The position numbers were made by a program, and so were the translations under genes. From assembly GCA_963842945.1 (NCBI GenBank), contig CAWJIM010000019.1, positions 384,001-448,000 of the forward strand: DNA of 64,000 bases. The letters run 5' to 3'. This DNA is from an uncultured Gemmatimonadales bacterium (GTDB taxonomy: Bacteria > Gemmatimonadota > Gemmatimonadetes > Gemmatimonadales > GWC2-71-9). The notes under the pieces were generated by a model, which had not been told where the DNA came from, made no database searches, and was given only the letters and a program-made list of their open reading frames with translations. Shown here piece after piece: positions 1 to 64,000 of this stretch; position 1 is the stretch's first letter, and each line of letters begins with the position of its first letter.

Positions 1-2
1 CA

Positions 3-476
3 TTGCTCCGGCTCTATGCCGGCGAAAGCGGCTTGGCCCGCACCGCGCCGGCCGAGGCCCGGATCGAGCTCGCAGCGGAGCTCAGCCGCCCCCATCCAGA
101 TCTGGCTATCCTCCAGCAATATGAGACGGCAACGATCCGGCTCGATCCCGCTGCCGTGGACAGGGTTTTGGATCCGGAACCTGAGCTGAGGTTTGCTCCC
201 AGCAATTCCGCGAGCTCTCCCGAGCCCAAGACCCCCCGGAAGCGCAGCCGCAGCAAGCCGGAGATTCGGCCGGCCGACCCTCCACAATCCTGCTGCATCC
301 GCTGTAGTGCCACCTTGCCCTCAGGTCGAGTCGTCAACTTCTGTCCCCAGTGTGGGCAAAATCTGGCGATCCGGTACTGCGCCGAGTGCGATACCGAGCT
401 CCAGGTCACCTGGAAGCACTGCGTTCACTGCGGAGTCTCGGCGGCGCCCAGACGACGTACCGGCTCCGATCGCTGA
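3..476 (+). CDS. double zinc-ribbon domain protein (5' partial)
   Basis: C-terminal CxxC pairs CIRC/CPQC/CAEC/CVHC; start probably lies outside the window. Confidence 0.75.
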   Translation: MLRLYAGESGLARTAPAEARIELAAELSRPHPDLAILQQYETATIRLDPAAVDRVLDPEPELRFAPSNSASSPEPKTPRKRSRSKPEIRPADPPQSCCIRCSATLPSGRVVNFCPQCGQNLAIRYCAECDTELQVTWKHCVHCGVSAAPRRRTGSDR

Positions 477-544
477 GCTTTGCGGCGACCGGCCAGCCGG
501 GCATATTTCAATCCTCCACACTTCACCCCCCGGGGTACCTCAAG

Positions 545-1747
545 GTGAGCGACAGCGCTGACATCGTCTTTCTATCCGGTGTCCGAACCGGCTTCGGCAG
601 CTTCGGCGGGTCTCTCAAGGATTTCTCAGCCACAGACCTGGGTACTCACGCCGCGCAGGTTGCCATCCAGCGGAGTGGTGTGGAACCTGGGACCTTCGAT
701 CACGTCGTCTTCGGCAACGTGCTCCAGACTTCAGCCGATGCGATCTATCTCGCCCGGCACGTAGGACTCCGGTCCGGCCTCCCGGTCGAAACTCCGGCGG
801 TAACAGTGAACCGGCTCTGCGGATCCGGCTTCGAAGCTGTCATCCAGGCTGCTCAGCAGATCCTCTTGGGAGAGTCGCGAGTGGTCTTGGCCGGCGGAAC
901 CGAGTCGATGAGCCAGGCTCCTCACGTGGTCCGTGGCGCCCGTTGGGGACTGCGGCTCGGGCCGGCAGCTCCGCTGGAGGATACGCTCTGGGAGGCACTG
1001 AGAGACCCCGCTTGCGGGTTATCGATGGCCGAAACGGCGGAGAATTTGGCCCAACGCTATCGAATCAGCCGGCAGGCGGTCGACTGCTACGCCGCGCGAA
1101 GCCAGGCCTGCGCCGCAGAGAGCTGGAAGGCCGGAGCCTTCGCCGACGAAGTCATTCCTGTCCCCATTCCTAATCGAAAGACAAAGCAGAGCGAGCCTTG
1201 GGCGGCCGACGAGCACATTCGCCCCGGCACGTCTCCTGAGGCGCTGGCCAAACTTCCGCCCTACTTCAAGAAGGATGGTGTGGTGACCGCCGGTAACGCC
1301 TCCGGCATCTGCGACGGTGCGGCAGCGCTGGTTGTCGCCAGCGGCCGTGTCGCGGCCGACCGGGGTCTCCGTCCGCTGGGACGGCTGGTGGCATGGGCCA
1401 CCGCCGGCGTCGAACCCAGCATCATGGGCATCGGGCCAGCTCCGGCCTCGCGCAAGGCTCTATCCCGCGCCGGCCTCAAGCTGGATGATATGGACTTAGT
1501 CGAGGTGAACGAGGCATTCTCGGCCCAGTATCTTGCGGTCGAGCAGGAGCTGGGGCTCGACCGGGAGCGCACCAACGTCGACGGCGGCGCTATTGCCCTG
1601 GGTCATCCGCTCGGAGCCAGCGGAGCCAGGATCACCCTGCATCTACTGCACGCCCTCCGGCGTCGCGGCGGCCGCTACGGTCTGGGCAGTGCCTGCATCG
1701 GCGGAGGTCAGGGCGCCGCAGTGGTCGTGGAGTCCTATTCAGCCTGA
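545..1747 (+). CDS. acetyl-CoA C-acyltransferase (thiolase)
   Basis: [19 protein letters not shown] and CIGGGQG thiolase motifs; GTG start at 545 inferred. Confidence 0.95.
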
Positions 1748-1757
1748 GAGCATAATC

Positions 1758-2621
1758 ATGGACGTTCTGCTTCCTGCGCTCGCCGTTGCGGTGATCTATT
1801 CCTTCCTGAGCCTCAGGGTTCTGCGCCAGTACGAGCGTGGAGTCACCTTCTTTCTGGGACGGTCATGGGGCACCAAGGGCCCCGGCCTCATCTTCCTGCC
1901 CGCCGGCTTCGCCACCCAGAAGCGGGTCTCGCTCAGGATCGTAGCCTTGGACATCCCGCCCCAGGACGTGATCACCCGGGATAACGTCAGCGTGAAGGTG
2001 AACGCGGTGTTGTACATGCGGGTTACCGATCCGGGCAAGGCCGTGATCGAGATCGAGGACTACCTCTACGCCACCAGCCAACTTGCCCAGACGACGCTCC
2101 GATCGGTGCTCGGCGAGGTCGAGTTGGATGAGCTTCTCTCGGATAGAGAAAAGATCAATGCGGTACTGAAGAAGATCATCGACGAGCGGACCGATGCCTG
2201 GGGCATCGAGGTCTCCGCCGTTGAAGTCAAGGACGTCGATCTGCCGGATCAGATGAAGCGGGCCATGGCCCGGCAGGCCGAGGCCGAGCGCGAGCGGCGC
2301 GCCAAGGTCATCGCGGCCCAGGGCGAGTTGCAGGCATCCGAGACCCTGGCGCAGGCAGCGCGAACGCTGGCCACGGAGCCCAGCGCCATACAGCTTCGGT
2401 ACCTCCAGACCGTCACTGAAATTGCCGCGGAGAACAACTCGACGACCATCTTCCCTATTCCTATCGAGTTGTTCAGACCCTTCCTCAACCCGGCCCGCTC
2501 CACCACGCCTCGCCCGGAGGACACCGCCGAGCCGGCCGGACCGGCCCTGCCGGCAGCGGACATCTCTTCCCTCATGTCCCAGCTCCGAATCCAGGCGGCA
2601 CGGACACCTCCGTCCGAGTAG
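1758..2621 (+). CDS. SPFH/band 7 stomatin-like (slipin) protein
   Basis: N-terminal TM segment; [21 protein letters not shown] and [15 protein letters not shown] motifs. Confidence 0.93.
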
Positions 2622-2623
2622 CG

Positions 2624-3466
2624 ATGAGTGAGGGTCCCCTGAGCCCTGCCCCCACCCGGATCGACCGAGCGGCACTCGAGCGGATCATCCGGCGCGCCGC
2701 CGAGCTCCAAACCGCAGAGCGCGAGGTTGGCGAGACGCTGACCTCGGACGAACTGATCTCGCTGGGACGCGAAGTCGGCATTCCGGTCCGCTACCTCCAG
2801 CAGGCTCTGCTCGAGGAGCGTTCCCCGCTGGGCACGCCGAGAGCTCCGGGATTGATGGACCGTATTGCCGGACCCAACCAGGCAATTGCCCACCGGGTCG
2901 TGCCGCTGGATGCGGATCAGGCCGAAGTGGCCCTGCTCCGCTGGATGGAGCGCAACGAGCTGCTCTGCGTGCAGCGGCAGCAGCGCGGGCGGATCAGCTG
3001 GGAGCCGCTCGGCGGATTTCAGGCGGCTGTCCGTCGTTCCGCCGCGGCACTCGGGGCCGGTAAGCAGCCGTTCATGCTTTCCCGAGCCGCCACCGTTTCG
3101 GCCACCATCCTAGCTTTGGAATCGGGCTACTCCCATGTCAGTCTGCTGGCCGATGGTCGTAAAGTGAGGAACGAGTACCTTGCCAGTGGGACCGCGCTGG
3201 CCGGCACGGGAGCGGCGGCAACGGGTGCGATGGTGGCACTCGGCGCCCTGCTTCCGGTGGCGATCTTGCCGCTGCCGATAGCCGCGGCCGTGGGCTACAC
3301 CGTTCTTCGGCGATACGGGCCGGCCCTTGCCCGCATGCAACTCGGGCTGGAGAGAGCGCTCGATTCGCTCGAGAGCAGCGGTGGTGCGCCACCCTCCAAA
3401 GGGAATGACCGTTCCGGGCTCATGGGTCTGCTAACCGACGAGCTGAGAAAAGCCCTCAAGTCGTAA
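2624..3466 (+). CDS. hypothetical membrane protein
   Basis: Long ORF 2 nt after the SPFH stop; two C-terminal hydrophobic segments. Confidence 0.7.
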   Translation: MSEGPLSPAPTRIDRAALERIIRRAAELQTAEREVGETLTSDELISLGREVGIPVRYLQQALLEERSPLGTPRAPGLMDRIAGPNQAIAHRVVPLDADQAEVALLRWMERNELLCVQRQQRGRISWEPLGGFQAAVRRSAAALGAGKQPFMLSRAATVSATILALESGYSHVSLLADGRKVRNEYLASGTALAGTGAAATGAMVALGALLPVAILPLPIAAAVGYTVLRRYGPALARMQLGLERALDSLESSGGAPPSKGNDRSGLMGLLTDELRKALKS

Positions 3467-3479
3467 TCAAGGACTCTGG

Positions 3480-4376
3480 ATGAACCAGATCAAAAGAGTG
3501 GGCGTGCTCGGCTGCGGACTCATGGGCAGCGGCATCGCCCAGGCGTCGGCGAGCGCCGGATTCACCACCGTGGCGCGCGATATCGCCGCTCCGTTCCTGG
3601 AGAAAGGTCGAGCCGGGATTCAGAAATCGATGAGCAAACTGGTCGAGAAAGGAAAGCTGTCTGCGGCTGACCGAGACGCCGCCTCGGGCCGACTCTCCTT
3701 CACTACCGACATGGCCGACCTGAAAGAGTGTGACATCGTTATCGAAGCGGTTACCGAGGACTTGGTCCTCAAGAACGAGCTCTGGCGCGAGCTCGACCGA
3801 CTCTGTCCGCCCACCACCATCTTTGCGTCGAACACGTCCAGTCTGACCATCGCGGCCATGGCGGCTGCCACGCAGAGGCCTGACCGTTTCGTCGGTCTCC
3901 ACTTCTTCAATCCGGTTCCTCTGATGCCGCTGGTCGAAGTGGTGAGGACGGTCACGACCAGCCCGGAGACCTTCGATCGGGCGTTCGCCTTTGCCCGGGC
4001 TCTGGGTAAGGAGCCGGTTGCCGCCACCGACAATCCCGGCTTCATCGTCAATCTGCTGCTGGTTCCCTTTCTCCTGGATGCCGCTCGCGCCCTGGAGCGC
4101 GGGATTGCCTCCACGGCTGATCTGGACCGGGGAATGCAGCTTGGCTGTGGGCACCCCATGGGTCCACTGGCCCTCATGGACTACATTGGCCTCGACACGG
4201 TCGTCCGGATCGCCGAGATCATGTTCGACGCCTACCGGGAGCCGCGCTACGCCGCGCCACCCCTGCTACAGCGAATGGTTGTCGCCGGGTTTCAAGGCCG
4301 CAAAAACGGCCGGGGGTTTTATGATTATTCGGTCGATCCCCCGGTGCCGGTTGACCTTGGATTGGGGAAAGCGTGA
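3480..4376 (+). CDS. 3-hydroxybutyryl-CoA / 3-hydroxyacyl-CoA dehydrogenase
   Basis: GCGLMGSGIA Rossmann motif, SNTSSL, GLHFFNP, PMGP. Confidence 0.95.
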   Translation: MNQIKRVGVLGCGLMGSGIAQASASAGFTTVARDIAAPFLEKGRAGIQKSMSKLVEKGKLSAADRDAASGRLSFTTDMADLKECDIVIEAVTEDLVLKNELWRELDRLCPPTTIFASNTSSLTIAAMAAATQRPDRFVGLHFFNPVPLMPLVEVVRTVTTSPETFDRAFAFARALGKEPVAATDNPGFIVNLLLVPFLLDAARALERGIASTADLDRGMQLGCGHPMGPLALMDYIGLDTVVRIAEIMFDAYREPRYAAPPLLQRMVVAGFQGRKNGRGFYDYSVDPPVPVDLGLGKA

Positions 4377-4448
4377 ACAGTCAACGGTGAATAGTGAACG
4401 GGGCCCCACCCGTCACCTCCTGTTTACTGTTCACCCTTTACCGTTCAC
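4373..4448. repeat. inverted heptamer array (GTGAACR-like x4 ... YGTTCAC-like x4)
   Basis: GTGAACA GTCAACG GTGAATA GTGAACG ... TGTTTAC TGTTCAC CCTTTAC CGTTCAC; first unit contains the upstream TGA stop. Confidence 0.85.
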
Positions 4449-4462
4449 GCTTCGGAGAAAAC

Positions 4463-5080
4463 ATGCTCGGCTACGACTGGCCCCGCCTCCATGCCGCCCT
4501 GAACGACCTTCCCACCGCCCTGTTGCTCACTGCCCTCCTGTTCGACCTGGCGGCACTAGCCACCAAGCGTGAAGGATTCCGCCTGGTCAGCTTCTGGACG
4601 CTGATGGTTGGGGCTATCGGCGGAGCGGCGGCAGTAATCTCCGGCCTGCAGGCAGAGGAGCACATCGCCCACGGCGAGGCCGTGCATGAGGTCATGGAGA
4701 CGCACGAGAAGTTTGCCCTGATCACCCTGGGAATCTTTGCCGTGCTGGCGCTCTGGCGCATCGTCCGCGAGCGCAAGATGCGCTCGGGCGAGCGCTCCAT
4801 CGTTTTGGCCCTTACCCTGATCGGCGTAGGCATCCTGTTCGTAACAGCAAACTACGGCGGCAGGCTGGTCTTCGAGCATGCGGCAGCCATTCCCACGCCG
4901 GTGCTGCAGGAGGAGCTGCACGAGCGGAGTGAAGGGCACCACCACCACGATGGGGAGGAGGAGTCGCCCGCTACATCCGCCGACTCCGTCAGCTTCCAGG
5001 CTCCGGCGCACGTGGATTCGCCGGGCACCCCACCACACACACACTCGCATCCTCCCGGCACTCCGCCGCACCAGGATTAG
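4463..5080 (+). CDS. DUF2231-like membrane protein with His-rich tail
   Basis: LHAALNDLP start, 4 TM segments, GGRLVFEH, C-terminal HHHH and HTHSH. Confidence 0.75.
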   Translation: MLGYDWPRLHAALNDLPTALLLTALLFDLAALATKREGFRLVSFWTLMVGAIGGAAAVISGLQAEEHIAHGEAVHEVMETHEKFALITLGIFAVLALWRIVRERKMRSGERSIVLALTLIGVGILFVTANYGGRLVFEHAAAIPTPVLQEELHERSEGHHHHDGEEESPATSADSVSFQAPAHVDSPGTPPHTHSHPPGTPPHQD

Positions 5081-5081
5081 G

Positions 5082-5606
5082 GTGCGCGGTCACATCTTGT
5101 GGCTGACTCTGATCCTCGGCGTGGCGTGCCAGCCCAACACCGGCCGACCGGTCTTCAGCCCGCTCCCGGAAGCTGCCGGCACCGAGGTTCGTCTCACCCC
5201 GGCGGAGGCCACCCGGCAGCTGGCTGCCGCGCTGCGCGCGGACTCGGTACCGGTGAGCAAGGTCCTGGTTCGGGATGCTTATCTGGAAACCGGCTGGTTC
5301 GACGCGAAGACAGGGCGGACCCGGGGCAGTTCTCTGGGCACAGGAGTGGTACGGGTGCGCGCGTGGGCCGATCCCGCCCGGCCGGGTAGCTCTCAATTAG
5401 CAGTGGAGACCGCGTACCGGCCCCTGGCCGACCCGTCACTACCTCCGCGGGAGCTCGATCGGCAAGTCCCCGCGAAGCATCCCGTGGCAGTCAAAGTGGA
5501 TTCGGTACTGCAGCAACTGGTTAAGCGATTCGGGGGACCGCCGCCACCTCAGGCGGAAACGCCAGCACCCGCCGCGGCCCGCCAGGCGCCGCCTGACGTT
5601 CAGTAG
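5082..5606 (+). CDS. hypothetical lipoprotein
   Basis: GTG start; lipobox-like LGVAC after a hydrophobic stretch. Confidence 0.65.
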   Translation: MRGHILWLTLILGVACQPNTGRPVFSPLPEAAGTEVRLTPAEATRQLAAALRADSVPVSKVLVRDAYLETGWFDAKTGRTRGSSLGTGVVRVRAWADPARPGSSQLAVETAYRPLADPSLPPRELDRQVPAKHPVAVKVDSVLQQLVKRFGGPPPPQAETPAPAAARQAPPDVQ

Positions 5607-5612
5607 ATCGGA

Positions 5613-6407
5613 TCAGACCACGTAGGAGCGAACCCACTGCTCCAGCTGGACGAGGTCGAGCGCCGCGTCCTTGCAGGGACCGGATGGCAGCGTCATCGTC
5701 AGTCCCAGAACCGGGATCTTCCCCGCTACATCGTGCAGGCCGCTGACCATGTCGCGCTCGCACGCCACCGCTACAACAGCTCGCGGCCGCCGCTCGCGAA
5801 TGACCCGCCGGGCCAGTTGACCCCTCGTTGCCACGAAGACGGGCACCCCGTACTTCCCAGCGATACCGAGCACCCCATCCAGCGTCACCTTGGACAGGCA
5901 GCGGGGGATCAGTAGCAGCAGCTCGCCCTGCCCAACCTTCCGGCCGCGAGCCGCGGCCAGCGCGTTGTACACCTTCACCGCTGCATTCTCCACCCAATCT
6001 CTTCGGCCAAATCGATCCGCCAGCCGGGAGGTCAGACGCATCAGCCTCAGAAACGGTCCCCGCTCGGCCAGGCGTTCGGGCAAGAGCGACCGGCCGGCAA
6101 TGAACGAAACGAGGAGGAGCCCCCACCACACCCACAACACTGCAGCAGCTACGAGTAGCGCACTCCAGAGAACGGCCGGAGCTCGGGAGTGAACCGCGCC
6201 CAGTCTGGGCCCCAGAAGGAACAGGGCGAGGGCGACGACTCCTGGAAGCAAGACCAGGGTCAAGGCTGACCACGCGAAGTACAAGGCAGGCGGGGAGTCG
6301 TAGTTGCCCTGATTGGGCAAAGGCCGGCCGTCCCACTCGTCCCACTCGTGGCCCAGCCGTCGATCCACATCGATATGGATGAGTTGAGCGCGAGGAAGCT
6401 CGGCCAT
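5613..6407 (-). CDS. DUF116 domain protein
   Basis: LLIPRCL, TRGQLAR, AVACERDM and GPCKD motifs after two TM helices. Confidence 0.8.
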   Translation of the reverse strand: MAELPRAQLIHIDVDRRLGHEWDEWDGRPLPNQGNYDSPPALYFAWSALTLVLLPGVVALALFLLGPRLGAVHSRAPAVLWSALLVAAAVLWVWWGLLLVSFIAGRSLLPERLAERGPFLRLMRLTSRLADRFGRRDWVENAAVKVYNALAAARGRKVGQGELLLLIPRCLSKVTLDGVLGIAGKYGVPVFVATRGQLARRVIRERRPRAVVAVACERDMVSGLHDVAGKIPVLGLTMTLPSGPCKDAALDLVQLEQWVRSYVV

Positions 6408-6433
6408 GGTGACAAGATAGTTAGCTTAGGGCC

Positions 6434-8074
6434 ATGCTGCCGCCGCCCGACATCAAGGGTCAATACCGGGACGACTCCCGCGCTCGAGCCGCCTACGCCG
6501 AGGGAGCCGGGATCTACCGAATTCTTCCCCGAGCGGTCTGCCTGCCCAGGGATGAGGCCGATCTCGTCCGCCTGGTCGGCTGGGCAACCGACCTGGGCAT
6601 CGGGCTGATCCCGCGGGGTGCGGGTAGTGCCATGGGCGGCGGGAATGTCGGCGAAGGCGTGATCGTCGATCTGACTCAGCTCAGCGGCATGCGCCTGCAG
6701 GTCGAAGCCGGCGCGCGCCAGGCCGTCGCCAGCGCCGGAGTGACCCTGGGCCAACTCAATGAGGCCGCGGCCGCCCATGGTCTTCGGCTTCCTCCCGATC
6801 CCAGCAGCGGAGCATGGGCGACGTTGGGCGGGATGGTGTCCACCAACGCGGCGGGCCCGAGATCCGTTCGGTACGGCAGTGTGCGCCAGTGGATCGAATC
6901 GGTGGTCCTGGTAACGGCGGATGGAGAATCGGTGACGCTTCGGCGCGGAACTCCTCGGCCCGGCTCGAGCGCAATCCATCGCTTCAACCAGGACGCAGCT
7001 CCGGCGATCCTCCAAGCATCGGCCCAGATCGAGAGTCGGTTTCCTCACACTCGCAAGAATTCCTCCGGGTACGCCCTGGACGCGTTCGTGAGATCCGGAG
7101 ATGTGCTGGATCTGGTCATCGGCTCGGAAGGCACTCTGGGCATCATTACCCAGATGGAATGGCGGTTGGACCATATGCCGGCGCATCGTGCCGGGCTCCG
7201 CGCCTCCGTGCGGTCGATCGATTCTCTCAGCGAGGCCGTGCGCGCCGTCCTCCCCTGCCAGCCCTCCGCGGTTGAACTGCTGGATCGCACCTTCCTCGAC
7301 CTGCTCGCCGGAAATCCGCTCGGGGGAGCTGCCTTTCGCTTCAGCGAAGCCGAGGCGGTGCTCCTGATCGAGCTGGAGCGAGACGATCCCGGTTCCCTGA
7401 GGGAGGCGCTCCAGCTGGCTACCGCACGCCTCCGGCCCATCGCTCATGCGGTGGATACCGCATTCACCGCGGAGGCGGCGGAACGGCTCTGGAGCATCCG
7501 TCGCGCCGCCAGCCCGATCCTGGCTGCTCTGCCCGAGCAGCGCCGATCGCTTCAGGTGATTGAGGACGCCTGCGTGCCCATCGAGCAGATGGGGCGCTAC
7601 CTCCGCTTTGTCCGGCAGGCGTCCGCCGCACGGGGCCTCCCCGTCGTCATGTTCGGTCACGCCGGCGACGGCCATGTCCATGTGAATCTCTTGCCCGACA
7701 CTCGCCGAGCCGGTTGGGAGCGTGCCGTCGCCGAGCTGCTGGAGGAGGTGACCGAATGCGTGGTTGAGCTGGGCGGCACGCCATCCGGTGAGCACGGCGA
7801 TGGCCGGCTTCGGGCCCACTTGCTCGATCGGGTCTATGGGCCGGACATCGTCTCCCTCTTCCGGCTGGTGAAGAACAGTTTCGACCCGGGCGGCATTCTG
7901 AATCCTGGTGTCATCCTGCCGTCGGACCGGCCCGCCATCAGCCGGCTGAAGGTGGGTGAAGGCGCCCTCCCCATCCCTCCGGACGTGGAGCTCGCGCTTC
8001 GCGAGATCGAACGGACGGGTGGATATGGGAGGTCGAGATTGGAATTGGCCGATGAGCTAGGAGCTAGGAGCTAG
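6434..8074 (+). CDS. FAD-binding oxidoreductase (GlcD/D-lactate dehydrogenase-like, FAD-linked oxidase C-terminal)
   Basis: PRGAGS, GSEGTLGII, GHAGDGHVH, GEHGDG, DPGGILNPG. Confidence 0.9.
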   Translation: MLPPPDIKGQYRDDSRARAAYAEGAGIYRILPRAVCLPRDEADLVRLVGWATDLGIGLIPRGAGSAMGGGNVGEGVIVDLTQLSGMRLQVEAGARQAVASAGVTLGQLNEAAAAHGLRLPPDPSSGAWATLGGMVSTNAAGPRSVRYGSVRQWIESVVLVTADGESVTLRRGTPRPGSSAIHRFNQDAAPAILQASAQIESRFPHTRKNSSGYALDAFVRSGDVLDLVIGSEGTLGIITQMEWRLDHMPAHRAGLRASVRSIDSLSEAVRAVLPCQPSAVELLDRTFLDLLAGNPLGGAAFRFSEAEAVLLIELERDDPGSLREALQLATARLRPIAHAVDTAFTAEAAERLWSIRRAASPILAALPEQRRSLQVIEDACVPIEQMGRYLRFVRQASAARGLPVVMFGHAGDGHVHVNLLPDTRRAGWERAVAELLEEVTECVVELGGTPSGEHGDGRLRAHLLDRVYGPDIVSLFRLVKNSFDPGGILNPGVILPSDRPAISRLKVGEGALPIPPDVELALREIERTGGYGRSRLELADELGARS

Positions 8075-8116
8075 GAGCTAGGAGCTAGGAGCTAGGAGCT
8101 AGGAGCTAGGAGCTGG
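8054..8116 (+). repeat. tandem heptamer (GAGCTAG)x8 plus one imperfect unit
   Basis: Directly visible; supplies the TAG stop of the FAD oxidase; complementary arm (YAGCTCC-like x4) at about 8239-8266. Confidence 0.95.
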
Positions 8117-8267
8117 CGCTGCCGCGGATGATATTGTACGGAACCAGACCGAGTGACGTCGCACCCTGCGAATCTACTTCGACTAAGACTACGAGGACTC
8201 GATCGTGGCCCCCGCTGAATCAAGTACCTTCGGGTCCATAGCTCCCAGCTCCCAGCTTCCAGCTCCC

Positions 8268-9020
8268 ATGGAAATCATCCGCGGTCCCCGCGTCACGCTC
8301 ATCGCCCGTCCCCAGTTCCTGGAGCCGGCCCATCTACCGGTCCAGTGGAAGGGTGAATCCAGCGACGGCGAAAGGATCGCGGAGTTTGCCGGTCGCCTCT
8401 GCTACATGAGCCAGCACAATCCGGCGGGCCGGAGCACCGCCGAATATCTCCAGAACATCCTCAAGCAGGGTCACGGGTCGGTCTTCGAGCACTCGACCTA
8501 CGTGATGCTGATCGAGGGGATCTCCCGCTCCTGCAGCCACGAGCTGGTTCGCCATCGCGCCGGCTGGGGCTACTCCCAGCTGTCGCAGCGGTATGTCGAT
8601 GAGTCACACGCCGCGTTTGTCATGCCCCCGGCCATCATGGGCGATGCGGCACTGGAAGAGGCCTGGACCAGGCAGGTGGAGCAGGCCCAGGCAGCCTACG
8701 TGGAGGCGGTGGAGCGGCTGATGGACCGCTACGCCTGGGTCGAGAACAAGGTTCACCGGAGGAAACTGGCGCGGGAGGCGGCGCGAAGCGTTCTGCCCAA
8801 CGCCACCGAGGTGAAGATCGTGGTCAGCGCCAACGTCCGGGCTTGGCGCACCATGCTGGAGCTCCGTCTGGGAGAGGGGGCCGAGCTGGAGATTCGCCGG
8901 ATGGCTGCGGCCTGTCTCCGGGTCCTCCAGCAGGAAGCGCCCGCGCTCTTCGCCGACTTCGAGCTCTATGAGTCGGGTGAGGGTGGAGAGGCCGGCCGGG
9001 TCGGGTTCCACAAGGTGTAG
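8268..9020 (+). CDS. thyX: FAD-dependent thymidylate synthase
   Basis: GHGSVFEH, HELVRHR..YSQLSQRY, REAARSVLPNAT, EIR motifs. Confidence 0.95.
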   Translation: MEIIRGPRVTLIARPQFLEPAHLPVQWKGESSDGERIAEFAGRLCYMSQHNPAGRSTAEYLQNILKQGHGSVFEHSTYVMLIEGISRSCSHELVRHRAGWGYSQLSQRYVDESHAAFVMPPAIMGDAALEEAWTRQVEQAQAAYVEAVERLMDRYAWVENKVHRRKLAREAARSVLPNATEVKIVVSANVRAWRTMLELRLGEGAELEIRRMAAACLRVLQQEAPALFADFELYESGEGGEAGRVGFHKV

Positions 9021-9115
9021 TCGCGAGTCACGAGACTAGAGTCCCACCAGGATGGACACCATCCTCATGCCGAAACCGCTCAAGGCTCGTGACTCGCGAC
9101 TCGGGACTCGCGACT
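9020..9115. repeat. inverted heptamer array (GTCGCGA-type ... CTCGCGA-type)
   Basis: GTCGCGA GTCACGA GACTAGA ... CTCGTGA CTCGCGA CTCGGGA CTCGCGA right after the thyX stop. Confidence 0.8.
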
Positions 9116-9251
9116 GTCTAAAAACTCACTGCCACTTTTTCCCCAAAAAGTATTGTGCCGCAAAAACGTTTTTCTTACTTTAGTTGCGTCGATCGTTCGA
9201 CCCGTCCTGGCTCGTCTCTCTCGGACGGCCTTTTTTGTAGAAGGGGATCAT

Positions 9252-10355
9252 TTGGCAGTTCGGATCGGACTCGCCTTTAATCTCAAACCCGAGGCGCCGG
9301 CTAACCCAGCCGGGGCGAACTCCGAATCCCCTTCGTCTGACGAGCCTCCCAGTCGGGCCCTCCGCCCAGACCTCTCTCAACCAGATCTCTACGCCGAGTG
9401 GGACGAGCCCGCCACCATCAACGCGGTGGAGCGGGCGCTCAGCACTGTGGGCCAGGTCTACCGCCTCGAGGCCAACAGCAGCTTCCCCGCTCGGCTCGCG
9501 CTGCTCCGTCCCGATTTCGTCTTCAACATCGCCGAAGGCCTCTACGGACCGAGCCGCGAGGCGCACGTGCCTGCAATCTGCGAGTTTCTCGGGATCCCGT
9601 ATCACGCCTCTGATCCGCTCACCTGCGGTCTCGCGCTTCACAAGGGTCGAGCCAAGGAGATCCTCTCCTATCACGGCGTCCCCACCGCGCCTTTCATGGT
9701 GGCCCGATCGCCGGCCGATGCCCGGCGAGTGACTCTCCCCTTTCCGCTCTTCGTCAAGCCGGCCTTCGAGGGGTCCGGCAAGGGTGTCACGACTCGGAGT
9801 CTCTGTAAGAACCGCTCGCAGCTGGTGCGGCAGGTCTCTCATCTGCTGGCTACCTACGCCGAGCCGGTGATCATCGAGACCTATCTGCCGGGCCAGGAGT
9901 TCACCGTCGCCATCCTCGGCAACGGCGAGGAAGCGCGCTGTATGCCGATCATCGGCATGCGTTTTGATATGCTGCCCAAGGGAGCGCCACCGATTTACGG
10001 CTATGAGGCAAAGTGGATCTGGGATACTCCGAGCAATCCCCTGGAGATCTACGAGTGCCCGGCCCGCATCTCCGAGAGTCTCGCCCAAGAAATTCGGGCG
10101 GCCGCGCTCGGAGCGTACCACGCCCTGGAATGCCGCGACTGGTGCCGCGTCGATATACGCTGCGACGCGGATGGTCGCCCGATGGTCGTCGAGCTCAACC
10201 CGTTGCCGGGCGTTTTGCCCGACCCGCGGGACCATTCCTGCTTCCCCAAGGCCGCTGCTGCGGCCGGAATGGGCTACGACGATCTGATCCGCGCTGTCGC
10301 CGACGTTGCCTGGCGGCGGATCAGCGGTCGTTCACTCCTGGCGGAGGTGGCCTGA
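9252..10355 (+). CDS. D-Ala-D-Ala ligase-like ATP-grasp ligase 1
   Basis: VFNIAEG, FVKPAFEGSGKG, YLPGQEFTV, RVDIR, ELNPLPG; TTG start after AAGGGGA. Confidence 0.88.
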   Translation: MAVRIGLAFNLKPEAPANPAGANSESPSSDEPPSRALRPDLSQPDLYAEWDEPATINAVERALSTVGQVYRLEANSSFPARLALLRPDFVFNIAEGLYGPSREAHVPAICEFLGIPYHASDPLTCGLALHKGRAKEILSYHGVPTAPFMVARSPADARRVTLPFPLFVKPAFEGSGKGVTTRSLCKNRSQLVRQVSHLLATYAEPVIIETYLPGQEFTVAILGNGEEARCMPIIGMRFDMLPKGAPPIYGYEAKWIWDTPSNPLEIYECPARISESLAQEIRAAALGAYHALECRDWCRVDIRCDADGRPMVVELNPLPGVLPDPRDHSCFPKAAAAAGMGYDDLIRAVADVAWRRISGRSLLAEVA

Positions 10356-11365
10356 TGAAAGTCGCGATCCTCTTCGATGCCGGTAGCGAAGAGTGGAGTC
10401 CCCAGGACGTGGCCGCGGTGGTGGCCAATGTCCACGAGGTGCGCGATGTGCTCCGGCGGCGGGGGCACGAGGTGGAGCTCCTGCCCGTCCGGTACGGCGA
10501 TTTCCGCTGGCTCTCCCGGGTACGGCGCTCCGATCTGGTCTTCAATCTCTGCGAGGGCATCAACGGGCATGCCCGGTTCGAGGATCTGGTCGTGGGCACC
10601 CTCGAGCTGACCGGCGTCCCCTTCACCGGGTGCCTGGCCTGGCCCACCACGGTCTGCCATCGCAAGCACGTGGCCAATACCCTGCTCTCGTCGGCTGGTG
10701 TGCCGGTGCCGGCCTTCACCCTGGCCCAGGCCAACAAGGGACCGGCCGAGTTCCCCCTTCCTGCCATCGTGAAGCCGGCCGCCGAAGACGCCAGCGTCGG
10801 CATCGACAACAGTGCCGTGTGCACCAGCAAGCGTGCCCTCAAGCGGAGGGTCGCCCAGATGCTGGAGCAGTTCGAGGAGGTCGTCATCCAGGAATACGTC
10901 GCCGGACGCGAATTCAACGTCGGCTTCGTGGGCAAGCGGATGCTGCCCATCGCCGAGATCCGGTTCGACGATCTGCCCGAGGGAACCTGGCCCATCGTGA
11001 GCTACGCGGCCAAGTGGATCCCGGGGAGCCCGGAGGATGAGGGCACCATCCCGGTCTGTCCGGCCGAGCTGGAGACGGACCTCCATCAGCGGATCTCCCA
11101 GGTAGCCCGCACGGCCTGGGAGCAGATGTCCGACGGCGAAGGCTACGGCCGCATCGATATGCGTCTGAGCGAGGACGGCCAGCCTTACGTCCTCGAGGTC
11201 AATCCTACCCCGGACCTCTCCAGCAACGCGGGCCTGGCCCGGATGGGCCGCGCCTTCGGCTGGAGCTACGACGACCTGGTCATGCAGATCGTTGACGAGG
11301 CACTCACTCGCTCGCAGAGCCATCGGGCAGCCGCGGCTCTGGTCAGCGGGGTGTCCGCCGCTTGA
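10355..11365 (+). CDS. D-Ala-D-Ala ligase-like ATP-grasp ligase 2
   Basis: VFNLCEG, IVKPAAEDASVGI, GREFNV, GRIDMR, EVNPTPD; TGATG coupling. Confidence 0.88.
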   Translation: MKVAILFDAGSEEWSPQDVAAVVANVHEVRDVLRRRGHEVELLPVRYGDFRWLSRVRRSDLVFNLCEGINGHARFEDLVVGTLELTGVPFTGCLAWPTTVCHRKHVANTLLSSAGVPVPAFTLAQANKGPAEFPLPAIVKPAAEDASVGIDNSAVCTSKRALKRRVAQMLEQFEEVVIQEYVAGREFNVGFVGKRMLPIAEIRFDDLPEGTWPIVSYAAKWIPGSPEDEGTIPVCPAELETDLHQRISQVARTAWEQMSDGEGYGRIDMRLSEDGQPYVLEVNPTPDLSSNAGLARMGRAFGWSYDDLVMQIVDEALTRSQSHRAAAALVSGVSAA

Positions 11366-11862
11366 GCGGCACCATTGTCTCCCCCCATCTTCGCGATCTC
11401 ACTCAAGCCGACCGGGAGCGCATCGAGGCGATCACCCGGTCGGTGGGACTGTTCCGCGAAGATGAAATCGGGATCGCGCTCGAGGTCTTCGATGAGGCAG
11501 TGGGGGCCGGACCGGCCAACACCTATGACCTACTCGGCGCAGAGCTGGACGGCGGCCTCGTCGGCTGGATCTGCTGGGGTCCGACTCCCTGCACCCTTGG
11601 CACCTACGACCTCTACTGGATGGCGGTCGATCCCGGAGCTCAGGGCACCGGGGTCGGAACCGCGCTGCTGCGGGAGATGGAGCGGCGGCTCGTAGGAATC
11701 GCCCGGCTCATCGTCGTCGAGACCGCCGGGCGGGCGGACTATGGGGCCACCCGGGCGTTCTATCGGGCCCGGGGCTACTCGCCGGTCTCGGTCATCCCGG
11801 ACTTCTATGCGCCCGGGGACGATCAGGTGGTGTTTGTGAAAAACGTGAGCGGTGAACGGTGA
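11362..11862 (+). CDS. GNAT family N-acetyltransferase
   Basis: YWMAVDPGAQGTGVGTALL acetyl-CoA motif, FYRARGY. Confidence 0.9.
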   Translation: MSGTIVSPHLRDLTQADRERIEAITRSVGLFREDEIGIALEVFDEAVGAGPANTYDLLGAELDGGLVGWICWGPTPCTLGTYDLYWMAVDPGAQGTGVGTALLREMERRLVGIARLIVVETAGRADYGATRAFYRARGYSPVSVIPDFYAPGDDQVVFVKNVSGER

Positions 11863-11944
11863 GCGGTAAACGGTAAACGGGAGAGAGACCGGGATGAGGG
11901 CTCATCGGCCCCGTCCCGTTGACCGCTCACTGTTTACCGTTCAC
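11845..11944. repeat. inverted heptamer array (GTRARCG x5 ... CGYTYAC-like x4)
   Basis: GTGAGCG GTGAACG GTGAGCG GTAAACG GTAAACG ... CGTTGAC CGCTCAC TGTTTAC CGTTCAC; contains the GNAT TGA stop. Confidence 0.85.
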
Positions 11945-11959
11945 GCTCTTGGAGGGACT

Positions 11960-13085
11960 ATGGCGGAGACCTGGCAAGAAGTCCTCAAAAAGAACTCGAT
12001 CGCCTCGCTCGAGGCGTTGGCCCAGAAGTTCGGTCCCGAAAACTTCCCCGAGCTTGACCGTCTGCGGCAGGCGGCGGAGAACTTCGAGTTCCGGATCTCG
12101 CCGGCCATGGTCGAACTGATCAAGTCGCCCAACGACCCGATCTGGCGTCAGTACGTTCCCTCGGTCGAAGAGCTGGACGTGGTGGACGGTATGGTGGACT
12201 CGCTCAACGAGGACGCCGACAGTCCGGTTCCCAACATCACCCATCGCTACCCTGATCGGGCGCTCTTTCTGGTCTCTCCCGTCTGCGCCACCTACTGCCG
12301 CTTCTGCACTCGCCGGCGGAAGGTGGGCGACCCGGAGAAGATCCCCATGTCGCAGTTCGAGAGCGCCTTCCAGTATCTGGAGGCGCACACCGAGATCCGC
12401 GACGTCATCATGTCGGGGGGCGATCCGCTGCTGCTCAACGACCGGCGGCTCGAGGCCATCCTCACCCGGCTCAGGGCCATTCCCCATCTCCAGATCATCC
12501 GGATCGGGAGCCGGATTCCCTGTCATCTGCCGGAGCGGATCACGCCCGAGCTCTGCGCCATGCTCAAGCGGTTCCACCCGCTCTTCATCAATACTCACTT
12601 CAACCATCCCGACGAGCTGACCCCAGCCGCGGTAGCGGGCTTGGGCCGGCTGGCCGATGCCGGCATCCCGCTGGGCTGCCAGACGGTGCTGCTGAAGGGC
12701 GTGAACGACACTCCCGCCGTCATGATGGAGCTGATGCATCGCCTCCTGATGGCGCGGGTCCGGCCCTACTACATCTACATGGCCGACCAGGTGGCTGGGG
12801 CCGAGCACTTTCGGACGACAGTCCAGACGGGGATCGAGATCATGCGGGCTCTCCGCGGCTGGACCAGCGGCTTGGCCATCCCCTACTTCGTCATCGACGC
12901 CCCGGGCGGCGGGGGCAAGATCCCGATCCTGCCGGAATACGTCGAGAGCATGAATGAGGACGAGGTGGTGCTCAAGAACTTCCGGGGCGAGCGCTACATC
13001 TATCGTCAGCCGAGGGAAGAGGCGGGGGTCATCGAGCTGAAGAAGCCCCGGAAGCGAGCCACGAGGAGACGGAAGACCGCGTACA
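11960..13085 (+). CDS. kamA: KamA family radical SAM/PLP enzyme (lysine 2,3-aminomutase-like); 3' end approximate
   Basis: THRYPDR, CATYCRFC, SGGDPL, THFNHP, PYY, DAPGGGGK; the ORF reads through to 13855, probably from a lost stop near RRRKTA. Confidence 0.88.
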
Positions 13086-13099
13086 CCACGGGCTACCTC

Positions 13100-14691
13100 G
13101 CGACCCATCTTCCATCTCCCATTCAACCCGCTGGCCCACGAATACGGATCGATCTTCACATCCGACAATCTCCGGCTGACCGCGGCGACATTGGCCAGCG
13201 AGTAGAGGAAGATCGCGGGCACGTCGGCATTCAGCGTGTCCATCGCCTCACGCCAGACTCCCTTCGCCTTTCCGGCACCCTCCTCCAGCGACGCTGCCCG
13301 TACCAGCGAGTCGAACGCGGGATTTCCATAGTGCCCGTAGTTCAGCGCCGCCCAGCCGGATCGGGTCCACTGGTCACCCAGTCCCCGGGGACTGGGCTCA
13401 TCCAGGTACGCGCCGATGTAGCTGTCGAAGCGCCCCTTGGCCAATCGCTCCTGAAATACTGGAAACTCGACCGTGGTCACCGTCGCCGGCACGCCCACCC
13501 GTCGCCAGGCCTCTTGTATGGCCACGGCAAGCTGCCGCCGGGTGGCGCTGGTAGCGGGAACCAGAATATCGATGCTCCGCAAAGACTGTCGCGCCTTGAT
13601 CCGGCCGATCTCCTGTCTTGCTCGAGCGGTGTCGAACGGCAGTGGCGAATCCCGTCGTCCCAGATCCAAAGCAACTGTGACATCGGTCCCGGTGGCGGCT
13701 TGGTTCCCTCCCCAAAGAGCGCCGTGGCCAGCGTCCGGCGGTCCACCGCCTGGGCCAGGGCCTGGCGCAGCTGCCGGTTCCCCAGATGCGGATGGGCCCG
13801 ACCTCTGGCGTCGGCAACGTTGAATGCCAGGAACCCGTACACGCCGGCCGGGTAGGTGATCAGCCGGAAGCTGGAGTCGCGAGCCACCCGCGCTGTGCGC
13901 TCTTTCGAGCCCACCGTCTCCATCAGGTCAGCCTGATGAGCCAACAGCAGATTGAGCGCAGCGTCGGGGTCAGGCGCGAACCGCCAGATGGCCCGGCGAA
14001 TCGAAGGCTTCTCGCCGGTCCACGCCGTATCCGCCGCAAGCGTCAGGAAGCTGCCGCGCCCCCAGTTCTGAATCCGGTAGGGCCCACTACCGACCAGATG
14101 TGAGAGGCTGGTGTCGGCCTCCCAACGCTTCCGCGGGATCGAGTCCCAGACATGCTTCGGCAAGACCCTGACATGGTAGGTGGCGTCGTACAGCTGCTCC
14201 GGTGAGCGCTCGCTGAACCCCACCCGCACTGTCATGGAGTCCTCCGCGGTCGCAGTGACCTTGCCGGCCAAATAGCTCTGGGCTCCCGACGCCAGCGTCG
14301 AGTCGCTGAAGACGTCGAACGAGAAGACCACGTCCTCCGCCAGCACCGGCCGACCGTCCTGCCAGCGGGCGTTCGGCCGGAGACGAAACCGCCAGTTCAG
14401 GGAGTCGACTCGCTCCCAGCGCTCGGCCAGCCCCGGCCGGTAGGCGCTCTGGTCAACCGGCGAAGCGCCAGGCGACAGGTAGGCCAGCCGCTCGTAGATC
14501 TGATCGCTGATGTCGCGGGCCACGGTTTCACTCACCAGCGGAGGGATGAGCGTCGAAGGCTCACCAGTCGCGGCAATGACTACCGTCGAACACTCGGGGC
14601 AATCCTTTCCCCGCTCTCCGCAGCTCGCCAGCCATCCGCCGAGCCATAGTAGAAGTGTTGTCCGGAGCGCTGACCTCATTGAGTGCCTCAT
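13100..14691 (-). CDS. peptide ABC transporter substrate-binding lipoprotein (OppA/DppA, SBP family 5), frameshifted near 13650
   Basis: Lipobox WLASC; PGLAERWE, FRLRPNARWQDG, VGSGPY, LRQALAQAVDR; C-half in ORF 11927..13669 (Y.NPAFD..V, DVPAIFLY); 3' end approximate. Confidence 0.85.
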
Positions 14692-14769
14692 GGAAGGATG
14701 AAAAGCCGATCGCCCCACCCGGAACAGCTCAAGCTCAGGTCGGAGAATACAGCAACATATAACTTTGGC

Positions 14770-14784
14770 TCAAAGGGCATGCCC
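14770..14784 (-). promoter_or_regulatory. possible sigma54-like -24/-12 element upstream of the SBP gene
   Basis: GGGCATGCCCTTTGA (GG-N10-GA, one mismatch at -12); resembles the element at 18961-18975. Confidence 0.3.
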
Positions 14785-14859
14785 GTGCAGCCACTGTGCG
14801 CTTGTGCTCGCCCTGGTGGGTGGGCTCTGCAGCGATGCAAGGGGAAGGACCTGCGGGGA

Positions 14860-16473
14860 CTAGGCCGCGGCGGACATCCTGCCGATCGACCGAAGGAAAG
14901 CCTCGAAGATGTCGGGCCGCCACCAGCTACGGCATTCCTGCATCCGGCCGAGCGCGTCGGCCACGGTCAGCGCGCCGCGATAGCTCCGGCTGGTGGTCAG
15001 CGCGTCGAACACGTCCACGATGCAGATGATCTGGGCATTGACCGGGATCTCGTCGCCCTTGAGCCGGTCGGGGTATCCCGTCCCGTCGTACTTCTCGTGG
15101 TGCCAGCGAATGATCGGCTTGATGTCCCAGGGAAATTCCACCGTCGCGAGCAGCTCGAGCCCCCAGACCGGGTGCATCTGAATTACCCGGAACTCCTCCG
15201 GCGTGAGCGAGCCCGGCTTGTTGAGGACCTCGTGCGGCACCCGGACCTTGCCCAGATCGTGCAGATACGCGCCGATCCGGATGGTGGTCTGCTGCTGCTC
15301 GTCCAGCCCCAGCTCGCGGGCCACGCCAAGGGCATAATCGGCTACCCGCTCGCAGTGACCGAAGGTGTAGCTGTCCGACGATTCAATTGATTGACCCCAC
15401 TCGCGAACCACCGCGAAGTAGGTCTCTTCCAGCTTGAGCACTTTGGTCGAGACGTCCACCAGGTCCACCCGAGCGTCGAGCCGCCCGAACAGCCGGTGCG
15501 CCGCGTTCAGCAGCTTCAGCGCCTCCTGGTTCCGCCCCATGCTCTGATAAAGCAGGGCCAATTCCCGAGACGCTTCCGCCTCGCTCAGGATCGAGCCGGT
15601 GCTCACCGCCAGATCCACCGCCGAGCGGAGCCGGGACTCGGCCAGCGCATGCCGTCCGGTTTCCCGGTACACTCGCCCGATCAGCTTGTAGGCATCAGCC
15701 TTGTCCAGCCGGGAGCCCACCTGATCGAAGATGCCGAGCGCGGCCTCCGCATTCTGCCGGGCCTGCTCGTAATGTTGGCGAGCCAGGTAGACCTCGGCGT
15801 GGTTCAGCAGCCCCAACCCCTGGAGGTGGATGTCGCCGATCGACTTGGCCATGTCCAGGCTGCGGCGGAAGTAACCGTCGGCGTCGTCCCACAGCTCGCG
15901 GTCGGCGCTCACCATGCCGAGGTTGTGATAGGCAATGGCGCAGCCGCGGTCGTCGGCGATGCTCTCGAAGGCGCCCAGTGAGCGCTGGTAGTGAGCCAGG
16001 GCTTCGGCCAGAGCACCCTGGATGTTGGCCAGAATGCCCAGGTTCTGCTCGGTCCGTCCCCGGAGCTCGGCGCTGGCTCCGCCCAGCTCCAGTGCCCGGT
16101 AGAACTTCTCCCTTGCCTGCTCGATGGCGCCGGCCTCGAAGTCGAACCCGGCGAGCGCATTGAGGGCTTCGGCGGCCAGCACCGAATCGCCCATGAGCAG
16201 GCCGGTCTCGTAGCTCTTCTGGCAAAGCGAGCGGGCCCGATCGCCTTCATTGCGGTGATGGTGAACCACTCCCAGCCGGCGCAGCGCCTCGGCCAGCACC
16301 CCACGCTCGCCGGTGCGTTCGGCCGCCTCGATCGCGGCGGTGTAACGCTGCACCGCCTCGGTCATGGCGCCGGCGCGCTCGTGGGCCCGGGCCAGCTGCA
16401 GGAGCTCGGCGGCGGAGGTCAGCTCCGCCGATGGCTTCAGCTTGGGGGGGATGCGCTCGCCCGGGCTCTTCAT
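14860..16473 (-). CDS. TPR-repeat HD-GYP phosphodiesterase
   Basis: About 340 aa of TPR-like helices, then HCERVA, LHDLGK, HPVWG, HHEKYDGTGYP, IVDVFDALT. Confidence 0.92.
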   Translation of the reverse strand: MKSPGERIPPKLKPSAELTSAAELLQLARAHERAGAMTEAVQRYTAAIEAAERTGERGVLAEALRRLGVVHHHRNEGDRARSLCQKSYETGLLMGDSVLAAEALNALAGFDFEAGAIEQAREKFYRALELGGASAELRGRTEQNLGILANIQGALAEALAHYQRSLGAFESIADDRGCAIAYHNLGMVSADRELWDDADGYFRRSLDMAKSIGDIHLQGLGLLNHAEVYLARQHYEQARQNAEAALGIFDQVGSRLDKADAYKLIGRVYRETGRHALAESRLRSAVDLAVSTGSILSEAEASRELALLYQSMGRNQEALKLLNAAHRLFGRLDARVDLVDVSTKVLKLEETYFAVVREWGQSIESSDSYTFGHCERVADYALGVARELGLDEQQQTTIRIGAYLHDLGKVRVPHEVLNKPGSLTPEEFRVIQMHPVWGLELLATVEFPWDIKPIIRWHHEKYDGTGYPDRLKGDEIPVNAQIICIVDVFDALTTSRSYRGALTVADALGRMQECRSWWRPDIFEAFLRSIGRMSAAA

Positions 16474-16560
16474 CAGTAGGACACCGCGTAACGGGAAATG
16501 TGGTGGATCAGGCTACCCGCTTATAGTGTCGGACGTTGTCGCAATTCTTGTAGCTCTAGC
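16473..16560 (-). pseudogene. decayed 3' remnant of a ZU5-like lipoprotein gene
   Basis: Minus strand reads SYKNCDNVRHYKRVA, then out of frame IHHISRYAVSY*, matching SYENC...IEHFSRYAVAY* of the upstream paralogs; its TGA overlaps the HD-GYP ATG. Confidence 0.8.
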
Positions 16561-16571
16561 TGACGTTCCAG

Positions 16572-17636
16572 CTACGCAAGACTCTCCTCCACCTGGTTGA
16601 TCCGGGTAGCGACATCCACCAGATCGCGCCGGGCATCCAGCCGGCCAAACAGGGTACGGGCAATGTTCAGATAGGCCAGCGCCTCCTGCCCTCGGCCCAT
16701 GGCCTGATAAAGCAACGCCATTTCCCGCGCCACCTCCGCCTCGGTCAGGATGGAGCCGGTGCTGGCCGCCAGCTCCATGGCGCTCCGGAGCCGCGACTCC
16801 GCCAGGGGGTAGCGGCCGGTCTCTCGATAGGTTCGGCCGATCACTCGGTACGCGTCGGCCTTGTCGATCTGGCTGCCCAGCTGATCGAAGATCCCCAGGG
16901 CCGACTCGGCGCTATGCCGCGCCTGGTCGTAGTCCTGCCGGGCCAGGTGGACCTCGGCGTAATTCAGCAGCCCCAGGGCTTCCAGATGGAGGTCGCCGAG
17001 CGCCCGGGCGATTCCCAGGCAGAGCCGGAAGTAGCGGTCGGCATCGTCCCACCGCTCGCAGTCAGCACTCACCATCCCGAGGTTGTGATAGGCGATCGCG
17101 CAGCCACGGTCGTCCCCAATGCTCTCGAATGAGAGGAGGGACTGGCGATAATGCGCGATTGCCTCGTCCGGGTCGCCCTGGACGTTGGCCAGGATGCCGA
17201 GGTTCTGCTCAGCCCGTCCTCGGAGATGGGCGCTCGCTCCGCCCAGCTGCAGGGCCTCCTGGAACTTCTCCTTGGCCGAGTGCATGGACCCGCTCTCCAG
17301 ATCGAACCCGGCGAGCGCGTTCAAGGCCTCGGCCGCCAGCACCGGGTCGCCCAGATCCACCGCGATCTTGTGGCTTCGCTCGCACATCTGTCGGGCCAGA
17401 ACCGGCTGGCTCCGACGGTGATGCACGATCCCCGAGCGGCGCAACGACTCGGCCACGATGGCCCGTTCACTGGCCCGTTCGGCGGCCTCGACCGCCGCGG
17501 TGTAGCACTGCAGAGCCTCGGCCATGCAGCCGCCCAGCTCGTGGGCCCGTCCTTCCCGAAGGAATTCCGCGGCGCGAGTGGACCCCTTGTCCTCGGTCCA
17601 CCGGGCCAGCGGGAACGATCGCAGTCTGTTTCTCAC
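16572..17636 (-). CDS. TPR-repeat protein, paralog of the HD-GYP sensor domain with no output domain
   Basis: Colinear with the first ~350 aa of 14860..16473 (LAAEALNALAGFD, EQNLGILAN, DDRGCAIAYHNLGMVSAD, ESRLRSA, LFGRLDAR); ends where HD-GYP begins. Confidence 0.9.
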   Translation of the reverse strand: MRNRLRSFPLARWTEDKGSTRAAEFLREGRAHELGGCMAEALQCYTAAVEAAERASERAIVAESLRRSGIVHHRRSQPVLARQMCERSHKIAVDLGDPVLAAEALNALAGFDLESGSMHSAKEKFQEALQLGGASAHLRGRAEQNLGILANVQGDPDEAIAHYRQSLLSFESIGDDRGCAIAYHNLGMVSADCERWDDADRYFRLCLGIARALGDLHLEALGLLNYAEVHLARQDYDQARHSAESALGIFDQLGSQIDKADAYRVIGRTYRETGRYPLAESRLRSAMELAASTGSILTEAEVAREMALLYQAMGRGQEALAYLNIARTLFGRLDARRDLVDVATRINQVEESLA

Positions 17637-17638
17637 GT

Positions 17639-18183
17639 TCAGTAGGCCACCGCGTAACGAGAGAAATGCTCGATCGGGCTGGTGACGTACTCGTACTTTG
17701 GGTAGTCCAGCGAGAACAACGGCTGGAGAATCGAGAGCCCCTCGCTGGTGTAGACGATGCCCTTCGGGCCGGCCACCGCGGCGCAGTTCTCGTAGCTCAT
17801 CCTGAGCTCGGCCGGCCGGGCAAACTTCAGCCCCTCAGGACTGAAGCGCACCGAATTGACCGGGCCGGTGATCTGCTCCGCCACAATCTTCACGTCCCTC
17901 GACAGCGCCCCGGCAGGAATGCGCAGGACGTGCTTTCCGACCTGTACCTCACCGCCTTTGCGCCCCACTACCTCGCTGCGGACGAGATACTTCTGCGGGC
18001 TGCAGGCGAGCAGTACATCGGCTGCCCCCTGAGGGACCAGGCCCGTCTTGGAGAAGGAAGAGGTGATTGCTCATTCGAGACAGTTGATGGTCCGGTCGGC
18101 TCGAAGTCACCGGTGGTACAGCTCACCGCCACGCTCAGCCCGAGTATCAGGCCGAGCAGTGGCCGGATCCGCATTGATCTCAT
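17639..18183 (-). CDS. ZU5-like lipoprotein 2 with C-terminal HFSRYAVAY (frameshift near 18065)
   Basis: Lipobox VAVSC; after the shift LLACSPQKY..VGRKGGEV..LRIPAGAL..VRFSPEGLKFARPAEL..IEHFSRYAVAY. Confidence 0.8.
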
Positions 18184-18197
18184 CGCGCCGTCCTGGG

Positions 18198-18794
18198 TTA
18201 GTAGGCCACCGCGTAGCGGGAGAAATGGTCGATTGGAGCACTGACGGTACGCGACCGGAACAGGTCGAGCGACCGCAAGACCTCCAGGACTTTGAGCTGC
18301 TCGTCGGTGTAGACGATCTTTTTCTGTAGCAGCACCAGCGCGCAGTTCTCGTAGTTCATCGTGAGTACCGCAGGCTTCTGGAACTGCAGGCCCTCAGGGC
18401 CGAAGCGGACCGAGTTGGTCTTCCCGGGGACTTGTTCCGCGGTGATCCTTACCCGCTCGGTCAGGGCACCGCGGGGAATGAAGAGCGAGTTCCTGCCCAC
18501 GGTGATGAGCCCGCCCTCGGGACCGATCGTTTCGCTGTCGCTGTCGTAGGGCAGGGCAGAACAGGTGAGCAGGTCGGTCACCGAGCCCACCGTCCCCACC
18601 ACCGTGTTGGTCAAATCGCCTACGGTGTTGGTGAGGCCACCGGTGAGATCCCCGATCAGGCCGAACTGAGGCTGCGGCTGATCCGACTCCACGAGCGGAG
18701 CCTCGGTTAGCGCCGTATCGCTCGAGGTACAACTCACCCCGGCGAAGAGCAGCAGAGAGAATCCGATGACGGAGAGTCTGCGAGTCCAGCTCAT
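18198..18794 (-). CDS. ZU5-like lipoprotein 1 with C-terminal HFSRYAVAY
   Basis: Lipobox AGVSC; IGPEGG..LFIPRGAL..VRFGPEGLQFQKPAVL ZU5-like pattern; ends IDHFSRYAVAY; alternative in-frame start at 18872. Confidence 0.85.
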   Translation of the reverse strand: MSWTRRLSVIGFSLLLFAGVSCTSSDTALTEAPLVESDQPQPQFGLIGDLTGGLTNTVGDLTNTVVGTVGSVTDLLTCSALPYDSDSETIGPEGGLITVGRNSLFIPRGALTERVRITAEQVPGKTNSVRFGPEGLQFQKPAVLTMNYENCALVLLQKKIVYTDEQLKVLEVLRSLDLFRSRTVSAPIDHFSRYAVAY

Positions 18795-18960
18795 GGCGCT
18801 ACTCCAGGCTAGGGTGAAGAGCATGCGACGATACCGCGACCGCTGGGCGGCCGCCGAACGGATCGGGCGCATGGAGCCTTTCCCCTTTAACCGGGGCTGA
18901 GGCTTGACATGCGCTGCTCGTTCGGTACGCGGAACTTTAAGTCAGGCGGGCACTTAGCGG

Positions 18961-18975
18961 GCAAGGAGCATGCCC
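18961..18975 (-). promoter_or_regulatory. sigma54-type -24/-12 promoter candidate
   Basis: GGGCATGCTCCTTGC = GG-N10-GC with TTGC, about 90-170 nt upstream of the lipoprotein starts. Confidence 0.55.
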
Positions 18976-19196
18976 CTCAAAATCGCGGGTGTCAGTAGAT
19001 TTTGGCGGCTAAATACCTTGCGATCGGGAGTCTTCGGGCAATTCAAAACTTGACGGGTCGGTGAGCCGAAAATCGTCTGATTTCCCGACGATGTGCAAAG
19101 AAGCGTGCTGCGGAATTCCGCGCGGTAGGACATGGCATCTTGCTGCGATTTGCCAGCGAAGTTGTGGTGCAGCGGGTTGGCGGTCAGGTTCGCCGG

Positions 19197-19563
19197 CTAG
19201 ACGGCGAAGCCATGACGGGCGCTCCGCAGCACGACGGCATAGACCGCCAGGTTCAGCCCGATCACCAACCCAGGCCCAGCACCAGCTGAACGTTCCGGGT
19301 CAGTCCTGAAGGGTACAGCACCGGCAGCAGGTAATGCTCGACGAATCCTCCCTGGTAGCCCTGCAGCCCGGCGCTCTCCCGCAGCCGCTTCTCCAGTGGT
19401 GTCAGCGGGCAGATCCAGCCGACCAGCTCGATGAGCGCACCATAGAGCGGCCACCGGCAGGTGCACATACGCCAGCCTTCGGCCACCGCAGCGCCAGCAG
19501 CCCGCCGAAAACGACGAAGAGGACGAAGGCAAAGTGAACGAGAACGACCAGGTCGGCGAGCAT
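19197..19563 (-). CDS. DUF2784 membrane protein (frameshifted)
   Basis: MLADLVVLVHFAF.., WICPLTPLE, GGFVEHYL motifs across frames. Confidence 0.8.
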
Positions 19564-19573
19564 CTAATAAAAA

Positions 19574-19652
19574 GCGTGAGCGGGACAAGGGCGAGCGTGA
19601 GCGGTAAGCGGGAACAACCTCACCGCTTACGCCTGTCCTAGTCCCGCTTACG
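19574..19652. repeat. inverted heptamer-like array (GTRAGCG / CGCTYAC)
   Basis: GTGAGCG/GTAAGCG units facing CGCTTAC units; includes the EF-G TAA stop. Confidence 0.65.
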
Positions 19653-21696
19653 CTGGTTGCAGTTCTCGCTCCTTCTGATTCTCCGCCGCCACCTTCGCCG
19701 AGACCTCGGGCGGCGCCTCGGCGTACCCGTGGAACTTCTGCCGGTGGGTGCCCCGCCCGTGGGTGATCGAGTGCAGCGTGGTGGAGTACTTGTACAGCTC
19801 CGCTTCGGGTACCACTGCCTTGACCTTGGTCAGCCGTCCATCCTGCTCGGTGCCGAGGATGTGCCCCCGGCGCGAGCTGAGGTCGCCCATCACGTCACCC
19901 AGCACGTCGTCCGGGGTCCAGACCTCCACGTCTATCAGCGGCTCCAGCAGCACCGGCCGGGCCTTGGGAGTCACATTCCGGAAGGCCATGATGCCCGCCA
20001 TCTTGAACGACATCTCGTTGGAGTCCACGTCGTGATATGACCCGTCGAAGCACTCGACCTTGAAATCGACTAACGGATATCCGGCAATGACTCCTCGGAC
20101 CGCTGCCTCCTGGATCCCGCGATCCACCGCCGGGATGTACTTGTTGGGGATCACGCCCCCGACGATCTCGTCCACAAACTCGTAGCCCGACCCTCGTGGC
20201 AACGGTGCTACCCGGATCCAGCAGTCGCCGTACTGGCCCCGGCCGCCGGACTGTTTCTTGTGTTTCCCCTGGCCCTCCGCCCTTCCTTTAATGGTCTCGC
20301 GATAGGCTATCCGGGGCCGGGCCAGCTCGGCATGGACCCCGAACTTCCGCTCCAGCCGGTGGAGGATGGTGTCGAAGTGCCGCTCGCCCATGCCGTGGAT
20401 CAGGGTCTGGCCCAGCTCCGAGCTGTATTCGAAGTGGAAGGTGGGATCTTCCTCATGCAGCTTGTGCAGGCCGGCAGCGAGCTTGTCCTCCTCTCCTCGC
20501 TGTTTCACCACCACCGCCGACGTGGCAACCGCCTCGGGGAACGGAATAGGCGGCAGCCTGACCGGAGCCTCCCGCCAGCAGAACGTGTCGCCGGTGTGAG
20601 TGTCCTTCAGCTTGGCCACCGAGCCAATGTCCCCGGCGGAGAGCCGCTCCACCTCCATCCGCTCCTTCCCCTGCTGAATGGAGAGGTGGTTCAGCTTCTC
20701 CACCGTCTCGTGCTCGGCGTTGAAGACCTCACCGCCGTTGCGGATCTCGCCGGTGTAAAGCCGGAACAGGGTCACGTCACCCACGTGCGACTCGGACAGC
20801 GTCTTGAACACCCGCCCCACCAGCGGCGCATCCACTGGCGGCTTCACCTCGGCGGGAGAGGGGAACAGCTCCACCATCTTCTTGAGCAGCGTGCGAGTGC
20901 CGTAGGTCAGCTCACCGCTGCCGCAGAAGAGCGGAACGATGGCGCCCTCGATCACTGCCCGCTTGATCGCCCTGATGAAAGCATCCCGCGAGATCTCCTG
21001 GCCCCCCAGGTAACGCTCGATCAGCTCGTCGTCGGTGGAGGCCACGGCCTCGGTCAGCTGCTCGGTGTACTGCTGAAACAGGGCCTGGTACTCGTCGGGA
21101 ACCGGTACGATGTCGTACTCTCCGGTCTTGGTGCCCTTCTTATAGAAGTGGCAGTGCCCGGAGAACAGGTTGATGATCCCGTGGAAGTCGTGCCCGTCGC
21201 CGATGGGAATCTCGACCGGGACGACCTTGGGGCTCAGATGGGTCTTCACATCGTTGAAGACCCGCTCGAAGTCGGCGTGCTCCTTGTCCATCAGGGATAC
21301 GAAGAGGACCCGGGGCAGGTGCAGCTGGTCGCAGACTTCCCAGACTTTTTCGGTGCCCACCTCCACCCCACCCGTCCCGCTGAGAACGACGACGGCGGCA
21401 TCGGCCGCGTTCAGGCCGCTGACGACCTCGCCGAAATAGTCGAGGTAACCCGGGGTGTCGATGAGATTGATCTTGGTGTCGAGCCACTCGGCGTAGCCGA
21501 GGCCCAGATTGATGGAGTGCTTGCGTTCGATTTCGTCGGGAGAATAGTCGGTGAGCGTCGTACCGTCTTTGATGGAACCGTGGCGTCGGCTGGCGCCGCT
21601 TACGAAGGCCAGGGCATCTACCAGGGACGTCTTTCCGCTGGCCCCGTGCCCGACAAACGCCACGTTTCTTATGGCGTTGGAGCCATAGACCTTCAT
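19648..21696 (-). CDS. fusA: elongation factor G-like protein (EF-G2 type paralog)
   Basis: GHGASGKTSL, DTPG, GMGERH, KKQSGGRGQYG, GSYHDVDS, LLEP..; not in the str operon. Confidence 0.9.
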   Translation of the reverse strand: MKVYGSNAIRNVAFVGHGASGKTSLVDALAFVSGASRRHGSIKDGTTLTDYSPDEIERKHSINLGLGYAEWLDTKINLIDTPGYLDYFGEVVSGLNAADAAVVVLSGTGGVEVGTEKVWEVCDQLHLPRVLFVSLMDKEHADFERVFNDVKTHLSPKVVPVEIPIGDGHDFHGIINLFSGHCHFYKKGTKTGEYDIVPVPDEYQALFQQYTEQLTEAVASTDDELIERYLGGQEISRDAFIRAIKRAVIEGAIVPLFCGSGELTYGTRTLLKKMVELFPSPAEVKPPVDAPLVGRVFKTLSESHVGDVTLFRLYTGEIRNGGEVFNAEHETVEKLNHLSIQQGKERMEVERLSAGDIGSVAKLKDTHTGDTFCWREAPVRLPPIPFPEAVATSAVVVKQRGEEDKLAAGLHKLHEEDPTFHFEYSSELGQTLIHGMGERHFDTILHRLERKFGVHAELARPRIAYRETIKGRAEGQGKHKKQSGGRGQYGDCWIRVAPLPRGSGYEFVDEIVGGVIPNKYIPAVDRGIQEAAVRGVIAGYPLVDFKVECFDGSYHDVDSNEMSFKMAGIMAFRNVTPKARPVLLEPLIDVEVWTPDDVLGDVMGDLSSRRGHILGTEQDGRLTKVKAVVPEAELYKYSTTLHSITHGRGTHRQKFHGYAEAPPEVSAKVAAENQKERELQPA

Positions 21697-21789
21697 GGCC
21701 TCCACCTCCTAGGAAAAGGGTATTTCCAAGGTGGCTGCCGCACTGGCGGTTGTCAAATGAGCTGGTATCAGCTGGTCGCGGGGGCTTGC

Positions 21790-21836
21790 GGACTGTGGAC
21801 TGGAGACTGAGACACCAGTCTCCAGCCACCAGACCC
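21790..21836. repeat. short inverted heptamer array (RGACTGN / CCAGNCN)
   Basis: GGACTGT GGACTGG AGACTGA ... CCAGTCT CCAGCCA CCAGACC. Confidence 0.6.
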
Positions 21837-21847
21837 GGGTTAAACTT

Positions 21848-22489
21848 TTAATGATCTGGATGATGAGGGGCGAACGAGTCGATTCCACCGGCACCGGAAC
21901 CGGCTGAGTTCTGAGCCACCGTGCTGTTATTCAGGGTAAGCGGACCATGGCTGTCAATTCCACCGCCATGCTGACTGGTAGTGTTTCCCTCGACGGTGCA
22001 CCTGGTCAGAGTCAGCGCGCCAAAGTTGCTGATGCCTCCACCGGGCCGGTCTGTCCTACCGTTACGCAGGGTCAAATTCGTCAAACTCACGACGCCCTGC
22101 TCATCTATGGTCAGAAGCCGAAACGCGGGATCGGTACCCCGACGCCGGACTGTAACGCCGCTGTTGGGACCGACGATGCTGAGGGATTTGTTGATCCTCA
22201 GGGTCCCACCCCCCGCTAACGGTCGAGCGAGCGTGATGGTACCGGTGAGACCCGGGGCAAAATTGATAGTGCTGCTTCTCGAGTCTTTGATCGCCTCACG
22301 AAGCGTACACTCCTTGGCGTTGCAGATGCCGTCCCCCGGGTCAGCCAAGCTGTTCACCACCAGAACGGCAGCAGCTGAAGCGGATTCCCGGTTATTCGAA
22401 GACGAGGCCGACGGGTCGGATAACTGGTCCTCTCCGCAAGCAGCGAGCAGGAATGGCAGCGCGATCAGGAAGGGAGAGAGTCTTAACAT
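21848..22489 (-). CDS. CSLREA-like beta-helix lipoprotein, apparently C-terminally truncated
   Basis: Lipobox LLAAC; VVNSLADPGDG.C...CTLREAI; GGGI repeats end abruptly at GGIDSFAPHHPDH. Confidence 0.7.
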   Translation of the reverse strand: MLRLSPFLIALPFLLAACGEDQLSDPSASSSNNRESASAAAVLVVNSLADPGDGICNAKECTLREAIKDSRSSTINFAPGLTGTITLARPLAGGGTLRINKSLSIVGPNSGVTVRRRGTDPAFRLLTIDEQGVVSLTNLTLRNGRTDRPGGGISNFGALTLTRCTVEGNTTSQHGGGIDSHGPLTLNNSTVAQNSAGSGAGGIDSFAPHHPDH

Positions 22490-22654
22490 TGGAGCCTCCG
22501 TGAGCTGCCCGACCGGGACACGGTCTCACAGGCGGGCCCTGATCACATTGGAATGGTCCTTCGTGGCGTCAATTGCGCCTGCGGCGTCGCGGAGGAAAGG
22601 ACACCGGCATGTGGAGATTCGGTAGCCAGACCTTACGGCGCGGTACCGGGTACG

Positions 22655-22966
22655 TCAATAAGGGCTCTTCACGCCGGCCGTCTTCAAGGCCAGCGATGCC
22701 CGAACCGCATCCCGCGAGGAATCGATTGGCGCCATCCGTAGCGCCGCATATACCACGGGAGCCGACCCACCCGACTCCTGCACCGACCAGGCGTAGCACA
22801 TGGTGGCCGCCGGATGACGGCTGAGCCCGAACAGCGATACCTCGCCGTCGAACACCAGGGTATCTCCCAGGCTCTCGCGAACATGCTCGCTGGAGATGTA
22901 GTTGGCCTCGCAGCCGTGAAGCTCCTCCACTGACTGCTTGAGTACCATGAAATCCGCCCGGCTCAT
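22655..22966 (-). CDS. hypothetical protein
   Basis: 103 aa with GGAGG RBS and protein-like composition (HPAATMCYAWS). Confidence 0.65.
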   Translation of the reverse strand: MSRADFMVLKQSVEELHGCEANYISSEHVRESLGDTLVFDGEVSLFGLSRHPAATMCYAWSVQESGGSAPVVYAALRMAPIDSSRDAVRASLALKTAGVKSPY

Positions 22967-22978
22967 CCGCCCTCCGCC

Positions 22979-23557
22979 TTACCGGTCAGCCCGGTCGATC
23001 TCCGCACCACTTAACCGCCGCTCGGCGCCGACGTTGGGCGGGGTACCGGTCAGCATCCCCTTGGCCACCTCAAAGAGCACGACCGGAGCAGGCTTATCGA
23101 CCTTGAGGTACATCACCGACTGGACGTCCACCAGAATCAGGGCGAGTCGGGGGTCTTCCGGGCCTCCGTCCCGCTCTCCGCCCTGATCTCCGAACCAGGC
23201 CTTCCAGTCCTTTTGGTAGAGCTCCCGAATCGCCTGGCGGTCCTGGCTGATTGTGGCCGTTCCGCTGACCGAGACCCATTCCCGGGTCCGATCCTTATAG
23301 TAGGCCAGGTTGACGTTGGGATCTGATTCGAGCTCGTCCAGCTTGTTGGATTCGATGTCGGTCACGAACCAGAGATCGGTCCCTTCGGCCTGGGTCTGGG
23401 TCGCCATTGGGCGGGAGACCAGCTGCCCATCGGGCCGCCGGGTCGTGAACATGGCGATCTCGATTCCCTCGATCAGGTCATAGAGATCCTTCAGCTTCTT
23501 GCCGAGCGGAGCGTTGTCGCGATTGCGGTCCTTGGCTGTACTCATGATGGCCTTCAC
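22979..23557 (-). CDS. pyridoxamine 5'-phosphate oxidase-like / general stress protein 26 family
   Basis: IAMFTT, SRPM, LWF, VNLAY, WVSVSG, WKAWF..GPEDP. Confidence 0.88.
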   Translation of the reverse strand: MKAIMSTAKDRNRDNAPLGKKLKDLYDLIEGIEIAMFTTRRPDGQLVSRPMATQTQAEGTDLWFVTDIESNKLDELESDPNVNLAYYKDRTREWVSVSGTATISQDRQAIRELYQKDWKAWFGDQGGERDGGPEDPRLALILVDVQSVMYLKVDKPAPVVLFEVAKGMLTGTPPNVGAERRLSGAEIDRADR

Positions 23558-23653
23558 TGTGAGGACGGGAACTTCGGATGGGGCAGAGATTACCGCGCGG
23601 TGGGCCGGAGCGAAAGGTCGCCCGTCACATGAGATACTCGTGAGAGACGTTTC

Positions 23654-24103
23654 CTATTTGACAGGGACCTTTCCCTTGCTGATGGCCTTGCGCCGCGCCG
23701 CCGCCCGCTCCCGCAAGGCTTCCTTGGCGCTCTTCCAGTTGAATGCCGCGGCCGTCACGGCGCCCAGCGGGGTAAAGAACGCGGCTCCGCTGAAGCCGCC
23801 CACCAGGAGACCGGCAACCACACCGGCGCCGGCACCGCAGAGCACCAGGGGTCCCAGCTGCGCCGCCATGCCGGGAGTATCCGCCAGGGAGTCCCGCCAG
23901 TCCTCCGTCAGCAGCATCAGCGCGGTATAGAGGATCCCCATGCCCAGTCCACCGGCGGCCGCGGCCAGACTGAGGGAAGGGATCCAGGAGACCTGCCCGG
24001 TTCTCAGGACCTGGGCAATCCCCAGAACAAGACCGGTCACGGCCCAGGTTATGGTCCACAGCAGTATCGTGTCCTGTAACTGCCGAAGTTTCGATTTCCT
24101 CAT
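23654..24103 (-). CDS. hypothetical membrane protein
   Basis: Four hydrophobic segments, basic C-terminus. Confidence 0.65.
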   Translation of the reverse strand: MRKSKLRQLQDTILLWTITWAVTGLVLGIAQVLRTGQVSWIPSLSLAAAAGGLGMGILYTALMLLTEDWRDSLADTPGMAAQLGPLVLCGAGAGVVAGLLVGGFSGAAFFTPLGAVTAAAFNWKSAKEALRERAAARRKAISKGKVPVK

Positions 24104-24180
24104 GCTCTCGGCTCCAGTATTCAGCGTATCGAGCCATAAGGATCGGACGCTGGAGCCGGGTTCTTCAGTCCGAGGATTAG

Positions 24181-24209
24181 ACCCCCTTTGAGCTCACCAC
24201 AAAGGGGTT
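24181..24209. terminator. possible intrinsic terminator hairpin
   Basis: CCCCTTTG...CAAAGGGG stem just downstream of the hydrolase stop. Confidence 0.45.
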
Positions 24210-24216
24210 AAAACGG

Positions 24217-25267
24217 TCATCTAGCCGGAATTTTCTGGTGTTCCGAGAACATGAACTTCCCAACAGCGGCTGCGATCGTGCGCCGTTCACACCAGAGTGC
24301 CATGTGGCCACAGTGGCTGGTCACCCACAAGGTGTCGGAGGAGACCATCCGGGCGAACTCGCGACTGGGCTCGATGGTGACGATGTGGTCCTGGGGTGAG
24401 TGGATGATCAGCAGGCGGGATCGGACCTTCGAGGCAGCTTGGGAGATATCGCCACCCAGTCGACTGCGAGGCATCATAGTGGCGAATGGCCGTAGTTGTG
24501 CCGCGAAGTCCGCCAGGTCCCAGGTTTTCGCCAGGAGCGCGGCCTCGCGAACGGATGGACGCCTCTACACTGTCCCAGCTTTCTCGGTTCACTGCGGAGG
24601 GCGTTCGCAGCATGAGGGTCATCGAGGCGCGCCACCCGGAACCACGCCTCCTCCCGGCCGACCAGGCCCGCCAGACCAGCCCCACTTCATCGAGATACTT
24701 GGTCCAGAGCAGCCGATCGAAGTTGCCAACCCGGGGAGAGCCACTGATGGGAATCGCCAGGTCCAGCTCAGTCGGATACCGAACCGCCCACTCGAAGGCC
24801 TGCATTCCGCCCATGGAGAATCCCAGGACCGCGCGGAGGCGCTCGATCCCGAGATGCTCGTGAACCAGCCGGTGTTGCGCTACCACCATGTCGCCTATGG
24901 TGAGCCCGGCGAATACGCCGCGAGCCGACGGAGAAGTGTTCGAGGGGGAGGAGGACAGCCCGTCGGCGAAGGCGTCAACTACTACCACGTGGAACTTCGT
25001 GGTATCCAGGATCGCATCCGGGCCAAGGAGTGGCACCCACTCGTCGGATCGGCCCAGAAGCCAGGTGGGGATCAAGACGGCATTGTCCCGGGCCGCGTTG
25101 AGTTGGCCGAACATGCGATAGGCCAGGCGACAATTGGGAATGACCGCGCCGCTGCTGAGCGAGCATGAGCCCAAGAACGCAATCTTCGGAGCAACCTGGG
25201 GAACTGCCTCGGAGGACAAGACGAGAATCGCCGCGAGGGCGGGCAAGAGAGCGCTTTTTCGAATCAT
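24217..25267 (-). CDS. secreted alpha/beta hydrolase, homoserine O-acetyltransferase-like (frameshifted)
   Basis: Signal peptide; RLAYRMFGQLN, TIGDMV, GFSMGGMQA nucleophile; C-part in ORF 24217..24477 (QDH, CGH). Confidence 0.8.
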
Positions 25268-25309
25268 GTCGGTTCACCTGATATGAGAAGAAAACTCCCA
25301 GCCAGGTTT

Positions 25310-26518
25310 CTACTTCAAATAATTGACGAAGAGCGTGATGATCAGCGCGTTGGTGAAATCGATGAAGAACGCGCCCACCAGCGGCACCACCAGAAAGGCC
25401 CTCGGCGCCGGCCCGAAGCGCGCCACCAGCGCCCGCATGTTCGCCACCGCGTTGGCCGTGGTGCCCAACACGAATCCCACGAACCCGCTGGCCATCACCG
25501 CCGAATCGTAGTCCCTGCCCATCAGCCGGAAAGACGCAGTCAGAGCGAACACCAGGACCACCACAACCTGCACCACCAGGATCACCGAGAGCGGCAGCGC
25601 CAGGTGGGCCAGCTCCCAGAGCTTCAGGTTCATCAGCGCCACCACCAGGAAGATGTTGAGCGCGAGGTTGCCCACGAATTCCATGGTGCGCTCGTCGATC
25701 CGGAACCAGCGGGTCGCGTCGTCCACGTTCCGGAGCAACGACGCAACCAGCATCGCCCCGATGTACGCCGGCAGCGTCACCCCGAGCGACTGGATGTAGC
25801 CGCTCACGATGCTGCCCAGACCCATGGCCAGCGCCAGCACCACCAGGTTCCGCACCAGGGAGGAATCCTCCCGGTCCACCTCCACCACCAGCGTCTCCGA
25901 AGACGTGCTCAGCTCGGCCTTGAGCTCCGTCCGGGAACTGCTCTCCGGGGCCAGCCGGTACCGGCGAATGAGACTGGTGCCGACCGGACCTCCCACCAGG
26001 CCGCCGCATACGATACCGGCAGTGGCCGAAGTCAGGGCCAGCTCCCCCGCGCCGCGGAGTCCCGCCTGCTCGAAGATCGGGGCGAACGCCAGGCCAGTCG
26101 CCGGTCCGCCGACCAACGTGACCGATCCAGCCATGACGCCGAGCAGCGGATTCTCCCCGAAGAGGTGGGCGATGCCCATGCCCGCGAAGTTCTGCACCAG
26201 ACAGAAGACGCTGGCGAAGAGGAGGAATACCAGAACCTGGAGTCCTCCGGCCCGGAGCAGCGCCAGGCTCGCCCCCATGCCGATCGAGGTGAAGAAGGCG
26301 ACACTGAGGGTCGCCTGCATCGAGGTGTCGAGCTGGATGGTGATGGATTGCTGGCGGAGCAGGAGGACGAGCGTGGTGAAGAGCAGGCCGCCGATCACCG
26401 CGGCGGGAATGTTGAGCCGGTCGAGCCAGACGATGCGCTTCCGCAGCTGGATGCCGGTGAAGTAGACCACGGCGCCCAGGGTCAGCGTCTGGAGCAGGTC
26501 GAGCTTGAGCTCAGTCAT
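25310..26518 (-). CDS. gltS: sodium/glutamate symporter
   Basis: IPAAVIGG, FFTSIG, GGPATG, GTTANAVANM, VPLVGAFFIDFTNA. Confidence 0.93.
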   Translation of the reverse strand: MTELKLDLLQTLTLGAVVYFTGIQLRKRIVWLDRLNIPAAVIGGLLFTTLVLLLRQQSITIQLDTSMQATLSVAFFTSIGMGASLALLRAGGLQVLVFLLFASVFCLVQNFAGMGIAHLFGENPLLGVMAGSVTLVGGPATGLAFAPIFEQAGLRGAGELALTSATAGIVCGGLVGGPVGTSLIRRYRLAPESSSRTELKAELSTSSETLVVEVDREDSSLVRNLVVLALAMGLGSIVSGYIQSLGVTLPAYIGAMLVASLLRNVDDATRWFRIDERTMEFVGNLALNIFLVVALMNLKLWELAHLALPLSVILVVQVVVVLVFALTASFRLMGRDYDSAVMASGFVGFVLGTTANAVANMRALVARFGPAPRAFLVVPLVGAFFIDFTNALIITLFVNYLK

Positions 26519-26559
26519 GGCTGATGAGGGCCAATCTACCGCCGTTCCGTCGTTCCGTC

Positions 26560-27084
26560 CTAGTATGCGCCGTGCATCGAACCGAGAGCGGGACGAGACA
26601 CCCCGCAGCTCTCGGCGAAAACCGCCAGGGACGCCCGCACTCCACGCTCGTCGTGCTCCCACAACTCGGACAGCCGAACCGCCTCGCCGCCTCGAAGCCG
26701 CATTATCGGCCGCCACATCGGATCGCCGTCGCTATCCTTACCCTCCTCCACTTCGACACTCTCGATCTGGTCCAAGCGAAACTGCCGCGTCCGGCGGCCC
26801 AGAATCCCCCATCGTATCACGGTCACAGAGCGGCGGGTAAGATCGAGCCGAAGCATCGTGCCCGGGTTCTGCGCCAGCCACCACAGCGCGCCGCTCGATA
26901 CACCCATCCCGATGAGGAGGCTGGTGAGCCGCTCCCACGGCTCCAGGTCGCCCGCATTGTTCGCCAGCCCGAGGGGCATGGCCATCCCGATGATGCCGCC
27001 GGCCAGGAGGAAGAGACCGAGGAGCCAGAACGGAGCGGCTCGGTCCCGCATCGAGATCACACCGCCCTCCCGCTGGATTCGCAT
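26560..27084 (-). CDS. hypothetical membrane protein
   Basis: Two TM helices then a PH-like beta region (DSDGDP.WR). Confidence 0.6.
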   Translation of the reverse strand: MRIQREGGVISMRDRAAPFWLLGLFLLAGGIIGMAMPLGLANNAGDLEPWERLTSLLIGMGVSSGALWWLAQNPGTMLRLDLTRRSVTVIRWGILGRRTRQFRLDQIESVEVEEGKDSDGDPMWRPIMRLRGGEAVRLSELWEHDERGVRASLAVFAESCGVSRPALGSMHGAY

Positions 27085-27104
27085 CGACCCACCGTCGCGC
27101 GGGA

Positions 27105-27587
27105 TCACTTCCGGTTTCCCACCCGCTGGTTGATCAGGTCGGTGATCGCCCGGGGGTCGCCGTCGGTGCCCACCAGCGTGAGGTAGAGTGCGGGGGGTCC
27201 TGCCTCGAGAGCCTTGCGCGCGATGAACTGCCGGGCCGGAGGCAGCCGGCGAATGAACCGCTCGGAGTCGCGGACCTCCAGCGCTACCACCGACACGCTG
27301 CCGATGGTTTGCACCGCGGCCGTGCGAATCTCGCTCCAGTCGATCGGGCCCACCGGCAACATGCTGTCACGGATCCCCGAGTCGTCAATCACCAGCCGCT
27401 CGGTCTCTTCGCCCAGCGCCCGAACCAGGAGCAACGCCCAGCCGCTGCCCAGCACGGCCAGACTCCAGCCGGCAAGCCGCGGCAGACCCAGCACCAGAAG
27501 CGCCGCGCCTGCGCCCAGCAGGAGCAGCGCGACTCCCAACTTGCGATAGAGGTGTCTGGGCGAGGTGTGGAGCACGATGCGGGACAT
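27105..27587 (-). CDS. STM3941-like membrane protein
   Basis: Two TM helices then LVIDDSGI.D...GPIDWSEI. Confidence 0.6.
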   Translation of the reverse strand: MSRIVLHTSPRHLYRKLGVALLLLGAGAALLVLGLPRLAGWSLAVLGSGWALLLVRALGEETERLVIDDSGIRDSMLPVGPIDWSEIRTAAVQTIGSVSVVALEVRDSERFIRRLPPARQFIARKALEAGPPALYLTLVGTDGDPRAITDLINQRVGNRK

Positions 27588-27620
27588 GCTGAGAACTATC
27601 GGATGATGTCCCGCCTCCCT

Positions 27621-28238
27621 CTAGTGCAGCGTTTTCCCTTCCCTCAGCATCCGGACGAACTCCTCCAGCCTGCGCGACCGGGTCTCCGGCCGCTTGGCGT
27701 CGTGCAGCCGGTACAGAATGGCGTAGCGGTTCTGGCTGTTCAGTCCCTCGAAGAACCGGCGGGCCTCGGGGTACTTCTCCAGTGCAGCCTGGAGATCTTC
27801 CGGCGGCCGGATCTGGCTGGGCGACGGGTAGGCCGCGTCCCAGCGGCCGTCCCGCTGCGCCTCCGCCATCTGTCGCACTGCCGCCGGCGCCAGCCGCCCC
27901 ACGGCGTGCAGCCGCTCGACCGCCGCCCGGTTGATCTGCGACCACTTGCTACGTGCGCGCCTGGGCGTGAACCGCTGCCGGTACACCTTGGCGTCGACCC
28001 CCGCGACCAGCCCGTCGATCCAGCCGTAGCAGAGCGCCACCTCGAGCGCTTCCTTATAGGAGACCGTGGTCAGGCCGCTCTCCTTCTTGGCGAATTCCAG
28101 CCAGACCCCGGGCGACAGTTCGTGGTGTTTCTCCAGCCACTTTTCCCAGGCGGCCTGTGAGCGGAATCGTTTGACCACCAGGTCGGGTTTGGCCGATTTT
28201 TTCTTTGTCGCCGGCTTCGTCTTTTTCGTCGCCTTCAT
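27621..28238 (-). CDS. YdeI/OmpD-associated family protein
   Basis: WLEKHH, EALEVALCYGWIDG, FTPRRARSKWS, GRWDAAY, AKRPETR. Confidence 0.92.
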   Translation of the reverse strand: MKATKKTKPATKKKSAKPDLVVKRFRSQAAWEKWLEKHHELSPGVWLEFAKKESGLTTVSYKEALEVALCYGWIDGLVAGVDAKVYRQRFTPRRARSKWSQINRAAVERLHAVGRLAPAAVRQMAEAQRDGRWDAAYPSPSQIRPPEDLQAALEKYPEARRFFEGLNSQNRYAILYRLHDAKRPETRSRRLEEFVRMLREGKTLH

Positions 28239-28251
28239 CTAAGCTTCCTCC

Positions 28252-29473
28252 ATGCGCTCCAGCGTCCGCGCTCTGGTTCTGCTGCCACTCCTGCTCGTCC
28301 TCGCCGGAAGCCACTCACCCGGCCACGTCCCCGGTGCGCCGGCGGGCCCCACTGTCGTGCTGATCGGACTCGACGGATTTCACCCCAGCTACCTGAGCCG
28401 CCCACCCAGCCGGCATCTGCGTGAGCTGGCCCGCCAGGGGGTTCAGGCCACATGGATGATCCCGGTTTTTCCGACTCTCACCTTCCCCAACTTCTATAGT
28501 ATTGCGACCGGGCTCTACCCCGAGCATCACGGCATCGTCTCCAACACCATGGCCGATTCGGCGCTGGGCAACTTTTCCCTGCGCGACCGAAGCTCGGTGG
28601 AGGACCCGCGCTGGTGGGGCGGCGAGCCGATCTGGGTAACCGCGGTCAAGCAAAACCAGCGGGCCGCGACCTATTTCTGGCCCGGCTCCGAGGCCCAGAT
28701 CAAGGGGGTCAGACCCACGTACTACAAGATGTACGACGCGAGCGTCCCCAACGCCGCGCGGGTAGAGCAGGTGCTCCAGTGGCTCTCGCTTCCATCCGAC
28801 CAGGCGCCATCCCTGGTGACGCTGTATCTCAACGACGTGGACGACGCCGGCCACCGTTTTGGGCCGAACGCGCCGGAGACTGACTCCGCTATCGCCCGGG
28901 TGGACAGCGCGGTCGGAGCATTGATGGACGGAGTGGAACAGCGCGGTTTGACCGGCAGGGTGAATCTGATCGTGGTGTCGGACCACGGCATGGCGGAGGT
29001 GGCTCCGGATCACATCATCCATCTGGAGCAGTTCATCGATACCGCGGCGGTGCACCTGGTGGACCAGGGCGCCATCGTGTCGCTCTCGCCCAAGGCCGGC
29101 CGGGGCGACGAGATCATCGCTCGGCTCCGGCGGGCGCCCCATCTCAAGGTGTACCGGAAATCCGAGATCCCGGCCGCCTTCCATTATCGAGCGCACTCCC
29201 GGATCCAGCCGATCGTCGCCGTTGCCGATGAGGGCTGGATCGCCACCGCCCGAAGCGGCGGCCCAAGTCCCCGAGGGAATGCACGGCTACCCGACCGATC
29301 TGCCATCGATGCGGGCGCTCTTCCTGGCGCGCGGGCCCGACTTCGCCCGGGGTGCCGTCGTCCCGCCGTTCGGGAACATCCATATCTACGATCTGGTCGC
29401 CCACATACTGAGACTCACCCCGGCACCCAACGACGGGAGTCTCGATTCCCTGAGGGCGGTGCTCTCGAAGTGA
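28252..29473 (+). CDS. ectonucleotide pyrophosphatase/phosphodiesterase family protein (frameshift near 29270)
   Basis: LDGFH, FPTLTFPN, DDAGH, SDHGM; C-terminal GMHGY..MRALF.ARGP in the alternate frame. Confidence 0.9.
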
Positions 29474-30395
29474 GCCGGGCCGCGGATGGTCCGGCCTGGA
29501 AGACCATTCTCGCTTTCGCCGCCATCTACTTCCTCTGGGGCGGAAGCTTCCTGGCCATCCGGGTGGGGGTGCAGGAGGTGCCGCCCCTCCTCTTCGCCGC
29601 GCTCCGATTCCTCGCCGCCGGCCTCATCCTCTCCTGCTGGGCCTTGAGCCGACGCCAGGCCTTGCCCACCCGGGAGCAGTGGGCCTCGGTGTCGCTGCTG
29701 GCGTTTCTGATCTTCGTGCTGGACTACGGATTCCTCTTTTGGGCCGAGCAGCGGGTGCCCTCCGGCGTGGCGGCGGTGATGCTGGCGTTGATCCCCGCGT
29801 TCACCGCGTTGTCCGAAATCGTCTTGCTGGGCACCCAGCGGCTCACGCTCCGGCTGGCGTTGGCACTGGCCATCGGGATCGCCGGGGTCGCGGTGCTCAT
29901 GAGCCGCTCTCTCGAGCTGGGCGGCGCGCCGGTCGACCGGCTCGGGGCCGCGGCGCTGATCTTCGCGGCGCTCAGCTGGTCGGTGGCCTCGGCGCTGTCC
30001 CGGAAGGTGAAGCTGCCGGAGTCCAAGGTCATGAGCTCGGGCGCGCAGATGCTGGTGGGCGGCGGATTTCTGGGCCTGGGGGCCGCCGCCCTGGGTCAGC
30101 TGGGCGGGTTTCATCCGGCCGCTGTTCCGCCCCGGGCCTGGATCGCACTTCTGTACCTGATCGTTCCCGCCTCGATCATCGCGTTCACCGCCTATGTCTG
30201 GCTGATCCAGCGCGAGTCGCCCACCAAGGTGGGGACCTATGCCTACGTCAATCCGGTGGTGGCGGTGCTGCTGGGGCACTTCGTGGCGGGGGAGGCGCTC
30301 GACCTGAGAACCGTGCTGGGAACGGTCTGCGTGCTGATCAGCGTCCTGGTGATCACGTTGACCCGTAACTCGCGCGGACGACGGCTGTTTCCTGA
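29470..30395 (+). CDS. EamA/DMT family transporter (3' end approximate)
   Basis: IYFLWG.SFLAIR, YAYVNPVVAV, 10 TM helices; GTG overlapping the upstream TGA. Confidence 0.88.
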
Positions 30396-30398
30396 AGT

Positions 30399-30728
30399 TC
30401 AGCCGCAGGTGATTGCGAAGTCTACGATGGTGGTGTTCGGGGCGGTGACGCTCACGGTGCGCGGGTTGTCACCGGCGGCGGTGCAGCCGGCGGGCAGGGC
30501 GAGCTGCACGACGTGGGAGCCCTCATCTACGTCGCTGATGGTGAGCGTGGCGCTGGGCCCGATCACCCGGGGAGACGCCCCGTCTACGATAATGGTGAAT
30601 TCTCCAGGCGGGGTTCCGGTCGTTACCGTGGTGATCTGGAGCGTGCCGACAGCGGGCGCCAGGGTGCCGTCGTCGTCACCGCAGGCCACCACCCAGAATG
30701 CCGCCGCCAGCAGGAATAGCCGTCGCAT
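30399..30728 (-). CDS. small lipoprotein with Ig/PEGA-like beta domain
   Basis: MRRLFLLAAAFWVVAC lipobox; GTLQITT.T.G, C...G.NPRTV, F.ITC. Confidence 0.75.
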   Translation of the reverse strand: MRRLFLLAAAFWVVACGDDDGTLAPAVGTLQITTVTTGTPPGEFTIIVDGASPRVIGPSATLTISDVDEGSHVVQLALPAGCTAAGDNPRTVSVTAPNTTIVDFAITCG

Positions 30729-31464
30729 GAGTCTCTGCCCTTCTTCTGAATGTTCTGTGCCAGGGACTGCTGGCATCCGGCGGCGATGGATTACGGGATG
30801 ACGTCGCCGCTTCTGAGGCATAGCAAGTCCGAATTCGTCAAAAGAGGACCACTGTCCCTTTTCGAGGCTCCGACCTTCGTGTCCAGCGAGCAAGACCTAA
30901 ATCTCGTTCCGAGCCCGTGTAGACCACAGCGATCTCGAGTCGCGACCAGGCCACGCTGTACTCGTCAGCTCGTGATGTCACCGGCTGACTCCGTCGATGC
31001 CACGGATCGCGCGATGTATCGAGGACTGCCATTGCATCGCCCCGGCTCGCATCGTAGTTCGACTGGTAGCAGCTGTACTTCTCCCGGCCCTTATGTAGCA
31101 TCAGAGCTCGATCGTGTCCGGCAGTGCCGTCTCGTAAGTCATCCGTCTGCCGCTCGTATTCCGACCGACGCGCATCGTAAACCGACCCAGCCAGATTGTA
31201 TTTGCACCATCGCGGCTTCGCACCCACTTGACTCGGCTTCAGTTGCCGCGCTGCCGGAAAAGAGTCAAGCTCCTCATTCGACTGCCAGATCGTGTGGTCC
31301 CCGAAAATCGTCATCGAGGGACAATGAAACTTCTGGCACGATCTACGCATCTACATGGCGCGCCGAGCGAAGTCGGCGTCGCTCGGACACACGTCGTTCA
31401 CCCTTCACGTGTGCCGCTGCGACGAGCCGACCACCGCAGGGACCAAAGTCGGAGGGAGCTTCGT

Positions 31465-32150
31465 ATGAATCGCAAGTACGCGGAGTCGGCTGGAGATGGG
31501 TGCGCGCGCACTGGAGTTCAGCCGGGCCCACCCGACGAGAGTTCGGGGTACGCCACCGCGCTCAAAGAGCTGGAAGCGCAGCTGGCCCGCTCCAACCAGC
31601 TCGCAGAGGAGCAGAGAATCCGGCACGGTCGAAGTCCGCGCCGCCTCAGCCCGCAAGAGGGCACTCCAGCGGTCGATTCGGCGGAGCCAGCTGGTCCACC
31701 TGGCCCGGGTAGCCCAGCGGGCGACAAAGGAGGTTCCCGAGCTGGCGAAGAAGTTTGACCTGCCCCGGCTGCCAAACAGATACCTTCCATTCAAGAATGT
31801 TGCCCGCGCCATGGTGGTTGAGGCGCACCAGCAGAAGGAGCTCCTGGTGAAGCACGGCTTGGTGGAAAGGGTACTCGACGGCCTGCGGCCAATCCCTCAC
31901 GAGTTCGATCAGGTGGTTGAGCGGGGGCAGAGGGCCGGCGGCTCCACATCGGCGCCGCGGCCAATCTGGATGTTGTCGCCGACGAGGTCGTGCAGATCGT
32001 GCGGGTGATCGATGGGCTGAACCGGTTCCGGTTTGCCGGTGAGCCCGACCTGCTCGCGGCCTGGAGCTGCGGCGAGCAATGTCATCGGGCCGCGCCGGAC
32101 CGGAGAACTCGCCGTCACCCGAAATCAAACCGGCCGCTTGAGGCCAAGAC
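31465..32150 (+). pseudogene. hypothetical helical protein, multiply frameshifted
   Basis: Joinable pieces MNRK..EMGARALEFSRAHP / ESSGYATALKELE / RSIRRSQLVHLARVA..KHGL / IVRVIDGLNRFRF..LAAW; GGAGGGAG RBS. Confidence 0.6.
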
Positions 32151-32155
32151 GGACC

Positions 32156-33259
32156 ATGAAACCACTATTTTCGACGTTGCTCCTGCTGAGCCTGGGCTAT
32201 TCGGCCGGACGCAGTCCGCAATCGCCGGCCGGCAGCCTCGGCTCGGTGGCCGCGGTGGGGGAGGCCGCCAGCTACACCACTCCCTGGGCCGACAGCACTC
32301 GGCTGGGGGACACCGTCTTCCATAGTAGTGGACGGGTGATCACCACGGTCGCGGTACGCACCGATTCGCACTGGGTGGTCCGTCCGCCCACCGCCGTGCT
32401 GAAGGCCGGGCTGCCCTATGGGCCGAGCCAGCTCCCGCCCGACAGCCTCTGCAGCATGAGCTACTACACCTCAACGACGGTTCCGGTGGCGCCCAACCAG
32501 GTGATCCGCGAGCTGGACCGGGTCCATGAGTGCGGCGCCCGCGTCTTCGCCCAGATCCGCCGGGCCAAGCTCAAGAACTCCGACGGCAATCTGAGCGTGG
32601 ATGCGGCGCTGGCCGAGATCAGTCATTGGCCCTGGGACGAGCTCTGCGCCCGGGTCAAGGACTCGACCATCATCGGCTTTCACATCGGCGACGACGTGGT
32701 CGCGAAGGAGTGGGGCCCCGCGCCGATCGAGACCCGGCTGGCGCAGTGGGATTCGATCGCGGGTGGCATCGTCGCGAAATGTCCTGGCGCGGCGACCGTG
32801 ATTCGGGCCCGTCCCCGCCAGCTGTCCAAGCGGGACACCTGGGAGTGGCTCACCACCGCCTGGGCCCAGTATCCGGGCCCGCTGCCCCGGGCGGGCACGC
32901 CGGAGGAGTTCTTTACCGCCGAGGTGGCGTCGGCCAAGAAGCAGCATCTCGGGTTGGTGACTGGGGTCAATCTGCTGGCCGGCGGGTGCGGTCCAGCGGA
33001 GGCGGGGCGGTGCCTGCCGAATATTCCAGGATCATCGCTTCGCGGTTCGGGCAAGCAGGCCTATCAGCTGAGCGCGGCGGAGTTCATCGACTACAAGACC
33101 GCGGCCATGACCGATCCCTATGTGTGCGCGTCGGTGGACTGGTCCTGGGGTCCCAAGTTCCGGAGCGAGTTCCACGCCCGGCCGGAGATCCAGAGCGCGG
33201 CCAAGGAGCTGGGGCTGATCGCGAGCAAGCGGGGGCGGTCGAGTTGCGTGCAGAAGTAG
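32156..33259 (+). CDS. secreted Cys-containing hypothetical protein
   Basis: Signal peptide MKPLFSTLLLLSLG; alternating alpha/beta pattern, GFHIGDD, AWAQY. Confidence 0.7.
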   Translation: MKPLFSTLLLLSLGYSAGRSPQSPAGSLGSVAAVGEAASYTTPWADSTRLGDTVFHSSGRVITTVAVRTDSHWVVRPPTAVLKAGLPYGPSQLPPDSLCSMSYYTSTTVPVAPNQVIRELDRVHECGARVFAQIRRAKLKNSDGNLSVDAALAEISHWPWDELCARVKDSTIIGFHIGDDVVAKEWGPAPIETRLAQWDSIAGGIVAKCPGAATVIRARPRQLSKRDTWEWLTTAWAQYPGPLPRAGTPEEFFTAEVASAKKQHLGLVTGVNLLAGGCGPAEAGRCLPNIPGSSLRGSGKQAYQLSAAEFIDYKTAAMTDPYVCASVDWSWGPKFRSEFHARPEIQSAAKELGLIASKRGRSSCVQK

Positions 33260-33350
33260 GCGGCAGCGCGGCACCAGTGCGGCACGGCGGAACGGGGCAC
33301 GAGGAGTTACAGGATCTGACGCTGGGCGACTGCGCGACTCGCGACTACCC

Positions 33351-34529
33351 TCACGGCAATCTCCCCCTCGCAACCGACAAACAGTCCCCGCCCGAGCTGA
33401 ACAGGTAGAACGTCTTCCCGTCGGCGCTCATGTACTTGGTCGGAATGTCGGCCCGCTCACCCGATCCCCACTGGGTGTTGCCGCAAGTGGTGGTGCTGAG
33501 ACCGCCGGGCCAGGCGCCCGCACTGGCGAACACCTGCTCCCAGGGACCCCAGGGGTTGGAGCCGACGAACACCATGAGGCCGCCGGTGAAGCGGGCGTCG
33601 TCCTTGGCATCGTTGGGCGTGGTGTCGAACACCAGCGAGAGCATGAACCTTTGAAGGCCGGGGTTCCAGCTCATCCCGGCTCGAGCAGTAAACCGCTTTC
33701 CCACCTTGTAGATGATCTTGGTGGCCGACGAGGAGGTGGGACACCAGGCCGGCGCCGACGGCACACCGCAGAAGTATTCCCAGCTGCTCCGCAGGGTCAG
33801 ATCGCTCCGGGCGCCACGGATCAGCCCGAAGGCCGGCACCAGATCGTAGGCACTGTTGCTCACGCTGCCGGCCGAGCTGCTGCGGAGCGGAATGACGGAG
33901 TAGACGTAACCCGCCGGCCCACCGGAGTACCCCTTCCCGTACTGCACGAACGAGGCGTAGCCCACCTCGGACAGGGTCCAATCCGCCCAGGTGAACTGCG
34001 GGTTGGCGGCGGTAACGTCGCTGGAGAACTTGAGCCGGGCGCCGGTGCCGCCGGGATTGATGTTCCGGATCCAGTACCAGAGCCGCCCGTCCGCATGCAA
34101 CATCCCCGCGGCCTTCTCACTCGAGGGTCCGTCACCCAAGGCCTCCGCTCCCGCGCCGTCGGCCGCGTCATCCCAGTCGAGCGGATCACCGGTGGGCACC
34201 GGCGTGAACGAAACCCCGTAGCCGGTAGAGCCGGAGATCCGGCCGAAGCCCATGCCGATTTTTTGCGGTGCTCCCCGGAAGCGGCAGTCGCCCACCGCGG
34301 TGTAGAGATTTCCGTCGGGCGCCCAGGTGGGGGTATATGAGTCGCAGCCTTTGGTGCGCGCGATCTGCTTCATGGCCGACTTGGCGTCCCACCGAATCGG
34401 GCCGCTGACCGCTGCGGTCAGCTCCGGGGTGGTCTGCTCGACAACGGCGTCGCTACAGCTCGCTGCGCCACCGGCGCAGATGATGACGGTGAGCACAGCA
34501 CCGTAGCTCGGGCGCAAGGCTGCCGGCAT
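33351..34529 (-). CDS. DUF4185-like beta-propeller lipoprotein (copy 1)
   Basis: Lipobox-like AASC; D...PTWAPDGNLYT..GD, PWGPW, IPTKYMS.DG...YLFSSGGD. Confidence 0.7.
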   Translation of the reverse strand: MPAALRPSYGAVLTVIICAGGAASCSDAVVEQTTPELTAAVSGPIRWDAKSAMKQIARTKGCDSYTPTWAPDGNLYTAVGDCRFRGAPQKIGMGFGRISGSTGYGVSFTPVPTGDPLDWDDAADGAGAEALGDGPSSEKAAGMLHADGRLWYWIRNINPGGTGARLKFSSDVTAANPQFTWADWTLSEVGYASFVQYGKGYSGGPAGYVYSVIPLRSSSAGSVSNSAYDLVPAFGLIRGARSDLTLRSSWEYFCGVPSAPAWCPTSSSATKIIYKVGKRFTARAGMSWNPGLQRFMLSLVFDTTPNDAKDDARFTGGLMVFVGSNPWGPWEQVFASAGAWPGGLSTTTCGNTQWGSGERADIPTKYMSADGKTFYLFSSGGDCLSVARGRLP

Positions 34530-34644
34530 GAATCCTCCGAGTCAGGGATACCGCGCGCAGATTCGACCCCGCAGACTGTAACCCTTTTTCGCCGGTCGGC
34601 CAGATCCAGACCGCCAGCGCGGAAGCGGTTGACAGCATCTCCGG

Positions 34645-36432
34645 TTGTTCCTACCCTTGCAGGCTGCACTTCACGCCCCCCCCGCAGGACCGCCGCTCGC
34701 GCGGACCGAAGAGGCCGGTATCAGACATCCAGCTCACGGTGTGATCGCCGTGCTCGCCGTGGCGCTCGCCTGCCGAAGCCCGACCGAGCCGTCGCGCGCC
34801 GTCCAAGCGGTGCCGGTTGCGGGGGACACCGCGGCACTGGCCACTGGATTCGTCTGGACTCGCGCCACGCCCGAGAGCCAGGGCATGTGCGGCAGCATCA
34901 GACAGCTGGGCTGCAGCAAGACCCTCCAACAGGTCTGGAACGGCATCAGCGGCGCGAAGTACAACACCAAACGTCTGGTCGTGATCCGGAACGACAGGAT
35001 CATCTACGACCGGGGCGGCACCCTCGCGTACTTCGTGTACTCCGCCACCAAGGGCCTGCTCGGCGGGCCGACGCTGGTGCACGCGATGAGCAAATGCGGG
35101 GTGGGCCTCAACGATCGCGCGGGCCAGTGGCTGGGACACGGCGAGGGCGCCCGCTGGGAGAGCGACTTCCCCTGGAGCGAGATCACGGTCGAGCACCTGG
35201 CCACCCACACCAGCGGCATCTGCGACTACAGCAACAGCACCACCATCTGCCGGGACGAGAATCCCGGCTGGCAGGCGGCGTTCGAGCGCAACAAGGTGGG
35301 GGGTGCGAAATACGTGTACCCCAACGATGCGTTCACCATCGCGCGGGCCAAAGCGGAGCAAAACCGGGAGCCGGCACGCACGCCAGGCAGCGTTCTCGAG
35401 TACAGCAACGTCGCCCACGCGCTGCTGAACTATGTGGTGCAGCGGGCCTGCGGCCTCAAGCTCACCGAGATCTACGACCGCTACATCAAGCAGGTGGGAA
35501 TGGGCTCACCGGTCGGCGTCGCGCTCATCTCGACCGACGACGGCCAGCAGTTCAACCAGGCGACGGGAATTGCGAAGTGGAAGGCGCTCGACGGTGCGGC
35601 GGTGCTGCGTCTGGCCGGGCGGCAAGGCATCTGGGACAACCAGAACGTCGAGCCGGTCCGCTACTGGCATCTGCTCACCCGGACCGCAGGCGACATCCCG
35701 GCGGCCGTCGAGCAGGGGTGGGGCGTGGTGTACGAGAACAACTCGGTCAACATGTGGACCCAGTCGGTGAATCATCGCCGGTTCTCGCTCGAGACCTTCG
35801 GCCACAACGGCAACTACAGCACCATCTTTCAGAACGATCCTCTGACCAGCACGATCGTGGTGCGACAGGGCGAGATGAACGGCAAGGGAGGCGGGTATCT
35901 CACGCTGAACGGCTGCTTCCCGGGATGGACCGGAACGGCGCCGACCTGCTCGGCCGGGACGAGCTACAGCAACAACTGGGGCAATTCCTCGGTCTACACC
36001 GGACAGCGGAAGAAGGTGATGGAGCCGCTGCAGGAGGCATTCTTCTTCCCGCCGCCGTTCTGCCGGATGACCTCGGCCGGCGGATCGAACGTGGATGAGG
36101 TGAGCGACGAATACACCACTCCCATGGACGGCGCGACCGTTGACCTCGTGGCCGAGATCAAGGTCAATCCCCGGGAAGGTGCCGGCTCATCGGTGGCGGA
36201 CGGCGTCGAGTTCTTTAAGGAGACCGGCGGTACGGCACCGACCTCTATCGGCACTGGAAAGTTGGTGCCCGGAAGCAATCCCGCACGGTATGAGCTCTCC
36301 TATGATGCGGCCGGCCACGGCGCGGTGGGGCAGGTCCAGACCTACTTCGCCAACTGCGTGGCCAAGTCCACCCAGGATGCGAGCAAGAAGGTGCCCTCCT
36401 ACTCCCAGCCGGTGCGGGTCCGCAGACTATAA
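34645..36432 (+). CDS. serine hydrolase (beta-lactamase/AmpC-like fold) lipoprotein with C-terminal Ig-like domain (copy 1); start uncertain
   Basis: SATK (SxxK), ITVEHLATHTSG, EYSN, FGHNG; lipobox-like ALAC. Confidence 0.85.
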   Translation: MFLPLQAALHAPPAGPPLARTEEAGIRHPAHGVIAVLAVALACRSPTEPSRAVQAVPVAGDTAALATGFVWTRATPESQGMCGSIRQLGCSKTLQQVWNGISGAKYNTKRLVVIRNDRIIYDRGGTLAYFVYSATKGLLGGPTLVHAMSKCGVGLNDRAGQWLGHGEGARWESDFPWSEITVEHLATHTSGICDYSNSTTICRDENPGWQAAFERNKVGGAKYVYPNDAFTIARAKAEQNREPARTPGSVLEYSNVAHALLNYVVQRACGLKLTEIYDRYIKQVGMGSPVGVALISTDDGQQFNQATGIAKWKALDGAAVLRLAGRQGIWDNQNVEPVRYWHLLTRTAGDIPAAVEQGWGVVYENNSVNMWTQSVNHRRFSLETFGHNGNYSTIFQNDPLTSTIVVRQGEMNGKGGGYLTLNGCFPGWTGTAPTCSAGTSYSNNWGNSSVYTGQRKKVMEPLQEAFFFPPPFCRMTSAGGSNVDEVSDEYTTPMDGATVDLVAEIKVNPREGAGSSVADGVEFFKETGGTAPTSIGTGKLVPGSNPARYELSYDAAGHGAVGQVQTYFANCVAKSTQDASKKVPSYSQPVRVRRL

Positions 36433-36450
36433 GCTCCTCGCGGCAAAGCT

Positions 36451-36603
36451 CACCACGGAGGCACGGAGGACACGGAGGCCGCACGGACCGGATGGTGTAG
36501 TCCGCAGACCCTAACAGTTTCTAACTGTTGTTCCCCACCGCCCAACCAAAGTCATTGTTCGAGATGACCTTGCAACCTCCGTGTCCTCCGTGCCTCCGTG
36601 GTG
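36451..36603. repeat. MITE-like element with perfect 28-bp terminal inverted repeats
   Basis: CACCACGGAGGCACGGAGGACACGGAGG (36451-36478) and its exact reverse complement (36576-36603). Confidence 0.85.
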
Positions 36604-36681
36604 CGCTTTTGTTATGGTGCGCTTTTGCTACAGCCCGCTCGCCACAATGGCGTAATCCGTGGGCCGGGTGAAATTCCCAAG

Positions 36682-38565
36682 ATGATGATGAGACCGACAC
36701 GCACGAACAGAATTCTTCTGGTCACCGCCCTGGGATGCTCTCGATCACCTGCAGCGGGGACCAGCTCACCCGGCCGGCCGGAAAAGAGCGGCGAATTCGC
36801 CGTTGCCGGGCCGCCGGCCCGGATCACCATCAGCCGTCAACCGCCCTCCAACGCGCTGGACCAGGAGGTCTGGGCACCCGGCGCCCAGCCGGTCGTGGTG
36901 GTGAAGGATGCCGCCGGAGTCGCGGTCGTTGGCGCGGTGGTAACCGCCACCATCGCGAGCGGCAGCGGAGCGCTTCAGGGATCCCTCACCGCCACCACCA
37001 AGGCCAACGGCTCGGCCACCTTTGCCGATCTGGGGATCGCCGGGACGGGCAATCACAGCCTGCGCTTCACCGCCGGATCCGCCGGGGCGACCTCTGCCAC
37101 CGTGGCGATCAATCCGCTCCCCAGCCGAAGCCCGAAGCGGGAAGTGGGACGCGGCGGTGCCGTGGGACATCGTTCCGCTCCACATCCAGCTGCTCCCCAC
37201 CGGCAAGCTGCTGGCCTGGGGCAAGCACGAATCCAACGGCAGCATGGGCCTGCCGCGGCTGTGGAATCCGGCGGCTGGCCTGCCCAGCACGGCTACGATC
37301 GTGCGCGTCGGCGATATGCTGTTCTGTGGCGGGCACACGCTGATGGCCGACGGCCGAATCATGGTCTCGGGCGGGCACCTGGACGACGACCGCGGTCTCG
37401 ACGTCACCAACATCTTCGACCCGGTGAGCGAGAGCTGGGCGAGTGGGCTGCCGAAGATGGCGAAGGGGCGCTGGTATCCGACGGTGACGACGCTGGCCGA
37501 CGGGCGGGTGGTCACGGTGGCCGGGCGGGATGCCAGCTCCACCGTGGTGCTGATTCCGGAGATCTGGGAGGGAAACCGCTGGGTGAAGCTGACCGGCGCC
37601 AGCCTGACTCTGCCCTACTACCCGCGGCAGTTCGTGGCTCCGAACGGGAAGCTGTTTTATGCCGGCGAGCGGACCAAATCCCGCTACCTCGACGTGGACG
37701 TGGTGACGGCCAGCGGGCGGGGGCGCTGGTCCACCAGCGCGGGGTTTACCCGCCGCTTCGCCTACATCCGGGACTACGGTTCAGCGGTGATGTATGAGGC
37801 GGGCAAGATTCTCTACGCCGGCGGCGGGGGCGACCTGCGCGGGAGCATACCGGACCCCAAGTCTCCGGTGCCGACCGCGACGGCTGAAACGATCGATCTG
37901 ACTAAGACCGGCCCCGCGCCGACGCTGGAGCAGCACCACCTCGATGCACTACGCGCGGCGGCATCTCAATGCGACCATCCTGCCGGACGGAAAGGTGCTG
38001 GTCACCGGCGGGACCAGCGCGGGCGGATTCAACGATCTGTCGGGCGCGGTCCACGCGGCTGAAGTGTGGGACCCGGGCAACCGCGGAACGTGGACCGAGC
38101 TGGCGGCCAATCGGGTGGACCGTGGCTACCACTCGGTCTCGCTGCTGCTGCCGGACGGAACGGTGCTGCACGGCGCCGGCGGCGATGCCAACGACCCGGC
38201 AACCGGCGGGGAATATCCCCGGCAGACGAACCACGAAATCTTCCGGCCGCCCTATCTGTTCCGGGGCGCCCGACCGACCGTCACCAGTCTCTCGAAGACG
38301 TCCCTCGAGCTACGGAGAGACCTTCACCGTCACCACGCCGTATGCCGCGCAGATCACCGGCGTGCGCTGGATCCGGCTGGGCGCGGTAACCCACGCGTTC
38401 GACGCGAGCCAGCGGGCGAACACCCTGAAGTTCACCCGTGCCGCGGGGAGCGTCCGGGTGACCACGCCTGCAAGTGGCCGGCTGGCGCCTCCCGGGCACT
38501 ATCTGCTGTTTCTGCTCAATCGCAACGGCGTGCCGTCGGTGGGAAGAATCGTCCGCGTGGGTTAG
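36682..38565 (+). CDS. galactose/glyoxal oxidase-like copper radical oxidase (AA5-type, kelch) with N-terminal Ig-like domain; about 3 frameshifts
   Basis: FCGGH, RWYPT, RGYHS and THA motifs across ORFs 37022, 37944 and 37969; APPGHY.LF C-terminal domain. Confidence 0.85.
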
Positions 38566-38718
38566 AAGGTTTTTAGCCGCAACGCACCCACCGAAGGTGG
38601 GTACCCGACGCAGATAAACGCAGATTCACAATTTTTGACACGGATAACAACCGACAAAAGCACGGATCGCTCCGTGGCCGAAAATAGCTCCCAGTGTCCT
38701 TCCCAAAACTCGAGACTT

Positions 38719-38778
38719 AGTCAACAGCACACCCATTGAGTCCGCTTGCAAGGGTACTCGACTGGTGTGCTGTTGAAC
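38719..38778. other. 60-bp palindromic hairpin between convergent genes
   Basis: TCAACAGCACACC / GGTGTGCTGTTGA perfect 13-bp inverted repeat with inner GAGT..CTTGCAAG..ACTC. Confidence 0.6.
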
Positions 38779-38828
38779 AAGAACTCTTATAGCCGGCTCC
38801 AAAGAACGGAGTGGGTTCCTTTTTGTCA

Positions 38829-40298
38829 TCACTGTGCTTGGTTGATGATCTTGTAGACCCCACCCTGCTGAGTCACGATGTAAAGCTCGCCGGCGGAGTC
38901 TTCGCCGAAGGCGGTGATCTGGCCGCCGGGCTTGAGCTCAGGCCACTCCTTCTGCTCGGTGGGGACGCCTCCCTGAATCCGGAAGCTCCTCACCCAGCCG
39001 ACGCAGTAGTCGGCGTAGAAGAAGGTGCCCTGCAGTGACGGCATCGCAGGACCACGGTAGACGTAGCCGCTGACGACGGCGCACCCTTCATCGTGGCTGT
39101 ACTCCAGCACCGGCAGGGTGAGTCCGGTCTGATCGCAGTCTCTCCGCTTGAAGCAGTGCAGCCCTTCCATCTCGTCCCAGCCAAAGTTCACTCCCTTCCC
39201 GGCACCACTCGAGGCGGCGGCGTAGTCCACCTCTTCCCATTTGCCCTCGCCGACATCGCCGATGTAGAGGTCGCCGGTGGCGCGGTCGAAGCTGAAGCTC
39301 CACGGGTTGCGGAACCCGTAACTCCAGATCTCGGGGCGGGCGCCGGCCGTGCTGACGAACGGATTGTCGGCCGGCACCGTGTACGGCTGGGTGCTGACGT
39401 CGATCCTCATGATGTTGGCGAACGGGTCGTCCAACGATTGCCCTCGGTTCTGGTCGACGTCGTGCCCGTCGCCCAGGCCGACGTACAGCATGCCGTCAGG
39501 ACCGAAGGCCAACTGGCCTCCATTATGGGCCACGCCGGGCTGGGGAAACGCGAACACTGGCACTTCGCTCGTGGGGTCGCCCTGATCGGGATCGGCCGAG
39601 ACCCTGAAGGCGGAGACCCGGTTCACGTTGAAGTGGTCGTTGTAATGCACGAAGAAGCGCCCGCTGGTCGCGTAGTCGGGCGGGAAGGCGAGACCGAGCA
39701 GCCCCTGCTCCCCGGCGACGCTGGAGACTTTCGCCGTGAGCTCGAGGAACGGCGTGGGGAGCAGCACGCCGTCCTTGATGATCCGGATGGGTCCGGCCTT
39801 GAGCAGCACGAACAGGCGCGTGTCGCCCGGTGGCGATACGAGAGCGGTGGGAAACTTGAGTCCGCTGACGATCTGCTGCAGGGCCGGCGTGTCCGCGCCA
39901 GGCGGCGGAGGCGGCGGCGGCGGAGTTGTCGCCGAGACGGTGATGGGAAGGCTTCCAGAGATCGCATCGGTGGTGGCGGTGATCTGGGTCTGCCCTTCAG
40001 CCACACCGGTCACCAGGCCGGCCGAGGTCACCGTAGCGATGTTCTGATCGGCGGAGCTCCAGGTGAAGCTGGCTCCAGAGACGGTGGCGCCGCCGGCGTC
40101 CTTGGCCGTTGCCGTGAGCTGGAGCGTCTGACCGACCTGCACTGCGGCGCCGGGCCCGGTCACGGTGACAGTGGCGACGGGGTTGGGCGGCTCAACGCCG
40201 CCTCCATCACTGTCACTGCTACAGCTGACCAGCACGGACAGGAGCACGGGGACGAGGGCGAACAGTCCGGGACGGCGACACGAGAATGCCTGGGGCAC
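38829..40298 (-). CDS. PQQ-dependent sugar dehydrogenase (glucose/sorbosone family) lipoprotein with Ig-like domain
   Basis: Lipobox LVSC; Big_2-like TWSS....ATV...GLVT; GEQGLLGLAF, HNGGQLAFGPDG, YGFRNPW, NFGW. Confidence 0.9.
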   Translation of the reverse strand: MPQAFSCRRPGLFALVPVLLSVLVSCSSDSDGGGVEPPNPVATVTVTGPGAAVQVGQTLQLTATAKDAGGATVSGASFTWSSADQNIATVTSAGLVTGVAEGQTQITATTDAISGSLPITVSATTPPPPPPPPGADTPALQQIVSGLKFPTALVSPPGDTRLFVLLKAGPIRIIKDGVLLPTPFLELTAKVSSVAGEQGLLGLAFPPDYATSGRFFVHYNDHFNVNRVSAFRVSADPDQGDPTSEVPVFAFPQPGVAHNGGQLAFGPDGMLYVGLGDGHDVDQNRGQSLDDPFANIMRIDVSTQPYTVPADNPFVSTAGARPEIWSYGFRNPWSFSFDRATGDLYIGDVGEGKWEEVDYAAASSGAGKGVNFGWDEMEGLHCFKRRDCDQTGLTLPVLEYSHDEGCAVVSGYVYRGPAMPSLQGTFFYADYCVGWVRSFRIQGGVPTEQKEWPELKPGGQITAFGEDSAGELYIVTQQGGVYKIINQAQ

Positions 40299-40577
40299 AA
40301 ACAGCTCCTGTTCGATGCGGCGCGAGCGGTGAAGACGGACCAGTGGGAAGTTCAGGCCTGCTCTGGATTATGGGTCGGCGCAGGAGAATCGGGGAAGAGC
40401 CGGGAACCTGGTGTGATTGGCGTCACACAACGGTTGATATACGGGAGGGTAGCGGGAGGGGCGTGGTCTCTCCCGCAGGGTCAACTACAGCCACCCCCCT
40501 CTCCCCTGAGACCCTGCGTCGAGTCCACGCCCCTCCCGCTGTTAGAGAATTTGCTTACACCTGGGAGCGCGGCGGGT

Positions 40578-40714
40578 ATGGGTTCGAAACTGCTGGAGAG
40601 CTCTCACTCCCGCCCGCGTTCCCCAAAACGATGTTGCCGATTGCAACTGGAGTGCTTGCGTTGGCGGGGATATTCGTCATGATATATGTGAGGTCCACAC
40701 CACCACGGGCCTGA
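40578..40714 (+). CDS. small single-TM protein (possible frameshift near 40625)
   Basis: MGSKLLESSHSRPRSPK + (T)MLPIATGVLALAGIFVMIYVRSTPPRA; stop 2 nt before the TonB ATG. Confidence 0.4.
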
Positions 40715-40716
40715 GC

Positions 40717-41466
40717 ATGCAACTCCTCCTGATCGAGTCGGGCAGAAAATTCCTTCAGACCGCCGAGTGTGCCGCCCTGAGCATTCTGGCACACGGGTTC
40801 GTCGTGTGGTCGGCGGTCAACCTGACCTCCGAGGGCCGGCGGCTTCCCACCGACGAGCGGCAGGCGCGGGTGTTCTTCCTGCTCCCGCCCGACCGGGTGG
40901 ATGTACGGGAGCGGCAGTTCGAGGTCATTCAACTGGGCAAACTGGGCGGCGACCCCCAGGATGGCGGGTATCTCCTCAACCCTGACCCGGGCTGGGAACG
41001 GCGGCAGATCGCCCACGGCTCCCGCAACAAGCGGAAGGGCAGCGGTGCCAGGGGGGAGCTGCCCTTTGGGCCCTCCTCGCCCTACGTACCGGACACCGCC
41101 TTCAGCGTGCTCCAGGTGGATGAATCGGTGGAGCGATATGAGTCGAGCGCGGCGCCGATCTATCCCAAGGACCTTCTGGCCACGCAAACCCAGGGCGATG
41201 TCGAGGCCACCTACGTGGTGGACACGGTGGGGCAGGTCGACACCACCACGATCCACGTGATGTACAGCGACGATCCCCGTTTCACCGCTTCGGTGGTGGC
41301 GGCGTTGGGCGGGATGCGCTTCCGTCCGGCCAAGCGGAGCGGCAGGATCGTGCGCCAACTGGTGCAGCAGAAGTTCCGCTTCCGGATCGTGCCGCCGGAG
41401 CGCGGCATGTCATCCCTTCGTCGCTCGCGCTCCTCAGGGCAGGCTCTGAGCGCGCGCGAAGGATGA
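40717..41466 (+). CDS. energy transducer TonB family protein
   Basis: N-terminal TM with S...H; PIYP, G.V...YVVDT.G, MRFRPA..G..VRQLVQQ.F. Confidence 0.85.
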   Translation: MQLLLIESGRKFLQTAECAALSILAHGFVVWSAVNLTSEGRRLPTDERQARVFFLLPPDRVDVRERQFEVIQLGKLGGDPQDGGYLLNPDPGWERRQIAHGSRNKRKGSGARGELPFGPSSPYVPDTAFSVLQVDESVERYESSAAPIYPKDLLATQTQGDVEATYVVDTVGQVDTTTIHVMYSDDPRFTASVVAALGGMRFRPAKRSGRIVRQLVQQKFRFRIVPPERGMSSLRRSRSSGQALSAREG

Positions 41467-41468
41467 CA
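41408..41468. repeat. REP-like palindrome (TGTCATCC...GGATGACA)
   Basis: Terminal 8-bp inverted repeat plus internal CTTCG..CGAAG; between convergent genes. Confidence 0.6.
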
Positions 41469-41470
41469 CC

Positions 41471-42883
41471 TTACTCCAGTGTCACCGTCAAGAACCGCAG
41501 CTGTCCCTGCCGTCCCACCTGCAGCACGGCCGTGGAGTCGGGCGCGAAGCGGCTGACGACTCCCCGCAGATCCTCCAGCGTCCTGACCGCCTCGCCATTC
41601 ACTCCGTAGATCACGTCTCCGGCGACTGGGCCCGCGGCACCGCGAGCCTGGGAGGCAACGCCCGCGACCACCACACCGTGTTCCTGCCGGATGCCGGGAA
41701 TCATCTGGGCCAGCTCGGGGGTCAGATCCAGGGCCAGGATGCCGAGGCGGGAGATGAGGTTTTTCTCCGGGGTCACCAGGTCGCGGAAGACGTCGGACGG
41801 ATCCCGGCGCTCCACCAGTGGAACGCGGAGGTTCAGCCGCTGCAGTCCTCGTCCCACCTCGAGGTTCACCGTACCCCCCGGCTTCCTTCCGTAAAGACTG
41901 ACATCGAACTGGCGGGCGTTCTCCATCGGCTTGCCGTTGACCGAGAGAATCACGTCGTTGATCCGAAGTCCCGCCTTGGCAGCCGGGCCGTTGGGATAGA
42001 CGTCTCCCAGCACCACCCCCCACTCGCGGGTCAGCCGCAGTCCCGCCGCCAGCGCCGGGGTGATGGTCTGGGCGAAGACACCGATCTCGCTGCGGCGCAC
42101 TCGCCCCTGGGTGCGGATCTGATCGTAGATGAATCGGACGATGTTGGCCGGAGCGGCGAAGCCCACGCCTTCGCTGCCGCCAGACTGGCTCAGGATGAGG
42201 GTGTTGATGCCCATGACCAGGCCATCGGCAGTGACCAACGGCCCGCCGCTGTTTCCCGGATTGATCGGGGTGTCGGTCTGGATGTAGATCATCCGGTCTT
42301 CGTCGCGGAACTGGCGGCCCACCGCGCTCACCACGCCCATGGTGACGCTGCTGGCGAGCCCGAACGGGCTGCCGAACGCCAGCACCACCTGACCCGGTGC
42401 GAGCGAGTCGGAGTCGCCCAGCCGGGCAATGGGCAGGTCTTTCGCCTCGACCTTGAGCACGGCGAGATCGGTCTCCGGGTCCACGCCGACCAGTTTGGCC
42501 GGCAGCTCGAGCGATACCGGCGGGAGCACCGAGCGGTTGGGCGTGCCGGGGACGGCCGCACGGGGCACGATGACGATGAAGCGCCGGCCTCCTTCGATCA
42601 CGTGCGCGTTGGTGACGATGAATCCGTCCCGGCTCAGGATCACGCCCGAGCCGGTGCTGCGCTGGGTTCCGATGAGCGCGTTGGCTCCGGTGGCTCCAGC
42701 GGTCACCGGCCCGTAGGCGGCGACCTGGATCTGCACTACGGCGGGAGCGATGCGGGAGACGACACCCTCGAGCGAGTGGCTCAGGGCGCCGAGGTCGGCT
42801 CGGCGCGCAGGAGTCTGGGCTGCGCCGGCGACAGATCCGAGGAGGGCGAGCCCGAGGGGGCCGGCCCAGGTGAAAAGTCTCAT
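41471..42883 (-). CDS. HtrA/DegP-like serine protease with two PDZ domains
   Basis: TNAHV, TDLAVLK, INPGNSGGPL; signal peptide. Confidence 0.93.
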   Translation of the reverse strand: MRLFTWAGPLGLALLGSVAGAAQTPARRADLGALSHSLEGVVSRIAPAVVQIQVAAYGPVTAGATGANALIGTQRSTGSGVILSRDGFIVTNAHVIEGGRRFIVIVPRAAVPGTPNRSVLPPVSLELPAKLVGVDPETDLAVLKVEAKDLPIARLGDSDSLAPGQVVLAFGSPFGLASSVTMGVVSAVGRQFRDEDRMIYIQTDTPINPGNSGGPLVTADGLVMGINTLILSQSGGSEGVGFAAPANIVRFIYDQIRTQGRVRRSEIGVFAQTITPALAAGLRLTREWGVVLGDVYPNGPAAKAGLRINDVILSVNGKPMENARQFDVSLYGRKPGGTVNLEVGRGLQRLNLRVPLVERRDPSDVFRDLVTPEKNLISRLGILALDLTPELAQMIPGIRQEHGVVVAGVASQARGAAGPVAGDVIYGVNGEAVRTLEDLRGVVSRFAPDSTAVLQVGRQGQLRFLTVTLE

Positions 42884-43155
42884 CAGTGTTTCGCTTGAGA
42901 TTGAGAGTCGAATTGGGCAGAATCCGTGAGCGGCAGGAGGCAATCGGGCGCGCGCGCTAGCGTCCGGTTAGTGCCGTTCGGCTCCTCACGAGAGTGCTGG
43001 CTGGTCTGAATAGTGAAGCAGTATGTCGGCCCAGAGCCTCGTTAGGACGCAGTCGCCTTATGCTGGATCCGATGACGCAGCGCCCGCCTGCGGCCGGAGG
43101 GGCCGGCACCCGCGTCCTCCGTTGTCTCCGTGCGTGCGCAGTTACCTTCCTCGGC

Positions 43156-44394
43156 ATGGAAGTGGCCGAGGTCCAGCGCCGCACGCTGCGGCTTCTCTTC
43201 ATTGCCCAGGTCATCAGCGGCATCGGTATCGCGGTCGGCGCTTCGGTCGGTGCGCTGCTGGCGGCCGACATCGCGGGCATCGGCGTGTCCGGCCTGGCGA
43301 TCAGTACCAACGTCGTGGGCGCGGCGCTCTTCGCGGTGCCGGCCACGGCCATCGTCCATCGCTACGGGCGGCGGCTGAGTCTCGCGGCCGGCTACGCCAT
43401 TGCAGCAGTGGGCTCGATTCTCCTGGTCAGCCGCCGCAATGCGAAACTCGATACCAATCCTCTTCCTGGGATTCTTTTTCTTCGGCGGGGCCACTGCCGC
43501 CGGGCTGCAGGCCCGCTATGCCGCGGTGGATCTGGCGCCTGCCGCGATTCGGGGCCGCCATCTCTCACTCGTAGTGTGGGCGACGACGATAGGCGCGATC
43601 ATCGGGCCCAGCCTCGCTCCAGTCGCCGGGCAGACGGTCGGCGTGTACGGTGTGCCCCCGATGGCGGGGCCCTTCGTCTTCTCGGCGATTCTGCTGGGAC
43701 TGGCAGCGTTACTCCTCTTCGGGTTCCTCCGGCCGGACCCGGCCGTGGTGGCTCGGGAGCAGTTCGGAGCTTCCGGTGCAGCGCGGCTGGGCTGGCTCGC
43801 GCGGGGATCGGAGCGGCACTTCGAGTGGTGGCCTCGCTGCCGGCGGCCCGGCTAGGCGTATCCGCCATGGCGATCGGACACGTAGTGATGGTCGGGGTGA
43901 TGACGATGACGCCAGTCCATATCCGGGGCGGCGGCCACGGCGCCGAGTACACCCTCAGGATCGTGGGATTGGTGCTCAGCTTTCACATCGCCGGGATGTT
44001 CGCTTTTGCGCCGGTGGTCGGCTGGCTGACAGATCGGATCGGCCGGAGGCCGGTGATCTTCGCCGGCATCGCCATACTGCTCACCGCGTGCGCCGTGGCT
44101 GGCACCGCGGGCCACGATCCCGTGCATCTCGCCGGCGGATTGATGCTGCTCGGCCTCGGCTGGTCTGCGACGATGGTCGCCGGATCCACCCTGCTGAGCG
44201 ACGCGATATCGGGGGAGATGCGTGCCTCGGCGCAGGGGCTTTCGGATCTGATGATGGGGCTTGCCGGGGCGACCGCAGGCGCCCTTTCCGGTGTGGTGGT
44301 GGAGGCCTGGAGCTACCCCACGTTGACGCTGCTCGCCGCCCTGGCCACGGCACCCCTCATCATTCTGGTCTCTCTGCCAGCCCCGCGCGGATAA
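43156..44394 (+). CDS. MFS transporter (compensating frameshifts about 43430-43790)
   Basis: TM helices, GRR motifs, RYAAVDLA in alternate ORF 43400, LLGLGWS, QGLSD. Confidence 0.85.
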   Translation: MEVAEVQRRTLRLLFIAQVISGIGIAVGASVGALLAADIAGIGVSGLAISTNVVGAALFAVPATAIVHRYGRRLSLAAGYAIAAVGSILLVSRRNAKLDTNPLPGILFLRRGHCRRAAGPLCRGGSGACRDSGPPSLTRSVGDDDRRDHRAQPRSSRRADGRRVRCAPDGGALRLLGDSAGTGSVTPLRVPPAGPGRGGSGAVRSFRCSAAGLARAGIGAALRVVASLPAARLGVSAMAIGHVVMVGVMTMTPVHIRGGGHGAEYTLRIVGLVLSFHIAGMFAFAPVVGWLTDRIGRRPVIFAGIAILLTACAVAGTAGHDPVHLAGGLMLLGLGWSATMVAGSTLLSDAISGEMRASAQGLSDLMMGLAGATAGALSGVVVEAWSYPTLTLLAALATAPLIILVSLPAPRG

Positions 44395-44417
44395 GCAGTT
44401 GTCGACTGATGACTAAG

Positions 44418-44459
44418 GACTCGCCGACTCGGGTCTCGCGACTCGTGACTCGCGACTAC
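44418..44459. repeat. single-arm heptamer array (GACTCGC-type)
   Basis: GACTCGC CGACTCGG GTCTCGC GACTCGT GACTCGC GACTAC; same family as 9088-9115 and 33328-33348. Confidence 0.7.
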
Positions 44460-44480
44460 ACGTGCTTTGTTTCCATGCTT

Positions 44481-45667
44481 CTAGGGCAGAACCCCGCGGG
44501 CGATCGAGAGGCAGTCGCCCCCGGAGCTGAACAGATAGAAGGTCTTGCCGTCGGGGCTCATGAACTTGGTGGGGATGTCCGCCGCTCGCCCGAGCCCCAG
44601 CCGGTGGAACCGCAGCCGGGTGTGCTGGTGCCCCCGGGCCAGATCTGGTCCTCGCTGGAGAACACCTCCTGCCAAGGACCCCACGGCTCCGGTGCCACCA
44701 GCACCATGAGCCCGCCATGGAATCGGGTCCCTTCGTTCGGCGTCTCCGGAGTGGGATCATAGACCAGCGATAGCATGAACCTCTGGAGCCCTGAGTTCCA
44801 GCTCATGCCGGCCCGAGGGGTGAACTTGGTATTGGGCTCCACGAAGATCGGCGTCGCGGCGCTCGCGGAGCTGCACCAGGCGGGACTGCTCGCGTTGCCG
44901 CAGAAATACTCCCAGAAGCCTTGCAGCGTGAGATCGACCCGCACCCCGCGGAGCAGGCTGAACCCGGGCACCAGGTTATACGCGCTGTTGCTCACGCTGC
45001 CGGTGGCGCTGGAGCTCATCGGGATTACCGCATACACATAGTAGGCCGGTCCGTCGGCGTATGCCTGACCGTATTGTGCGAATGAGGCGTAGCCAATCTC
45101 CGGCAGGCTCCACTCGGCCCATGTGAAGCCGGGTGTGACCGCATCGTAGTTGTCGGAGAACTTGAGCCGCACGCCGGTGCCGGCCGAGCCGATGTTCCGG
45201 ATCCAGTACCACAACCGTCCGTCGGCGTGCAGCATCCCCGCCGGCTTCTCGCTCTCGGAGCTGTCGCCCACCGCCTCCACACCGGCACCCGCTGCCGCAT
45301 CGTCCCAATCCTCCGGGTCACCGGTGGGCACCGCCGTGAAGGTGAGGCCGGTTTCGATCGTGCCGGAGATCCGGCCGAACCCCATGCCGATCCTCCTCGG
45401 GACGCCTTCCGGCTGGCAGTCGCCGTACGCGGTATAGAGGTTTCCGTCGGGGGCCCAGGTCGGAGTCCAGGAGTCGCATCCCCTGGTGCCGGCAACCTGA
45501 ATCATCTGCGACTGCGGGTCCCAGGTGATGCGGGCATCGGCCGGCAACTCGGGCAGCACCGGCGGCTCCGGCAGGTCGCCGCTCTCGCTCGACGTGTCGC
45601 TACAGGCGAGTGCACCATAGAGCAGCCCTACCGCAAATCCGAATTTCACCGAGATACCAATTCTCAT
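44481..45667 (-). CDS. DUF4185-like beta-propeller lipoprotein (copy 2, frameshift near 44585)
   Basis: Lipobox GALAC; GCDSWTPTWAPDGNLYTAYGDC; colinear with 33351..34529. Confidence 0.72.
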
Positions 45668-45778
45668 CTTCAACAGGACTCTCATTTTTCTAACCACAGA
45701 GGGCAATGTCTATGGACTAAACGCTAGCATGCCGGTATGCCGACCAAGGTGAGATTGCTCACCGACCGCAGAAGTGCT

Positions 45779-47535
45779 ATGGAACTAAGGTCACGACAGC
45801 GCCTTAGAAATCTCGATCCCGCCTTGCACCGCACCGCTATCTATCTGGCCCTGCTTGTCTTGGGCTGCGGCTCCGAACCTCCCTCTCAGCCCGAGACTCC
45901 TGCTCCACCTCCGACAGCGTCCCCACGGCTCCCACCCAGGCGTTCCAGTGGAGCTCCGCCACGCCCGAGAGCCAGGGAATGTGCGGCAGCACCATCCAGC
46001 TCGGCTGCACCAGCACGCTGGATCAGATCTGGACCGGCATCAACGAGCGCAAGCACAATACCAAGCGGTTCGTCGTCGTCCGGAACGACAAGATCATCTA
46101 CGACCAGGGCCAGAACCAGCCGTACTACTCATACTCGGCGTCGAAAGGACTGCTGGGAGCTCCTACGCTGGTCTACGCCATGAGCAAGTGCGGGATGGCG
46201 CTCACCGATCGAGCTGCCGAATGGCTGGGGCATGGCGAGGGTGCACGCTGGGACAGTGAGTATCCCTGGCGCGACATCACCATCGAGGATCTGGCCACCA
46301 CACCAGCGGCGTCTGCGACTATGGCAACACCGGGACGGCGTGCAGCGATCAGAATCCCGGCTGGCAAAGCGACTTCGAGCGCACCAAGCAGGGTGGCGAT
46401 GAGTTCGTCTATCCGGGTGATGCCTTCACCATCGCCCGGGCCTCGCCGAGCAGAACAGCGAGCCGGCTTTGGCGCCGGGCAGCATCTACGAGTACAGCAA
46501 TGTTGGACACGCCTTGCTCAACTACGCCGTACAGCGAGCCTGCGGCCAGAGCCTGGTCGACATCTTTGACTCCCATATCAGGCAGCCAGGCATGGGGTCA
46601 GCAGTGCGGCCGCGCTGATCCACACCGATGAGGGTCAGCAGTTCATCCAGGCCACCGGCATCGCCCAGTGGAACGCGCTGGACGGTGCCGCTGTGCTGCG
46701 TCTTGCTGGGCGGCTAGGCATCTGGGACAATCGGAACGTGGAGCCGGTGAGGTACTGGAGGGAGGTGACCAAGATCGAGGGCAACATCCCGGCCGCCGAG
46801 TCATCCAACCGAGGCGTGATCTACGAGATCAATTCGCGAGACACCTGGACTCAGGCACCTGGGTTCCTGCGTCTCTCTCATGAAACCTTTGGCCACGGCG
46901 GCAACTACAGCACCGTCTTCATGGACGATCCGCTGACCAGCACCATCATCGTGCGGCAGGGCGAGAACAATGCCGACGGCGCCTCGTATCTCACCCTCAA
47001 TGGGTGCGCGCCGGGGTGGACCGGCACGTCGCCCAACTGCCAGCCGGGGACCGACTGGAGCAACAACTGGGACGCTGCCGCCGGCGAGCTCGGCTCCTCC
47101 CGCGAGGGCCCCCGGAAGATGATAGTCGAGCCGCTGCAACAGGCCTTCTTCTTCCCACCGCCGTTCTGCCGGATGATTGCCGCGGCAGGCCAGCCAGTTG
47201 ATAACCTGACCGATGCGTATACCGGCTCGCCCGGCGCCGCGACCGTCGAGCTGACGGCGGAGATTCAGGTGGATCCGCGCGAGGGGGCAGGCTCTTCGGT
47301 GGTGGACCGGGTGGAGTTCTATAAGGAAGGGGACGAGACCAGTCCGAAGCACATCGGAAACGGGACCCTGGTTGCGGGAACCAACCCGGCTCAGTACCAG
47401 CTGTCCTACAGTGCGGAGAGCCACGGTGTCCCGGGCGAAGCCAAGACCTATTTCGCCAACTGCGTGGCCCGCTCAGTACAGGATCCCACCAAACAGGTTC
47501 CCTCCTATTCTCGGCCGGTGCGGGTGCGACGGTAG
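45779..47535 (+). CDS. serine hydrolase lipoprotein (copy 2, several frameshifts)
   Basis: LVLGC lipobox; SASK, EYSN (alternate frame), FGHGG; C-terminus KQVPSYSRPVRVRR colinear with copy 1. Confidence 0.8.
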
Positions 47536-47574
47536 CCGGTCGGGTGGTCGGGCGGTCGGGCGGGTCCGTCACGG

Positions 47575-47600
47575 TGTCACCCTGAGCGCAGCGAAGGGGC
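47575..47600. repeat. REP-like half element TGTCACCCTGAGCGCAGCGAAGGG preceded by GGTCGGGY octamers
   Basis: Shares TGTCAYCC and TGAGCGC..CGAAGG with 41408-41468. Confidence 0.45.
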
Positions 47601-47743
47601 CGAAGCTCCACAACAAGTAGATGTGAACGTCAGGATCAAGGAGGTTCTGGGCATGAGACGCTTCGGGAAAGGGGAAGTTCGTGCTATTCACCCTTTCCTG
47701 CGGAATCCCGGTGCCGAGGGGGCAGCCGAGGGTTGGCGACTGC

Positions 47744-49153
47744 CTAGAAGGTGAACGAGACCGAGTAGAGTCCGGTAAAGGTCTGGACGCTCACATCAGT
47801 GGTCGCCTCCAACCCTCCCAGCGACGGGCCGATCGCCCGTTCGGTAGTCGTTCCCCATGACGAAAGGATGCCCAGGGAGGCGGTCAGGTTCCCGGATCCC
47901 AGAGACACGCCGCCCGAGGCGCCGGTCAGGTCCACCGCCCGAAAGGTGGACTGCGAGGGTGCGCTCACCGGCGATGGATCGGTGAAGAACCCGGCGTGCA
48001 GCCGGAAGCCCGGCGAGAGGGAGAAATTGGCGCCCAGCGCAACGCTCACGATGGAGCGGGCCTGGTTGAGCACTGGGGTAAAGGCTGGAGTGGTGATCGT
48101 GGGGGTACCCGAGGCATCGGTGGTAATCTGGACGCCGGTGGAGTCGCTGGAGAACATCTCGTACTCGTCCTCTGCCCCGTGGTAGCGAACGTCCAGCTCG
48201 ACCTGCCCCCGGGAATAGCGGAAAGTTGCCCCGGCCGTTGCCCGTAATGGGATCTTGAGGTCGAAATTCGCGTCGGGGTCCCGGAAGGCGAGATCGTCCT
48301 CGGCACCGCCGGCCTGGAACAGGATGCGGTTGAATTTGACCTTGCTGCTCCCGCCGATCCGAACGCCGGGCGAGGTGACTGTCGCACCCAGGGTAACTGC
48401 TGGCGCGAGATCCCACTGCGCGCCGGCGGTAAGGAGAAGATGGTGAGCACTGCCGTCGGTCGAGAACGTTCGGACCGCTGTCGTGACCCCGGTCGGAAGC
48501 ACCAGCCGGTCGTTAATAGTCTGGTCCTGGTTGAGGCCGGTAAATGCGTAGCCGACTCCTATCCCGACTCGGATGGTTTGCGACAGCCGGTAGGCGCCAT
48601 TCAGACTGGGGATCTCGGTTCCAAAACTCATCGTTGAGTTATAGCCAAACGCCTCGGTACCCCCTCCGGCCGGCAGGGTGAAGGCGCCGTCCAGGCTGCT
48701 GGGCGACCAGCCGACGGGCTTGGTATAGCCGAAGCCCAATCGAAGCCGCGGGTTCTTGGCGATCGGCGCTCCCACCACGATGCCAAAGAAACCGCCTATC
48801 GGGCTGAACTTCGTGCTCGAGCTCTTCTGCCCGACGCCGTTCAGCGTGGTCTTGGTCAATTCATACGCGTTGGAGCTGGCGTTCAGGGCGGTCTTCTCGC
48901 TCGAGACCAGACCTGCCGGGTTGTACCAGTTGGCTAACGCGTCGTCGGTCCGGGCCACATAGGCGCCTCCCTCGAGCGCCTCCCGCTGGCCGATGCCGAT
49001 GCGATTGTAGTTGGGAATGATGCCGCTCGGCGGGATGCTGAACTGGGCCACCTGCGCCTGGAGGAGGTGCGGCAGGAGAAGCGCGGGAATCAGGCTCAGG
49101 ATTCCTCGGGCGGCGGCTGCGGCCGCGCTGGCAGTTCGGTCGGATGGTCTCAT
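47744..49153 (-). CDS. outer membrane beta-barrel protein (OmpP1/FadL-like)
   Basis: Signal peptide; GGAYVAR.DD..A.WYNPAGL FadL-like motif; C-terminal YSVSFTF. Confidence 0.75.
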   Translation of the reverse strand: MRPSDRTASAAAAAARGILSLIPALLLPHLLQAQVAQFSIPPSGIIPNYNRIGIGQREALEGGAYVARTDDALANWYNPAGLVSSEKTALNASSNAYELTKTTLNGVGQKSSSTKFSPIGGFFGIVVGAPIAKNPRLRLGFGYTKPVGWSPSSLDGAFTLPAGGGTEAFGYNSTMSFGTEIPSLNGAYRLSQTIRVGIGVGYAFTGLNQDQTINDRLVLPTGVTTAVRTFSTDGSAHHLLLTAGAQWDLAPAVTLGATVTSPGVRIGGSSKVKFNRILFQAGGAEDDLAFRDPDANFDLKIPLRATAGATFRYSRGQVELDVRYHGAEDEYEMFSSDSTGVQITTDASGTPTITTPAFTPVLNQARSIVSVALGANFSLSPGFRLHAGFFTDPSPVSAPSQSTFRAVDLTGASGGVSLGSGNLTASLGILSSWGTTTERAIGPSLGGLEATTDVSVQTFTGLYSVSFTF

Positions 49154-49308
49154 CCGTTCCCCTTCCATGACTGGCTGAGTTTGTCTCGCACGATAGCCTG
49201 GAACGGCAGATGCGACAGTACACCTTAGTGCAAAGACGACTTCCAGCTCCCCTGCGGGGGGTATCAGGCGGCAGGGCTTCACGGTACCTCGCCTGCTAAT
49301 ATTGCTCG

Positions 49309-49905
49309 ATGCGGGTGTCGCCCACCGAATATCTGGGCCTGAAGCTTCGGGCGCACGAGCTGCTGAGGGATGTTCCCCTGTATGACGTGTCGATGGTGGA
49401 TCTACCCGGAGGCGGCGCCGACCGCAGCCTGGCCGATATCCGCGCCCTGGGCCGGGTGGCCCCGCCCAGCCGGATCGCGGGGACGCTTTACAGCGCCCGA
49501 CGCCTGCTGGGGAGGGTGTTCGGCTGGGACCGGGTACCGATGCGGCTGGAGGACTCGCCGCTGCTGCACCGGCTCTCGGAGCAGGACCGCCGCGAATCGG
49601 AAATTGCTCCCGGCACTGCCGACGGTCCTTTCCTCGTGCTCTATCAATTCCCTCGCGAGTCGTTGAGCGAGACCCACAATGCCACGGTGCACGGATGGAT
49701 CTCGCTCGCACTCGCGCCTAGCGCTGCCGGGTACCGGCTCTACTTCGCGGTGTATGTGCTCCCGGTCTCCTGGCTCACTCGGCCGTACCTCATCATGATC
49801 GAGCCGTTTCGCCGGGTGCTGTATCCAGCCATGCTGCGGCGGATCCGCCGGGCCTGGATGGCGGCGTACGGGCGCGACGTGACTCCGCCGAGCTGGGGAA
49901 TGTGA
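49309..49905 (+). CDS. DUF2867-like protein
   Basis: LYSARRLLGRVFGWD, F.VLY, NATVH, YL..IEPFRR. Confidence 0.7.
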   Translation: MRVSPTEYLGLKLRAHELLRDVPLYDVSMVDLPGGGADRSLADIRALGRVAPPSRIAGTLYSARRLLGRVFGWDRVPMRLEDSPLLHRLSEQDRRESEIAPGTADGPFLVLYQFPRESLSETHNATVHGWISLALAPSAAGYRLYFAVYVLPVSWLTRPYLIMIEPFRRVLYPAMLRRIRRAWMAAYGRDVTPPSWGM

Positions 49906-49999
49906 CAAAACACGTTCCGATTCGCGACAAAAAAGGGTTGCCCCCTGCCGTCCCGATTTCTATACTGCCCCCAGACACTCATACCAGCGGGAGGCAACT

Positions 50000-50479
50000 A
50001 TGCCGAAGAGCACGCAAGCGATTCCCAAGGGCTACCATACCGTGACGCCCAGCCTGATGGTGGCCGGGGCGGCGCGAGCTATCGACTTCTATAAGAAGGC
50101 CTTGGGAGCAGAGGAGCTGAGCCGGTTTGCCGGTCCGGACGGCTCGATCATGCACGCGGAGATCAAGATCGGCGACTCGGTAATCATGCTCGGTGACGAG
50201 ATGCCGGATCAGGGCGGCAAGGGCCCCAAGTCGCTCGGCGGCACGCCGGTAGGCTTCTTCGTGTACCGGGACAACGTGGATGCGGCCTGGAAGCAGGCGA
50301 TCCAATCCGGCGGCAAGGAGGTCATGCCGCTGGTCGATCAGTTCTGGGGCGATCGTGCGGGGTGTTTCGAGGACCCGTTCGGTCACAAGTGGTGGCTGGC
50401 CCAGCATATCAAGGACCTGACACCGGAGGAGCTGAAGCAGGCGGCGGAGGAGTTCTTCTCCCAGATGCAGCCCAGCTAA
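50000..50479 (+). CDS. VOC family protein (PhnB-like glyoxalase/bleomycin resistance)
   Basis: AIDFYKKALGA, MHAEIKIGDS, DQFWGDR, DPFGHKW. Confidence 0.92.
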   Translation: MPKSTQAIPKGYHTVTPSLMVAGAARAIDFYKKALGAEELSRFAGPDGSIMHAEIKIGDSVIMLGDEMPDQGGKGPKSLGGTPVGFFVYRDNVDAAWKQAIQSGGKEVMPLVDQFWGDRAGCFEDPFGHKWWLAQHIKDLTPEELKQAAEEFFSQMQPS

Positions 50480-50495
50480 GCTGACAGGCAAGAAC

Positions 50496-50533
50496 AGAGC
50501 GGGCCCGCTCAGCGCGGGTCCGCTTTTGCTTTT
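50496..50533 (+). terminator. rho-independent terminator
   Basis: GCGGGCCCGC-loop-GCGGGTCCGC followed by TTTTGCTTTT. Confidence 0.8.
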
Positions 50534-50638
50534 CAGGCAGCCTTACGTACCGTTTCGGCCGCCTGCTCCGGAGAGTCCGTAGCGAGCCAGCGTGTTCCAG
50601 ACTGTGGCTCAGCGCATCGGCCCGCCCGTGTTGCCGGA

Positions 50639-52082
50639 CTAACGCCCCGCCATGGCTCCGACTTTGCCCTTCGGCGTGATGTTCCGGTTGGTGCGGAACA
50701 CGTTCTCCGGGTCCCACCGAGCCTTCACCTCGGCCAGCCGGCTGGAGACTCTTGCCCAGCGCCGCCTCGATCCGGTCCGGTCCCTCGTCCTGAGTCAGGA
50801 AGTTGATGTAGGTCCCGCCGGTCGAGAACGACTTCATGTCGTTCCACGCGGTGCGAGCCCAATCGATGTTCGCCTGATCCTCACTCGGCTCCACCCACGA
50901 GCCGGTGATGTTGACGACGTATCGGGCGTCCCGGTTGCCCACCGGTGAGTGCTCCTGGTCCAGCCGGTTGAGCGCGCCTGCCATATGGAACAGGATCACC
51001 GCCGAGTGGGGTGAGCGGATCCGGGCCGCGTGCTCCACGACTTTCTCGCAGAGCGCAGGCTCGATCCGGGGGAGATACTCGCTCTTCCAGTAGTAGCGCC
51101 GGCCCTTGGGCTGGGTCGCGTCGAGGAGCGACTGCATCTGAGCGTAGGGCCGCCGCACCAGCATGTCGCCCGCCGGCTTCCCGAACGACTTGATTGGGGC
51201 CACTACCTTCTCTCCCTCCTCGGCATTGCCGGTGTAGCACGCCGAGATGGCGATGATGGGCTTGCGGTGGATCTCGGGGGGAAGCCAGGGCGCGGGCGGG
51301 GCCAGTCGCATCAGCGCTACGAGGGTCAACTCGGGCGGCGCCTGCTCGGTCAGCGTGCGGTACAGCTCCAGTACGCTGGGCGCGTCGCTTGCCGGCCAGG
51401 CGACCAGGCCACCCACGATCTCCGGTCCCACCGGGTACAGCCGGTAGTCGATGCCGGTCACCACCCCGAAGTTCCCGCCACCGCCTCGGAGACCCCAGAA
51501 GAGATCGGGATTCTCCTCGCTGCTGGCGCGCACCAGCCGTCCGTCGGCGGTGACCAGGTCCATGCCGAGCACGGTGTCGCAGGTCCAGCCGTAGCGGCGG
51601 GTCAGGTATCCGAAGCCCCCGCCCAGCGTCAGCCCCGCGATGCCGGTCTGGGAGATGAATCCCATGACCGCGGCGAGTCCGTGCAGCTGGGTCTCGCGAT
51701 CCACGTCACCCAGGAGGCAGCCACCCTGCGCGTGGGCGATCTGTTCCTGGGGCTCGACCCACACGCCCCGCATGAGCGAGAGGTCCAGCATCAGGGCGCC
51801 GTCGGCCGTGGCCAGGCCGGCGATGTTGTGGCCACCGCCCTTGATGCAGAGCAGGAGCTGGTGCTCCCGGGCGAACTGGACGCACGCGGCCACGTCGGCC
51901 GTGCCGAGACAGCGGGCGACCAGCGCAGGATTGCGGTCGATCATCGCATTCCAGACCGTGCGGGAGTCGTCATAGCCGGGGTCGCCGGGCAGAAGCAGCG
52001 GTCCCTGGAGCCGCGCCTTGAGGGCGTCAATTGTGGTCTGATTCAGCTCGATCTCTCGATTGTCGGTGGTAACGGCCTTCAC
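50639..52082 (-). CDS. FAD-binding oxidoreductase with BBE domain (frameshift near 50745)
   Basis: GGGHN flavinylation motif, GLTLGGGFG, DLFWGLRGGGGNFG, YINF, RL..VK..WDPENVF. Confidence 0.9.
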
Positions 52083-52319
52083 TGGCGATTCTCCTTTCAG
52101 CGCCGGTATCGGCTGAGTGCGGATGCGAGATCTATCAGGTGTGCCCCTGTTCTGCAGGTTTGTCAAGCATGGGCGTGCTGGGTTCTGGGTCACATCATCA
52201 GAGAGAGTGAAGCCCTAGGTTTGCGCCTCGTTTGTGGTGCCTACCGATCAAGGTCTCGGTGCTGCTCCCGAGGCCTTTTCTGTTCTAGCGTACGCCATTT
52301 AAGAGAAAGAGCCATTCTT

Positions 52320-53264
52320 GTGATTACCCGCTTTGATAAGCTCCAGACGGAGCTTCCCCATCCGAAGAATCCTTCTCCCAACTCGGCCGCGGCAGTTCAG
52401 GAGCTCCTGGGCGGCAAGTTCGGTGAGATGTCTACCTTCATGAACTACACGTTCCAGTCGTTCAATTTCCGGGGTCGCAACGAAATGCGCCCGTTCTACG
52501 ACCTCATCGCCAACATCGCTGCGGAGGAGTTTGGCCACATCGAGCTGGTGTCCTACGCAATCAACCTGTTGCTGACCGGGACGACCGAGCGGGGCGACGA
52601 CCCCAGCGCGACTCCACTCGAGTCGGCGGCCGATGCCCGGAACACCTACCACTTCCTGGCGAGTGGACAGCAGGCGTTGCCGATGGACTCCCAGGGGAAC
52701 TTCTGGACCGGCGCCAACGTGTTCTCCAGCGGGAATCTGAAGCTGGACCTGCTGCACAACTTCTTTCTCGAGTGCGGGGCCCGGGCCGGCAAGATCCGGG
52801 TCTACGAGACGGTGGACGATCCCACCGCTCGCGCCTGCGTCGGGTTCCTCCTGGTCCGGGGCGGGGTGCACATCGTGGCCTACGCCAAGGCACTGGAGAA
52901 GCTCACCGGGGTGGATGTGGGCAAGCTGCTTCCCATCCCCGACATCAGCAACAAGCGTTTCCCCGAGGCGGCCAAGCACGAGGCTCGCGGCCTGCACCGC
53001 ATTCTCTACCAGTTCAGCCCGCAGGACTATCCTCGGGCCAGCGAGATCTGGAACGGCGCTCATCCCGAGGACGGGAGTGAGTTGAAGGTTCAAGTCGGGG
53101 CGCCGGAGGGATTCAATCCCCCAGAACTGGAAGCCGAGCCCCAGCTCACCGCTCCAGTGGGCCCGGACATCGATCCTGAAATGTTTAAGGATGTGGCCGA
53201 GCGAATCTTTCCTGAGTTGAGCCCGCGGAAGCGGACGCGGCGGGAAAAGGTACCCTCCCGCTAG
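52320..53264 (+). CDS. manganese catalase family protein
   Basis: QELLGGKFGEM, EEFGHIE, SGNL..DL..N...E, RGGVH. Confidence 0.92.
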   Translation: MITRFDKLQTELPHPKNPSPNSAAAVQELLGGKFGEMSTFMNYTFQSFNFRGRNEMRPFYDLIANIAAEEFGHIELVSYAINLLLTGTTERGDDPSATPLESAADARNTYHFLASGQQALPMDSQGNFWTGANVFSSGNLKLDLLHNFFLECGARAGKIRVYETVDDPTARACVGFLLVRGGVHIVAYAKALEKLTGVDVGKLLPIPDISNKRFPEAAKHEARGLHRILYQFSPQDYPRASEIWNGAHPEDGSELKVQVGAPEGFNPPELEAEPQLTAPVGPDIDPEMFKDVAERIFPELSPRKRTRREKVPSR

Positions 53265-53446
53265 GCTGGACATTCCAACCATCGGGGGCGGGCATCGGCC
53301 CGCTCCCGGCAGGTTGCCCCGTTGGCCGACCTACTCCAACCTGTAGACCTCGGCAGCACTGATGGCGCAGATTCCACCCTGGCATTCCATTCGCCAACGC
53401 GATGGGAACGTCTTCCATGACGAGACCGGGTGCTACTGAGGCGGGA

Positions 53447-55745
53447 TCAGGCCAAGTTCATTTCTCGAAGCAGCGCATTAAACCGGGGGTGCCCCCGCAG
53501 TGAGGTGAAGAGGAACGATCCTTTCACCCCGAAGATCGCCGCCGGCCCGCTCCCGGTAGGCCCGCTCCAGCCAGTCCATCGCCCGCTCTTTGTCTCCCAG
53601 CCCGGTATGGACATACGCCATATGATAGGGCGAGACGTACCGTTGGCTCGAAAGCTCTTCCAGCCGCCGCAGCACGGCTCGGCCCTCATCGGTCCGCCCC
53701 ACCATCCCATATGCCTGCCCCACCTGCGCGAGGTACAGGGTGTTCTCCGGCGACAGGGCGAGTGCCTTTCTCCAGACGTGGCTACCCCCTGATCGGTCTT
53801 ACCGGTCAGCAGCTACACCCAGCCGAGCGTCGAGGTGCGCCAGCGGCAGATGGGGCTCAACCTCCAGGACGCGGGTCACGCCTCGCAAGGCTTCCTCGTA
53901 GCGGCCGGCGCGCAGGTAGGTGGTCACCAGATCCATACGGTGGGCCAGCGGATCGAGCTCGTGGGCCCGCCGCTGCATCTCGAGCGCCTCGTCGTAGCGC
54001 TCGAGCGACGGACAGCATGAGCCCGTAGATGTCGTAGGCTTCGCCGCTGTTCGGGATTCAACTCGATCGCCCGCTTGAGCTCCTGCTCCGCCCCGATCCA
54101 GTCGTAATCGCAGGCGTACTTGAGGTGTCCCAAGGATGGCATGGGCCTCGGCAAGGTTAGGGTCCAGCTCGAGCGCCCGCGCGACCGCCGGCTTTGGCCC
54201 GCCGGAACGCCTCCTCCGAGGGGAGTGAACCCATGCCACCCCGATGGCCATGTCGATGTAGGCCTTGGCCATGGTGGCGTGGGCCAGAGCGTAGTCCGGG
54301 TCCCGGGCAAGCGCCTCCTCGAGATATTTCAGTCGCCTGGTCCATGCCCTGCCTGAGTCCAGCGGAGGACGCAGTGCCGGCCCTGGAGGAAAGAGCTGAT
54401 AGGCCTCGACGTCGTCGGGTGGGCTTCTTCCGGATCCGACGCCGCTCCTCGGGTGAGAGCTTTGCCTCCAGCGCCGCCGCGATCTGGAGCGCGACATCGG
54501 TCTGAATGGCGAAGATGTCGGTCAGCTCGCGGTCGTAGGTCTCGGCCCAGAGATGCCGGTCCGTTTCCGCATCGATCAGGGTGCGCAACGATCCGAACCC
54601 GGCTCCCGGCCCGCCGCACGCTTCCATCGAGCAGCGCTGGCACGTTCAGGGTAGGCCGCGATCTCTCGCAGGCTCTGCTCCCGTTTCTTGAACGGCATCA
54701 CCGAAGCCCGCGAGATCACCTTGAGCGAGCGGATCCGGGACAGGTGGGCGATCACGTCCTCGGTGATCCCATCGGCAAAGAACTCGTTCTCGGGGTCGGC
54801 GCTCATATTGAGGAAGGGGAGCACCGCGACCGAGGGCGACCGATCGGTCCGATCGGCGCTGGCCGGGGCGGCGAGGGCCTCGGCGAATGCAGCGGCAGTC
54901 TGGTAAAACGGTGGGCCGGATCGACTGCCAGGGCCCGCGCGATGGCCTGCTCCACGCCGGTCGAGACCGTCGGACGGCAGGCGGCGTACCCGAGGCGGCT
55001 GGCTCGGTGAACCGCTTGGCCATGACCGCCATGGCGGAGGCACCCTGGTGCGGCGGCTCGCCAGCGAGCAGCTCGTAGAGCACGCATCCGAGACTGTAAA
55101 CGTCACTCCGGCCGTCGAGAGCCCGCTCGCCGGCGGCTTGTTCCGGACTCATGTACTCGGCGGTACCGAGCGTCATGCCGGTACCGGTGAGTCTCGACTC
55201 CCCGCTCACTCCGTCCCCTGCTGCCTCCGCTGCCCAGCTGACCCGCTGTCAGCAGCAGCAATCCCGAAGTCGGTCACCATCGCGTCACCTTCATGAAGGA
55301 GGATGTTCTCGGGCTTGATGTCACGGTGGATCAGGCCGTGGCCATGGGCGTGTTCCAGGGCGGACGGCGACCTGGCGCACGAGACTGATCGCCTCGTCGA
55401 TCGGGAGCTGTCTTTCCCGGGAGAGCTTGTGTCGCAGGGACTCACCGCGCGACGTAGGGCATCGAACATAGAAGAGGAGTCCGTCCACCTCGCCAGAGTC
55501 GTGTCAAGCGGCAGGATATGGGGATGAGTAGAGCCCGGCGGCGATGCGGATCTCGCGGGTGAATCGTTCGGGGCCGAGCAACGAGGCCGAGCTCGGGCCG
55601 GAGCACTTTGATCGCCACCTTGCGGCGGTGCTTCAGGTCGTGGGCCAGGTACACGGTAGACATGCCCACCGCGGCCGAGCTCGCGCTCGACGGTATAGCG
55701 GCCGGTGAGGCCGGCTCCGAGTTGGCCCAGCTGAGCTGACGTCAT
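53447..55745 (-). pseudogene. Ser/Thr protein kinase with TolB-like and TPR domains; many frameshifts
   Basis: [45 protein letters not shown] fragments, LR.HPRF.ALL; could be an intact gene obscured by errors. Confidence 0.8.
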
Positions 55746-55822
55746 CCGGGCAGAGGTAGCTGCATAGATCTCAATTGTGCGCCGGTGCGGGTTTGGAGGG
55801 CAACCTTCGGTCATCATGGAGG

Positions 55823-56112
55823 CCTAGCGCAATCGGCTGATGGTGGGTGCGGCTGGGATTCCCCGCATGTTTCGAGCACACGAAACAACAACGGCGGATT
55901 CCATGACCGACAACAGAACTTCACTCGCAATTCTCTCCGACCAGCTGGCGGACGCCGCGGCGAGCGCCGGCGAGTCCATCGTTGCAGTGCACGCGCGCCC
56001 TCGATTGCCCTCCACCGGCATTCACTGCGCAGGACGGCGTGGCGGTCGACCACCGACGGCACCGTCCGCCGCGACAGCGACATCACCGTCACCCTTCCTG
56101 ATCGACGAAAGC
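55823..56112 (+). repeat. direct repeat copy 1 (upstream region plus truncated 5' end of the S1C gene, ATG 55903)
   Basis: About 290 bp nearly identical to 57104-57389. Confidence 0.9.
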
Positions 56113-56455
56113 AGGAGTTGAGCCGGCTGCCGCACCTTCTTCCACTCTGAGCGTCGGGACTTAAGCAGTCCGCCTGGCGCATCGATCCTGCCGGTAGCAC
56201 ATTCGGAATACTTCCCCAAGGACGGTTCACATCTCTGATGCGCCGGCCGCGCCGGCCAGCGCCCTTCACGACCGGTACGTACTCGAGCGTGAGCTGGGTC
56301 AGGGCGGGATGGCCACGGTCGCTTCCTGCGTGAGATCCAGATCGCCGCACGCCTGCAGCACCCCCAAATAGACAGTGTTTCCGCCAGAAGTTGGCTTGAC
56401 TCTGTCTTGACCCGCGGGCCGAAGGTTAGGTCTGACTCACCACCAGGAGCGCCCT

Positions 56456-57082
56456 ATGCATCCCCTTTCGAAGTATTCAGTGGCGACCCGCCTCACAGTA
56501 GTCGCTGTCGGTCTGGCCGGAATGCTCGCCTGTGGATCGGACGAGTCCACAACCGCACCGGAGAACTCAGCCGCCGACGTACAGAGCAGCAGTGCTCGCG
56601 TCACCGTATCCCTCGCGCCGAGGATCGACGGCTCAGTGGAAGACGGCAACCTCGCCATAGACAACTCGGTGGTCCAGACGCTCCATGTTCCCTCCTTTGA
56701 AGACCGGGGAATCATCGAGTTCGACCTGCGGCAGTTCTCCGGACCGGTGTACCGGGCCACGCTCCGGCTCACCGTCTATGCCAGCAACGGGCCGTATCCG
56801 TTCCGAGTCGACCTGTATGGGTATCGGGGAAATGGAAAGCTCGAGGCCAACGACTGGGATAGGGGTACGTTGATTACGTCGTTCCCATACGCGGGCGAAG
56901 CTAAGGTCGTTCTGGACGTCACAGCGAAGGTCCAGGCGATCAAAGCTGCCGGCGCCAACTACGCCGGCTTCAACTTCCGGACCGAGCCTTCTGATATCGA
57001 TCTCAATGGCCCGTTCGTGGCATTCCACTCCAACGAGTATCCGCCGCGAGCGGTGCTGAATATCCGGACGAACGCACCCTGA
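56456..57082 (+). CDS. hypothetical lipoprotein (DNRLRE/CBM-like beta sandwich)
   Basis: AGGAG RBS; lipobox MLAC; RGIIEFDL, ATLRL, LDVT..V pattern. Confidence 0.75.
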   Translation: MHPLSKYSVATRLTVVAVGLAGMLACGSDESTTAPENSAADVQSSSARVTVSLAPRIDGSVEDGNLAIDNSVVQTLHVPSFEDRGIIEFDLRQFSGPVYRATLRLTVYASNGPYPFRVDLYGYRGNGKLEANDWDRGTLITSFPYAGEAKVVLDVTAKVQAIKAAGANYAGFNFRTEPSDIDLNGPFVAFHSNEYPPRAVLNIRTNAP

Positions 57083-57103
57083 ATCGCCTGTTGCGCACAC
57101 CGA

Positions 57104-57389
57104 CCTAGCCAATCGGCGGATGGTGGGTGCACCTGGGATCCCTGCATGTTTCGAGCTTACGAAACAACAACGGCGGATTCCATGACCGACAACAGAACTT
57201 CACTCGCAATTCTCTCCGATCAGCTGGCGGACGCCGCGGCGAGCGCCGGCGAGTCCATCGTCGCGGTTCACGCGCGGCCCCGATTGCCCTCCACCGGGAT
57301 CCACTGGCAGGACGGCGTCGTGGTCACCACCGACGGCACCGTCCGCCGCGACAGCGACATCACCGTCACCCTCCCTGATGGACGAAAGC
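57104..57389 (+). repeat. direct repeat copy 2
   Basis: Matches 55823-56112. Confidence 0.9.
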
Positions 57390-58109
57390 TGCCGGCGACT
57401 CTGGCCGGGCGCGACCGGCGCACCGACCTCGCCGTGCTCAGGGTTGCCGCCGGCTCCCTGCCGACTGCTCGCCTGGGCGACCCGGCGTCACTCAAGCCCG
57501 GCCATCTGGTGCTGGCGCTGGCGCGACTGGGCGAAGGCGGCCCTCGAGTTTCCTTTGGCGCAGTCAGCGCTATCGGCGGACGCTGGCGCTGCTGGAAGGG
57601 CGGCGAGCTCGACCGGCTGCTGCAGTCGAATCTCACGCTCTATCCCGGCTTCGGCGGTGGCCCGCTGGTGGACGCGACGGGGCAGATTCATGGCATCAAT
57701 TCAGGCGGCTTGAGCCGGGCGTTCGCCACCACCATTCCGGTGGAGACGGTGAACCGGACCGTGCGGCAGCTGCTCGAGCGCGGCTACGTTGCTCGGGGCT
57801 GGCTCGGCGCCGCGATGCAGCCGGTGCGCTTCAACCCGGCGGCCCAGCGGCGGCTCGGGTCTCGAGAGCGACAGCGGTCTGGTGATCCTGTCGGTCGAGC
57901 CCGACGGGCCCGCGGCGTCCGCCGGACTTCTGGTGGGCGATGTGATCGTGAAGCTGGGCGGACGGCCGATCGAGGACGTCGAAGACCTGGTCGATGCGCT
58001 CGGCGCCGCCGATGTGGTGGGACGGACATTCAAGCTCGACCTGGTGCGCGGCGGCGAGCTAACTCAGGCCGACGTGCTGATCGGGGAGCGGCCGCGGCGG
58101 AGCGCGTGA
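57182..58109 (+). CDS. S1C/trypsin-like domain plus PDZ protein, catalytic motifs degenerate (frameshift near 57860)
   Basis: GRD..TDLAVL, LYPGFGGGPL, PDZ GPA..AGL..GDVI. Confidence 0.82.
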
Positions 58110-58683
58110 TAACCAGCTTTCTCAATGGCCCAGCCGAGCGGCTCCGCTCCAGCGTGGCGCAGATCGTCACTGGAACCAACGGAACCGGCGGCATCGGTGC
58201 GGCCATCGCCTGGACCGATGGCGGGCTGTTCGTCACCAATGCGCACGTGATCCGCTCGCCCCGGATGACCTGGTTACGCCGGACGGCCGGCGGGTTCCAG
58301 GTGAGCTGGTCTGGCAGGAGCGGCGGCGCGATGTCGCCCTGGTGAGGGCGCCGGAGGCCGCGATGCCGCCGGTCCGGACCGCGGATCCTTCGGCCATGCG
58401 TCCGGGTTCATTGGTAATGGCGATCGGGCATCCATTCGGACTGGTGGACGCGGTCAGCACCGGAGTGCTGCAATCGGTAGGCGAGCTGCCGCTGGAGCTG
58501 GACTTCGAGGGCGGCAGGCTGCGCTGGGTTCAGGCCGACGTGCGGCTGGGTCCCGGCAATTCGGGTGGTCCGCTGGCCGACGCGGACGGACGGGTCATCG
58601 GGGTGGCGGCAATGATCGTGGCGGGGATGGCGCTGGCGGTGCCGGCCCCGGAGGTGGAGGCGCTCTTAGCGAGCAGCGGGTGA
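58106..58683 (+). CDS. trypsin-like serine protease without PDZ (frameshift near 58275)
   Basis: TNAHV, RDVAL, AIGHPFG, PGNSGGPL; GTGA coupling. Confidence 0.82.
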
Positions 58684-59055
58684 AGATTCGAGCGTTCGTG
58701 GCGGTGCGGGATCCGGCGGTCCGGCGCACTCTCGTCACCGCACTGAAAAGAGATCGCGACATCGTCCTGGTGCCGGTCCCGGAGGAAGCCGACGTGGTGG
58801 TGGACGAGGCGGCGGTTCGGGCCGGTGCCAGACTGGATGGTGCCGAGGAAGGGCGATGGAGCGCTGACCCGGCGGGAGCTGAGCGTGCTCCGGCTGGTGG
58901 CGCACGGTCTGGGCAACAAGGAGATCGCGAGCGAGCTCGGCATCTCCACGCACACGGTCAAGTATCATCTGGCGTCGCTGCTGGCCAAGCTGGGCGTGCA
59001 CTCGCGGACCGAGGCCGTCACCATCGGGCTGCGCAAAGGGCTGGTGCCGTTATAA
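58680..59055 (+). CDS. LuxR-family HTH regulator (frameshift near 58855)
   Basis: LTRRELSVL..VAHGLGNKEIA.ELGIS.HTVK.H. Confidence 0.85.
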
Positions 59056-59067
59056 AGGAGTCAAACT

Positions 59068-59388
59068 ATGGCTTTCTATCTCGTCTCCGCTCGTCCCGTC
59101 GCCCATCGCCTGGAGGAGCTGGAGGCTAAGCTGAACCAGTACGCGTTCCTGGACCTCCGGCCTTTCGGCCGCGCGCTCACCGCGTCGCTCGAGGGAGCCC
59201 GGCAGCTGCCGGACGGAACCGCGGTGTGGGAGGAGGAGGACTACTGCCGGCCACCCCTGGCGCAGGAACGGGCAGCGGTGCTGGACCGGTACTTCGAGGA
59301 GATCTCGGTGGAGCCGGTCGCGCAGGGTCGAGGTTGGGAAGGGATCGAGGAGCTGCCGCTGCTGTTTCCCGCGCTGGCCCGGTCTTAG
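59068..59388 (+). CDS. hypothetical protein
   Basis: AAGGAG RBS; PFG, WEEEDYCRPPLAQERAAVLD.YF motif. Confidence 0.75.
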   Translation: MAFYLVSARPVAHRLEELEAKLNQYAFLDLRPFGRALTASLEGARQLPDGTAVWEEEDYCRPPLAQERAAVLDRYFEEISVEPVAQGRGWEGIEELPLLFPALARS

Positions 59389-59421
59389 GAGCACGAAGAC
59401 CCAAGAGAGGCTAGAACCAGA

Positions 59422-61318
59422 CTACCGATAACCCGCTGCTTGCAGCTGGAATAACTCTGAGTACAGGCCACCGAGGCTCAGCAATGCCTCGTGAGTTCCT
59501 TGTTCCACCAGCTCTCCTCCCTTGAGCACCAATATTCGGTCCGCCATTCTCACTGTGGAGAACCGGTGCGAGATGAGCACCGCCATCCTTCCTTTAGTAA
59601 GCTCCGAGAACCGGAGGAACACCTCGTACTCCGCCCGGGCATCCAGCGCCGCCGTCGGCTCGTCCAGGATCAAGAGCTGCGCGTCCCGCATATAAGCCCG
59701 GGCCAGGGCCACTTTCTGCCACTCACCGCCCGAGAGATCCACGCCGCCTTCGAACCGCTTACCCAGCATCTGCTCGAACCCGCCGGTGACCCGCTGGACC
59801 ACCGAATCCGCCAGGCTCCGCTCGGCCGCGCTCCTGATCGCCGGCTGGTCCTCGATTCGGCCGATGTTGCCTACCGCGATGTTTTCCTTCAATAGAAAGT
59901 CGTAGCGAACGAAGTCCTGGAAGATGACGCCGATGTTCCGCCGGAGACTGTCGAGGTCGTAGTCCCGGAGATCGACCCCGTCCAGCAGAATCCGGCCCTC
60001 GTCGGGGTCGTAGAGACGAGCCAGCAGCTTGACCAGCGTAGTCTTGCCCGCCCCGTTCTCCCCCACCAGCGCGATCCGCTCGCCCGGCGCCAGCGAGAAG
60101 TCGAGCCCCCGCACCGCCCACCGCTCCGATCCGGGATACCTGAAGCCCACACCTTCGAAGGCGAAGCCGGTCCGGATCGGGACCGGCACCGGCTTGGCGC
60201 CCGGCTTGAGCCTGATGCTGGGCTCGATCTCCAGAAAGCTGAACAGGTCTTCCAGGTAGAGGCTCTGCTCGAACACCTGGCCAGCGAGAGCAGCACCCGC
60301 TGGATGAGATCGCGGCTCTGGCGAAAGGAGCCCGGCCAGGAAGGTGAGCACTCCGATGGTGAAGACGCCGGCGCGCGATTCGTAACCCGTGACTGTCAGA
60401 TAGATGATGACGGCGTACGCGCCGTAGTAGCCCAGCGTCCCCACCGACGGCCAGCAGCGTGGAGATGAGGCTCCGCCGCACCGCCAGCGCCTTGTTGGCC
60501 TCGTAGAACTCCTGCGACAGCCGGTCGTACCGGCCCACCAGGAAATCGGAGAGCCCGAAGAGCTTGAGCTCCTTGGCCGAGATGTCGCTGGCGCCGATGT
60601 AGCGGAGGTAGTCGAGCGTGCGCCGCTCGGGAGTCCAGCTGTAGAGGAGCGAATAGCCGAGCGAGGCGAAGTGGGTCTCGCCCAGCAGCGAAGGCAGCAC
60701 CGCCACCACCAGCAGCACCAGAAGCCAGGGGACGTACACCGCGAGCGCGACGCTGAGCGAGACCAGGGTGATCAGGTCCTGCAGTGTCGCCAGCAGCATG
60801 GTGAAGAGCCCGATCCGCCCCACGGTCTGCCGCCGGGCCCGCTCCAGCTTATCGTAGATTTCGGCGTTCTCGAACTGCTCCAGGTCGAGCGTCGCCGCAT
60901 GCTGCATCAGCTGAACGCTGGTGCGATTGGCGAAGAGGTCGCCCAGGAGACTCTCCAGCAGCGCCGACATCCGGCTCAGCCCTTCGCCGACCAGGGCGAT
61001 CGCCAGCTCGATCCCGATCAGGAGGCCGAGCCGGGACCAGGGGATTGGCCCGCCGCTGTTGTGCAGGTTGATCGCGTGGACCACCCCGTCCACGATGAGC
61101 TTCCCGATCCAGAGCACCGCGAGCGGCACCGCCGAGCGGGCGACGCGGAGCAGAAGAATACCGACCACGTAGCGGGGCTCGGTCTCCCACACCATGCGAA
61201 GCAGCTTGGGCAGGTGCCTGAGGGCCTGGAACCGCTCCCGCCAGCCGACGTCGGGGGCGAGCGCGGGCCGGCCTCGGCCGTTTCCTCTTATAACGGGGTG
61301 TCGGAGAGGGAGGGACAT
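59422..61318 (-). CDS. ABC transporter ATP-binding/permease protein (frameshifted)
   Basis: TM domain; GENGAGKTT, LSGGEWQK, LILDEPTAALD, ISHRFST. Confidence 0.9.
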
Positions 61319-61327
61319 GCTATAAAG

Positions 61328-61386
61328 GTAAGCGGTGAGCGGTGAGCGGTAAGGCGGTAAGGCGGTAAGGCGGCAAGGCGATGAGC
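61328..61386. repeat. hepta/octamer array GTRAGCG / GTAAGGCG
   Basis: GTAAGCG GTGAGCG GTGAGCG GTAAGGCG x3 GCAAGGCG. Confidence 0.8.
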
Positions 61387-61449
61387 CTCTAGCCGAGCGC
61401 CGGTACCCGATTAGAATCTCGGCGACCCTCATACCATCCTGGAGACTCC

Positions 61450-62173
61450 ATGGCAGTGAGCGCAGCGGCGGTACGGACCGGAAGGCGGACTCGGCGCTTC
61501 TACGTCGGGATGGCGCTAGCCATGGCCATCACCGTATTCGCTGGATTCTCCCGCAGCTACTTCCTCAAGGGCTGGTACGGCACGCCGGAGCTGAGCCGCC
61601 TGCTCCACCTGCACGGGCTGGTGTTCACCACCTGGGTGCTGTTCTTCCTGTCCCAGACCGCTCTGGTCGCGAGCGGCAGGACCTACCTCCACCGGCGGAT
61701 GGGAATCGCCGGCGCGGTGCTGGCCGTGCTGGTGCTGATCGTGGGAACGACGGTCGCGATCATGCGGGTCAAGAGCGGGAGGGCGTCGCCCATTCCGGGC
61801 GTTTCCCCGCTCGCCTTCCTGGCGATCCCGCTCTTCGACATGGTGGTATTCGCGATTCTGGTGGGTACCGCGCTCTACTTCCGCCGCCGGCTCGAGGCGC
61901 ACAAGCGGCTGATGACGCTCTCGATGATCTCGCTCCTGGCTGCCCCGATCGCGCGGATCGAGCTTCCTGCCCCTGCCGCCCGGTCCGCCGACGTTCTTCG
62001 GCCTGGCCGACCTCTTCATCGGAGCGCTGCTGATCTACGACCTCGTCACCCGCCGGAAGATTCATCCCGCCACGATCTGGGGCGGGCTTCTCATCGTGGC
62101 CTCGCAGCCGCTCCGGCTGGTGATTGCGGGGACGCCGGCGTGGATGGCCTTTGCAGGGTGGATGACGCGGTAA
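61450..62173 (+). CDS. hypothetical integral membrane protein (frameshift near 61960)
   Basis: GF..SY, HLHG...W, Q..L, HRRMG, HKRLM, YD...R.IHPA; about 7 TM helices. Confidence 0.78.
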
Positions 62174-62177
62174 TAAA

Positions 62178-62225
62178 GCGGTGAGCGCTCACCGCTTACC
62201 TAGTTGTCCCCCGCTCACCGCTCAC
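62178..62225. repeat. heptamer array CGCTYAC
   Basis: CGCTCAC CGCTTAC ... CGCTCAC CGCTCAC; contains the DUF885 stop. Confidence 0.7.
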
Positions 62226-63949
62226 GCTTTACCATCCAGCCACGCTTCGATATGCGATCGAAGAAACGAGAGCGGGACACTGCCGCTCTCGAGGACCCGG
62301 TCGTGGAACTCGCGGATGTCGAACTTGTCTCCCAGCCGAGCCTGCGCCTCGTCGCGCAGCCGCTCGATCTCCAGCCGCCCGATCATGTACGCCGTGGCCT
62401 GGCCCGGATTGGCGATGTAGCGGTCCACCTCCGACTCCACCGCGGCCCGGGAATTCGGCACATGCGCCATCATGTAGTCGATCGCCTGCTGGCGCGACCA
62501 GCCCAGCACCGCGAGGCCGGGGTCCACCACCAGCCGGGCGGCACGCAGGGCCTGCTGGCCCAGCTCGCCGAAGCGATCGAGGTCGCTCGAGTACAAGCCC
62601 ATCTCTCCCGCCATCCGCTCCGCATACAGTCCCCAGCCCTCGGTGAACCCGGAGAAGACGAGGTAGCGGGTGATGGGATGCGCGTTCCCCCGCTCCTGCG
62701 CCAGCGCGATCTGCAGGTGATGGCCCGGAATCGTTTCGTGGAAGGCGATGCCCTCGAGCGGCGCCCGGGGCTGCGGCGGGGTGTTGCGCGCGTTGATCCT
62801 CCAGCGTCCCGGCCGCTTGCCGTCGGGAGTGCCGGGCACATAGGAGTTGGGGCAGCCGCCCTTCTCCTCGAACGCGAGGCATGGATCCACGATCACGTCG
62901 CCTCGGGGAAGCCGGCCGAACCAGCGGGGCATGGCCGCCTTGGCCCGCCCGATCGCCGCCTCGGCCGAGGCGATGATCTGCTCCCGGCTGCCGAAGGTAC
63001 TGTCGGTCCGAAGCCTCTGGTACACGGCAGGCAGATCGGAGCTGCCGTAGCTCCGCTGCGCCAGCGGACGGGCCTCGGCTTCGATCGCCGCCATCTGCTG
63101 AAGCCCCAGCTGGTGGATCGCCCGGGCATCCTTGTCCACCGTGGTGAACTGCCGCACGCTGGCCCGATAGCACTCGGCGCCATTGGGCAGGGCGCTGAGC
63201 GCGGTGCCGGTGCGGGCCTTGGGGATGTACTCGGACACGAGGAAGTCGCGATACCGGGTGGCAGCGGGGATGATCTCCCGGGCGACGATGGCGATCACCG
63301 AGTCCCGGAACCCCGGCGCCGAGTCCCGGTCGGCGAGCCCGGCGAACGGAGACCGCTCGGCCGGAGACTTGAGGACTTCATTCAGCTGCGCGACCACCAT
63401 CTGGGCGTTGGCCTTGGGCTGAGTGTACCCCAGGCGGAGCCCCTCCTTGAGATTGCCGATCTCGGTGTCCACGTAGCGGGCGACGCCGTGCCAGCGGACC
63501 AGTGCCGCAGCCCGGAGCTTCGGGGTGCCGACCGGCTGTAACTGGGCCATGACCGGCAGGTAGATCTGCCAGCCCGCCTGCTGGCTCAGCGGCAGCAGCT
63601 CGCCGCGGCAGATCCGGCTCTGGCGCGAGGCCTCCAGCGTCTCCAGCAAAACACCGTAGGTCGCGTCCTCTGGCCGGCCACTCAGTTCATCGGCCCGAAT
63701 CTCCTTCAGCCGGGAGATCCATCGGTCCTCTTTCTTCTCCCAGGCCCGAAGCGCGGGGAGCGAGTTGTCGTTCATCCGGTCGTTGGGAGCCTCCGGTACG
63801 CCGAGGAAAACGGCGGCGAGCGGAAAGGTCTGTACGAAGGTGCTCCAGTATTCATCGGCCAGAGCATCCACTTTCGAGGGAGCATCACCAGGTGCAGCGC
63901 CGGTGGCCAGCGCAAGGAGGATGAGCGAAACCGAACGCAGATGTGTCAT
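62222..63949 (-). CDS. DUF885 family protein (putative secreted metallopeptidase)
   Basis: Signal peptide; HETIPGHHLQ, FTEGWGLYAE, EVDRY, PGQATAY, FHDRVL..GSVPL. Confidence 0.92.
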   Translation of the reverse strand: MTHLRSVSLILLALATGAAPGDAPSKVDALADEYWSTFVQTFPLAAVFLGVPEAPNDRMNDNSLPALRAWEKKEDRWISRLKEIRADELSGRPEDATYGVLLETLEASRQSRICRGELLPLSQQAGWQIYLPVMAQLQPVGTPKLRAAALVRWHGVARYVDTEIGNLKEGLRLGYTQPKANAQMVVAQLNEVLKSPAERSPFAGLADRDSAPGFRDSVIAIVAREIIPAATRYRDFLVSEYIPKARTGTALSALPNGAECYRASVRQFTTVDKDARAIHQLGLQQMAAIEAEARPLAQRSYGSSDLPAVYQRLRTDSTFGSREQIIASAEAAIGRAKAAMPRWFGRLPRGDVIVDPCLAFEEKGGCPNSYVPGTPDGKRPGRWRINARNTPPQPRAPLEGIAFHETIPGHHLQIALAQERGNAHPITRYLVFSGFTEGWGLYAERMAGEMGLYSSDLDRFGELGQQALRAARLVVDPGLAVLGWSRQQAIDYMMAHVPNSRAAVESEVDRYIANPGQATAYMIGRLEIERLRDEAQARLGDKFDIREFHDRVLESGSVPLSFLRSHIEAWLDGKA

Positions 63950-64000
63950 ACCTGTAACCCGCTGGACAGAGGAAGAATGAACGGGAACGCTACGCTGAAC

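Follow-up and report, generated by a model that had tools for sequence, protein, structure and literature searches.

Across the Gemmatimonadota, genes for small lipoproteins with a predicted ZU5/GAIN-type domain are strongly linked to genes for cytoplasmic TPR proteins, and this soil Gemmatimonadota lipoprotein/TPR-phosphodiesterase module may represent an undescribed signalling route from the envelope to the cytoplasm. In the stretch of DNA analysed here (64 kb, hereafter the window), two such lipoproteins are encoded together with a TPR-only protein, a TPR-HD-GYP protein and a family-5 solute-binding lipoprotein.

Results

The five genes are all on the minus strand, and the original prediction of a co-oriented cluster is thus correct (Table 1). 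The start of lipoprotein 1 that gives 198 aa is the ATG used by most homologues; an alternative ATG at 18872, preceded by a purine-rich stretch, would give 224 aa. What had been said about the genes and their tails stands, with the caveat that a single base pair is missing from the gene of lipoprotein 2 and another from that of the binding protein. As assembled, lipoprotein 2 is split into an ORF with signal peptide and lipobox (17968..18183) and a ZU5 part (17639..18070) in different frames, because one base pair is deleted near 18056-18060 relative to the loci L009, L010 and L011; the L010 orthologue is an intact lipoprotein of 181 aa. In the binding-protein gene, the deletion is at 13642, and the extra G is present in one soil contig (run X2). 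The stop codons of this gene and of the convergent KamA-like gene are both missing from the window, together with the stretch that in L010 contains the two stops and the 82-bp spacer between them. These frameshifts and missing stops could reflect faulty assembly or genuine lesions; for the source genome bin, completeness is 86.9% and contamination 6%. Neither these defects nor the sigma-54 promoter described below had been noted in the original prediction.

Table 1. Positions of the genes and features of the module in the window.
Feature	Position	Strand	Description
Five genes		(-)	All co-oriented; from ORF calls and translation
Sigma-54 type promoter	18961..18974	(-)	GGCATGCTCCTTGC (GG-N10-GC), upstream of lipoprotein 1
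Lipoprotein 1	18198..18794	(-)	198 aa; signal peptide and lipobox (..LFAGVS↓C), DLTxxLTNTV repeat linker, C-terminal ZU5-fold domain
ZU5/GAIN-type beta-sandwich (predicted), lipoprotein 1 residues 75-198	18201..18572	(-)	From fold comparison
HFSRYAVAY of lipoprotein 1	18201..18227	(-)	Presumed cleavage site H190-F191↓S192 and last strand to the C-terminus
Lipoprotein 2	17639..18183	(-)	Frameshifted as assembled
HFSRYAVAY of lipoprotein 2	17642..17668	(-)	Read from the sequence
TPR-only protein	16572..17636	(-)	354 aa; without signal peptide; Pfam TPR_12 E 1.2e-36
TPR-HD-GYP protein	14860..16473	(-)	537 aa; without signal peptide
HD-GYP domain of the TPR-HD-GYP protein	14926..15387	(-)	About residues 363-516
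Family-5 solute-binding lipoprotein (OppA/DppA-like)	about 13100..14718	(-)	SBP_bac_5 E 2.5e-48

The AlphaFold2 model of lipoprotein 1 has a pLDDT of 97-98 for residues 75-198 and of about 60 for residues 1-70, and the repeat linker is of low confidence. The best Foldseek matches of the domain were the ZU5 domains of ankyrin (3kbu_C, E 1.7e-6; 4d8o; 3f59), ZO-1 and UNC5b, followed by GAIN domains. With VIA-align, the ankyrin-B ZU5 domain 4d8o gave a Z score of 12.6 (rmsd 2.4 over 113 residues), UNC5b (3g5b) 9.2, the GAIN domain 4dlo_A 8.2, and the NLRP1 FIIND 7crw_A 6.3. The ZU5 likeness that had been proposed therefore holds at the level of the fold, whereas the Pfam ZU5 match of lipoprotein 1 stays below threshold (18.7 bits vs a cut-off of 21), and a profile search of PDB sequences gave no match for the domain. 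The modelled structure confirms a ZU5/GAIN fold, as anticipated, and places HFS at the turn (residues 191-192) between a strand of residues 183-190 and the last strand of residues 193-197. The alignments with the GAIN chains 4dlq_A, 5kvm_A and 7qu8_A, which are cleaved chains ending just before the scissile bond, stop at model residue 191, the Phe of HFS.

The domains of lipoproteins 1 and 2 are only 55% identical, and yet both proteins end with HFSRYAVAY and a stop, in agreement with the earlier observation. Four copies with this tail occur in the source genome, and the two other copies (C21, C18) have no TPR neighbour. HFS lies within the last 30 residues in 147 of the 150 sequences that represent the family, most of which terminate six residues past its Ser, and a lipobox-like N-terminus was found by pattern match in 126 of the 150. 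In 89 sequences with a mean column identity of 23%, H190, F191, S192 and Y194 are invariant, as are C78 and C151, so that the expected retention of HFS in homologues was borne out; in distant members, HFS is replaced only by HLS or HYS. The tail follows the pattern S-x-Y-A-[VIL]-A-[WYF], which is nearly invariant across the family, and diverged co-resident paralogues (two in the window, three in L010) have identical tails. Since a buried last beta-strand would require such a pattern, its conservation needs no signalling role, and a tail that is identical in co-resident paralogues and nearly invariant in the family offers no pairing specificity. The near-invariance of the heptapeptide fits a structural strand and argues against pherotype signalling of the Rap/Phr type.

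Both TPR proteins lack a signal peptide, as had been stated. The TPR-only protein shares 67% identity (tblastn) with the TPR part of the TPR-HD-GYP protein, and its model consists of 17 helices with a pLDDT of 92.8. Best fold matches were LGN/Pins TPR domains, and RapJ with PhrC (4gyo_A) matched with a TM score of 0.66; the modelled domain thus resembles TPR domains that bind extended peptides. Asn residues at a spacing of about 40 residues are invariant (N106, N145, N185) or nearly so (N225), and in LGN and in RRNPP receptors, Asn ladders of this kind grip the backbone of the peptide. The TPR-HD-GYP protein matches Pfam HD_5 (E 2.7e-39), TPR_12 (E 2.6e-31) and HD (E 6.7e-23), HDLGK and GTGYP are visible in its translation, and none of H405, D406, H458, H459, G466, Y467 and P468 varies among 49 sequences. 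Its nearest NCBIfam match, a response-regulator c-di-GMP phosphodiesterase, is far under the cut-off.

At 70 of the 72 orthologous loci that could be evaluated, the last lipoprotein gene is directly followed by a TPR gene, the start of which lies between -40 and +250 bp from it. Among the distant paralog loci, 16 of 20 have an adjacent TPR gene, arranged co-directionally, divergently or convergently, which encodes a TPR-HD-GYP protein, a TPR-only protein, or a giant TPR-HD-GYP-GGDEF-AAA_16 protein; three of the 20 (L088, L100, L104) have no TPR neighbour. The linkage to TPR(-HD-GYP) genes that the original prediction called for in other genomes is thus strong. Among 301 genomes of the phylum, 93 contain both the lipoprotein and the TPR domain, 9 only the TPR domain, 40 only the lipoprotein, and 159 neither; 40 of the 133 lipoprotein-carrying genomes are therefore without a TPR match at E 1e-30. 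Within the genus of the window (18 genomes), the same 14 genomes have lipoprotein and TPR domain, and the same 4 have neither. With L for lipoprotein, T for TPR-only and TH for TPR-HD-GYP, the gene order is L-T-L-TH in L029, L041, L075 and L076, and L-L-T-TH in the window.

The sequence GGCAY-N5-TTGC occurs only once in the window, upstream of lipoprotein 1, with 1.2 matches expected by chance. With a varying spacer, the motif is present ahead of the first lipoprotein gene at 67 of the 70 related loci, and all loci together (950,511 bp) contain only 77 plus-strand matches. This conserved sigma-54 promoter before the first lipoprotein gene is a new observation.

The OppA-like family-5 binding protein had been regarded as a part of the system, but it is a loosely linked neighbour outside the conserved core. 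It is found at only 1 of 20 distant loci, is missing from 3 of the 36 orthologous loci whose flanks are complete, is still kept (60-64% identity) by 2 of the 4 same-genus genomes without the module, and is broken in the assembly. Every NCBIfam match of the protein is under its cut-off. At one locus (L105), a family-5 binding protein, OppB and OppC are encoded beside a lipoprotein/TPR pair, and the source genome has three OppC-type permease loci. To our knowledge, neither a transmembrane partner nor a route of export is known for the peptide.

Discussion

Our analyses suggest a sigma-54-dependent operon in which one to three genes for small lipoproteins precede those for cytoplasmic TPR proteins, of which one carries a fused HD-GYP phosphodiesterase domain. 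The beta-sandwich is the only folded part of the lipoprotein and terminates six residues past the HFS site. We consider it probable that the exported domain cleaves itself between F191 and S192, because bacterial MAIN domains cut at HF↓S: according to the main text of a 2026 bioRxiv preprint, HFS is cut between F and S, as shown by Edman sequencing, and nearly all tested bacterial MAIN domains with this motif cut themselves (10.64898/2026.05.12.724683). SRYAVAY would then be retained as last strand, similar to a caged peptide, and as the cleaved strand of GAIN and MAIN domains remains bound, release would require a trigger; most likely, the peptide would come free once the domain unfolds, is put under force or is broken down in the envelope. 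We infer that the freed peptide would be imported by an Opp-type transporter, a step for which the adjacent family-5 binding protein is no more than a candidate, and that it would lie extended in the Asn-lined TPR groove and alter HD-GYP activity and thereby the cyclic-dinucleotide level, with the TPR-only paralogue tuning the TPR-HD-GYP protein. The mechanism as a whole, from self-cleavage to control of the TPR-HD-GYP protein, is a tentative proposal.

It is rather unlikely, and nevertheless has to be taken seriously, that the lipoprotein, cut or uncut, acts solely in the envelope, for instance as a module for adhesion, for binding or for bearing force that sits on a flexible linker, with its tail staying in the fold, and that it shares the sigma-54 operon with the TPR-HD-GYP gene without any molecular contact of the products. 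MAIN and GAIN cleavage products remain together, as the preprint's main text describes (10.64898/2026.05.12.724683), a buried strand fits the tail pattern, and identical tails of paralogues give no specificity. The top fold matches are binding modules (ZU5 of ankyrin, UNC5 and ZO-1), the cluster is apparently driven by one conserved sigma-54 promoter, and some members of the lipoprotein family have no TPR neighbour. However, co-regulation alone explains neither the survival of the pair across orientations, genomic contexts and TPR partners nor the joint loss of lipoprotein and TPR domain inside one genus, and there would be no reason for an invariant cleavage triad when nothing follows the last strand.

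We regard it as improbable that the lipoprotein precursor, while still unexported and unfolded, is bound at its free C-terminal tail by the cytoplasmic TPR domain, the latter being a chaperone or export-flux sensor, so that HD-GYP activity would report secretion or lipoprotein-sorting stress, much as TPR class II type III secretion chaperones double as co-regulators. Hop and PEX5 have TPR domains that clamp free C-terminal peptides, and the tail is the exact C-terminus in most of the family; the partners would share a compartment before export, which makes an uptake system unnecessary and agrees with the binding protein being weakly linked, and the lipoprotein and TPR genes appear to have been co-duplicated, as indicated by the two gene orders. 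Yet such binding leaves the invariance of the HFS triad unexplained, as cleavage requires a folded domain, the signal peptides look like the ordinary Sec lipoprotein type with no Tat model match, and no precedent was found in the literature searched. Least probable is an uncleaved ZU5 binding module in which a non-catalytic HFS is retained for folding, since the Pfam match below threshold and the best structural matches to non-cleaving ZU5 domains of ankyrin and ZO-1 are outweighed by the invariance of H, F and S despite the low mean column identity, by HLS and HYS variants that still obey the H-hydrophobic-S/T rule, which the preprint's main text states for domains of the GAIN and MAIN types, and by the self-cleavage of nearly all tested MAIN domains with the motif (10.64898/2026.05.12.724683).

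Among the known systems closest to the proposed signalling module are the MAIN domains of Brogan and Rudner, which are likewise exported bacterial beta-sandwiches of GAIN_B/ZU5 type with a conserved H-x-S, and which are cut at F↓S in the beta-turn preceding the last strand (10.64898/2026.05.12.724683). MAIN proteins, as described in the main text, are large (mean of ~158 kDa) and have a signal peptide, adhesion or enzyme cargo, the MAIN domain and, at the C-terminus, a wall anchor, whereas the lipoproteins here have an N-terminal lipid anchor, no cargo and nothing past the last strand, and the releasable part would therefore be the heptapeptide only. In its main text, the preprint assigns no signalling role to the C-terminal fragment, and the terms lipoprotein, TPR, HD-GYP, ZU5 and Gemmatimonad do not occur there; its supplementary tables may list the family (10.64898/2026.05.12.724683). 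ZU5 autopeptidases (PIDD and NLRP1/CARD8 FIIND of animals, bacterial polymorphic-toxin ZU5) share the fold and the HFS-type site preceding the last strand, but the bacterial ZU5 domains, as Zhang et al. (2012; PMC3482391) describe them, sit N-terminally in large RHS toxins or are contained in large surface proteins, which they release, whereas here a stand-alone C-terminal domain in a lipoprotein of ~180-200 aa is coupled to a cytoplasmic signalling protein.

As in the GAIN/Stachel system of adhesion GPCRs, self-cleavage would leave the last strand non-covalently held, and we propose that its freeing is the signal. The Stachel core T-x-F-A-V-L-M resembles S-R-Y-A-V-A-Y. In adhesion GPCRs, however, the strand and the seven-helix receptor to which it is tethered are part of one chain, whereas here a free heptapeptide would have to reach a separate candidate receptor, the cytoplasmic TPR protein, across the membrane. 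The RRNPP receptors of Firmicutes (Rap/Phr, NprR/NprX, PlcR/PapR, PrgX, Rgg, AimR) also are cytoplasmic TPR proteins encoded beside an exported precursor whose extreme C-terminus is the candidate ligand, with Opp uptake expected, and the fold similarity to RapJ-PhrC described above agrees with this. By its features, the module is not an RRNPP member: the precursor is a folded, putatively self-processing lipoprotein of 180-200 aa instead of a short pro-peptide that secreted proteases cut, the output is either HD-GYP or absent, and not an HTH domain or phosphatase, the peptide is nearly invariant without pherotypes, and the operon is apparently sigma-54-driven in a diderm phylum.

A TPR-only gene beside one for a fusion between a TPR protein and a c-di-GMP enzyme is also seen in RcbA/RcbB of Vibrio vulnificus, where the output is a GGDEF cyclase and not HD-GYP and where the abstract does not mention a lipoprotein partner (PMC12282931). 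According to that abstract, the enzyme is kept repressed by its TPR domain until the TPR-only partner lifts the repression by TPR-TPR contact (PMC12282931). RcbA/RcbB is a precedent for the TPR-only and TPR-HD-GYP pair of the window.

A lipoprotein domain resembling ZU5 and GAIN folds

The AlphaFold2 model of lipoprotein 1 was calculated on 89 diverse homologues; its pLDDT is 97-98 over residues 75-198 and falls to about 60 in the repeat-rich linker. Foldseek (E 1.7e-6 for 3kbu_C, 1.7e-4 for 3g5b) ranked the ZU5 domains of ankyrin, ZO-1, and UNC5b first, followed by GAIN domains. The beta-sandwich of the model superposes on solved ZU5 and GAIN_B domains, and the VIA-align scores were Z 12.6 for the ankyrin-B ZU5 domain (4d8o; rmsd 2.4 over 113 residues), Z 9.2 for UNC5b (3g5b), Z 8.2 for the GAIN domain 4dlo_A (GAIN domains generally about 8), and Z 6.3 for the NLRP1 FIIND (7crw_A). 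The ZU5 likeness claimed in the original prediction is thus well supported, though Pfam ZU5 (PF00791) remained below its cut-off of 21 for lipoprotein 1 (18.7 bits, E 0.0022). Pfam ZU5 did not match lipoprotein 2, a profile of the diverse lipoprotein alignment retrieved no ZU5 domain and only chance signal-peptide matches from the PDB sequences, and NCBIfam has no family for lipoprotein 1, lipoprotein 2, or the paralogue on contig C21 of the same genome. In one ESM Atlas cluster of relatives, 50% of the 164 members have Pfam ZU5.

In the model, H190 closes the strand of residues 183-190, the turn consists of F191 and S192, and residues 193-197 make up the last strand. The His-hydrophobic-Ser/Thr triad thereby lies in a tight turn before the last strand, and this modeled arrangement is the geometry of HL|T and HF|S sites. 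With the GAIN chains 4dlq_A, 5kvm_A, and 7qu8_A, the alignment stops at model residue 191; these chains presumably end immediately ahead of the scissile bond.

The linker contains DLTGGLTNTVGDLTNTVVGT-type repeats whose number differs among homologues and whose model confidence is low; one homologue (P0080) is named 'X-X-X-Leu-X-X-Gly heptad repeat protein' in one source. Tat export, prompted by an RR in the signal peptide, was rejected: a single Arg is conserved family-wide, the signal peptide has a strongly hydrophobic h-region, and the lipoprotein matched no NCBIfam model, whether for Tat or for anything else, which we counted against this route.

A large family with a conserved HFS tail

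A word-indexed search yielded 782 relatives, mostly of 195-199 aa, and an exhaustive search of 50%-identity representatives yielded 1156 at E <= 0.001. Among the best 150 of these 1156 representatives, 147 have HFS within the last 30 residues, the usual tail is HFS-x-Y-A-[VIL]-[AS]-[WYF] at the extreme C-terminus, and a lipobox-like N-terminus is recognized by pattern in 126. In the alignment of 89 sequences, which has a mean column identity of 23%, C78, G94, P133, G135, F138, C151, H190, F191, S192, and Y194 are invariant, and the conservation of HFS in homologues is well supported. Distant members keep HFS, HLS, or HYS, with the C-terminus 0-15 residues past the strand. The family occurs in 133 of 301 sampled genomes of the phylum, often in multiple copies or tandem arrays, and the genome of the window has four copies. 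All named records that we met belong to Gemmatimonadota, mainly Gemmatimonadales.

Genetic linkage to TPR-HD-GYP genes

The original prediction called for a link of such lipoproteins to TPR-HD-GYP genes in other genomes, and this link is well supported. With the close lipoprotein alignment, 77 loci were gathered, all from Gemmatimonadales or Gemmatimonadota bins and largely syntenic; as this query biases the set towards orthologues, a separate sample of 20 distant family loci was drawn from the phylum's other genomes. Five of the 77 loci are cut, and at 70 of the 72 evaluable ones the TPR gene starts -40 to +250 bp from the last lipoprotein gene; loci L072 and L081 have it no farther than about 2 kb away. 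The shared order starts with an EF-G-like gene and a small ORF, continues with the lipoprotein gene(s), TPR(-HD-GYP), and the binding-protein gene, and ends with KamA, GNAT, and ATP-grasp; the copy-number variants are L-TH, L-T-TH, L-L-T-TH, L-L-L-T-TH, and L-T-L-TH (L, lipoprotein; T, TPR-only; TH, TPR-HD-GYP gene). At the distant loci, a TPR gene is adjacent in 16 of 20 cases, being co-directional at L086, L089, L090, L092-L095, L101-L103, and L105, divergent at L091, L096, L097, and L099, and convergent at L098, and the partner is a TPR-HD-GYP protein, a TPR-only protein, or one of about 1600 aa that combines TPR, HD-GYP, GGDEF, and AAA_16 domains. No TPR gene adjoins the lipoprotein gene at the distant loci L088, L100, and L104, and a contig end truncates L087.

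Among the 301 genomes of the phylum, with the TPR domain scored at E <= 1e-30 and the unpublished genomes G057 and G182 included, 93 have both the lipoprotein and the TPR domain, 9 only the TPR domain, 40 only the lipoprotein, and 159 neither. Of the 18 genomes in the genus of the window, 14 carry the two together, and the other four have neither. As related genomes are not independent, we give no statistic on this co-occurrence.

The family copies on contigs C21 and C18 of the window's genome have no TPR neighbor. The C21 paralogue has a charged, coiled-coil-like linker in place of the DLT/LxxG repeats and is located about 0.9 kb upstream of a gene for a Ser/Thr kinase, itself frameshifted in the assembly. 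In genus g51, where the partner is the protein of about 1600 aa, the lipoprotein tails read HFSGY[MI]V[SA]MD. The EF-G-like GTPase gene and the small ORF, both upstream of the promoter, are syntenic in most relatives, and at L060, L062, L063, L067, and L080 the small ORF is found downstream of the HD-GYP gene instead. In most relatives, the ATP-grasp/GNAT/KamA-like cluster likewise keeps its synteny with the lipoprotein-TPR locus; its KamA and GNAT pair resembles the genes for the osmolyte N-epsilon-acetyl-beta-lysine.

The gene cluster and its assembly defects

All five genes are co-oriented, as had been claimed, on the minus strand of window 13100-18975, with spacers of 14, 2, 98, and 141 bp in order from lipoprotein 1. 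HFSRYAVAY precedes the stop codon in both lipoproteins, whose domains are only 55% identical; this part of the original description holds, but lipoprotein 2 is not one intact ORF as assembled. Three assembly defects of the cluster had been overlooked. Relative to the related loci L009, L010, and L011, the lipoprotein 2 gene has a 1-bp deletion near 18056-18060 that causes the frameshift, and its L010 orthologue is an intact lipoprotein of 181 aa. In the binding-protein gene, 1 bp is missing at 13642, and a single soil contig spanning 13643 has an extra G. Finally, neither the binding-protein gene nor the convergent KamA-like gene ends in a stop codon (window 13085-13125), because the window lacks the stretch that in L010 holds both stops and an 82-bp spacer; this is either an assembly collapse or a true deletion. 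The Gemmatimonadales bin is 86.9% complete and 6% contaminated, consists of 24 contigs, and contains further split genes, which makes assembly error as likely as real decay. Contigs from sequencing runs had zero depth in the bins 17950-18143, which span the frameshift site of lipoprotein 2. The best DNA runs share 0.07-0.17 of sampled words with the locus and thus represent relatives, and the search of sequencing runs found no RNA run carrying the locus.

Table. Location of the genes and elements described (positions in the window unless a locus or contig is named)
Feature	Location	Strand	Remarks
ATP-grasp (D-Ala-D-Ala-ligase-like), GNAT acetyltransferase, and lysine-2,3-aminomutase-like radical-SAM (KamA-like) genes	10364-13100	+
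Family-5 binding lipoprotein gene	about 13100-14718	-	SBP_bac_5 E 2.5e-48
TPR-HD-GYP gene	14860-16473	-	537 aa; HD_5 E 2.7e-39; HDLGK and GTGYP in translation
TPR-only gene	16572-17636	-	354 aa
Lipoprotein 2 gene	17639-18183	-	frameshifted as assembled
Lipoprotein 1 gene	18198-18794	-	198 aa
Repeat linker of lipoprotein 1	18575-18730	-
Candidate sigma-54 element	18961-18974	-	GGCATGCTCCTTGC
Small ORF	19262-19588
EF-G-like GTPase gene	19648-21705	-	685 aa
C21 paralogue	L007:9998-10720 = G000:C21:369997-370752	-	tail DHFSRYAVAY
Partner of about 1600 aa, genus g51	L092:3121-8064	-
Partner of about 1600 aa, genus g51	L094:2558-7402	-
Partner of about 1600 aa, genus g51	L095:9346-14184	+
Tandem array of lipoprotein genes	L086:7813-11894 (G042:C2)	+	six members
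Family-5 binding-protein, OppB-, and OppC-type genes	L105:3983-7592 (G262:C38)	-

Two related TPR proteins, one with a predicted phosphodiesterase domain

Neither the TPR-only nor the TPR-HD-GYP protein has a signal peptide, in agreement with the original prediction, and the TPR-only protein shares 67% identity with the TPR region of its larger neighbor. Its model comprises 17 helices (pLDDT 92.8), and the best structural matches are the TPR domains of LGN/Pins; RapJ with PhrC matches at TM 0.66. Likeness of this sort is generic among TPR superhelices. In LGN/Pins TPR domains, extended peptides are held in the groove. The TPR domain here has an Asn about every 40 residues, of which N106, N145, and N185 never vary and N225 hardly does, and Asn ladders of this type bind peptide backbones. 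In the HD-GYP domain, H405, D406, H458, H459, G466, Y467, and P468 do not vary across 49 sequences, and the protein is a predicted cyclic-dinucleotide phosphodiesterase. Co-folding of the full TPR-HD-GYP protein (on its own alignment) with residues 169-198 of lipoprotein 1 (on the diverse alignment) gave 0.23, 0.38, and 0.22 against a mark of 0.32; these scores, obtained with a 30-residue tail and not the 7-mer, count neither for nor against binding.

The family-5 binding protein is at most a helper

The OppA-like protein had been proposed as part of the system, a claim that comparison weakened. It occurs at 57 of the 77 orthologous loci (33 of 36 with full flanks), located upstream at 19, downstream at 34, and on the opposite strand at 4, and at only one of the 20 distant loci (L105); two of the four same-genus genomes without the pair (G013 and G175) keep an orthologue with 60-64% identity; and in the window, the gene is broken by the frameshift and lacks a stop. 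All its NCBIfam matches are far below the cut-offs, and it is a generic family-5 protein. We regard it as a plausible helper and not as a core part, and the case for its role is weak. The genome has three loci with OppC-type permeases, all elsewhere than the cluster. At L105, permease genes of the OppB and OppC types come after the family-5 gene, and this group is divergent from and adjoins the genes for a 484-aa family member and a TPR-HD-GYP protein; this is the only locus we met with permeases beside the lipoprotein-TPR pair.

A conserved candidate sigma-54 promoter

The element upstream of lipoprotein 1 is the sole GGCAY-N5-TTGC match in the window, which taken alone is at chance level. 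A GGCAY/TTGC motif with varying spacer precedes the first lipoprotein gene at 67 of 70 loci, and the 950 kb of the loci contain only 10 further matches on the plus strand, so that a -24/-12 element (GG-N10-GC; TGGCAC-N5-TTGC-like) is conserved upstream of the first gene. The predicted sigma-54 control of the module is new with this analysis. The genome has 12 Sigma54_activat matches, two of which are adjacent halves of a split gene (C19:170516-171018), and none of the 12 lies inside C19:384001-448000; an activator gene adjoins the lipoprotein genes at 4 of the 20 distant loci (L086, L087, L090, and L103). Intrinsic terminators and sigma-70 promoters in window 12900-19200 did not exceed chance.

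A candidate peptide link between envelope and cytoplasm

Self-cleaving GAIN/ZU5 domains are central to mechanosensing by adhesion GPCRs and to cell-death signaling by PIDD and NLRP1 in animals. In bacteria, the only role ascribed to them so far, to our knowledge, is to release surface cargo. The observation described here is real and non-random, and the signaling chemistry is a good hypothesis. The periplasmic lipoprotein and the cytoplasmic TPR enzyme are kept together through rearrangements, no membrane protein belongs to the module, and the peptide link of the original prediction, in modified form, is the most economical connection between the two. The lipoprotein domain would cut itself, the cleaved domain would retain the heptapeptide SRYAVAY as a strand, this would be freed only upon disturbance of the domain, and the freed peptide would be imported and bound by the TPR groove to tune the HD-GYP domain. 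Self-cleavage at HF|S is probable, as suggested by the fold, the invariant triad, and the experiments on MAIN domains. The whole chain from cleavage through release, import, and TPR binding to HD-GYP tuning is a tentative proposal, and its specific version as a protease-independent 'caged peptide' pathway, in which envelope damage or force frees the strand for import and reading by the TPR-HD-GYP enzyme, must be called rather doubtful.

It is unlikely that the lipoprotein has an envelope function and shares only regulation with the TPR genes; the near-invariant peptide is also what is expected of a structural strand. That the TPR domain binds the C-terminus of an unexported lipoprotein precursor seems distinctly improbable, and that no cleavage occurs at all even more so. 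Pherotype-style quorum sensing was judged unlikely, as the peptide hardly varies and is identical in co-resident paralogues.

MAIN domains, microbial GAIN-like self-cleaving domains, cut at HF|S, and their products stay associated, according to the available part of the preprint, which reports no signaling role there (Brogan and Rudner, 10.64898/2026.05.12.724683). Its main text mentions no lipoprotein, TPR, HD-GYP, ZU5, or Gemmatimonad; the supplementary tables may list the family. As described there, MAIN proteins consist of a signal peptide, cargo domains, the MAIN domain, and a surface anchor at the C-terminus, whereas lipoprotein 1 has an N-terminal lipobox anchor, no other domain, and ends six residues past Ser192. 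Polymorphic toxins and large surface proteins of bacteria have been predicted to contain ZU5 autopeptidases (PMC3482391; PMC8195603). As in RRNPP systems, a cytoplasmic TPR protein is encoded beside an exported protein; the tail of the latter is a candidate ligand here. However, RRNPP receptors act through an HTH domain or as phosphatase or anti-activator, whereas the output here is HD-GYP or none, and their precursors are short unfolded pro-peptides processed by exported proteases, whereas here it is a folded lipoprotein of 181-198 aa. A precedent for the two TPR genes is Vibrio RcbA/RcbB, where a TPR-only protein is reported to relieve a TPR-GGDEF enzyme.

The lipoprotein would be the smallest form of GAIN/ZU5 chemistry, with seven residues as the only thing releasable, and this minimal protein is genetically tied, in an abundant soil phylum and under predicted sigma-54 control, to a cytoplasmic TPR sensor with a predicted cyclic-dinucleotide phosphodiesterase. 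If the peptide is a signal, it would provide an envelope-to-cytoplasm route without a membrane receptor and a bacterial counterpart of the tethered agonist. If the caged-peptide reading is true, no diderm phylum would have been known before to have an RRNPP-like peptide receptor circuit, and the C-terminal fragment of a microbial GAIN/ZU5 domain would for the first time be given a role in signaling. Even if the peptide is not a signal, a large family, with 1156 clusters at 50% identity, is defined by the pair, and our full-text literature searches gave no description of the pairing of such a lipoprotein with TPR-HD-GYP. The best spot to seek tail-receptor specificity is the L086 array, whose six tandem members have different tails (HFSQYAVTW, HFSNYAVAW, HFSLYAVSY, and others) and which is flanked by a sigma-54 activator gene and by TPR and TPR-HD-GYP genes.
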